A DNA stretch of 38,773 bases. Origin: a virus (taxonomy: Duplodnaviria; Heunggongvirae; Uroviricota; Caudoviricetes). This document shows positions 1-38,773 of this stretch, one piece after another. The first letter of the stretch is position 1. Every line of letters starts with the position of its first letter. Below the pieces are notes generated by a model. That model worked only from the letters and a program-made list of their open reading frames with translations. It was not told where the DNA came from and did no database searches. The stretch lies in IMG/VR virus record IMGVR_UViG_2671180896_000005, positions 1 through 38,773 of that record; one strand, written 5' to 3'. The position numbers and the translations under genes are program-made.

Positions 1-1254
1 ATGCTGGAACAAATGGGCATTGCCGCGAAGCAAGCCTCGTATAAATTAGCGCAACTCTCCAGCCGCGAAAAAAATCGCGTGCTGGAAAAAATCGCCGATG
101 AACTGGAAGCACAAAGCGAAATCATCCTCAACGCTAACGCCCAGGATGTTGCTGACGCGCGTGCCAATGGCCTTGGCGAAGCGATGCTTGACCGTCTGGC
201 ACTGACGCCCGCACGGCTGAAAGGCATTGCCGATGATGTGCGCCAGGTGTGTAACCTCGCCGATCCGGTGGGGCAGGTAATCGATGGCAGCGTACTGGAC
301 AGCGGCCTGCGTCTTGAGCGTCGTCGCGTACCGCTGGGGGTTATTGGCGTGATTTATGAAGCGCGCCCGAACGTGACGGTTGATGTCGCTTCGCTGTGCC
401 TGAAAACCGGTAATGCGGTGATCCTGCGCGGTGGCAAAGAAACGTGTCGCACTAACGCTGCAACGGTGGCGGTGATTCAGGACGCCCTGAAATCCTGCGG
501 CTTACCGGCGGGTGCCGTGCAGGCGATTGATAATCCTGACCGTGCGCTGGTCAGTGAAATGCTGCGTATGGATAAATACATCGACATGCTGATCCCGCGT
601 GGTGGCGCTGGTTTGCATAAACTGTGCCGTGAACAGTCGACAATCCCGGTGATCACAGGTGGTATAGGCGTATGCCATATTTACTTTGATGAAAGTGTAG
701 AGATCGCTGAAGCATTAAAAGTGATCGTCAACGCGAAAACTCAGCGTCCGAGCACATGTAATACGGTTGAAACGTTGCTGGTGAATAAAAACATCGCCGA
801 TAGCTTCCTGCCCGCATTAAGCAAACAAATGGCGGAAAGCGGCGTGACATTACACGCAGATGCAGCTGCACTGGCGCAGTTGCAGGCAGGCCCTGCGAAG
901 GTGGTTGCTGTTAAAGCCGAAGAGTATGACGATGAGTTTCTGTCATTAGATTTGAACGTCAAAATCGTCAGCGATCTTGACGATGCCATCGCCCATATTC
1001 GTGAACACGGCACACAACACTCCGATGCGATCCTGACCCGCGATATGCGCAACGCCCAGCGTTTTGTTAACGAAGTGGATTCGTCCGCTGTTTACGTTAA
1101 CGCCTCTACGCGTTTTACCGACGGCGGCCAGTTTGGTCTGGGTGCGGAAGTGGCGGTAAGCACACAAAAACTCCACGCGCGTGGCCCAATGGGGCTGGAA
1201 GCACTGACCACTTACAAGTGGATCGGCATTGGTGATTACACCATTCGTGCGTAA
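1..1254 (+). CDS. proA: gamma-glutamyl phosphate reductase (complete, 417 aa)
   Basis: Full-length ORF from the window start; translation matches E. coli ProA as I recall it; GC and codon usage typical of core chromosome. Confidence 0.95.
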
Positions 1255-1368
1255 ATAAAACCGGGTGATGCAAAAGTAGCCATTTGATTCACAAGGCCAT
1301 TGACGCATCGCCCGGTTAGTTTTAACCTTGTCCACCGTGATTCACGTTCGTGAACATGTCCTTTCAGG

Positions 1369-1444
1369 GCCGATATAGCTCAGTTGGTAGAGCAGCGCAT
1401 TCGTAATGCGAAGGTCGTAGGTTCGACTCCTATTATCGGCACCA
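1369..1444 (+). tRNA. thrW: tRNA-Thr (anticodon CGU)
   Basis: 76-nt sequence GCCGATATAGCTCAGTTGGTAGAGCAGCGCATTCGTAATGCGAAGGTCGTAGGTTCGACTCCTATTATCGGCACCA with cloverleaf pairing (GCCGATA/TATCGGC acceptor stem), CGT anticodon and CCA end; integrase gene begins 15 bp downstream. Confidence 0.95.
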
Positions 1445-1458
1445 TTTAAATCAATAAG

Positions 1459-2622
1459 TTACACATCATTAGTACCTTCCTTATTTTTTGACTGGGACAA
1501 ATTTGGGACCGATGGGTTCAGAATCGAGTCTATTTGCCGTGCGTGTTCGGTAAGGTGATTAGGCGCGAGGTGAGCATATCGACGAACCATTTCGATAGAC
1601 TCCCATCCACCCATTTCCTGTAACACTGACAACGGGACTCCGGCTTGAACCAGCCAACTTGCCCAGGTGTGTCTCAAGTCGTGAAATCTGAAATCATCAA
1701 TACCAGCTCGTCTCAGCGCCGCTTTCCAGGCTGTGTTTGCGTCATACCGCATCTTCCTTACTGTTGGCGCTTTCGTTCCGTCTGGTTTGGTACAGCTTTC
1801 CTTATACACAAATACCCAACGGTGATGATTCCCTATTTGTTTTTTCAATACGCGACATGCAGTATCATTCAGCGCAACGCCAATTGCGCGGTTTGATTTA
1901 CTCTCTTCCGGGTTTATCCATGCCACCCGGCGCTGCATGTCTATTTGTTGCCATTCAAGGTTGATGATGTTTGAGCGTCTTAAACCTGTTGCCAGTGCAA
2001 ATTCAACAACAGACTTTAATGGCTCCGGACATTCATCAATCAGCCTTTGTGCTTCATGAGGCTCCAGCCAGCGGATCCGTTTATTCTTTGGTTGAGGCAC
2101 TTTAATAATTGGTGCCTTATCCAGCATTTTCCATTCACGCTCTGCGGCTCTTAGCAGGGCCTTTATAAATGAAAGATGCGTTGCCTTCGTTGCAACGGAC
2201 GCTGGTTTTGGCGTGTATTCTGGAACAGGTTTCCCTTTTTTTCTGCATGCTTCTGCCCTGAGTTTCCAGTTTTCCTCATGACGCCGGTTCGTCATTTTCT
2301 GAATTGCTGAATAAATTTTTGATTCAGTAATGTCTCTTAATTGCATCCCTGCGAAATGTTGAAGCCAGAATCCGATCCGGCTTTTGTCATCGTCCAGTGA
2401 TTTTTTATGTGCTTTCTCTTCAAGCCACCTGACACACGCTTCCTCGAACGTCATATCAGGTATTTCACCAAGTTTGCTGACCCGCCATGCTTCAGCCTTT
2501 AGCTTGTCATGGAGCTCTGTCGCCTGCCTTTTGTCCTTTGTTCCAAGAGACTGTTTAAATCTTTTACCGTTCGGCAATGTGAAACTGGCGTACCATATTT
2601 CACTTCTGCGGAAGAGTGACAT
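1459..2622 (-). CDS. int: phage tyrosine integrase
   Basis: 387-aa ORF with lambda-type integrase N-terminus ([33 protein letters not shown]) and C-terminal catalytic region ([10 protein letters not shown]...VRRYAHL); ATG at 2622 preceded by GAGGA. Confidence 0.95.
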
Positions 2623-2849
2623 TTTCTTTCCTCTGTTATGCCATCACCCGCGCTCACCTTGATAGTATGCAGCGGAGACTGAAGTGCCGCAATGCAGGCT
2701 TGTCGCGTTGTGAGGTAAGGAGATTTTGGTTTAGTGGGGTCTTTGCGTGTTGCCTGTAGGCGGCCTGTTCGTATCCAGTTGGTAGCGGTAGGTCTGGATA
2801 TCTTGAGAAACTGACAGGCCTCATCGAGTGTGAGGCTGTATGATTCCAT
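2499..2849 (-). CDS. putative excisionase / AlpA-like HTH protein
   Basis: ORF immediately upstream of int, overlapping its 5' end; ATG at 2849 preceded by GAGG; N-terminal HTH-like segment ([26 protein letters not shown]). The long overlap with int makes length and identity uncertain. Confidence 0.4.
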
Positions 2850-3099
2850 GGTTACCTCTGCTTTTTGAACGCATGTCACGTAACTTCTTAATGTGTTCTG
2901 CCGTTTCGATCTCTTCTGCTATCCGATCTGCATCAGCTTTATTCACAGGTTCAAAGTCATGATTAAAGCGGAACATGCTGGCGATACATGTTCTGCCTTT
3001 TCGGATGTAGTGAACTTTGTTGTGGGTAGAACGCAGGATTTTGCAGGGAGTGCCGTGGTGGTCGACGTACCAGGTGTTAGGCAAAATGATTCTGAACAT
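2821..3099 (-). CDS. hypothetical phage protein
   Basis: 92-aa ORF co-oriented with the early-left genes; no recognisable motif. Confidence 0.3.
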   Translation of the reverse strand: MFRIILPNTWYVDHHGTPCKILRSTHNKVHYIRKGRTCIASMFRFNHDFEPVNKADADRIAEEIETAEHIKKLRDMRSKSRGNHGIIQPHTR

Positions 3100-3146
3100 T
3101 TTTACACCTCAGTTGGACGATGTTGAAATTTGCTCCTTTGAGGTCA

Positions 3147-3365
3147 TCACAATCCCCATTGTTTGTTCTTAAGTTCGATCTCCTCCTGGCAACTTGCACA
3201 AGTCCGACAACCCTGAACGGCCAGGCGTCTTCGCTTATCTATGGGATCGCCACACTCACAACAATGAGTGGCAGATATAGCCTGGTGGTTCAGACGACGC
3301 ATTTTTATTGCTGTATTGCGCTGTAATTCTTCGATTTCTGATGCTGAATCAATGATGTCTGCCAT
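3147..3365 (-). CDS. TraR/DksA-family C4 zinc-finger protein
   Basis: 72-aa ORF with CxxC...CxxC spacing (CCECGDPIDKRRRLAVQGCRTCASC) typical of phage TraR/DksA-like proteins. Confidence 0.6.
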   Translation of the reverse strand: MADIIDSASEIEELQRNTAIKMRRLNHQAISATHCCECGDPIDKRRRLAVQGCRTCASCQEEIELKNKQWGL

Positions 3366-3463
3366 CTTTCATTAATCCCTGAATTGTTGGTTAATACGCT
3401 TGAGGGTGAATGCGAACAATAAAAAAGGAGCCTGTAGCTCCCTGATGATTTTGCTTTTCATGT

Positions 3464-3745
3464 TCATCGCTCCTTAAAGACGCCGTTTAACATGCCGATC
3501 GCCAGACTTAAATGAGTCGGTGTGAATCCCATCAGCGTTACCGTTTCGCGGTGCTTCTTCAGTACGCTACGGCAAATGTCATCGACGTTTTTATCCGGAA
3601 ACTGCTGTCTGGCTTTTTTGATTTCAGAATTAGCCTGACGGGCAATGCTGCGAAGGGCGTTTTCCTGCTGAGGTGTCACTGAACAAGCCCCATGTCGGCA
3701 AGCATAAGCACACAGAATATGAAGCCCGCTGCCAGAAAAATGCAT
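3464..3745 (-). CDS. hypothetical phage protein
   Basis: 93-aa ORF co-oriented with neighbouring early genes; start uncertain. Confidence 0.3.
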   Translation of the reverse strand: MHFSGSGLHILCAYACRHGACSVTPQQENALRSIARQANSEIKKARQQFPDKNVDDICRSVLKKHRETVTLMGFTPTHLSLAIGMLNGVFKER

Positions 3746-4097
3746 TCAGTGGTTGTCATACCTGGTCTCTCTCATCTGCTTCTGCTTTCGCCACCATCAT
3801 TTCCAGCTTTGTGAAAGGGATGTGGCTAACGTATGAAATTCTTCGTCTGTTTCTACTGGTAATGGCACAAACCTGACTCCAATTTGAGCGAGGCTATGTG
3901 CCATCTCGATACTCGTTCTTAACTCAACAGGAGATGCTTTGTGCATACAGCCCCCCGTTTATTATTTATCTCCTCAGCCAGCCGCTGTGCTTTCAGTGGA
4001 TTTCTGATAACAGAAAGGCCGGGAAATACCTAGCCTCGCTTTGTAACGGAGTAGATGAAAGTGATCGCGCCTACCCGGATATTATCGCGAGGATGCT

Positions 4098-4778
4098 TCA
4101 TCGCCATTGCTCCCCAAATACAAAACCAATTTCAGCCAGTGCCTCGTCCATTTTTTCGATGAACTCCGGCACCATCTCGTCAAAATTCGCCATGTACTTT
4201 TCATCCCGCTCAACCACGACATAATGCAGGCCTTCACGCTTCATGCGCGGGTCATAGTTGGCAAAGTACCAGGCATCTTTTCGCGTCACCCACATGCTGT
4301 ACTGCACCTGGGCCATGTAAGCCGACTTTATGGCCTCGAAACCACCGAGCCGGAACTTCATGAAATCCCGGGAGGTAAACGGGCATTTCAGCTCAAGGCC
4401 ATTGCCGTCACTGCATAAACCATCGGGAGAGCAGGCGGTGCGCATACTTTCGTCGCGATAGATGATCGGGGATTCAATAACATTCACGTCGGAAGTGAAC
4501 TCAAACAGGGTTCTGGCGTCGTTCTCGTACTGTTTTCCCCAGGCCAGCGCCTTAGCATTAACTTCCGGAGCCACACCGGTGCAAACCTCAGCCAGCAGGG
4601 TGTGGAAGTAGGACATTTTCATGTCAGGCCACTTCTTTCCTGAGCGGGGCTTTGCTATCACGTTGTGAACTTCTGAAGCGGTGATGACGCCGAGCCGTAA
4701 TTTGTGCCATGCATCATCCCCCTGTTCGACAGCTCTCACGTCGATCCCGGTACGCTGCAGGATAATGTCCGGTGTCAT
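4098..4778 (-). CDS. exo: lambda-type 5'-3' exonuclease (Red alpha)
   Basis: 226-aa translation ([31 protein letters not shown]...) near-identical to lambda Exo as I recall it; overlaps bet stop by 4 nt. Confidence 0.95.
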
Positions 4779-5560
4779 GCTGCCACCTTCTGCTCAGTGG
4801 CTTTCTGTTTCAGGAATCCAAGAGCTTTCACTGCTTCGGCTTGTGTCAGTTCTGACGATGCGCGAATGTCGCGGCGAAATATCTGGGAACAGAGCGGCAA
4901 TAAGTCGTCATCCCATGTTTTATCCAGGGCGATCAGCAGAGTGTTAATCTCCTGCATGGTTTCATCGTTAACCGGAGTGATGTCGCGTTCCGGCTGACGT
5001 TCCGCAGTGTATGCAGTATTTTCGACAATGCGCTCGGCTTCATCCTTGTCATAGATACCAGCAAATCCGAAGGCCAGACGGGCACACTGAATCATGGCTT
5101 TATGCCGTAACATCCGTTTGGGATGCGACTGCCACGGCCCCGTGATTTCTCTGCCTTCGCGAGTTTTGAATGGTTCGCGGCGGCATTCATCCATCCATTC
5201 GGTAACGCAGATCGGATGATTGCGGTCTTTGCGGTAAATCCGGCATGTACAGGATTCATTGTCCTGCTCAAAGTCCATGCCATCAAACTGCTGGTTTTCA
5301 TTGATGATGCGGGACCAGCCATCAACGCCCACCACCGGAACGATGCCGTTCTGCTTATCAGGGAAGGCGTAAATTTCTTTCGTCCACGGATTAAGGCCGT
5401 ACTGGTTGGCGACGATCAGCAATGCGATGAACTGCGCATCGCTGGCATCACCTTTAAATGCCGTCTGGCGAAGAGTGGTGATCAGTTCCTGTGGGTCGAC
5501 AGAATCCATGCCGACACGTTCAGCCAGCTTCCCAGCCAGCGTTGCGAGTGCTGTACTCAT
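4775..5560 (-). CDS. bet: lambda-type single-strand annealing protein (Red beta)
   Basis: 261-aa translation ([48 protein letters not shown]...) matching lambda Bet. Confidence 0.95.
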
Positions 5561-5565
5561 CCGTT

Positions 5566-5862
5566 TTATACCTCTGAATCAATATCAACCTGGTGGTGAG
5601 CAATGGTTTCAACCATGTACCGGATGTGTTCTGCCATGCGCTCCTGAAACTCAACATCGTCATCAAACGCACGGGTAATGGCTTTTTTGCTGACCCCGTG
5701 GCGTTGCAAATGATCGATGCATAGCGATTCAAACAGGTGCTGGGGCAGGCCTTTTTCCATGTCGTCTGCCAGTTCTGCCTCTTTCTCTTCACGGGCGATC
5801 TGCTGGTAGTGACGCGCCCAGCTCTGAGCCTCAAGACGATCCTGAATGTAATAAGCGTTCAT
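5566..5862 (-). CDS. gam: RecBCD inhibitor Gam (98-aa short form)
   Basis: Translation [39 protein letters not shown]... corresponds to the lambda GamS form; in-frame stop 18 codons upstream of the ATG. Confidence 0.9.
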
Positions 5863-5937
5863 GGCTGAACTCCTGAAAATGGCTGTGAAAATATCGCCCG
5901 CGAAATGCCAGGCTGATTAGGAAAACAGGAAAGGGGA

Positions 5938-6228
5938 TTAGTGATTCAGGCCGTTGCCTCGTCCGTCGAGAAAAACTTCCACGAGCAAATCACGGGTATA
6001 AGTGCGCTCGATGCCGCGATGCAGATATAGCCGTCCGCATAAATTAGCTGATGCAGTCCAGGTACCATCTTTGTGTTTGACCAGCATTCCTGGCATGACC
6101 GCACCGCGATTAACGGTCTGCGTTCCGTAATGTTGATGAACCATAAAAACTCCTGCCCGTAAGCTGGGCTGCTGAACATATAAAGACTTCTGCGCGTATT
6201 CAGGCGGTGGATGGCCGCCGGTTGTCAT
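5938..6228 (-). CDS. hypothetical protein (first gene left of the putative OL/PL region)
   Basis: ORF track gives 5938..6348 from a TTG; first ATG at 6228 has GAGG about 10 nt upstream, so the 96-aa version is preferred. No recognisable family. Confidence 0.4.
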   Translation of the reverse strand: MTTGGHPPPEYAQKSLYVQQPSLRAGVFMVHQHYGTQTVNRGAVMPGMLVKHKDGTWTASANLCGRLYLHRGIERTYTRDLLVEVFLDGRGNGLNH

Positions 6229-6359
6229 AACTAAGCCGCCTCGTTGAAGCGACTGAGGTATGAAGTGTTGAGTTGATTTCAGCTGGTCACACCGACGTTC
6301 ACGCGTCCGCTTCACCCCTCGCACTTCCCGAAGCCTGCTGAAATTCAAGCTGCGGATCT

Positions 6360-6520
6360 AAGCGGTCATCGCAACGGTGAATCAGGTGGTTGCCGTATCG
6401 TTGTGTTGTTGCGATGAAATTATTTAAAACTATAGTTGTTTTATCGTCAACAACAAAAGTTGTTTTATTGGTTGTTTTAGATGTAACTGGTTGTATTTAG
6501 GATGGATTTATTTTGTGACT
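6360..6520. promoter_or_regulatory. candidate OL/PL region: cluster of GTTGTT/AACAAC operator-like repeats
   Basis: AT-rich intergenic DNA with repeated TGGTTGT(T) and AACAAC motifs and a 9-bp inverted repeat CATCGCAAC (6367-6375) / GTTGCGATG (6408-6416); same half-site as the palindrome between cI and cro. Confidence 0.35.
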
Positions 6521-6590
6521 TGCATCGCATAGCGATAACTGAAGGGAGATTGTGGTGGTTTTTTGAACGGTATACGTGATGAGGGGAGGG

Positions 6591-6620
6591 GATAAAAGAA
6601 AACCCGGCACGGTGGCCGGG
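6591..6620 (-). terminator. rho-independent terminator ending the cI-kinase-phosphatase transcription unit
   Basis: On the minus strand: 6-bp GC stem (CCCGGC/GCCGGG, 6603-6608/6615-6620) followed by TTTTCTTTTATC (rc of 6591-6602); lies 4 nt past the phosphatase stop codon. Confidence 0.55.
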
Positions 6621-6624
6621 AAGT

Positions 6625-7368
6625 TTACAAATACTTTACATTTACCGCTATAAGAGAATAATCGTCAGTCGGGCCTTTTGTCTCTATTCTTCGCATTAGG
6701 CTGGAGGCAAACCTTGATGCGGTTGACAATGTACGGTAAGAAAATCGTGGGCGTTGCTCCCAAAAGGTATGCGCGCCATCAGACATGATGAATAGAGATA
6801 GAACACCATCGTCAAGAGGAAGTTCATCTTTATCAATATTTATGACTTGATGTTGAAGAGGGATCTTGGCAGCAAGTGCAGTTGTAATAATATTTTTACC
6901 TTTTGCATTTTTGAGCTGTCGAGCTGTATAAATACCGCTATCTATCAACATTTGATGTTGAGTATGATCTGTTGTTAATTGGATTAGCTTATTTCCATTT
7001 TTTAAATAAACACGACAGTCACCTACATGTATAATTGTTAGACCTTGATTGTGAAGTAGGCACATTGTTAAAGTTGTAGCAGCAGATGCTAATTCTTTAT
7101 CAACTGACGAAAGAGATGCCACCTTTTCTTGTAGGGTCTTAAGTAAGGATAAGACATTGTCTTCATGAGTGAAGCTGTCTTTAATACTATACAAATGATT
7201 TATTACTGCTGCAGATGCTTCTTTTCCTCCTTTATAACCACCAACCCCATCAGCTATAGCCATAAGATAACCATTTGGTGTTTGAAGTGGATAAAGCACG
7301 CTATCTTGATTTTCCCTGCCATTATGTTTTGGTACAGAAAATATGGATGATGAGAGTATGCTAATCAT
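6625..7368 (-). CDS. PP2C-family (PPM) Ser/Thr protein phosphatase
   Basis: 247-aa ORF with PPM motifs: ENQDS, ADGVGG (metal-binding DGxGG), HVGDCR, LTTDH, SDGA; AT-rich; start overlaps kinase stop (ATGA). Confidence 0.85.
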   Translation of the reverse strand: MISILSSSIFSVPKHNGRENQDSVLYPLQTPNGYLMAIADGVGGYKGGKEASAAVINHLYSIKDSFTHEDNVLSLLKTLQEKVASLSSVDKELASAATTLTMCLLHNQGLTIIHVGDCRVYLKNGNKLIQLTTDHTQHQMLIDSGIYTARQLKNAKGKNIITTALAAKIPLQHQVINIDKDELPLDDGVLSLFIMSDGAHTFWEQRPRFSYRTLSTASRFASSLMRRIETKGPTDDYSLIAVNVKYL

Positions 7369-8090
7369 AAGCGTTTCAACTCCAATTCCTCAAAGATCTG
7401 CTCTACGGTCAGGAATCTTTTGTTAAGTTGTCTATGCGTACATTTGTTTATTATATCATCAAAACCATCAATATTTAATTCTTCAATTAAAATACCAATT
7501 GAATATATATCTGATTGTTTTGAATATCCGTTGAGGAAAACGTTGTAATCAAAGTATTTAGGAGTAGCGGGGTATTGGCCAATTTGTGTTAATAGCTGTG
7601 TATTGGCATCTGGTGACACATTTTTTGCAAGGCCGAAGTCAGATAACTTATAAATTCCATCTTCAAATTTTAGTACATTTAGTGGTTTTATATCCCGATG
7701 AAGATATCCTTTCTTATGAATCCATCCGACGGCATTTAGTACCATTTTTACAATAGAGATTTTTTCAGCCTTTGTAAGAGTTCCACTTTTTATTTCTTCT
7801 TCAAGATTTGTTTCTGCTAGTTCCATTACGAACCAAGGCTGAGCATTCTGTAAGTGGCATATGAATATTTGGACAATATTAGTATGCAGGCATTCAGTTT
7901 GATATCTTACTTCTCGTTCAAATCTGGTAAAGAGTTCAGGATCTGTTGCATCAGGTCGTAAAATTTTTCTGGCATATAGACCACAAATTTTTCTTTGTGA
8001 GTTATATAACCTTATTTTTTCTACAAGGCCAAAACCGCCAGAACCAATTACTTCTAGGGGGTCTATTAGGTAATTCCCACGTTCTTCCAT
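7365..8090 (-). CDS. Hanks-type (eukaryotic-like) Ser/Thr protein kinase, compact single-domain
   Basis: 241-aa ORF with glycine loop IGSGGFGLV, catalytic-loop HRDIKPLN, DFG motif (SDFGLAK) and a subdomain-IX-like DIYSIG; RBS GGAT before the ATG; markedly AT-rich versus flanking phage genes. Confidence 0.9.
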   Translation of the reverse strand: MEERGNYLIDPLEVIGSGGFGLVEKIRLYNSQRKICGLYARKILRPDATDPELFTRFEREVRYQTECLHTNIVQIFICHLQNAQPWFVMELAETNLEEEIKSGTLTKAEKISIVKMVLNAVGWIHKKGYLHRDIKPLNVLKFEDGIYKLSDFGLAKNVSPDANTQLLTQIGQYPATPKYFDYNVFLNGYSKQSDIYSIGILIEELNIDGFDDIINKCTHRQLNKRFLTVEQIFEELELKRL

Positions 8091-8185
8091 TGTTCATCCT
8101 TTTAAGTTAGACAAAAGGAAAAATATAATGCAATGTTATCGATGCTTTTTTGAAGCCAAAGTTAACTTGTTGAATTTATGTCGAA

Positions 8186-8875
8186 TTATCCATGCTTCCT
8201 ATACGTCTGCGGCATGCTCCCGATGACTTTCCCGAAGATGAATACCCGGTTCATCTCGTCTTTCTCGATTGGGTCCCACGGTGAGTAGCTCTTGTTATCA
8301 GAGATAACCAGCAGTTTATCCTTCATCATTTGCAGGCGCTTTACATGGGCTGTGTCGTCGTACAGAAACGCATAGATACCATCACCGTCGAAAGATTTAA
8401 CAGTGATATCAACGAACAGCAGATCACCTGGTTCGATCGTTCCTGACATGCTGTCACCGCGTACGTTAATGATACGGATATTTTCCGCCTTCCTGCCATC
8501 GAACATGTGACGAGCATCGTCAAACGAATACTCAACCGAACGTAGAACTTCTACAAACTCACGGTTGATGACTCCCGGCCCGGCACTCACTTCGATATCA
8601 AGAACGTCAATCTTAAAGTATTTGGAATGGCTGACAGTTGTTTGTATTGGTTGCACTGTACTGTCTGACATATTTCCAACGCCAGAAGATAACCATTCTG
8701 CGCGCACACCCAAAGCGTTCGCGATCTCCACGATTTTAGTTGTTTGGTTAGCTTTCCCTGTTTCGATTTTCTGAATAGCTGCTTGGCTAACCCCGACCAA
8801 ATCCCCAAGCGCCTTTTGTGTAAGGCCTCGCGCTAATCTGGCTTCTTTAAGTCTTTCTGAGAGTGTTGTTTTCAT
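8186..8875 (-). CDS. cI: CI-like prophage repressor (HTH + S24 LexA-like peptidase domain)
   Basis: N-terminal HTH (MKTTLSERLKEARLARGLTQKALGDLVGVSQAAIQKIETGK) and C-terminal S24 autopeptidase motifs (GDSMSG ... FGKVIG). ATG at 8875 preferred over the track start at 8941, which would run into the operator region. Confidence 0.85.
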   Translation of the reverse strand: MKTTLSERLKEARLARGLTQKALGDLVGVSQAAIQKIETGKANQTTKIVEIANALGVRAEWLSSGVGNMSDSTVQPIQTTVSHSKYFKIDVLDIEVSAGPGVINREFVEVLRSVEYSFDDARHMFDGRKAENIRIINVRGDSMSGTIEPGDLLFVDITVKSFDGDGIYAFLYDDTAHVKRLQMMKDKLLVISDNKSYSPWDPIEKDEMNRVFIFGKVIGSMPQTYRKHG

Positions 8876-8916
8876 AGTCCAAATGTACAACCAAGGTTTT
8901 ATTTCATCAAACGAAA

Positions 8917-8941
8917 ATGGTTGTTGACTAAAAACAACCAT
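8917..8941. promoter_or_regulatory. operator palindrome in the cI-cro intergenic region
   Basis: Perfect 9-bp inverted repeat ATGGTTGTT (8917-8925) / AACAACCAT (8933-8941) with 7-bp spacer, overlapping the candidate PR -35. Confidence 0.55.
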
Positions 8942-8952
8942 AGTTTTAATCT
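8924..8952 (+). promoter_or_regulatory. candidate rightward early promoter (PR-like)
   Basis: TTGACT (8924-8929), 17-bp spacer, TAATCT (8947-8952), about 28 bp upstream of the cro-like ATG. Confidence 0.45.
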
Positions 8953-8979
8953 TGATTCAAATTAACCACGGAGGTTGTT

Positions 8980-9210
8980 ATGAACCCAGCCATCAAAACA
9001 GCGATCAATATCGTTGGTTCACAAAAGAAACTAGGCGCTGCCTGCGAAGTTTCACAGCAGGCCGTCTATAAGTGGCTTCACAACAAAGCAAAGGTATCCC
9101 CTGAACATGTCGGCAGCATTGTTACGGCTACTGGTGGAGTAGTGAAGGCATACCAGATTCGCCCGGATCTTCCGAAGTTGTTTCCACACACTGAAAAGAA
9201 CGCAGCTTAA
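8980..9210 (+). CDS. Cro-like HTH regulator
   Basis: 76-aa ORF divergent from cI across the operator region; GGAGG RBS; HTH-like segment (QKKLGAACEVSQQAVYKWL). Confidence 0.6.
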   Translation: MNPAIKTAINIVGSQKKLGAACEVSQQAVYKWLHNKAKVSPEHVGSIVTATGGVVKAYQIRPDLPKLFPHTEKNAA

Positions 9211-9279
9211 ATTTCCATTTCACGCTCTTTAACAATAAGCAATCAACTTAACAGTCAATTCAAACTAAAGGAGTCAATT

Positions 9280-18261: not shown

Positions 18262-18637
18262 GCTGGTTATCGCTGCATTCTTCTTTACTGTCATCGGTTC
18301 TTTCATCTGGTCTGCCAACCACTACTACAGCAAATATCAGCACGAAAAGAAACGTGCTGATGAGGCTGTACAAAATGCCAAATCGGCAACTGTCATTACC
18401 AATAACGTCCTGCAATCACTGCAAATCGTCAATACAGTTCTGGAGGCTAACCAGCATGCAAAACAGCAGATCACACTGGAGTCACAGAGAACCCAGGAAG
18501 ATATCAAAGTGGCTGTTGCGGATGATGATTGTGCTTCACGTCCTGTGCCTGCTGCCGCTGCTGACCGGTTGCGGAAGTACGCGAACAGTTTACGTGCCTA
18601 TTCCGGCGGTACCGTTGCCAGCAAGCCTGACTACTGA
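18245..18637 (+). CDS. i-spanin (Rz-like)
   Basis: 130-aa ORF after the endolysin with N-terminal TM anchor (LVIAAFFFTVIGSFIW) and a charged, coiled-coil-like periplasmic part. Confidence 0.7.
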   Translation: MKLSYKLVIAAFFFTVIGSFIWSANHYYSKYQHEKKRADEAVQNAKSATVITNNVLQSLQIVNTVLEANQHAKQQITLESQRTQEDIKVAVADDDCASRPVPAAAADRLRKYANSLRAYSGGTVASKPDY

Positions 18638-18794
18638 AACTCCCCAGCCAGTTATTCCCGATCCTCTGACCTATGGGGCCAGCCTGGATCTGAATGTGAG
18701 CCTGCTTTCGGCGTTGGGACAATGCAATATTGACAAAGCGGGGATTAGAAGTATCGAGATGCACCGTAACGTTTTGCTGGCAGCAGGCAAATAG
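18522..18794 (+). CDS. o-spanin (Rz1-like lipoprotein)
   Basis: +1-frame ORF starting inside Rz; lipoprotein signal MMIVLHVLCLLPLLTGC (lipobox LTGC); Pro-rich mature part; extends 157 nt past the Rz stop. Confidence 0.65.
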   Translation: MMIVLHVLCLLPLLTGCGSTRTVYVPIPAVPLPASLTTETPQPVIPDPLTYGASLDLNVSLLSALGQCNIDKAGIRSIEMHRNVLLAAGK

Positions 18795-18820
18795 TCTGGA
18801 CAAAGAACAGGAATATATTT

Positions 18821-19171
18821 ATGCCTCCTCGAACCCCAAAAGCCTGCCGCGTTCGCGGCTGCCCCCATACCACCACTGACTCGTCAGGCTATTGCGAAAG
18901 GCACAAAAGCGAAGGCTGGAAGCAATACAAGCCAGGCCAGTCCCGTCATCAGCGCGGTTATGGTTCGAAGTGGGACAGTATCCGCGCGCGCGTCCTGAAG
19001 CGTGACAAAGGTTTATGTCAGTTATGTCTGCGTGCCGGTGTGGTGCGTGAAGCTAAAACCGTTGACCACATCATCCCTAAAGCGCATGGCGGCACCGATG
19101 CAGACAGTAATCTGCAGAGCCTGTGCTGGCCGTGCCATAAGACGAAGACGGCCCGTGAACGGCTAAAGTGA
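18821..19171 (+). CDS. HNH endonuclease (packaging-associated)
   Basis: Cys-rich N-terminus and HNH motif (DHIIPKAHGGTDADSNLQSLCWPCHKTKT); immediately upstream of the terminase genes. Confidence 0.85.
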   Translation: MPPRTPKACRVRGCPHTTTDSSGYCERHKSEGWKQYKPGQSRHQRGYGSKWDSIRARVLKRDKGLCQLCLRAGVVREAKTVDHIIPKAHGGTDADSNLQSLCWPCHKTKTARERLK

Positions 19172-19197
19172 TAATAATTCTCAACTGCCTGAGGGGA

Positions 19198-19257
19198 GGG
19201 GCGGGTCAAATCCCTGTGGCCTGACGTCTTCCGGACTGCCCGCCCCATCGTTTTTTT
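19198..19257 (+). terminator. GC-rich hairpin plus T-run between HNH and terS (terminator and/or packaging-site region)
   Basis: GGGGCGGG (19198-19205) pairs with CCCGCCCC (19239-19246) around a structured loop containing GACGTC, followed by ATCGTTTTTTT. Confidence 0.4.
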
Positions 19258-19296
19258 ATACCCGCGAAAAATGAAATTTAACCAGGAGTGCCGCAT

Positions 19297-19791
19297 ATGG
19301 CTGGAACGGCGGGGCGTTCCGGGCGTCGCCCCAAGCCAACGGCGCGCAAGGCGCTGGCCGGAAACCCCGGCAAGCGAGCCCTGAACAAAGATGAACCTGT
19401 TTTTACGCCCATCAAAGGTGTTGAGCCACCGGAGTGGTTCGCAGAAGAAGATCTCCCTCTCGCCACGATCATGTGGCAACTGACAACCAAAGAACTCTGC
19501 GGTCAGGGCCTGCTGTGCGTGACTGACCTGGCGGTACTTGAGCGGTGGTGCGTGGCCTATGAGTTCTGGCGACGTGCCGTGAAAAATATTGCCAGCCAGG
19601 GCAACACCATCACCGGTGCAATGGGCGGCAGGGTCAAAAACCCGGAGCTGACCGCCAAGAAAGAACAGGAGTCCGAGATGAGCAGCACGGGGGCAATGCT
19701 CGGACTCGACCCCAGCAGCCGCCAGCGTCTGATAGGCCTGGCGGGGCAGAAGAAAGCCACTAACCCGTTTCTGAAAATCATCGAATCATGA
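19297..19791 (+). CDS. terS: terminase small subunit
   Basis: ORF directly upstream of and overlapping terL (ATGA); ATG at 19297 with AGGAG 8 nt upstream (track ORF starts at a GTG inside the RBS). Confidence 0.8.
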
Positions 19792-21521
19792 GCCGGAAAT
19801 CTTACCCCAACGTAAATGCTGCCAATCAGTATGCCCGTGATGTCGTGCGGGGAAAGATTGTGGCCTGCCAGTTTGTGATTCAGGCCTGCCAGCGCCATCT
19901 TGATGACCTGATGGCGGAAAAAAGTAAGTCGTTTCGTTACCGCTTCGACAAGGACCTGGCTGAACGGGCCGCCAAATTTATTCAGCTGTTGCCGCACACC
20001 AAGGGTGAGTGGGCATTTAAGAGGATGCCCATCACGCTGGAGCCGTGGCAGCTCTTTGTGATCTGCTGCGCGTTTGGCTGGGTCAATAAAGGCTCCCGGC
20101 TGCGCCGCTTCCGTGAGGTGTATACCGAAATCCCCCGTAAGAACGGCAAATCGGCAATCTCTGCCGGTGTCGCCCTGTATTGTTTTGCCTGTGATAACGA
20201 GTTTGGCGCGGAAGTGTATTCCGGTGCCACGACAGAGAAACAGGCGTGGGAAGTCTTTCGCCCGGCGCGACTGATGTGTAAACGCACACCCATGCTGACG
20301 GAAGCGTTCGGGATTGAGGTTAACGCCTCAAACATGAACCGTCCGGAGGATGGCGCGCGGTTTGAACCGCTGATCGGTAACCCCGGTGATGGATCATCAC
20401 CCCACTGTGCGGTGGTGGATGAATATCACGAGCACGCCACCGATGCGCTTTACACCACGATGCTTACCGGGATGGGGGCGCGACGTCAGCCACTGATGTG
20501 GGCCATTACTACTGCCGGGTACAACATTGAGGGGCCGTGCTACGACAAACGGCGGGAAGTTATCGAGATGCTCAACGGTTCGGTACCCAACGATGAACTG
20601 TTCGGGATCATCTATACCGTTGACGAAGGTGACGACTGGACCAACCCACAGGTGCTGGAAAAAGCCAACCCGAATATCGGGGTGTCGGTTTACCGTGAGT
20701 TTTTGTTAAGTCAGCAACAGCGTGCGAAAAATAACGCCCGTCTGGCAAACGTCTTTAAAACAAAACACCTCAATATCTGGGTGTCGGCGCGTTCGGCGTA
20801 TTTCAACCTGGTGAGCTGGCAGAGCTGCGAGGATAAATCACTGACTCTTGAGCAATTCGAGGGGCAGCCGTGCATTCTGGCCTTTGACCTGGCGCGTAAA
20901 CTGGATATGAACAGCATGGCGCGACTTTATACCCGCGAGATTGACGGTAAAACGCATTACTACAGTGTGGCTCCGCGCTTCTGGGTACCGTATGACACGG
21001 TGTACAGCGTCGAGAAAAATGAAGATCGCCGGACAGCCGAACGCTTTCAGAAATGGGTGGAAATGGGCGTTCTGACCGTTACCGATGGTGCGGAGGTGGA
21101 TTATCGCTACATCCTCGAGGAGGCCAAAGCGGCGAACAAAATCAGCCCGGTCAGTGAGTCACCCATCGACCCCTTCGGGGCGACCGGGTTGTCACATGAC
21201 CTTGCTGATGAAGACCTGAATCCCGTCACTATCATTCAGAACTACACCAACATGTCCGACCCGATGAAAGAGCTGGAAGCGGCAATTGAATCGGGGCGCT
21301 TTCATCATGATGGCAATCCCATCATGACCTGGTGTATCGGCAATGTGGTCGGCAAAACCATTCCGGGTAACGATGATGTGGTGAAACCCGTCAAAGAGCA
21401 GGCGGAAAACAAAATTGACGGTGCAGTTGCGCTGATTATGGCGGTTGGCAGAGCCATGCTGTACGAGAAAGAAGACACGCTGTCTGACCACATTGAGTCC
21501 TATGGGATCCGCTCGCTTTAA
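19788..21521 (+). CDS. terL: terminase large subunit
   Basis: 577-aa ORF of typical TerL size with ATPase and nuclease regions; position between terS and portal. Confidence 0.9.
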
Positions 21522-21532
21522 CTGAGGTAATT

Positions 21533-21715
21533 ATGATCATGCTGATTCTCGCGCCTCTGGTGGGCGTGCTGGGGGCGCTTTTGCTGGCGTATGGTGCCTG
21601 GCTGATTTATCCCCCGGCGGGGTTTGTTGTTGCCGGGGCGTTGTGCCTGTTCTGGTCGTGGCTGGTGGCGCGATATCTCGACCGTACACAGTCGTCTGTC
21701 GGCGGAGGTAAATAG
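21533..21715 (+). CDS. small hydrophobic protein
   Basis: 60-aa ORF with two predicted TM helices, GAGG RBS, between terL and portal. Confidence 0.4.
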
Positions 21716-22956
21716 TGTTCTTTTCGGGATTATTTCAACGAAAAAGTGACGCACCGGTGACCACGCCAGCAGAGCTGGCGGATGCTATCGGGTTGTCCTA
21801 CGACACCTATACCGGAAAGCAGATCAGCAGCCAGCGGGCCATGCGACTGACGGCGGTTTTTTCCTGCGTCAGGGTGCTGGCAGAGTCGGTCGGGATGTTG
21901 CCCTGCAATCTGTATCACCTGAACGGCAGCCTGAAACAGAGAGCCACCGGCGAGCGTCTGCATAAGCTGATCTCCACGCATCCCAATGGCTATATGACGC
22001 CGCAGGAGTTCTGGGAGCTGGTGGTCACCTGTCTGTGCCTGCGGGGAAACTTTTACGCCTACAAAGTGAAAGCATTTGGCGAAGTGGCTGAACTGCTGCC
22101 CGTCGATCCCGGCTGTGTGGTACCGAAGCTTAACAGTAGCTGGGAGCCGGTCTATCAGGTCACATTCCCGGACGGCTCCACGGATGTACTGAGCCAGGAA
22201 GATATCTGGCATGTGCGCACGCTGACGCTGGACGGTCTGGTGGGGCTGAATCCCATCGCCTATGCCCGCGAGGCAATATCGCTGGCAGCTGCGACCGAAG
22301 AGCACGGGGCCAGACTGTTCAGCAATGGTGCGGTGACGTCCGGTGTGTTGCGTACAGAGCAGACGCTGTCGGATCAGGCTTATGAGCGCCTGAAGAAAGA
22401 TTTTGAGGAGCGTCACACCGGGCTTGGCAATGCTCACCGCCCGATGATCCTTGAGATGGGGCTGGACTGGAAGTCGATGGCGCTGAACGCCGAGGACAGC
22501 CAGTTCCTGGAAACCCGCAAGTTTCAGCTTGAAGAAATCTGTCGTCTGTTCCGGGTGCCGTTGCACATGGTGCAGAACACCGATCGCGCCACCTTCAACA
22601 ATATCGAAGAGCTGGGGCTGGGATTTATCAACTATTCACTGGTGCCGTATCTGACCCGCATCGAACAGCGGATCAACACCGGACTGGTACGAAAAAGTAA
22701 GCAGGGCGTTTATTACGCCAAATTTAACGCCGGGGCGTTACTGCGCGGGGATATGAAGTCCCGTTTTGAAGCCTACGCCACCGGGATCAACTGGGGAATT
22801 TACTCTCCCAATGACTGCCGCGACCTGGAAGATATGAATCCGCGTCCCGGTGGTGATGTCTATCTCACACCGATGAACATGACCACGAAACCCTCCGATG
22901 GCAGTAAAGCCGGTAAGCAGAAGGATAACGCCAATGCAGACGAAACAACGTCTTGA
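21715..22956 (+). CDS. portal protein (HK97-type)
   Basis: 413-aa ORF after terL; GTG start preceded by GGAGG; size, order and composition fit an HK97-family portal. Confidence 0.85.
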   Translation: MFFSGLFQRKSDAPVTTPAELADAIGLSYDTYTGKQISSQRAMRLTAVFSCVRVLAESVGMLPCNLYHLNGSLKQRATGERLHKLISTHPNGYMTPQEFWELVVTCLCLRGNFYAYKVKAFGEVAELLPVDPGCVVPKLNSSWEPVYQVTFPDGSTDVLSQEDIWHVRTLTLDGLVGLNPIAYAREAISLAAATEEHGARLFSNGAVTSGVLRTEQTLSDQAYERLKKDFEERHTGLGNAHRPMILEMGLDWKSMALNAEDSQFLETRKFQLEEICRLFRVPLHMVQNTDRATFNNIEELGLGFINYSLVPYLTRIEQRINTGLVRKSKQGVYYAKFNAGALLRGDMKSRFEAYATGINWGIYSPNDCRDLEDMNPRPGGDVYLTPMNMTTKPSDGSKAGKQKDNANADETTS

Positions 22957-23584
22957 TGTACCGCTGAGTCTGAAATCTGTCAGTGACTCCGGTGAGTTTG
23001 AAGGGTATGGCTCCGTCTTTGGTGTAAAGGACAGCCACGATGATGTGGTGATGTCCGGGGCATTTGCTGCTTCCCTGCGGGCGTGGAGTGACAGAAAAGC
23101 GTTACCTGCGCTGCTCTGGCAGCACCGCATGGATGAACCCATCGGTGTTTACACCGAAATGAAGGAAGACGATGTCGGGCTTTACGTCAGGGGACGGTTG
23201 CTTATTGATGATGATCCCCTCGCAAAACGCGCACATGCACACATGAAGGCCGGTTCGTTAACCGGCCTTTCTATTGGGTACGTCCTGAAAGACTGGGAAT
23301 ACGACCGGAGCAAAGAAGCCTTTCTGCTGAAAGAAATCGACCTCTGGGAAGTCAGCCTGGTGACGTTCCCGTCTAACGACGAGGCGCGGATCAGCGACGT
23401 CAAGAACGCACTGGCCCGCGGGGAAATCCCCGAACAGAAAAAAATCGAAAGAGTCCTGCGTGATGTCGGACTCTCCCGTACCCAGGCCAAAGCATTCATG
23501 GCCGGGGGCTATGGCGCACTGTCCCTGCGCGACGCTGAGGATGTGGGCTCTGCACTGAATGCACTGAAAAATCTGAACTTCTAA
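22934..23584 (+). CDS. prohead maturation protease
   Basis: ORF between portal and major capsid genes; start placed at the ATG at 22934 (AAGGA RBS), overlapping the portal 3' end. Confidence 0.8.
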   Translation: MQTKQRLDVPLSLKSVSDSGEFEGYGSVFGVKDSHDDVVMSGAFAASLRAWSDRKALPALLWQHRMDEPIGVYTEMKEDDVGLYVRGRLLIDDDPLAKRAHAHMKAGSLTGLSIGYVLKDWEYDRSKEAFLLKEIDLWEVSLVTFPSNDEARISDVKNALARGEIPEQKKIERVLRDVGLSRTQAKAFMAGGYGALSLRDAEDVGSALNALKNLNF

Positions 23585-23598
23585 TCAGGAGAAATACG

Positions 23599-24804
23599 AT
23601 GGCGGTTGATATTAAAGATGTCGAACAGGTCGCGCAGGAGCTGCAGCAGAAGTTTGACGACTTCAAAGCAAAGAACGACAAGCGCGTGGATGCGATTGAG
23701 CAGGAAAAAGGCAAGCTTGCCGGGCAGGTGGAAACCCTGAACGGGAAACTCAGCGAGCTGGAAAATCTCAAAAGCGACCTTGAAAAAGAGCTGCTTGAGC
23801 TGAAACGTCCGGCAGGTGGAGCGCAAAATAAACTGGCCACCGAGCATAAAGAGGCGTTTGTGGGCTTCCTGCGTAAAGGCCGTGAAGACGGTCTGCGCGA
23901 TCTGGAGCGTAAGGCATTGCAGGTGGGTACCGATGAAGACGGTGGCTACGCCGTGCCGGAAGAACTGGATCGCAACATTCTTAACCTGCTGAAAGATGAA
24001 GTGGTGATGCGTCAGGAAGCCACGGTGATCACCGTTGGCGGTTCCGACTACAAAAAACTGGTGAATCTGGGCGGTACGGCTTCCGGATGGGTGGGGGAAA
24101 CGGATACGCGATCCCAGACTGCCACCTCCAGACTGGAGCTGATTGAACCTCTCATGGGGGAAATCTACGGCAACCCGCAGGCTACCCAGAAAATGCTGGA
24201 CGATGCCTTCTTCAACGTGGAGGCCTGGATCAACAGCGAGCTGGCAACCGAATTTGCCGAACAGGAAGAAATTGCCTTTACCTCAGGCAATGGCACCAAG
24301 AAGCCGAAAGGGTTCCTGGCGTATGAATCCACGGATGAAACCGACAAGGTCCGGGCGTTCGGCAAACTTCAGCATATTGTATCCGGCGAAGCGACCGCGG
24401 TGACCGCAGACGCCATTATCAAACTGATTTACACGCTGCGTAAGGCACACCGCACTGGCGCGAAGTTCATGATGAACAACAACAGCCTGTTTGCCATACG
24501 TCTGCTGAAAGACACCGAGGGTAACTATCTGTGGCGTCCGGGGCTGGAACTGGGGCAGCCGTCCTCTCTGGCGGGTTACGGTATCGCTGAAAACGAACAG
24601 ATGCCGGATATCGCCGCTGATGCGAAAGCCATTGCATTTGGTAACTTCAAACGGGGTTACACCATCGTTGACCGTATCGGCACCCGCATTCTGCGTGACC
24701 CGTACACCAATAAACCGTTTGTCGGTTTTTATACCACCAAGCGCACCGGCGGGATGCTGGTCGATTCGCAGGCCATCAAACTGCTGAAGATTGCAGCGGC
24801 GTAA
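23599..24804 (+). CDS. major capsid protein (HK97 fold, with N-terminal delta/scaffold domain)
   Basis: 401-aa ORF; N-terminal coiled-coil delta-domain-like segment (about 70 aa, E/K/L-rich) followed by a capsid-like body. Confidence 0.9.
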   Translation: MAVDIKDVEQVAQELQQKFDDFKAKNDKRVDAIEQEKGKLAGQVETLNGKLSELENLKSDLEKELLELKRPAGGAQNKLATEHKEAFVGFLRKGREDGLRDLERKALQVGTDEDGGYAVPEELDRNILNLLKDEVVMRQEATVITVGGSDYKKLVNLGGTASGWVGETDTRSQTATSRLELIEPLMGEIYGNPQATQKMLDDAFFNVEAWINSELATEFAEQEEIAFTSGNGTKKPKGFLAYESTDETDKVRAFGKLQHIVSGEATAVTADAIIKLIYTLRKAHRTGAKFMMNNNSLFAIRLLKDTEGNYLWRPGLELGQPSSLAGYGIAENEQMPDIAADAKAIAFGNFKRGYTIVDRIGTRILRDPYTNKPFVGFYTTKRTGGMLVDSQAIKLLKIAAA

Positions 24805-24811
24805 TCACTCA

Positions 24812-24831
24812 GGGGCGCGGAACCGCGCCCC
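24812..24831 (+). terminator. stable GC hairpin after the capsid gene (possible attenuator)
   Basis: GGGGCGCG-GAAC-CGCGCCCC hairpin 8 nt after the stop; weak T-run (CTGTTCTG). Confidence 0.35.
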
Positions 24832-24853
24832 CTGTTCTGACGGGTGAAGAATC

Positions 24854-25054
24854 ATGATCCTGAAACAAGATCTGAAATGGTCACCGGACGGTATGCGTGT
24901 TGAGGTCATTCGGGCCGGTGAGTATGACGACGGGGCGCTTCCTGCCCGGGTGCAGGAGATTGCACTTCAGGCCGGGTTAGCAGAGCGCGGAATCAGTGCA
25001 AAAAGCAGTAAAGCGGCAAAAGAGAAAAAAGCCACGACCAGTAAAGAGGGCTGA
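24854..25054 (+). CDS. hypothetical small head-module protein
   Basis: 66-aa ORF between capsid and head-tail connector genes; Lys-rich C-terminus. Confidence 0.4.
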   Translation: MILKQDLKWSPDGMRVEVIRAGEYDDGALPARVQEIALQAGLAERGISAKSSKAAKEKKATTSKEG

Positions 25055-25056
25055 GT

Positions 25057-25380
25057 ATGCTTCTGACAATGGAAGAGATTAAAGCCCAACTCCGGCTGGA
25101 TGAGGATTTCGATGCTGATGACCGCCATCTGCAACTGCTGGCCTGTGCGGCACAAAAGCGGACGGAAACGTATCTGAACCGGAAGCTCTATGCACCGGAT
25201 GAAACCATTCCGGACAGCGATCCGGACGGGCTGCACCTGCCGGATGATATTCGTCTGGGGATGCTGATGCTTATCAGCCATTTTTACGAAAACCGCTCGT
25301 CGGTTACGGAAGTGGAGAAACTCGACATGCCGCAGAGTTTTGGCTGGCTTGTCGGCCCGTACAGGTACTTTCCGCAATGA
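25057..25380 (+). CDS. head-tail connector protein (gp6-like)
   Basis: 107-aa ORF; N-terminus MEEIKAQLRLDEDFDADD... typical of gp6-like connector proteins; position after capsid. Confidence 0.65.
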   Translation: MLLTMEEIKAQLRLDEDFDADDRHLQLLACAAQKRTETYLNRKLYAPDETIPDSDPDGLHLPDDIRLGMLMLISHFYENRSSVTEVEKLDMPQSFGWLVGPYRYFPQ

Positions 25381-25787
25381 AAATTCGTCAGGCGCAGACC
25401 AGCGCAACCTACATTCTGCCGGACCCCGGTGAACTGAATAAACGCGTCCTGATCCGCCAGCGGGTGGATATGCCCGCGGATAACTTTGGCGTGGAGCCTC
25501 AATACCCGGTTACGTTCCGGACATGGGCGAAGGTTATCCAGACCAGTGCCACCACCTGGCAGGAAACCGCGCAGACCGGGGACGCCATCACCCATTACAT
25601 CACCATTCGTTACCGCCGGGGGATCACTGCTGATTATGAGGTGGTCTGTGATGACAGTGTGTACCGGGTGAAACGTCAGCGTGATCTGAACGGGGCGCGG
25701 CGCTTTCTGCTGCTGGAGTGTACGGAGCTGGGCGAATGTAGGCAGAGTCACGGAGGCAGCAATGGCGACTCCCTTTTTTCACGTTGA
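25377..25787 (+). CDS. head closure / head-tail adaptor protein
   Basis: 136-aa ORF overlapping neighbours by 4 nt; positional call. Confidence 0.55.
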   Translation: MKIRQAQTSATYILPDPGELNKRVLIRQRVDMPADNFGVEPQYPVTFRTWAKVIQTSATTWQETAQTGDAITHYITIRYRRGITADYEVVCDDSVYRVKRQRDLNGARRFLLLECTELGECRQSHGGSNGDSLFSR

Positions 25788-26268
25788 TGTTCAGCAGCCC
25801 GCCGAGATGCGCTTTAACCGCGCCCGTGTCCGGAGGGCGTTTGTCACGATTGGGCAGCGTCATATGCGTGATGCCCGTCGGCTGGTGATGCGCCGTGCGC
25901 GGTCGGCACCGGGTGAAAACCCCGGTTATCAGACCGGACGCCTGGCTCGTTCGATTGGTTATATGGTGCCGAGAGCCAGTAAAAAGCGAGCCGGTTTTAT
26001 GACACGCATTGCCCCTAACCAGCGCAACGGGAAGGGGAACCGGATGATCTCTGGTGACTTCTATCCGGCGTTTCTGTTTTTTGGTGTCCGGGGAGGAGCA
26101 AAACGTCGTCGTAGTCATCATCGTGGTGCATCCGGTGGCAGCGGCTGGCGACTGGCTCCACGTAATAACTTCATGGTGGAAACTCTTGAAAAGAACCGCA
26201 GCTGGACACGCTATTTTCTGGCGCGGGAATTGCGTAAATCACTGAAGCCGGAGAGACGACACAGATGA
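25762..26268 (+). CDS. HK97 gp10-like head-tail joining protein
   Basis: 168-aa basic protein in the head-tail joining block; call from position and size. Confidence 0.5.
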   Translation: MATPFFHVDVQQPAEMRFNRARVRRAFVTIGQRHMRDARRLVMRRARSAPGENPGYQTGRLARSIGYMVPRASKKRAGFMTRIAPNQRNGKGNRMISGDFYPAFLFFGVRGGAKRRRSHHRGASGGSGWRLAPRNNFMVETLEKNRSWTRYFLARELRKSLKPERRHR

Positions 26269-26825
26269 AACTGACGCCTGTTATTGCTGCGCTGCGTGCC
26301 CGCTGCCCGTATTTTGAAAACCGGGTGGCAGGCGCGGCACAGTTCAAAAATCTGCCGGAGGTCGGAAAGCTGAGACTCCCGGCGGCGTATGTGGTACCGG
26401 GTGATGACTCTCCGGGAGAAAACAAAAGCCAGACCGACTACTGGCAGGAGCTGAAAGAGGGCTTCTCCGTGGTTGTCATACTGAGTAACGGGCGTGATGA
26501 GCGCGGTCAGTTTGCCTCGTATGATGTGGTGGACGATGTCCGGCAGATGCTCTTTAAGGCCCTGCTGGGCTGGAACCCGGAAGCGTGCGGTAACCCGATT
26601 ACCTATGACGGCGGCACGCTGCTGGATCTGAATCGTCATGAGCTGATTTATCAGTTCGATTTTTCGGTCATCAGCGAGCTGACTGAAGACGATACCCGCC
26701 AGCAGGATGATCTGAACAGTCTGGATGAACTGCAAACGCTGGCGATTGATGTTGATTATCTCGAGCCCGGTAACGGGCCTGACGGCGATATCGAACATCA
26801 CACCGAAATAACCCTTCCTTCCTGA
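26265..26825 (+). CDS. tail completion / sheath-terminator-like protein
   Basis: 186-aa acidic protein immediately before the sheath gene; positional call. Confidence 0.45.
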   Translation: MKLTPVIAALRARCPYFENRVAGAAQFKNLPEVGKLRLPAAYVVPGDDSPGENKSQTDYWQELKEGFSVVVILSNGRDERGQFASYDVVDDVRQMLFKALLGWNPEACGNPITYDGGTLLDLNRHELIYQFDFSVISELTEDDTRQQDDLNSLDELQTLAIDVDYLEPGNGPDGDIEHHTEITLPS

Positions 26826-26833
26826 GAATCTTC

Positions 26834-27004
26834 ATGTTTGTGAAACCTGTTAAAGGGCGGTCAGTGCCTGACCCTGCCCGCGGTGACCTTTTGCCCGTCG
26901 AAGGGCGAAATGTTGACGAGAACAACTACTGGCTGCGCCGTGAAGCAGCGGGTGATATCCGGCGCGTGAATAAAAAGGTGAACACCGATGACGATAAGCT
27001 TTAA
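26834..27004 (+). CDS. small ORF overlapping the sheath gene start
   Basis: 56-codon ORF (MFVKPVKGRSVPDPARGDLLPVEGRNVDENNYWLRREAAGDIRRVNKKVNTDDDKL), below the track cutoff; no clear RBS. Confidence 0.25.
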   Translation: MFVKPVKGRSVPDPARGDLLPVEGRNVDENNYWLRREAAGDIRRVNKKVNTDDDKL

Positions 27005-28484
27005 CACCATTCCGTCGAATACGCTGGTTCCGCTGTTTTATGCGGAAATGGATAACCAGGCGGCGAATACTGCACAGGACAGCGGAGCATCGCTGCTGAT
27101 TGGTCATGCCAATAACGGTGCAGAGATTGTTGCCAACAGTCTGGTACTGATGTCGTCGGCAGACTATGCACGCCAGATTTGTGGTGCGGGAAGTCAGCTG
27201 GCGCGTATGGTCGAGGCTTATCGCCAGACTGACCCGTTTGGCGAGCTGTATGTGATTGCCGTTCCTGAATCCACAGGCGCGGCGGCAACGGTTACGCTGA
27301 CGGTGACCGGGGCGGCAACCGAAACCGGCACGGTGAATGTGTATGTGGGACGTACCCGCGTGCAGGCACCGGTGACTAACGGCGATAACGTCACGATGAT
27401 TGCCAGCAGTATCCAGGATGCCATCAATGCCGTTCCGACCCTGCCGTTTACGGCTTCATCTTCGGCAGGCGTGGTCACACTGACCGCGCGTCATAAGGGG
27501 CTTTGCGGGAATGAAATTCCTGTCAGCCTCAATTACTACGGCTTTGGTGGGGGCGAAGTGCTGCCAGCGGGCGTACAGATTGCCGTGGCGACGGGTACCG
27601 CCGGAACGGGTGCTCCGGTTCTCACCGGCGCGGTGGCTGCAATGGCGGATGAGCCGTTTGATTATATCGGCCTGCCGTTCAACGACACGGCCTCCGTTAA
27701 CACGCTGGTGACCGAGATGAACGATACCAGCGGTCGCTGGAGCTATGCGCGTCAGCTGTACGGTCATGTGTATACGGCAAAGATCGGCACGCTGTCAGAA
27801 CTGGTGACCGCTGGTGACCAGTTTAACCAGCAGCACATTACCCTGGCGGGGTACGAAAAAGAGACCCAGACGCCTGCCGACGAGCTGGCGGCAAGCCGTA
27901 CCGCCCGCGCAGCGGTGTTTATCCGCAACGATCCGGCACGTCCCACGCAGACCGGTGAGCTGGTGGGTATGCTGCCTGCGCCGAAGGGGAAACGGTTCAC
28001 GATGACCGAGCAGCAGACCCTGTTGTCTCATGGCGTGGCAACGGCGTATGTCGAAAGCGGGGTGCTGCGCATTCAGCGTGATGTCACCACGTACAGGAAA
28101 AATTCTTACGGGGTTGCGGATAACAGCTACCTCGACAGCGAGACGCTGCATACCAGTGCGTATGTACTGCGCAAACTGAAATCCGTCATTACCAGTAAGT
28201 ACGGGCGTCACAAGCTTGCCAGCGACGGTACCCGCTTTGGTCCCGGTCAGGCGATTGTCACCCCGGCGGTAATCAAAGGGGAACTGCTGGCAACCTACCG
28301 TCAGCTTGAGCGTGCGGGGATCGTGGAAAACTACGAACTGTTTAAGCAGTACCTGGTTGTGGAGCGTGATGCCAGCGATCCGAACCGCCTGAACACGCTG
28401 TTCCCGCCTGACTATGTTAACCAGTTGCGTGTTTTTGCCGTGGTTAACCAGTTCCGTCTTCAGTATTCAGAGGAGTCTGCATAA
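26988..28484 (+). CDS. contractile tail sheath protein
   Basis: 498-aa ORF followed by tube, chaperone and tape-measure genes in Mu-like myovirus order. Confidence 0.9.
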   Translation: MTISFNTIPSNTLVPLFYAEMDNQAANTAQDSGASLLIGHANNGAEIVANSLVLMSSADYARQICGAGSQLARMVEAYRQTDPFGELYVIAVPESTGAAATVTLTVTGAATETGTVNVYVGRTRVQAPVTNGDNVTMIASSIQDAINAVPTLPFTASSSAGVVTLTARHKGLCGNEIPVSLNYYGFGGGEVLPAGVQIAVATGTAGTGAPVLTGAVAAMADEPFDYIGLPFNDTASVNTLVTEMNDTSGRWSYARQLYGHVYTAKIGTLSELVTAGDQFNQQHITLAGYEKETQTPADELAASRTARAAVFIRNDPARPTQTGELVGMLPAPKGKRFTMTEQQTLLSHGVATAYVESGVLRIQRDVTTYRKNSYGVADNSYLDSETLHTSAYVLRKLKSVITSKYGRHKLASDGTRFGPGQAIVTPAVIKGELLATYRQLERAGIVENYELFKQYLVVERDASDPNRLNTLFPPDYVNQLRVFAVVNQFRLQYSEESA

Positions 28485-28840
28485 TGGCCCGTATCGGGGG
28501 AACCTGTTATTTCAAAATTGACGGTCAGCAGCTATCGCTGACCGGCGGCATTGAGGTGCCCATGAACAGGACGGTCAATGATGACATCATCGGCCTGGAC
28601 GGTTCAGTGGACCGCAAGGAAACTCACCGTGCGCCTTATGTCAAAGGGACCTTCAAGGTGCCGAAGAATTTTCCGGTGAGCAAAATCACCTCGTCTGATG
28701 AGATGACCATCACTGCTGAGCTGGCGAACGGTCAGGTCTATGTATTGTCGTCAGCCTGGCTGCACGGCGAAGCGAACCATAATGCCGAAGAAGGCACGGT
28801 TGATCTTGAGTTCCACGGTGAAGAAGGGGATTACCAGTAA
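28484..28840 (+). CDS. tail tube protein
   Basis: 118-aa ORF directly after the sheath gene (ATGA-type coupling). Confidence 0.8.
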   Translation: MARIGGTCYFKIDGQQLSLTGGIEVPMNRTVNDDIIGLDGSVDRKETHRAPYVKGTFKVPKNFPVSKITSSDEMTITAELANGQVYVLSSAWLHGEANHNAEEGTVDLEFHGEEGDYQ

Positions 28841-29109
28841 TGAAAGAGCTTGAGTTAAAGAAACCGATTACCGCTCATGGCGAGACACTCTCCGTACTGG
28901 AGTTTGATGAGCCCACCGGGAAAGATGTCCGCGAGCTGGGGTATCCCTACCAGATGAATCAGGATGAGTCCGTCAGACTTCTGGCGCATGTTGTATCGAA
29001 ATACATTGTGCGGCTGGCGAAAGTGCCGCAAAGCTCTGTCGACCAGATGTCTCCGGCAGACCTGAATGCAGCGGCGTGGCTTGTGGCTGGTTTTTTCCTC
29101 CAGGCCTGA
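28840..29109 (+). CDS. tail assembly chaperone (probable -1 frameshift extension to 29258)
   Basis: 89-aa ORF before the tape-measure gene; a -1 frame ORF (29076..29258) overlaps its 3' end across a T-TTT-TTC slippery heptamer. Confidence 0.7.
   Translation: MKELELKKPITAHGETLSVLEFDEPTGKDVRELGYPYQMNQDESVRLLAHVVSKYIVRLAKVPQSSVDQMSPADLNAAAWLVAGFFLQA
29091..29097 (+). other. candidate -1 programmed ribosomal frameshift slippery site (T TTT TTC)
   Basis: In the zero frame reads GGT TTT TTC; slipping -1 continues into ORF 29076..29258. This is the conserved position for chaperone frameshifting upstream of tape-measure genes. Confidence 0.5.
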
Positions 29110-29250
29110 CGGCTGAATACCTCACTGATCGCTTCTTTGACTGCGCCAGCTACTGGCGCATTAATCCCTTCGAATTGCTGAATATGCCGATCAGTGAAAT
29201 TCCCTTGCTGGTCAGTCAGGCAAACAGGATAGAGCAGGAGAAACGCACAC

Positions 29251-31083
29251 ATGGCTGAATTTGAGCTTAAGGCGTTGATCACCGGTGTCGACAGGCTTTC
29301 TCCCGCGCTGTCGAAAATGCAAAAGAAAATCCGGGGATTTAAACGCCAGGCGGAAGAGGCGTCACAGGGTGGGCTGGCGCTTGGTGGCGGACTGGCAGCG
29401 GGTCTGACGCTTTCCCTGAAATCTTATGCCGATCAGGAAAACGCCGCCACCGGGCTGAAAGTCGCCATGATGGATGCGAACGGCGAGGTCGGAAAGAGCT
29501 TTCAGGACATCAATAAACTGGCTATTGGCCTGGGTAACCAGCTACCCGGTACAACGGCTGATTTCCAGAACATGATGCAGATGCTGGTGCGTCAGGGGAT
29601 CCCGGCAGAAAATATTCTTGGCGGTGTGGGTAAAGCGACAGCTTATCTTGCGGTACAACTGAAAAAAACACCGGAAGCGGCTGCTGAGTTTGCTGCAAAG
29701 ATGCAGGATGCTACCGGAACGGCGTCAGAAGACATGATGGGGCTGTTCGACACTATCCAGAAGGCGTTTTATCTGGGCGTTGACGATACCAACATGTTGT
29801 CCTTCTTCACTAAAACCAGTTCTGTTCTGAAGATGGTGAACAAGGACGGTCTTCAGGCTGCACAGAGCCTTGCCCCCATCAGCGTCATGATGGATCAGAT
29901 GGGGATGAACGGGGAGTCGGCAGGTAATGCCCTGCGAAAAGTTATCCAGTCCGGATTAAGCGTTAAGAAAATCAGGGACGTCAATAAAGTTATGGCCCGT
30001 CAGAAACTCGGGGTACAGCTCGATTTTACTGACGGCAAAGGAAGTTTTGGCGGTCTTGATAACATGTTTAAGCAACTGGCAAAGCTGCGAAAACTTACCG
30101 ACGTTAAGCGAACAGGTGTACTTAAGGCAATATTTGGTGATGATGCCGAAACCCTTCAGGTGGTCAATGCGCTGATCGATAAAGGAAAGGATGGTTACGA
30201 TCAGATCCAGCAAAAGATGAATAAACAGGCCAGCCTGAATAAACGTGTTCAGGCACAGCTTGGTACGCTGTCCAACCTGTGGGAGGCAATGACGGGGACC
30301 GCAACTAACGGCCTTGCGGCTATTGGCGGCGCATTTTCTGGTGACGCCAAAAATATCACGCAATGGCTGGGGGAGTTGGGGGAAAAATTCACGAAGTTTG
30401 CGGATGAAAATCCCCGGGTTATTCGCGGCGTCGTCAGGCTTGCTGCCGGTCTTGCGATTCTGAAACTGGGATTGATGGGCGTGGGCAGTGCCATCAGCAT
30501 TGTCAGCAGGATCATGTCGATGACGCCGATTGGCATGATTGCGACGGCGATAGCCCTGGCTGCGGGATTAATTATCACTAACTGGGATGTTGTCGGACCT
30601 TATTTCAAGAAGCTCTGGGAAACCATTGGTCCTTATTTTGAGGCTGGCTGGGAACTCCTTAAGAAAGTTTTTGCCTGGTCGCCGATGGGGATGGTGATCA
30701 ATAACTGGGGGCCGGTTGTTAAGTGGTTTCAGGATATGTGGGACAAGCTGAAGCCAATTATTGAGTGGTTTACCGACAGTTCCGGTGACACGGTCGATGC
30801 CATTAACTCTGCGCAGTGGGGCGCGGGTGCTTATGATGCTTATGGGACGGGAATACCGGCACGGGGATACACTCCTTATCCGGCGGTGGATCCGGCTCAG
30901 GCAAACAACGCCTCCGATGCCACAGGCTCGAATCCCTTCATGATTAATAAAGCTACCGCGCCAAAAGTTGATGGTGAGATCAAGGTATCATTTATAAATA
31001 TGCCACCAGGTATGCGGGTTACGGAAACACGCTCCAGTGGCATTGATATAAATCACGATGTTGGCTATACCCGATTTTGGTAG
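29251..31083 (+). CDS. tail tape measure protein
   Basis: 610-aa ORF with alpha-helical Ala/Gly/Leu-rich composition and Gly-rich hydrophobic segments; position after the chaperone. Confidence 0.9.
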   Translation: MAEFELKALITGVDRLSPALSKMQKKIRGFKRQAEEASQGGLALGGGLAAGLTLSLKSYADQENAATGLKVAMMDANGEVGKSFQDINKLAIGLGNQLPGTTADFQNMMQMLVRQGIPAENILGGVGKATAYLAVQLKKTPEAAAEFAAKMQDATGTASEDMMGLFDTIQKAFYLGVDDTNMLSFFTKTSSVLKMVNKDGLQAAQSLAPISVMMDQMGMNGESAGNALRKVIQSGLSVKKIRDVNKVMARQKLGVQLDFTDGKGSFGGLDNMFKQLAKLRKLTDVKRTGVLKAIFGDDAETLQVVNALIDKGKDGYDQIQQKMNKQASLNKRVQAQLGTLSNLWEAMTGTATNGLAAIGGAFSGDAKNITQWLGELGEKFTKFADENPRVIRGVVRLAAGLAILKLGLMGVGSAISIVSRIMSMTPIGMIATAIALAAGLIITNWDVVGPYFKKLWETIGPYFEAGWELLKKVFAWSPMGMVINNWGPVVKWFQDMWDKLKPIIEWFTDSSGDTVDAINSAQWGAGAYDAYGTGIPARGYTPYPAVDPAQANNASDATGSNPFMINKATAPKVDGEIKVSFINMPPGMRVTETRSSGIDINHDVGYTRFW

Positions 31084-31111
31084 CCAGGATTCCCCTCACA
31101 TGTATTGCTGG

Positions 31112-31139
31112 TTGTAAGTCATAAATAGAGTGATAGAAT
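31112..31139 (+). promoter_or_regulatory. candidate sigma70 promoter for the tail-cluster moron
   Basis: TTGTAA (31112-31117), 16-bp spacer, TG-n-TAGAAT extended -10 (31131-31139), about 35 bp upstream of the ATG at 31175. Confidence 0.4.
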
Positions 31140-31174
31140 TAATGCACATTTAGAAAAATGTTAATAGGCGAAAA

Positions 31175-31705
31175 ATGAAAGGCTATATCACAGCAAGTGT
31201 AATTCTTGGAGCAGCGGCTATTTTTTCATCTCTCATAATCTCTGGCAACATCTCCTTTAAAGATGAACATATTATTCAGTTATCTGGAGGAGCCATAAAA
31301 CTTGGTGATGTTTATAAAGAAAATAAATTAATAAGTGCAAAGATTATTTTTCCAGATAATCAGGGTGAACAGATTCTTGTTGTCGACGGCAATCCTGAAA
31401 ACTTTAAGGAGGATTTTCAGGAGAAATTAAATAAAGTAATAAAAACTTTAAATGCGTCAAAGAAAAAAGATGAAGAGAAAGTTAGCCTGGATAATTTAAG
31501 TGTTATTGAAGAGTCTAAACTAGAGCTCGTTTCTGCGGTGCGTTACTCTGCTCAGTATGTTCCTATGTTTACTCTGACGCTGGACAAAAAAGAAATTACC
31601 ATGCCTAAAAATACGGTAATATTTCCATTTGCCAGCGATGAAACAGCTAAGTATTTAAATGAACAACAGCAAAAGTATAAAGATTCGTTGTTTCTGACTC
31701 GCTAA
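31175..31705 (+). CDS. AT-rich moron ORF: N-terminally membrane-anchored/secreted protein of unknown function
   Basis: 176-aa ORF, visibly AT-rich against GC-rich tail genes; N-terminal hydrophobic helix (ITASVILGAAAIFSSLIISG), Lys/Glu-rich remainder; own promoter-like and terminator elements. Confidence 0.65.
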   Translation: MKGYITASVILGAAAIFSSLIISGNISFKDEHIIQLSGGAIKLGDVYKENKLISAKIIFPDNQGEQILVVDGNPENFKEDFQEKLNKVIKTLNASKKKDEEKVSLDNLSVIEESKLELVSAVRYSAQYVPMFTLTLDKKEITMPKNTVIFPFASDETAKYLNEQQQKYKDSLFLTR

Positions 31706-31725
31706 TTAATAAAATTCATTACAAG

Positions 31726-31750
31726 GCCACCTTCTAATAGGTGGCTTTTT
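31726..31750 (+). terminator. rho-independent terminator after the moron ORF
   Basis: GCCACCT-TCTAAT-AGGTGGC hairpin followed by TTTTTAATTTT, 20 nt past the stop codon. Confidence 0.6.
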
Positions 31751-31766
31751 AATTTTCGGAGTATAT

Positions 31767-33095
31767 ATGACGTGGAAAGACAGACTTCAGGACGCGTCAT
31801 TTCGCGGTGTGCCGTTTAAGGTTGAAGAAGAAAGTGCGGGAACCGGTCGTCGTGTGGAAACGCACGAATACCCGAACCGCGACAAACCCTATACCGAAGA
31901 CCTGGGGAAAATCACTTTCCGCCCGTCCATCACGGCTTATGTGGTGGGAGATGACTGCTTTGACCAGCGCGATCGCCTGATTGACGCGCTGAATAAACCC
32001 GGTCCCGGCACGCTTGTCCATCCGACTTACGGTGAGCTGAAAGTCTGTGTTGACGGAGAGGTTCGGGTCAGCACATCGAAGAGTGAAGGGCGTATTGTCC
32101 GCTTTGACCTGAAGTTTGTCGAAGCGGGAGAACTCTCTTACCCCACATCAGGTGCGGCGACGGCGCAGACGCTGATGTCATCCTGTTCTGCACTGGATGA
32201 CTGCATCAGTGACAGCTTCAGCGGTTTCAGTATCGATGGCGTGGCGGATTTTGTGCAGAACGACGTCGTCGGTAATGCCAGCACAATGCTTGGGTATGTT
32301 TCTGATGCGATGAAAGTGGTGGATTCTGCCGTATCGGATGCTGCCAAGCTGTTGCAGGGGGATATCTCGGTACTTCTGCCGCCACCATCGTCAGGCAAAA
32401 ATTTCGTTGAGCAGGTGCAGAAAATGTGGCGTACCGGGAAACGCCTTTATGGTAACGCCAGCGACCTGGTCACCATGATCAAAACGCTTTCCGGTGTCAG
32501 CCTCGGCAGCGATCTGCAACCGCGCGGCGTCTGGAAAACGGACAGTAAAACCACCGCCACGGCGACGCAGCAGCGTAATGTGGTTGCCAGCACCCTTCGT
32601 ACGACCGCAATCAGTGAAGCGGCGTATGCCGTCACCCGATTGCCTGCGCCAACAACTTCCGCGGTGATGCAGAATTCCGCAGTGGGGCAGGCAACAACAC
32701 CTGCGCAGAGCACTGGCTGGCCTTCTGTCACGCATCCGGCACTGAACAATGCACCGGCGGTGAAAAACACGGTTGATCTGCCGACGTGGGAAGAACTGAC
32801 TGACATTCGCGACACACTGAATACGGCAATTGATAAGGAGTTGTCCCGTACAACCAGTGATGCGCTGTTTCTGGCGCTGCGCCGGGTGAAAGCAGATCTG
32901 AATGCGGATATCAACACGCGCCTTGAACAGTCTGCACGGATCATTCAGCGCACACCGGATGAGGTTTTACCCGCGCTGGTGCTGGCGGCGACCTGGTTTG
33001 ATAACGCGGCGCGTGACGCGGACATTATCCGGCGTAATGCCATTACGCATCCCGGCTTTGTGCCGGTGATCCCTCTGAAGGTGCCAGTGCAATGA
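31767..33095 (+). CDS. Mu gpN-like DNA circulation protein
   Basis: 442-aa ORF with N-terminus MTWKDRLQDASFRGVPFKVEEESAGTGRRVETHEYPNRD typical of Mu N-family proteins; follows the tape-measure gene. Confidence 0.8.
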   Translation: MTWKDRLQDASFRGVPFKVEEESAGTGRRVETHEYPNRDKPYTEDLGKITFRPSITAYVVGDDCFDQRDRLIDALNKPGPGTLVHPTYGELKVCVDGEVRVSTSKSEGRIVRFDLKFVEAGELSYPTSGAATAQTLMSSCSALDDCISDSFSGFSIDGVADFVQNDVVGNASTMLGYVSDAMKVVDSAVSDAAKLLQGDISVLLPPPSSGKNFVEQVQKMWRTGKRLYGNASDLVTMIKTLSGVSLGSDLQPRGVWKTDSKTTATATQQRNVVASTLRTTAISEAAYAVTRLPAPTTSAVMQNSAVGQATTPAQSTGWPSVTHPALNNAPAVKNTVDLPTWEELTDIRDTLNTAIDKELSRTTSDALFLALRRVKADLNADINTRLEQSARIIQRTPDEVLPALVLAATWFDNAARDADIIRRNAITHPGFVPVIPLKVPVQ

Positions 33096-34171
33096 ACGAT
33101 AACGTCACGCTACGGGTAAATGGCCGGGAGTGGAATGGCTGGACATCGGTGCGCATCGGTGCCGGTGTTGAACGACTGGCGCGGGATTTCAGTGTGGAGA
33201 TCACCCGCCAGTGGCCGGGAGATGAGGGTATCACCACGCTTCAGCCGCGCATTAAAAACGGTTCAAAAGTGGAAGTGCTGATTGGTGATGAGCTGGTGAT
33301 CACCGGCTGGGTGGAGGCGACGCCCGTTCGTTACGATGCCCGTTCGGTCAGCACCGGTATTGCCGGACGCAGTCTGACCGCTGATCTGATTGACTGTGCA
33401 GCCGAACCGACACAGTTTAACGGACGATCGCTGGTACAGATTGCGCAGGCGCTTGCTGCGCCCTTCGGCATTGAGGTGGTGAACAACGGTGCGCCGTCGG
33501 GTGTTATTCCTGACGTCCAGCCTGATCACGGTGAAACGGTGATTGAGGTAATCAACAAAATACTCGGTCAGCAGCAGGCACTGGCTTACGACGACCCGCA
33601 CGGCAGGCTGGTGATTGGCGGTATTGGCTCAACGCGGGCACATACCGCGCTGGTACTTGGGGAAAACATCCTTTCCTGTGATACGGAGAAGAGTATCCGG
33701 GAGCGGTTTTCAGTTTATCAGGTGGCGGGGCAGCGTGCCGGAAACGACGATGATTTTGGTGAGGCCACCACCACCGTGCTGCGGGCCCGCACAGAGGACG
33801 CATTTATTGCCCGTTACCGTCCGATGTATATCAGGCAGACAGGGCAGGCCACGGGGGCAGGCTGTATTGCGCGTGCTGACTTTGAAGCCCGACAACGGGC
33901 GGCGCGGACGGATGAAACCACCTATGTGGTGCAGGGCTGGCGACAGGGTAACGGTACGCTGTGGCAGCCCAACCAGCGGGTGATTGTCTTTGATCCGGTC
34001 TGTGGTTTCGACAATACCGAACTGCTTGTTTCGGAAGTCACGTTTACTCAGGACCAGAACGGCACCCTGACGGAAATCCGTGTCGGCCCGCCTGATGCTT
34101 ATCTGCCTGAACCCGAAGATCCCGGCGCGCTGAAAAAGAAAAAAGCCAGAGTACAGGAGGACCCGTTCTGA
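33092..34171 (+). CDS. Mu gpP-like tail/baseplate hub protein
   Basis: 359-aa ORF in the conserved Mu-like baseplate gene order. Confidence 0.75.
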   Translation: MNDNVTLRVNGREWNGWTSVRIGAGVERLARDFSVEITRQWPGDEGITTLQPRIKNGSKVEVLIGDELVITGWVEATPVRYDARSVSTGIAGRSLTADLIDCAAEPTQFNGRSLVQIAQALAAPFGIEVVNNGAPSGVIPDVQPDHGETVIEVINKILGQQQALAYDDPHGRLVIGGIGSTRAHTALVLGENILSCDTEKSIRERFSVYQVAGQRAGNDDDFGEATTTVLRARTEDAFIARYRPMYIRQTGQATGAGCIARADFEARQRAARTDETTYVVQGWRQGNGTLWQPNQRVIVFDPVCGFDNTELLVSEVTFTQDQNGTLTEIRVGPPDAYLPEPEDPGALKKKKARVQEDPF

Positions 34172-34719
34172 TGAGGGCGATTGAAACCATACAGCGACAA
34201 CTCCTCGGGCTGATTGGGCGGGCCGTGGTGAAAAGCATCAGTGCCGCCACGAAATGTCAGACCGTGGATGTGTCTCTGATTGCCGGTGAACCCAAAGCCG
34301 GGGTTGAACATCTTGAACCTTACGGTTTTACCGCAAGGGCAAACAGCGGTGCGGAAGCGGTGGTGTTGTTTCCGGATGGTGACCGTTCTCATGCGGTGGT
34401 TGTTACGGTGTCGGATCGGCGTTACCGCCTGAAAGGGCTGCAGACGGGTGAGGTGGCTGTCTATGACGATCAGGGGCAGTCCGTGACGCTGACCCGGGAG
34501 GGGATCGTGGTGGACGGTGCAGGTAAAACGATCACGTTTCGCAATTCACCTAAAGCACGTTTTGAAATGGACCTGGAAGTGACAGGACAGGTGAAAGACC
34601 TGTGCGACTCTAGCGGCACCACCATGTCAGCGATGCGGCTTGCCTATAACGGGCATTGTCACAGAGAGAACGGTCAGGGCAGTAACACCGACAAACCTGA
34701 TAAAGCGATGGAGGCATGA
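34171..34719 (+). CDS. baseplate assembly protein V / spike (Mu gp45-like)
   Basis: 182-aa ORF; position and beta-rich N-terminal domain consistent with gpV-type spikes. Confidence 0.7.
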   Translation: MRAIETIQRQLLGLIGRAVVKSISAATKCQTVDVSLIAGEPKAGVEHLEPYGFTARANSGAEAVVLFPDGDRSHAVVVTVSDRRYRLKGLQTGEVAVYDDQGQSVTLTREGIVVDGAGKTITFRNSPKARFEMDLEVTGQVKDLCDSSGTTMSAMRLAYNGHCHRENGQGSNTDKPDKAMEA

Positions 34720-35144
34720 TGGAACTGTGGCTGACGGTGAACGGTAAACGCACCTGCGCCAGCGCACCGCTGGATCCGCTGACCCGCGCCGTGGTGATTT
34801 CCCTGTTTACCTGGCGGCGGGCGGAGCCTGATGACAACGCCGACGTCCCGATGGGATGGTGGGGGGATACCTGGCCTGCGGTACAGAATGACCGTTACGG
34901 CTCCCGACTGTGGCTGCTTCAGCGCAGCAAACTGACCAATCAGCTGGTGCAGACGGTAAGGGGGTATATCCGCGAATGCCTGCAATGGATGATTGATGAC
35001 GGCGTGGTGTCCCGTATTGATCTGGATATCCGCCGCACCGGGATTAATGAACTGGGTAACAGTATCACTCTCTGGCGTCGTGACGGACCGGTAATGATTT
35101 CTTTTGATGATCTGTGGAGTGCGATAACGCATGGCGGACAGTGA
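34716..35144 (+). CDS. baseplate protein (Mu gp46 / gpW-like)
   Basis: 142-aa ORF overlapping its neighbours; conserved order. Confidence 0.65.
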   Translation: MMELWLTVNGKRTCASAPLDPLTRAVVISLFTWRRAEPDDNADVPMGWWGDTWPAVQNDRYGSRLWLLQRSKLTNQLVQTVRGYIRECLQWMIDDGVVSRIDLDIRRTGINELGNSITLWRRDGPVMISFDDLWSAITHGGQ

Positions 35145-36189
35145 ATTTCAGCGCCCGACGCTGGCAGAAAATATCAGTATGCTCCGTAACGATTTATTCG
35201 CCAGGCTGGACGTCAGCGACACGCTCCGGCGCATGGATGAAGACGTGCGGGCAAAGGTGTATGCGGCGGCGCTGCATACGGTTTACGGGTACATCGATTA
35301 TCTGGCAATGAACATGCTGCCTGACCTGTGCGATGAGTCCTGGCTGGCGCGACATGCTGCGATGAAACGGTGTCCGCGCAAGGGGGCCACGACTGCCAGC
35401 GGGTATATGCGCTGGGAAGGCGTCAGCGATGGCCTGAAGGTGACCGCCGGGAGTGTTATTCAGCGCGATGACCTGGTTCAGTACACGGCAACTGCCGATG
35501 CAACCAGCGCCGGTGGTGTCCTGCGCGTGCCGATCGCCTGCTCAAGTGCAGGCGCGGTCGGTAACGCTGACGACGGTACGTCATTAATCCTGGTCACGCC
35601 GGTTAATGGTCTGCCGTCTTCCGGCGTGGCAGACACTCTGACAGGTGGATTTGATACTGAAGATCTGGAAACGTGGCGCGCCCGCGTCATTGAGCGGTAT
35701 TACTGGACTCCTCAGGGCGGGGCTGACGGGGACTATGTTGTCTGGGCTAAAGAAGTGCCCGGCATTACCCGCGCATGGGCATACCGTCACTGGATGGGAA
35801 CGGGGACTGTCGGTGTGATGATTGCCAGCAGTGACCTGATTAATCCCATTCCGGAAGAATCAACGGAAACGGCGGCAAGACAACATATCGGGCCACTGGC
35901 CCCGGTGGCAGGCTCTGATTTGTATGTGTTCAGGCCGGTGGCGCATACGGTGGATTTTCATATCCGTGTGACGCCGGATACACCGGAAATACGGGCTGCC
36001 ATCACCGCGGAGTTGCGTTCGTTCCTGCTGCGTGATGGTTATCCGCAGGGAGAACTGAAGGTGTCGCGTATCAGTGAAGCGATTTCCGGTGCGAACGGGG
36101 AATACAGCCATCAGTTGCTTGCACCGGCGGAAAATATCTCCATTGCAAAAAATGAACTGGCGGTTCTGGGGACGATTTCATGGACGTGA
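35131..36189 (+). CDS. baseplate J-like protein (Mu gp47-like)
   Basis: 352-aa ORF of typical baseplate-J size in conserved order. Confidence 0.8.
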
Positions 36190-36764
36190 CAAACGATGAT
36201 TACATCCGTCTGTTGTCGGCACTGCTGCCGCCCGGTCCGGCGTGGTCAGCCAGCGATCCGGCGATTGCCGGTGCGGCACCGTCATTAACCCGCGTTCATC
36301 AGCGTGCGGATGCCCTGATGCGGGAGCTGGATCCGCGCACCACCACCGAACTGATAAATCGCTGGGAGCGTCTGTGCGGCCTGCCGGATGAATGTATTCC
36401 CGCAGGAACACAGACCCTTCGCCAGCGTCAGCAACGACTGGATGCGAAGGTTAACCTGGCGGGCGGCATCAACGAGGATTTTTATCTTGCACAGCTTGCT
36501 GCCCTGGGCAGACCAGATGCCACCATCACGCGATACGACAAAAGCACGTTCACCTGCTCATCGGCCTGTACTGACGCTGTGAACGCGCCTGAATGGCGGT
36601 ATTACTGGCAGGTCAACATGCCAGCCGCCACCAACACCACCTGGATGGCATGTGGCGATCCCTGTGATTCCGCACTGCGTATCTGGGGCGACACCGTTGT
36701 CGAATGTGTGCTTAACAAACTCTGCCCGTCGCATACCTACGTAATTTTTAAATATCCGGAGTAA
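36180..36764 (+). CDS. tail protein, YmfQ/Mu gp48-like (DUF2313-type)
   Basis: 194-aa ORF immediately upstream of the tail fibre gene, as in e14/Mu-like tails. Confidence 0.7.
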
Positions 36765-36767
36765 TCC

Positions 36768-37364
36768 ATGCATCGTATAGACACGAAAACCGCGCAGAAG
36801 GATAAGTTCGGCGCGGGTAAGAACGGTTTTACCCGTGGTAACCCCCAGACCGGCACGCCTGCCACCGATCTGGATGATGACTACTTTGACATGTTGCAGG
36901 AGGAGCTTTGCAGCGTTGTGGAGGCGTCCGGTGCCAGCCTGGATAAGGGGCGGCACGACCAGCTACTTACCGCGCTTCGCGCGCTGCTGTTAAGCCGCAA
37001 GAATCCGTTTGGCGATATCAAATCGGATGGCACGGTGAAAACAGCTCTCGAAAACCTTGGTTTGGGAGAAGGCTCTGCATTACCTGTTGGTGTGCCTGTT
37101 CCGTGGCCTTCCGCCACTCCGCCGACAGGCTGGCTGAAATGCAATGGTGCGGCTTTTTCTGCTGAAGAATACCCGGAACTGGCAAAGGCTTACCCGACAA
37201 ATAAATTGCCTGATTTACGCGGTGAGTTTATTCGTGGCTGGGATGACGGACGTGGAGTGGATAACGGAAGGGGATTATTAACGCTTCAGGACGGTGCGAT
37301 TGTCAGTCATAACCACTATTGGGGAATCTGGACTTCACGAACTAACGACCAGACTTGCGAATGA
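36768..37364 (+). CDS. tail fibre protein (constant N-terminal part + variable C-terminal part in current orientation)
   Basis: 198-aa ORF; conserved fibre N-terminus ([26 protein letters not shown]...); C-terminal motif [11 protein letters not shown]...YPELAKAYP...[22 protein letters not shown]; contains an invertase crossover-like site at codons 93-101. Confidence 0.8.
37045..37070. repeat. DNA-invertase crossover site (gix/hix/pix-like), left boundary of the invertible segment
   Basis: CTCTCGAAAACC-TT-GGTTTGGGAGAA: 26-bp imperfect palindrome with AAACC/GGTTT around a central TT; as I recall, close to hixL (TTCTTGAAAACC-AA-GGTTTTTGATAA). Confidence 0.7.
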
Positions 37365-37412
37365 AACACGCCCACGAAATGTCGCTTTTAACTATATTGT
37401 GAGGGCTGCATA

Positions 37413-38015
37413 ATGAATAACGCAGAATTAAACAGTGAATTAATTGCCACTATGGCAGGAGAAATTACTGTTTATAACTTTGATGTCATGAGTCGGGAAT
37501 ATATTTCAGCTTCAACTGAATATCTTGCTATTGGTGTCGGCATTCCGGCATATTCCTGTTTAGATGCCCCAGGCGCATACAAAGCTGGTTATGCAATCTG
37601 CCGATCTGCAGATTTTAACTCATGGGAATATGTGCCAGACCATCGCGGTGAAATCGTCTTTAGCACCGAAACAGGAGAATCAAAAGAAATCACAGTTCCG
37701 GGTGATTACCCTGATAATACAACCACTATCGCCCCGTTAACGCCATACGATAAATGGGATGGTGAGAAATGGGTGGCGGATACCGAAGCACAGCATAGCG
37801 CCGCAGTAGATGCAGCAGAAGCACAGCGCCAGTCACTGATTGATGCTGCAATGGCTTCCATTAGTCTGATTCAGCTGAAATTACAGGCCGGACGGAAGTT
37901 GACGCAGGCAGAAACCACCCGACTTAACGCCGTGTTGGATTACATTGACGCGGTGACGGCAACAGATACCAGCACAGCGCCGGATGTCATCTGGCCTGAA
38001 CTGCCGGAGGCGTAG
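37413..38015 (+). CDS. tail fibre assembly protein (Tfa)
   Basis: 200-aa ORF after the fibre gene with GAGGG RBS; conserved Tfa C-terminus (...LNAVLDYIDAVTATDTSTAPDVIWPELPEA). Confidence 0.8.
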   Translation: MNNAELNSELIATMAGEITVYNFDVMSREYISASTEYLAIGVGIPAYSCLDAPGAYKAGYAICRSADFNSWEYVPDHRGEIVFSTETGESKEITVPGDYPDNTTTIAPLTPYDKWDGEKWVADTEAQHSAAVDAAEAQRQSLIDAAMASISLIQLKLQAGRKLTQAETTRLNAVLDYIDAVTATDTSTAPDVIWPELPEA

Positions 38016-38424
38016 GCCATTCAATATCTGGCGCACCGGAAGTATCGATCAGCTCCAGTGCGTCCAGATAATCCAGCCACAAATTATATTGCGCCAGTTC
38101 CTCACCTTTCAGACGACCAATAGCGGCTTTACCGGGCCATTGTTTACTGTTCATGTATTCGTTGGCCTGATTAAGCAATAATTGCCTTTCTGATTCTGCC
38201 TGTTGAATAAGTTCTTCATATGATGGTGGAGGTATTAGTGCCCATGTGGGTAATCCATTTTTTCCTGCAACACGAATTTTGTCATCTGGGGGCGTATTGA
38301 TTGCAAATTCATTATAAACATCATCACTGACAGCCAGAGCATCATCTGGCCATGAATTTGCATTAATGTAATCATCCTTAAGCGCAGGATTCACAAAAAT
38401 GTTTAAAGATGGACTATAAAACAT
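37987..38424 (-). CDS. alternative tail fibre assembly protein (Tfa')
   Basis: 145-aa ORF convergent on Tfa, overlapping its 3' end; shares the Tfa C-terminal motif (...YNLWLDYLDALELIDTSGAPDIEWPTPP). Confidence 0.8.
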   Translation of the reverse strand: MFYSPSLNIFVNPALKDDYINANSWPDDALAVSDDVYNEFAINTPPDDKIRVAGKNGLPTWALIPPPSYEELIQQAESERQLLLNQANEYMNSKQWPGKAAIGRLKGEELAQYNLWLDYLDALELIDTSGAPDIEWPTPPAVQAR

Positions 38425-38425
38425 A

Positions 38426-38773: not shown

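What the first reader, a model, noticed from the sequence alone, without database searches (positions are those of the whole stretch)
6591..8185. AT-rich Ser/Thr kinase + PP2C phosphatase gene pair downstream of cI, in the rexAB position: candidate kinase-based phage-exclusion module
Seen in sequence: two translationally coupled genes (kinase stop and phosphatase start overlap as ATGA) lie directly downstream of the CI-like repressor on the same strand and end at a clean rho-independent terminator (6591-6620). The kinase (241 aa) is a minimal Hanks-type catalytic domain with no sensor or membrane domains. The phosphatase (247 aa) has PPM/PP2C metal-binding motifs. Both genes are clearly more AT-rich than the flanking phage genes, indicating recent acquisition. 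Established knowledge: the slot downstream of cI, expressed in lysogens, is where lambda carries rexAB, and a eukaryotic-like kinase in this slot has been reported for a lambdoid prophage (Stk of 933W) as an abortive-infection trigger. Inference: the kinase is the effector activated by an infecting phage and the co-transcribed phosphatase restrains or resets it, in an antitoxin-like role. I do not recognise this specific kinase-phosphatase pairing as a named system.
Basis: partly seen in the sequence, partly recalled or inferred. Interest (0 to 1): 0.85.

Follow-up and report, generated by a model that had tools for sequence, protein, structure and literature searches.

The report
Prophage kinase–phosphatase pair beside the repressor
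A rare two-gene cassette, a minimal Ser/Thr kinase plus its PP2C phosphatase, sits directly after the repressor gene of an E. coli lambda-like prophage; its relatives travel as a unit through phage cargo slots and defence islands, so it is probably an untested variant of known kinase-based anti-phage systems.

Summary
A 241-aa Hanks-type kinase (7365-8090, -) and a 247-aa PP2C phosphatase (6625-7368, -) overlap by ATGA. They follow cI with no terminator in between, end at an intrinsic terminator (6593-6620), and have 34-37% GC against about 48% in the flanks.

The swapped cassette is exactly 6621-8185. The same cI and terminator carry a different cargo (PADLOC candidate PDC-S42) in other E. 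coli prophages. Only 15 of 5,426 complete E. coli genomes hold the pair.

The kinase→PP2C pair is a compact, co-inherited family. All 14 pairs measured keep the same gene order, and the kinase and phosphatase identity matrices correlate (r=0.81). It occurs behind four further repressor types, in late-region cargo slots, in P4-like satellites next to PD-Lambda-1, and in islands next to Gabija and Thoeris-like genes. All catalytic residues are invariant.

The best reading is a defence or abortive-infection module in which the phosphatase restrains the kinase. This is inferred, not shown. It works like KKP (Guo 2024) and like 933W Stk, but it fails the membership tests for both.

The parts
7365..8090 (-). 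Minimal Hanks-type Ser/Thr protein kinase, 241 aa, with no accessory domain. Motifs: G-loop G16-G21, K42, E60, H131-R132-D133-I-K135-P-x-N138, D151-F152-G153.
   Evidence: Pfam Pkinase 2.7e-32. The catalytic residues are invariant in a 38-sequence family alignment. AF2 gives pLDDT 90.9, with only the activation loop at 160-180 of low confidence. Foldseek TM is about 0.8 to PknB and FGFR2. PADLOC gives mad6 2.4e-39, PD-T4-6 3.2e-34 and Stk2 2.5e-27, all over the kinase domain only.
6625..7368 (-). PPM/PP2C Ser/Thr phosphatase, 247 aa, catalytic domain only. Metal-binding residues: D22, D40-G41, D117, D197-G198, D235-D236.
   Evidence: Pfam PP2C_2 4.8e-12 and PP2C 1.1e-7. NCBIfam Stp1/IreP PP2C 1.2e-31 over 9-231 of 232 profile positions, below the equivalog cut-off. 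The metal-binding Asp residues are invariant in 43 sequences. AF2 pLDDT 92.3. Foldseek TM 0.72-0.83 to PstP, Stp1 and tPphA.
7365..7368 (-). ATGA overlap of the kinase stop and the phosphatase start (translational coupling)
   Evidence: Sequence. The junction gap is -13 to +3 nt in all 14 homologous pairs, and 8 of them have the same ATGA overlap.
6621..8185 (-). The exchanged cargo cassette (1,565 bp): spacer, kinase, phosphatase
   Evidence: Homology to a prophage with the same cI but another cargo stops at 6620/6621 and at the cI stop codon, 8186. The same cassette, at 99.6% identity, lies behind a different cI allele in strain TUM14771.
6593..6620 (-). Intrinsic terminator closing the cI-kinase-phosphatase transcription unit (tIMM/tRM equivalent). 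It is part of the phage backbone.
   Evidence: Terminator scan and fold of -11.8 kcal/mol. It is conserved with the alternative cargo. The analogous tRM is annotated after stk in phage 24B.
8091..8185 (-). 95-nt cI-kinase spacer with a Shine-Dalgarno sequence (AAGGA) 7 nt before the kinase ATG. No terminator or consensus promoter was detected.
   Evidence: Sequence and scan.
8186..8875 (-). CI-like repressor (HTH_3 + Peptidase_S24), the first gene of the presumed operon
   Evidence: Pfam. RefSeq annotation WP_042107501.1.
6424..6468 (.). oL-like operator repeats with a pL-like promoter, downstream of the terminator
   Evidence: Inverted copies of 8906-8949 (19 nt, 95% complementary) and an internal direct repeat with 24-nt spacing.
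8906..8949 (.). oR-like operators between cI and the cro-like gene (8980-9210, +)
   Evidence: Inverted repeats with 6424-6468. A 9-bp-arm palindrome lies at 8917-8941.

Best explanation
This is a mobile two-gene cargo cassette carried by temperate phages. It encodes an active minimal Ser/Thr kinase and its cognate PP2C phosphatase. Here it is inserted in the immunity operon, so it is transcribed with cI in the lysogen.

Most likely it is a phage-defence (exclusion or abortive-infection) module of the KKP/Stk kind. In uninfected lysogens the co-translated phosphatase keeps the kinase, through its activation loop, and/or the kinase's substrates dephosphorylated. An infecting phage tips the balance, either by inhibiting the phosphatase or by directly activating the kinase. 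The kinase then phosphorylates essential host or phage proteins, and the infection is aborted.

Shown: gene structure, intact catalytic sites, the cassette borders, co-inheritance of the two genes, and their genomic company. Inferred: co-transcription from pRM, kinase toxicity, the restraining role of the phosphatase, the trigger and the targets.
For: (1) Anatomy. cI, a 95-nt spacer, the kinase, an ATGA overlap, the PP2C and a terminator lie in that order, all inside oL..oR.

(2) Both enzymes look active. All kinase and PP2C catalytic residues are invariant across the family, the AF2 models are confident, and the nearest solved relatives are the cognate pairs PknB/PstP and Stk1/Stp1.

(3) The two genes form a unit. 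In 14 of 14 lineages measured the order is kinase then PP2C with a gap of -13 to +3 nt. The kinase and PP2C identity matrices correlate (r=0.81, Mantel p=2e-4). Every look-up started from a phosphatase found a kinase directly upstream.

(4) The slot is a cargo hotspot. The swap borders are exact, the alternative cargo with the identical cI is PADLOC candidate PDC-S42 at 3.2e-86, and the same cassette lies behind a second cI allele.

(5) Divergent pairs (57-86% kinase identity where measured) independently occupy the repressor-downstream slot behind three other repressor types.

(6) Company elsewhere:
- P4-like satellites, next to PD-Lambda-1 at 5.8e-85.
- A Yersinia island where the neighbouring cassette alternates between a ThsB-like TIR plus PDC-S60 and PDC-M38A/B.
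- A Pseudomonas koreensis island, next to complete Gabija (GajA 2.5e-208, GajB 2.2e-172).

(7) Defence HMMs hit the kinase: mad6, PD-T4-6 and Stk2.

(8) Precedents. The 933W-type Stk lies in the cI operon and is an HK97-triggered exclusion kinase (PMC3681748, PMC8008677). In KKP the kinases are the toxin, the PP2C is the antitoxin, and a phage protein inhibits the phosphatase (PMC11341870).
Against: There is no experimental data for any member, and none was found in the searchable literature.

The defence-HMM matches cover only the generic kinase domain, and the PP2C match to PDC-M21C is weak (8e-9).

Neither protein has a recognisable sensor domain.

Several relatives sit in late-operon slots, after the lysis genes or between Q and lysis, where expression in lysogens is not guaranteed. 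In Klebsiella prophages the pair lies within about 1 kb of an Acb2/Tad1-like anti-defence gene.

Four lineages lie in small chromosomal islets with no defence or mobile-element neighbours.

Co-transcription with cI is inferred only from the absence of a detectable terminator or promoter.
Confidence: 0.55

Rival explanations
1. Regulator of lysogeny or host physiology. The kinase/phosphatase balance phosphorylates host factors (for example nucleoid proteins) or phage regulators to tune prophage induction or host traits, as KKP does with MvaU. Defence is absent or secondary.
For: The pair sits in the cI operon. KKP has a documented lysogeny-control role through MvaU phosphorylation (PMC11341870). 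The chromosomal Stk/Stp pairs that are its nearest solved relatives are physiological regulators.
Against: The same cassette family works outside any immunity region: in late-gene slots, P4-like satellites, defence islands and bare chromosomal islets, and behind unrelated repressors. A phage-specific regulatory target is therefore unlikely. The slot is interchangeable with a defence-candidate gene.
Confidence: 0.15
2. Phage-benefit module used during lytic growth. The kinase rewires or disarms the host (counter-defence or takeover, like the T7 kinase) and the phosphatase limits self-damage or reverses host phosphorylation.
For: Relatives lie in late-operon cargo positions in Flotzy, phiES15, Serratia prophages and Klebsiella prophages. 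In Klebsiella the pair lies close to an Acb2/Tad1-like gene. T7 kinase disarms defences by pervasive phosphorylation (PMC13645617).
Against: In the window and in four other lineages the pair is in the repressor operon, which is expressed in lysogens and shut off on induction. The pair also occurs in non-phage defence islands and in satellites, next to Gabija, Thoeris-like genes and PD-Lambda-1. It has no similarity to the T7K family beyond the kinase fold.
Confidence: 0.12
3. Pure addiction (toxin-antitoxin) cassette that stabilises the mobile element, with no role against other phages.
For: The pair has opposing enzymatic activities, is strictly co-inherited and is translationally coupled. 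KKP behaves as a toxin-antitoxin system.
Against: An enzymatic antitoxin made in step with the toxin gives no obvious post-segregational killing. The pair sits at defence hotspots that exchange cassettes. Toxin-antitoxin and defence roles are not exclusive.
Confidence: 0.1

Closest known systems
KKP (PfkA/PfkB/PfpC) kinase-kinase-phosphatase module of Pf, P2, P4 and Mu-like prophages (Guo et al. 2024, PMC11341870)
   Same: It is prophage or satellite borne. It pairs Hanks-type Ser/Thr kinase(s) with a PP2C_2 (PF13672) phosphatase in one operon. The phosphatase acts as an enzymatic antitoxin, and defence is triggered when a phage protein inhibits the phosphatase. It is found in Gram-negative temperate elements.
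   Different: KKP is a triplet ordered PP2C, kinase, kinase, with genes of 900-1300 bp. Its two kinases are jointly required and carry C-terminal CSD and FHA domains that are essential for toxicity. Here there is one 241-aa kinase with no extra domain, and the order is kinase then PP2C.
Stk of 933W-type Stx phages (Friedman et al. 2011, as cited in PMC3681748 and PMC8008677)
   Same: It is a eukaryotic-like kinase in the cI/pRM operon, upstream of the immunity terminator of a lambdoid prophage. It is expressed in lysogens and causes abortive infection on HK97 superinfection.
   Different: Identity is only 26% over the kinase core. Stk is 348 aa with a C-terminal extension and has HFD instead of HRD. 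It is reported as a tyrosine kinase. There is no phosphatase in its operon, which instead holds DUF3024 and RuvC-like genes.
PD-T4-6 (Vassallo et al. 2022) and Stk2 (S. aureus) single-gene kinase defence systems; mad6 of MADS
   Same: The PADLOC HMMs of all three match the kinase domain strongly (3.2e-34, 2.5e-27, 2.4e-39). All are kinase-dependent defences.
   Different: The matches cover only the catalytic domain (for example 15-205 of 327, 129-352 of 500 and 54-249 of 659 profile positions). Those proteins are longer and multi-domain, and they work alone or within a multi-gene MADS locus. None has an obligate PP2C partner. No other mad genes are present here.
Chromosomal Stk1/Stp1, PknB/PstP, StkP/PhpP and PpkA/PppA kinase-phosphatase pairs
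   Same: These are the nearest solved structures and NCBIfam models for both proteins. In them the cognate PP2C dephosphorylates the kinase activation loop and the kinase's substrates (established knowledge).
   Different: Those kinases carry transmembrane and PASTA or other sensor domains, usually have the order phosphatase then kinase, and are core-genome regulators. This pair is cytoplasmic, minimal, AT-rich and mobile.
lambda rexAB
   Same: It has the same genomic slot and the same presumed transcription logic: downstream of cI, inside the immunity region, ending at the immunity terminator. It excludes superinfecting phage.
   Different: There is no sequence or mechanistic relationship. 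RexAB is a membrane-depolarising system.

Membership tests
Hanks-type (eukaryotic-like) protein kinases, PF00069 | Profile match above the curated cut-off, plus the G-loop, VAIK Lys, alpha-C Glu, HRDxKxxN catalytic loop and DFG | tested here: met
   112.6 bits against a cut-off of 31.7. G18, G21, K42, E60, H131, R132, D133, K135, N138 and D151-F152-G153 are invariant. The kinase fold has TM about 0.8. The Lys in HRDIKPxN and the P+1 Thr176 fit Ser/Thr rather than Tyr specificity (inference).
PPM/PP2C phosphatases, PF13672 and PF00481 | Profile match above the cut-off, plus the metal-binding Asp residues of motifs 1, 2, 8 and 11 | tested here: met
   46.3 bits against 24, and 32.2 against 20.3. 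D22, D40-G41, D197-G198 and D235-D236 are invariant. The fold has TM 0.72-0.83 to PstP, Stp1 and tPphA.
KKP (Guo et al. 2024) | Gene triplet ordered PP2C, kinase, kinase | tested here: not met
   There is one kinase, followed by the PP2C. cI lies upstream and a terminator downstream. The order is the same in 14 of 14 relatives.
KKP (Guo et al. 2024) | PfkA-like kinase fused to a CSD and PfkB-like kinase fused to an FHA domain, both required for toxicity | tested here: not met
   The 241-aa kinase has no domain other than Pkinase. The AF2 model is a single kinase domain.
KKP (Guo et al. 2024) | Kinase toxicity neutralised by the catalytic activity of the PP2C, and a defence phenotype | not testable with these tools
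   Needs expression and infection assays.
933W Stk exclusion kinase | Kinase gene in the cI/pRM transcription unit of a lambdoid prophage | tested here: met
   Window layout. 24B layout.
933W Stk exclusion kinase | Orthology to Stk (sequence and architecture) | tested here: not met
   26% identity over 218 residues, 348 aa against 241 aa, and HFD against HRD. tblastn gives 25.7% identity at E 3e-7.
PD-T4-6 (PADLOC) | Match to a PD-T4-6 HMM | tested here: inconclusive
   Best E-value is 3.2e-34, but only over the kinase core (15-205 of 327). The models also pick up housekeeping kinases: all S. thermophilus genomes examined are called PD-T4-6 (PMC11514479).
PD-T4-6 (PADLOC) | Single-gene system | tested here: not met
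   There is an obligate adjacent PP2C in every family member examined.
MADS (mad6 kinase) | Presence of the other mad genes (methyltransferase and the rest) in the locus | tested here: not met
   The locus holds only cI, the kinase and the PP2C. The NCBIfam MAD6 match is 66 bits against a cut-off of 460.
Type VII (enzymatic antitoxin) toxin-antitoxin systems | The antitoxin neutralises the toxin enzymatically and the toxin arrests growth | not testable with these tools
   Only consistent circumstantial evidence: strict pairing and coupling.

The most novel reading that the evidence does not exclude
The kinase→PP2C pair is a distinct, self-contained defence family, separate from KKP, Stk and PD-T4-6. 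It is a minimal two-enzyme guard circuit. The domain-less PP2C is the sensor, a target that incoming phage proteins inhibit. Its loss lets a sensor-less minimal kinase autophosphorylate and shut the cell down. The family has spread as a 1.5-kb cassette through at least four kinds of hotspot in Enterobacterales temperate phages and satellites.
Probability: 0.3. Interest if true: 0.65.

Novelty: new variant of a known kind. Interest (0 to 1): 0.55.

Why it matters
If confirmed, this would be the simplest phosphorylation-based anti-phage circuit known: one bare kinase domain and one bare PP2C domain in 1.5 kb. It offers a tractable model for how a kinase/phosphatase balance senses infection without dedicated sensor domains.

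It would also add a defined family to defence catalogues, which at present match only the kinase domain under other names. The family has about 25-30 clusters at 50% identity and is common in Klebsiella satellites and enterobacterial prophages.

Finally, it would document the cI-downstream (rexAB) slot of lambdoid phages as an exchangeable defence hotspot with base-pair-precise cassette borders.

Tried and rejected
(1) A genome-contig scan with the kinase alignment was wasted. The back-translated patterns were generic kinase motifs (HRDIKPxN, DFG), so only one of 80 loci (L005) belonged to the family. Neighbourhoods were obtained with the look-up of encoding contigs instead.

(2) I looked for a published two-gene kinase/PP2C defence system. 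Searches found only KKP, Stk, Stk2 and PD-T4-6. DefensePredictor, the domain-centric screen and the P2/P4 hotspot paper do not describe it.

(3) I considered that the 366-aa Yersinia homologue P0123 was a kinase-phosphatase fusion. It is a PP2C with an internal duplication and has no kinase similarity.

(4) I considered that the 'phage' records from Listeria, Enterococcus and Staphylococcus with both genes were phage relatives. They are unannotated contigs with about 30% identity and the order phosphatase then kinase, as in chromosomal Stp/Stk pairs. They were set aside.

(5) I tested membership of KKP, 933W Stk, MADS and PD-T4-6 and rejected each. See the membership test.

(6) An Rfam scan of the window found only a tRNA.

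(7) Using strain TB06053 as annotation for the whole window failed. It matches only 3170-11616, plus one displaced block.
Full report
**1.

Two ORFs lie on the minus strand: 7365..8090 (241 aa) and 6625..7368 (247 aa). They overlap by ATGA.

Pfam assigns the first to Pkinase (2.7e-32) and the second to PP2C_2 (4.8e-12) and PP2C (1.1e-7). All matches are above the curated cut-offs, and neither protein has any other domain.

Directly upstream on the same strand is a CI-type repressor with HTH_3 and Peptidase_S24 domains. RefSeq annotates it as 8186..8875. A 95-nt spacer follows, carrying a Shine-Dalgarno sequence. No terminator-like or consensus promoter-like site was detected there.

Directly downstream is an intrinsic terminator. 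It has a 6-bp all-G-C stem at 6620..6603, followed by TTTTCTTTT. The fold energy is -11.8 kcal/mol, z = -2.2.

GC falls to 0.32-0.37 over 6800-8200, against about 0.50 on both sides. By gene it is kinase 0.34 and PP2C 0.37, against 0.48 in the flanks.

Operator-like inverted repeats at 6424-6468 and 8906-8949 (19 nt, 95% complementary) bracket the region. The pair therefore lies between cI and oL/pL, which is where lambda has rexAB.

**2. It is a discrete, exchangeable cassette**

Only 15 of 5,426 complete E. coli genomes contain the whole stretch, at 99.4-99.9% identity. In all 15 both genes are annotated as intact. By contrast, 2,192 genomes match one or both flanks.

In prophages with the identical repressor protein (WP_042107501.1), the slot holds a single 313-aa gene instead. 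Alignment shows that homology stops exactly at the end of the terminator stem (6620/6621) and at the cI stop codon (8186). The acquired unit is therefore 6621-8185, and the terminator belongs to the backbone.

The alternative cargo matches the PADLOC defence candidate PDC-S42 at 3.2e-86.

In strain TUM14771 the same cassette, at 99.6% identity, follows a different cI allele. That prophage has a different integrase and a different neighbourhood.

**3. Both enzymes look active**

A 38-sequence kinase alignment keeps every catalytic element invariant:
- the G-loop (G18, G21)
- K42
- E60
- H131-R132-D133, K135 and N138
- D151-F152-G153
- D194 and R225

A 43-sequence PP2C alignment keeps the metal ligands invariant: D22, D40-G41, D117, D197-G198 and D235-D236.

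The AlphaFold2 models are confident, with pLDDT of 90.9 and 92.3. Only the kinase activation loop (about 160-180) has low confidence.

The kinase model is an ordinary bilobal kinase (TM about 0.8 to FGFR2 and PknB) with a short C-lobe tail. The phosphatase model superposes on PstP, Stp1 and tPphA (TM 0.72-0.83).

By sequence, the nearest solved chains are StkP and PknB for the kinase, and Stp1, PstP and PppA for the phosphatase. The best NCBIfam models are Stk1-family kinase and Stp1/IreP PP2C, both far below the equivalog cut-offs.

The pair is thus a stripped-down, domain-only version of the classical bacterial Stk/Stp couple. In that couple the PP2C is known to dephosphorylate the kinase activation loop and the kinase's substrates (established knowledge).

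**4. The pair is a family, and it travels as a unit**

A word-indexed search found about 54 clusters of 241-262-aa kinases at E of 1e-46 or better. These were followed by a sharp drop to generic kinases at 1e-27.

An exhaustive phmmer search over 1.84 billion representatives found 131 proteins at E of 1e-30 or better. Only about 25-30 of them are small single-domain proteins of this type. The rest are long multi-kinase-domain proteins.

Relatives of the phosphatase are numerous in Enterobacterales, Pseudomonas and related groups.

In all 14 lineages for which I extracted both genes, the order is kinase then PP2C on one strand. The junction gap is -13 to +3 nt, and 8 pairs have the same ATGA overlap. 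In 13 of 14, the pair is more AT-rich than its surroundings. The pairwise identity matrices of the two proteins are correlated (r = 0.81, Mantel p = 2e-4).

Look-ups started from phosphatases always found the kinase immediately upstream.

**5. Where the family lives**

(a) The repressor-downstream slot of other lambdoid prophages, behind different repressors:
- E. coli Rac-like elements with a 128-aa HTH repressor.
- Raoultella and related prophages with a CI-like HTH repressor.
- E. coli prophages with a 251-aa S24 repressor and a different replication module.

(b) Late-region cargo slots:
- After the lysis genes and before terminase, in phage Flotzy, in Serratia prophages and in several Klebsiella prophage backbones.
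- Between Q and the lysis genes, in Cronobacter phage phiES15.

(c) P4-like satellites of Klebsiella. These hold the most abundant variant, indexed in 885 blocks. The pair lies beside the primase, and in some elements it is adjacent to PD-Lambda-1 (5.8e-85). A primase-to-att defence hotspot in P4 has been described (PMC13586616).

(d) Defence islands:
- In Yersinia enterocolitica the neighbouring cassette alternates between a ThsB-like TIR (8e-55) plus PDC-S60 and PDC-M38A/B.
- In Pseudomonas koreensis the pair abuts a complete Gabija system and a transposase.

(e) Small chromosomal islets without obvious mobile or defence neighbours, in Pectobacterium, Xanthomonas (near ParE/Phd), Acinetobacter and one further gammaproteobacterium.

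That criterion is not met.

**6. Mechanism**

What is shown: an intact kinase and an intact PP2C are made from one translationally coupled message, inside a repressor operon. They are inherited together and keep company with defence genes.

What follows by analogy:
- In KKP, two prophage kinases are jointly toxic and phosphorylate many essential proteins. The PP2C PfpC neutralises them catalytically. A lytic-phage replication protein inhibits PfpC and so unleashes the kinases (PMC11341870).
- In 933W-type phages, the Stk kinase in the cI operon is silent until HK97 infects, and it then causes abortive infection (PMC3681748, PMC8008677; layout).

I therefore favour the following reading. The phosphatase holds the kinase and its substrates dephosphorylated in the lysogen. 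Infection shifts the balance, either by inhibiting the PP2C or by directly activating the kinase. Promiscuous Ser/Thr phosphorylation then aborts the infection. My confidence is about 0.55.

The catalytic-loop Lys (HRDIKPLN) and the conserved P+1 Thr176 argue for Ser/Thr rather than Tyr specificity. This is an inference.

**7. Rivals**

Three rival readings remain: a lysogeny or physiology regulator, a phage-benefit or counter-defence module, and a pure addiction cassette.

The main facts that keep them alive are these:
- Several relatives sit in late-operon positions.
- In Klebsiella prophages an Acb2/Tad1-like anti-defence gene lies within about 1 kb.
- KKP has a dual role in lysogeny control.

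Against a phage-specific regulatory role, the same cassette functions behind unrelated repressors and outside phages altogether. Against counter-defence, the pair sits in the lysogen-expressed immunity operon in five lineages, and it also sits in chromosomal defence islands.

**8. Comparison with known systems**

The module works like KKP and like Stk, but it is a member of neither.
- KKP is defined by the triplet PP2C, kinase, kinase, with CSD- and FHA-bearing kinases. Here there is one bare kinase, and the order is reversed.
- Stk of phage 24B (933W-type) is 348 aa, 26% identical, has HFD in place of HRD, and has no phosphatase partner.
- PADLOC's mad6, PD-T4-6 and Stk2 models hit only the catalytic core. 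The PD-T4-6 models are known to call housekeeping kinases as well.

I found no paper describing this two-gene family. I rate it a new variant of a known kind.

**9. Verdict**

The defence-module interpretation is well supported by comparative context, but it has not been shown experimentally.

It remains a clean, compact and experimentally attractive candidate. Interest is 0.55.

Noticed in passing
L002:3227-4168 (E. coli Z0117EC0117), the same slot as window 6621-8185: Prophages with the identical cI protein carry a single 313-aa gene in this slot. It has no Pfam domain but matches PADLOC candidate PDC-S42 at 3.2e-86. The cI-downstream slot therefore behaves as a defence-cargo hotspot with exact borders.
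   Followed up: partly
window 6145-6420: No N-like antiterminator ORF is visible between the pL/oL region and the kil-like gene (5938-6144), and RefSeq annotates none in the near-identical prophage. The Rfam gathering scan found no RNA family there. How leftward antitermination works in this phage is unclear.
   Followed up: partly
window 12024-14633: An AT-rich cargo block lies in the nin region: an outer-membrane beta-barrel protein (12024-12773, -), an SMR-family efflux protein (13145-13531, +; Multi_Drug_Res 3.4e-35) and a BD-FAE alpha/beta hydrolase (13590-14633, -). None hits PADLOC.
   Followed up: partly
window 1-2622: An aldehyde-dehydrogenase-family gene runs into the window start (1-1254). 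It is followed by tRNA-Thr(CGT) at 1369-1444 and a tyrosine integrase at 1459-2622 (-). This is the likely attachment site of the prophage.
   Followed up: partly
window 37413-38770: Two tail-fibre-assembly genes face each other (37413-38015 + and 37987-38424 -), next to an inverted tail-fibre C-terminal fragment (38426-38770 -). The layout suggests an invertible host-range segment.
   Followed up: no
window 3170-11616 compared with L111 (strain TB06053): The window matches the TB06053 prophage that carries the same cassette only across the early region (97.9%), plus one displaced 1.6-kb block. The late and structural genes differ completely (P22-like there, with a myovirus-like tail here). 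The immunity region with the cassette is shared between mosaic phages.
   Followed up: partly
L105:5261-5545 and L106:5261-5545 (Klebsiella prophages): An Acb2/Tad1-hairpin family gene (an anti-CBASS/anti-Thoeris sponge family) lies about 700 nt upstream of the kinase-PP2C pair, in the post-lysis cargo region.
   Followed up: no
L085:10051-12602 compared with L086:10100-11952 (Yersinia enterocolitica): Next to the kinase-PP2C pair, different strains carry either a ThsB-like TIR plus an nSTAND NTPase (PDC-S60) or PDC-M38A/B (AbiL-like). This is a cassette swap at a defence hotspot. The hotspot is flanked by a deaminase-toxin pair and a giant MuF/LPD protein.
   Followed up: partly
window 8876-8941: The longest cI ORF (251 aa, start at 8941) begins inside a 9-bp-arm operator palindrome (8917-8941). 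The real start is probably the ATG at 8875 (229 aa), as annotated in RefSeq.
   Followed up: partly
L110:2938-3984 (phage 24B stk): The 933W-type Stk has HFD instead of the canonical HRD catalytic triplet. It shares its operon with a DUF3024 gene and a RuvC-like resolvase, not with a phosphatase.
   Followed up: partly
P0123 (Yersinia enterocolitica, 366 aa): A PP2C homologue with an internal tandem duplication of about 120 residues. Segments 72-126 and 192-247 give identical local matches.
   Followed up: partly

What the first reader, a model, noticed from the sequence alone, without database searches (positions are those of the whole stretch)
31084..31750. Self-contained AT-rich moron (promoter, ORF, terminator) inserted between the tape-measure and baseplate genes
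Seen in sequence: a 176-aa ORF with a single N-terminal hydrophobic helix and a Lys/Glu-rich body sits between the tape-measure gene and the Mu N-like gene. It is far more AT-rich than its GC-rich neighbours, is preceded by a sigma70-like promoter (TTGTAA, 16 bp, TGaTAGAAT) and followed by a strong terminator. Inference: an autonomously expressed lysogenic-conversion gene, likely a membrane-anchored periplasmic protein; superinfection exclusion or another envelope function is plausible. I do not recognise the protein family.
Basis: partly seen in the sequence, partly recalled or inferred. Interest (0 to 1): 0.7.

Follow-up and report, generated by a model that had tools for sequence, protein, structure and literature searches.

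The report
Prophage tail-slot moron, exported protein
An AT-rich accessory gene sits in a swappable cargo slot between two tail genes of an E. coli prophage and encodes a membrane-anchored periplasmic protein of an uncharacterised family that travels on many kinds of mobile DNA; its function, possibly blocking rival phages, is untested.

Summary
A 176-aa ORF (31175-31705, +) lies in a 683-bp AT-rich block (GC 0.34 against 0.51-0.56) between the tape-measure gene and the Mu gpN-like gene. It has a sigma70-like site upstream and a strong hairpin terminator downstream.

Comparative data show a genuine moron in a cargo hotspot.
- Phages SfI, SfII, SfV and SfIV lack it.
- Of 848 E. coli genomes with this junction, 175 carry this gene, about 84 a second unrelated ORF, about 74 an antisense OB-fold gene and about 24 a bPH_1 gene. 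Sampled rows suggest most of the rest are empty.
- Leclercia prophages keep a 53%-identical orthologue in the same slot.
- A Lelliottia genome keeps only this cassette plus 41 tape-measure codons.
- dN/dS is 0.04-0.17.

The protein has no Pfam, NCBIfam, PADLOC or PDB relative. A confident model (pLDDT 90) has no solved fold match. Charge distribution and remote homology to lipoproteins of Pseudomonas phages (one described as lytic; hhalign 95.6%, E 1.3e-8) place the domain in the periplasm. Distant relatives are cargo in integrative islands, a P2-like prophage and a probable Vibrio integron cassette.

Function is inferred, not shown. Envelope-level superinfection exclusion is my leading guess, at roughly 35-40%.

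The parts
29251..31083 (+). Tail tape-measure gene (left border of the slot)
   Evidence: PF10145 PhageMin_Tail, E 1.1e-26. About 95-96% identical over the aligned flanking DNA to SfI, SfII and SfV.
31084..31766 (+). AT-rich cargo block occupying the tape-measure/gpN slot (net insertion about 620 bp relative to the 63-bp empty spacer)
   Evidence: GC 0.337 against flanks of 0.51-0.56. Absent from SfI, SfII, SfV and SfIV. Present with both flanks in 175 of 5426 E. coli genomes.
31112..31139 (+). Sigma70-like promoter candidate: -35 TTGTAA (31112-31117), 16-nt spacer, extended -10 TG (31131-31132) and TAGAAT (31134-31139)
   Evidence: Consensus scan gives 9 of 12 matches plus TG. -35-like and -10-like elements sit at the same positions in most diverged orthologous cassettes, but not all. 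The scanner finds no site upstream of the Leclercia copy. Not verified experimentally.
31166..31168 (+). Weak Shine-Dalgarno-like AGG, 7-9 nt before the ATG
   Evidence: Read directly from the sequence. GAG or AGAG sits at the same place in orthologues.
31175..31705 (+). 176-aa ORF, member of PHROG 5485 (unknown function)
   Evidence: E 3.8e-108, full length. Purifying selection, dN/dS 0.04-0.17. AlphaFold2 model with mean pLDDT 90.3.
31178..31243 (+). N-terminal hydrophobic helix (residues 2-23): signal-anchor or export signal, N-in/C-out
   Evidence: Helix 2-23 in the model. Kyte-Doolittle peak. Family median uncharged run is 19.5 residues; the N-flank is net positive in 44 of 50 and the C-flank net zero or negative in 44 of 50. 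No Cys, so no lipobox.
31262..31702 (+). Predicted periplasmic alpha/beta domain (residues about 30-176): beta-hairpin 33-42, then beta-beta-alpha-beta-beta-alpha. Carries the motifs G39-x3-L43-G44-x2-Y47-x-E49 and Y124-x-S-x3-P130-x-F132-x-L134
   Evidence: Model. Conserved columns. Remote homology to phage lipoproteins across this region.
31723..31757 (+). Rho-independent terminator hairpin (10-bp stem 31723-31748) with T-run; a resident feature of the slot
   Evidence: -17.3 kcal/mol, z -4.8. An equivalent hairpin occupies the same position in empty SfII sites and after other cargos.
31758..33095 (+). GGAG ribosome-binding site (31758-31761) and Mu gpN-like DNA-circularisation gene (31767-33095): right border of the slot
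   Evidence: PF07157 DNA_circ_N, E 6.4e-34. The sequence ...CGGAGT.TATATG is shared by occupied and empty sites.
16482..17171 (+). Q antiterminator of the same prophage (context: explains tolerance of a terminator inside the late tail operon)
   Evidence: PF06323 Phage_antiter_Q, E 9.6e-95. Read-through by Q-modified polymerase is established lambdoid biology (my own knowledge).

Best explanation
The block is a moron: horizontally acquired accessory cargo in a recombination hotspot between the tape-measure gene and the Mu gpN-like gene of an SfV-type prophage (lambdoid regulation, Mu-type contractile tail).

Expression (inferred): in the lysogen it is probably transcribed from its own sigma70-type promoter and stopped by the hairpin that is resident in the slot. 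During lytic growth, Q-antiterminated late transcription would read through it.

Product: a 176-aa protein inserted in the inner membrane by an N-terminal signal-anchor helix (N-in, C-out). This places an alpha/beta domain of about 145 aa, with no solved structural relative, in the periplasm.

Family: it occurs on mobile DNA in every context examined. These are this tail slot, a P2-like prophage, integrase-bounded islands and a probable Vibrio integron cassette, plus remote lipoprotein relatives in large Pseudomonas phages, one described as lytic.

Most likely role (inferred, not shown): an envelope-level barrier in phage-phage competition, that is, superinfection exclusion. It would interfere in the periplasm with receptor access or with tail-tip or tape-measure-mediated genome delivery by incoming phages, by the logic of HK97 gp15, P22 SieA or T5 Llp.

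My estimates: moron or cargo status about 0.9; periplasmic topology about 0.85; the exclusion mechanism about 0.35-0.4.
For: Cargo status:
- Absent from SfI, SfII, SfV and SfIV.
- GC 0.34 against 0.51-0.56.
- Slot survey of 5426 E. coli genomes: the junction is in 848, this cargo in 175, a phrog_8976 ORF in about 84, an antisense PF12869 OB-fold gene in about 74 and bPH_1 in about 24. Sampled rows suggest most of the rest are empty.
- All cargos are AT-rich and each precedes a hairpin and the gpN ribosome-binding site.

Autonomy and host-side retention:
- A Lelliottia genome keeps only 41 tape-measure codons, the upstream region, an intact ORF and the hairpin, between icd and a host gene.
- The antisense OB-fold cargo shows that slot genes need not use the late promoter.

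Real, selected protein:
- dN/dS 0.04-0.17.
- Orthologue at 53% identity in the same slot of Leclercia modules, where the sheath is 75% and gpN 68% identical.
- Model pLDDT 90.3.

Topology:
- Positive-inside statistics.
- Lipobox-bearing remote homologues, hhalign 95.6%, E 1.3e-8; Foldseek E 6.8e-6.

Link to phage competition:
- One relative sits next to the portal gene of a P2-like prophage. In P2, the cos-proximal region next to portal gene gpQ is a validated anti-phage hotspot (PMC9122126).
- Other relatives sit in islands with Mrr-type or AAA_15 genes.
- Another sits in a probable integron cassette.
- Remote relatives occur in Pseudomonas phages, one of which (ventosus) is called lytic (PMC8537276). 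A lytic phage has little use for host-fitness genes.
- Three of the four slot cargos are exported proteins.
- Precedent: HK97 gp15, a tail-operon moron beside the tape-measure gene, is an inner-membrane exclusion protein (PMC3594210).
Against: - No expression data exist. The promoter match is no more than chance would give in this region, and the scanner does not recover one in Leclercia.
- There is no sequence or fold similarity to any known exclusion or defence protein: PADLOC has no hit, the BFVD search returned only the uncharacterised lipoprotein, and the PDB searches returned nothing.
- Guilt by association rests on fewer than ten distant contexts, and hotspots and integrons also carry non-defence cargo.
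- Retention of the gene in a decayed prophage fits any host-beneficial function equally well.
- No deposited phage genome carries the gene, so it has never been linked to a phenotype.
Confidence: 0.45

Rival explanations
1. A host-fitness lysogenic-conversion factor unrelated to phages. The periplasmic protein would alter envelope properties such as stress tolerance, serum resistance or adhesion, as lambda Bor and Lom do.
For: - Exported envelope protein on a prophage.
- The gene is retained intact, with low dN/dS in comparisons to the prophage copies, after the prophage decayed in Lelliottia.
- It is found in E. coli from humans, animals, soil and water.
- The same prophage carries other envelope cargo, an outer-membrane beta-barrel gene.
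Against: - Remote homologues occur as lipoproteins in Pseudomonas phages of about 95 kb, one described as lytic, which gain nothing from long-term host fitness.
- No similarity to Bor, Lom or any named envelope factor.
- There is no obvious enrichment in a particular pathotype among the listed strains, though this was not tested statistically.
Confidence: 0.2
2. An infection-cycle accessory acting on the producing phage's own lysis or release. Examples would be an antiholin-like periplasmic sensor (compare T4 RI, an N-terminal membrane-tethered periplasmic protein), or a factor that stops progeny from adsorbing to debris.
For: - It has the same orientation as the late operon, so it would be co-transcribed under Q antitermination.
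- Homologues occur in Pseudomonas phages, one described as lytic.
- The hydrophobic helix is rich in Gly, Ala, Ser and Thr: 55% here, family median 44%. That composition is reminiscent of releasable signal-anchor domains (my own knowledge).
Against: - It is not next to the lysis genes, which lie around 17481-18261.
- Most closely related, viable phages lack it.
- It survives alone in a genome with no phage left.
- It also occurs as an integron cassette and in islands without lysis genes.
Confidence: 0.1
3. An orphan immunity protein against periplasm-acting toxins such as colicins, type VI effectors or tailocins, carried as mobile cargo.
For: It is a small periplasmic protein, encoded as a single gene, that travels on prophages, islands and integron cassettes. 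No enzymatic motif is evident: the invariant residues are G44 and Y124.
Against: No toxin or effector gene is adjacent in any context examined. There is no similarity to known immunity families in Pfam or the PDB. Homologues in Pseudomonas phages, one described as lytic, are hard to explain this way.
Confidence: 0.08
4. A tail assembly or virion component specific to this lineage of Mu-type tails.
For: It lies between two tail genes, on the same strand, and has stayed at that position over the divergence between E. coli and Leclercia modules.
Against: - Absent from about 79% of E. coli junctions and from SfI, SfII, SfV and SfIV, which make virions.
- Replaced by unrelated genes, one of them antisense.
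- Deviant GC.
- Predicted to be exported to the periplasm, whereas tails assemble in the cytoplasm.
- A relic copy exists without any tail genes.
Confidence: 0.03

Closest known systems
HK97 gp15 moron (superinfection exclusion protein; Cumby et al. 2012, summarised in PMC3594210)
   Same: It is a compositionally deviant add-on inside a tail operon, directly beside the tape-measure gene, with its own promoter and terminator. It encodes an inner-membrane protein expressed from the prophage that blocks genome entry.
   Different: gp15 lies upstream of the tape-measure gene in a siphovirus. It is described as a small protein related to YebO and is unrelated to this protein in sequence. Its function is demonstrated, whereas here function is inferred only.
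P2 and P4 cos-proximal hotspots of anti-phage systems (Rousset et al. 2022, PMC9122126)
   Same: A fixed position between conserved phage genes holds many alternative, horizontally exchanged cargos. One distant family member sits next to the portal gene of a P2-like prophage.
   Different: The slot here is inside the tail operon of Mu-type tails. It holds single small genes, mostly exported proteins, rather than multi-gene systems. None of its four cargos has a shown defence function.
Phage lipoproteins T5 Llp and phi80/N15 Cor (receptor-masking exclusion proteins; my own knowledge)
   Same: They are phage-encoded exported envelope proteins. The remote relatives of this family in Pseudomonas phages are lipoproteins with a lipobox.
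   Different: The viral structure search returned only the uncharacterised ventosus lipoprotein, with no annotated exclusion protein among significant hits. The E. coli protein has no Cys and so is not a lipoprotein.
Lambda lom and bor (prophage-expressed envelope morons in late regions; PMC3594210 and my own knowledge)
   Same: They are morons within or near late genes that encode envelope proteins expressed in lysogens.
   Different: Lom is an outer-membrane beta-barrel and Bor a small lipoprotein. Neither resembles this protein, and both are host-virulence functions rather than exclusion.
PHROG 5485 (and the truncated PHROG 34391)
   Same: Full-length match, E 3.8e-108. This is the family itself.
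   Different: The PHROG has no annotated function. The wider family described here (63 representatives down to about 23% identity, plus lipoprotein relatives) goes beyond it.

Membership tests
Moron (as defined in PMC3594210, after Juhala et al. 2000) | Extra DNA relative to closely related phages | tested here: met
   SfI, SfII, SfV and SfIV have the two flanking genes adjacent. Only 175 of 848 E. coli junctions carry it.
Moron (as defined in PMC3594210, after Juhala et al. 2000) | [quoted passage not shown] | tested here: met
   GC 0.337 against 0.513 and 0.561; GC3 0.29 against 0.56 and 0.60. The same holds in Leclercia.
Moron (as defined in PMC3594210, after Juhala et al. 2000) | Own promoter | tested here: inconclusive
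   There is a consensus match with an extended -10 at 31112-31139, but the number of such sites equals the chance expectation. Similar elements are positionally conserved in most orthologues but not all. The scanner finds none in Leclercia.
Moron (as defined in PMC3594210, after Juhala et al. 2000) | Own terminator | tested here: met
   Hairpin 31723-31748 with T-run, -17.3 kcal/mol, z -4.8. An equivalent hairpin also exists in empty sites, so it belongs to the slot.
Moron (as defined in PMC3594210, after Juhala et al. 2000) | Expression from the repressed prophage | not testable with these tools
   No transcript data are available. The only indirect hint is that an intact cassette was retained in a decayed prophage.
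Superinfection-exclusion protein | Located in the cell envelope | tested here: met
   This is a prediction only: transmembrane-length helix and positive-inside bias, plus lipoprotein remote homologues.
Superinfection-exclusion protein | Homology to a characterised exclusion family (gp15/YebO, SieA, Imm, Sp, Llp, Cor, Ltp) | tested here: not met
   No Pfam or PHROG functional hit. The viral structure library returns only an uncharacterised lipoprotein.
Superinfection-exclusion protein | Blocks adsorption or DNA entry of other phages | not testable with these tools
   Requires plating, adsorption and injection assays.
Known anti-phage defence systems (PADLOC-DB 2.0) | HMM match to a defence-system component | tested here: not met
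   No family matches the query. Only 2 isolated weak hits appear among the 50 members.
Bacterial lipoprotein | Lipobox with an invariant Cys at the end of the signal peptide | tested here: not met
   The protein has no Cys. 33 of 50 family members have none. Only the remote relatives in Pseudomonas phages have L-T/S-G/A-C.
Mu-type tail or baseplate structural proteins | Conserved presence and order in related tail modules | tested here: not met
   Absent in most related modules and replaced by unrelated cargos.
PHROG 5485 | Full-length profile match | tested here: met
   E 3.8e-108, residues 1-176 against profile positions 1-176.

The most novel reading that the evidence does not exclude
The ORF is the E. 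coli representative of a new, widely mobile family of periplasmic anti-phage (superinfection-exclusion) proteins with no solved fold relative. The family would be used by temperate phages, by large Pseudomonas phages (as lipoproteins), by integrative islands and by integron cassettes. The tape-measure/gpN junction of Mu-type tails would then be a previously undescribed hotspot dedicated largely to envelope-acting cargo.
Probability: 0.3. Interest if true: 0.65.

Novelty: new member of a known kind. Interest (0 to 1): 0.45.

Why it matters
Morons in tail operons are a known kind of element, so the anatomy is ordinary. The useful results are three.

1. This position is a four-way (at least) cargo hotspot, present in about 16% of complete E. 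coli genomes.
2. The cargo studied here belongs to an uncharacterised protein family with a confident model that has no solved fold relative. Every context examined is mobile DNA: prophages, islands, a probable integron cassette and large Pseudomonas phages.
3. A decayed prophage kept only this gene, which points to a benefit for the host.

Together these make a cheap, well-defined experimental target. A single 176-aa gene, present in the standard strain ETEC H10407, can be tested for phage exclusion. If positive, it would define a new exclusion family and flag three further slot cargos for testing.

Tried and rejected
Sequence libraries:
- Pfam, NCBIfam, PADLOC and PDB sequences gave nothing for the protein or for 50 family members.

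Structure searches:
- Foldseek against the PDB gave a best E of 0.11.
- The AlphaFold database library was unavailable.

Nuclease idea:
- I rejected it because the invariant residues are G44 and Y124, not an acidic catalytic set, and the domain is extracytoplasmic.
- The SNIPE membrane nuclease paper describes the opposite topology and a GIY-YIG domain.

Retrieval of more loci:
- Pattern-based retrieval with diverse alignments failed.
- The viral-contig scan returned almost only identical E. coli copies.

Other leads that led nowhere:
- Invertible-segment idea for the serine recombinase beside distant homologues: no convincing flanking inverted repeats.
- The 180-aa upstream neighbour in L009 is not a paralogue.
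- Two wrong 144-aa candidates for the ventosus lipoprotein were excluded.
- Rfam gave only sub-threshold leader-like hits on the terminator hairpin.

Literature:
- No paper mentions WP_000679479.
- The Sf-phage, Hf4s, Tab and hotspot papers do not describe this slot or family.
Full report
**What is in the sequence**

The window is a prophage.
- It has an integrase (1459-2622, minus strand) next to an Aldedh-family host gene.
- It has RecT and YqaJ recombination genes, a CI-like repressor, and lambda O and P replication genes.
- It has NinB, RusA, a Q antiterminator and a holin.
- It has a Mu-type contractile tail with sheath, tube, tape measure, gpN-like and gpP-like genes.

Over the tail region it is about 95-96% identical to the Shigella serotype-converting phages SfI, SfII and SfV.

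The finding itself is exactly as described.
- The ORF is 31175-31705 (+) and encodes 176 aa.
- It has a single hydrophobic N-terminal stretch and a body rich in Lys and Glu, with no Cys.
- It lies in a 683-bp block of GC 0.337. The flanking tape-measure gene (PF10145) has GC 0.513 and the gpN-like gene (PF07157) has GC 0.561.
- An ORF this long does not arise by chance in this composition: 0 of 2000 shuffles reach it, and the longest is 129 aa.
- The promoter-like site (TTGTAA, 16 nt, TG-n-TAGAAT, 31112-31139) is present. Such matches are as frequent as chance in this 5-kb region, 4 found against 5.0 +/- 2.0 expected.
- The hairpin at 31723-31748 with its T-run is strong: -17.3 kcal/mol, z -4.8.
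- No Rfam family matches significantly.

**It is an insertion, and the site is a cargo hotspot**

In SfI, SfII, SfV and SfIV the tape-measure stop codon is followed by a short spacer carrying a hairpin, and then by the gpN-like gene.

I joined the last 300 bp of the tape-measure gene to the first 300 bp of the gpN-like gene and searched 5426 complete E. coli genomes. The junction is present in 848 of them. The span in each record shows discrete states, which I then counted directly.

| Slot state | Genomes |
|---|---|
| This cargo, with both flanks | 175 |
| Unrelated 164-170-aa ORF with a signal peptide (phrog_8976, as in phage SKA5) | about 84 |
| 148-aa PF12869 OB-fold protein with an N-terminal anchor, on the opposite strand | about 74 |
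| 125-aa bPH_1 protein | about 24 |
| Remainder (empty 63-bp spacer in the sampled rows) | about 490 |

- This cargo occurs in 179 genomes in all, so it is essentially always in this slot.
- All the cargos are AT-rich, GC 0.31-0.37 against flanks of 0.51-0.55.
- Each ends with a hairpin and T-run just before the conserved gpN ribosome-binding site.
- An equivalent hairpin occupies the same place in empty sites. The terminator is therefore a resident feature of the slot, not something the cargo brought.
- The prophage's Q antiterminator explains why a terminator inside the late operon is tolerated. Read-through is established lambdoid biology and I did not test it here.
- Flank identity to the query falls into a separate band for each cargo type. 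This suggests each cargo is inherited with its own lineage of the tail module rather than inserted repeatedly.

**The gene is old in this slot, selected, and kept when the phage is lost**

Homologues at 52-58% identity occur in Leclercia and Lelliottia.
- In Leclercia adecarboxylata, Leclercia pneumoniae and a metagenome contig, the orthologue sits in the same slot of a related module.
- In the Leclercia adecarboxylata module (L004) the sheath is 75% identical and gpN 68%, and the tape-measure C-terminus is conserved.
- The orthologue is still AT-rich there.
- dN/dS is 0.04-0.17 wherever dS is not saturated.

In one Lelliottia amnigena genome the gene lies between icd and a host glutamine-amidotransferase gene.
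- Immediately upstream are the last 41 codons of a tape-measure gene (63% identical to the Leclercia one, E 2e-12).
- Downstream the hairpin is kept.
- No other tail gene lies within 6 kb on either side.
- So a prophage decayed and only this cassette stayed intact.
- The upstream regions of five diverged cassettes share -35-like and -10-like elements at equivalent positions, though imperfectly. The scanner does not call a promoter in Leclercia.

**The protein**

- No Pfam, NCBIfam, PADLOC or PDB-sequence relative exists. The only library match is PHROG 5485, which has unknown function.
- An exhaustive HMMER search found 63 representatives, mostly 170-180 aa, down to about 23% identity.
- They share the N-terminal helix and two motifs: G-x-V-K/R-L-G-x-V/I-Y-x-E and Y-x-S-E-x-x-P-x-F-x-L-T-L.
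- With this alignment AlphaFold2 gives a confident model, mean pLDDT 90.3. It has helix 2-23, a beta-hairpin at 33-42, and then beta-beta-alpha-beta-beta-alpha.
- The only significant structural match is an uncharacterised 144-aa protein of Pseudomonas phage ventosus: Foldseek E 6.8e-6, TM 0.52 and 0.61.

I located that gene in the ventosus genome.
- Its product starts MKRLLFLGITALLLTGC, a lipobox.
- It has homologues in three other Pseudomonas phages of about 95 kb.
- A profile of the four matches the family profile at 95.6% probability, E 1.3e-8, over 123 columns.
- Ventosus is described as lytic (PMC8537276).

Lipoproteins are exported. In the family, the uncharged N-terminal run has transmembrane length (median 19.5 residues). 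The N-flank is net positive in 44 of 50 members, and the following 15 residues are net neutral or negative in 44 of 50. The globular domain is therefore periplasmic. The helix is most likely an uncleaved signal anchor, but I cannot exclude cleavage.

**Where else the family lives**

Distant members (23-30% identity) are found in four kinds of place.
- Small integrative islands of marine Pseudomonas and Halopseudomonas. These sit beside integrases, a serine recombinase of about 189 aa, an Mrr-type endonuclease gene or an AAA_15 ATPase gene.
- Two genes after the portal gene of a P2-like Vibrio fluvialis prophage. In P2, the region next to the portal gene is a validated anti-phage hotspot (PMC9122126). 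I did not verify that the two positions are equivalent.
- An array of small same-strand ORFs in a Vibrio. There the gene is followed by an imperfect palindrome of attC type, so it is probably an integron cassette. The resemblance to Vibrio attC repeats rests on my memory of their consensus.
- Short contigs of V. cholerae, V. parahaemolyticus and V. vulnificus, whose context I did not examine.

AT-richness relative to the surroundings holds in prophage and island contexts, but not in the integron or in the phage ventosus genome. It therefore marks foreign cargo rather than a property of the family.

**How it most likely works**

What is shown:
- The block is accessory cargo in a hotspot.
- Its product is under purifying selection.
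- It is predicted with good support to be a periplasmic, membrane-tethered protein.
- All family contexts I examined are on mobile DNA.

What is inferred:
- It is expressed from its own promoter in lysogens.
- Its job is at the envelope.

I favour superinfection exclusion, at about 35-40%, for these reasons.
- Relatives occur in Pseudomonas phages, one described as lytic, which argues against a pure host-fitness role.
- Relatives occupy positions known or suspected to hold anti-phage cargo.
- Three of the four slot cargos are exported proteins.
- The founding moron, HK97 gp15, is a membrane exclusion protein encoded beside a tape-measure gene (PMC3594210).

Against this: there is no similarity to any known exclusion or defence protein, no expression data, and only a small number of contexts. 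The rivals are a host envelope-fitness factor, a lysis or release accessory, an orphan immunity protein and a tail component. They are scored in the report sections. The tail-component reading is close to excluded.

**Novelty and verdict**

The kind of element is well known: a moron in a phage late operon within a variable hotspot. I therefore class this as a new member of a known kind.

I found no description in the searched literature of the following:
- the four-state tape-measure/gpN hotspot;
- the breadth and mobility of this protein family;
- its link to phage lipoproteins;
- the relic that kept only this gene.

Interest is moderate. A specialist would not be surprised by a tail-operon moron. 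But the family is common, has a confident model with no solved relative, and is testable with one small gene in a standard strain.

Noticed in passing
window 6400-8200: A second AT-rich island (GC 0.32-0.40) holds a PP2C-type phosphatase (6625-7368, minus strand) and a Ser/Thr protein kinase (7365-8090, minus strand). It lies directly downstream of the CI-like repressor at 8186-8941. It is reminiscent of prophage kinase exclusion modules such as 933W Stk (my own knowledge).
   Followed up: partly
window 12024-12773 (-) and 13590-14633 (-): Two further low-GC cargo genes lie on the opposite strand between the replication genes and the NinB/Q region. One is an outer-membrane beta-barrel protein (PF13505, with Opacity and OmpA-like hits). 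The other is a BD-FAE/Abhydrolase_3 esterase.
   Followed up: partly
L015 633-1079 (-), L016 776-1153, L017 700-1194 (E. coli a15, 1332KP, PK8241): Three other cargos occupy the same tape-measure/gpN slot in other E. coli. They are an antisense PF12869 OB-fold protein with an N-terminal anchor, a cytoplasmic bPH_1 protein, and a signal-peptide protein of phrog_8976. None has a known function.
   Followed up: partly
L012 2491-3864 (and L013): A distant family member is followed 31 bp later by a PF12869 tRNA_anti-like OB-fold protein. That is the same family as one of the alternative E. coli slot cargos, so two 'slot cargo' families are neighbours in an unrelated island.
   Followed up: no
L009 4634-5203, L012 1692-2270, L014 4935-5501: A serine recombinase of about 189 aa (PF00239) lies within one or two genes of the distant homologue in three different islands. 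I found no convincing flanking inverted repeats that would indicate an invertible segment.
   Followed up: partly
L004 8013-9808 (also L005, L006, L022): Leclercia-type modules carry two extra genes (503-507 aa and 94 aa, no Pfam match) between the gpN-like and gpP-like genes. The window lacks them, so this is possibly another variable position in the tail module.
   Followed up: no
window 29251-31083 vs L004 4147-5931: The tape-measure protein is mosaic. It is only 36% identical overall between E. coli and Leclercia, but the C-terminal 200 residues or so, next to the slot, are highly conserved.
   Followed up: no
L107 5386-6016 and 7384-7964: In the Vibrio cassette array, a non-coding segment of about 600 bp is duplicated at 88-90% identity. 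One copy lies immediately upstream of a 232-aa ORF and the other upstream of the family homologue.
   Followed up: no
L114 (E. coli CX04 'plasmid unnamed3', NZ_CP081716.1, 37,667 bp circular): A circular record annotated as a plasmid is a copy of this phage genome with many genes marked frameshifted. The cargo ORF is truncated to 104 aa there. This is probably an excised phage genome with assembly errors.
   Followed up: partly
window 37413-38015 (+) and 37987-38424 (-): Two tail-fibre assembly genes (PF02413) face each other at the right end of the window. That is the arrangement expected of an invertible host-range segment, but I did not look for the invertase or the repeats.
   Followed up: no
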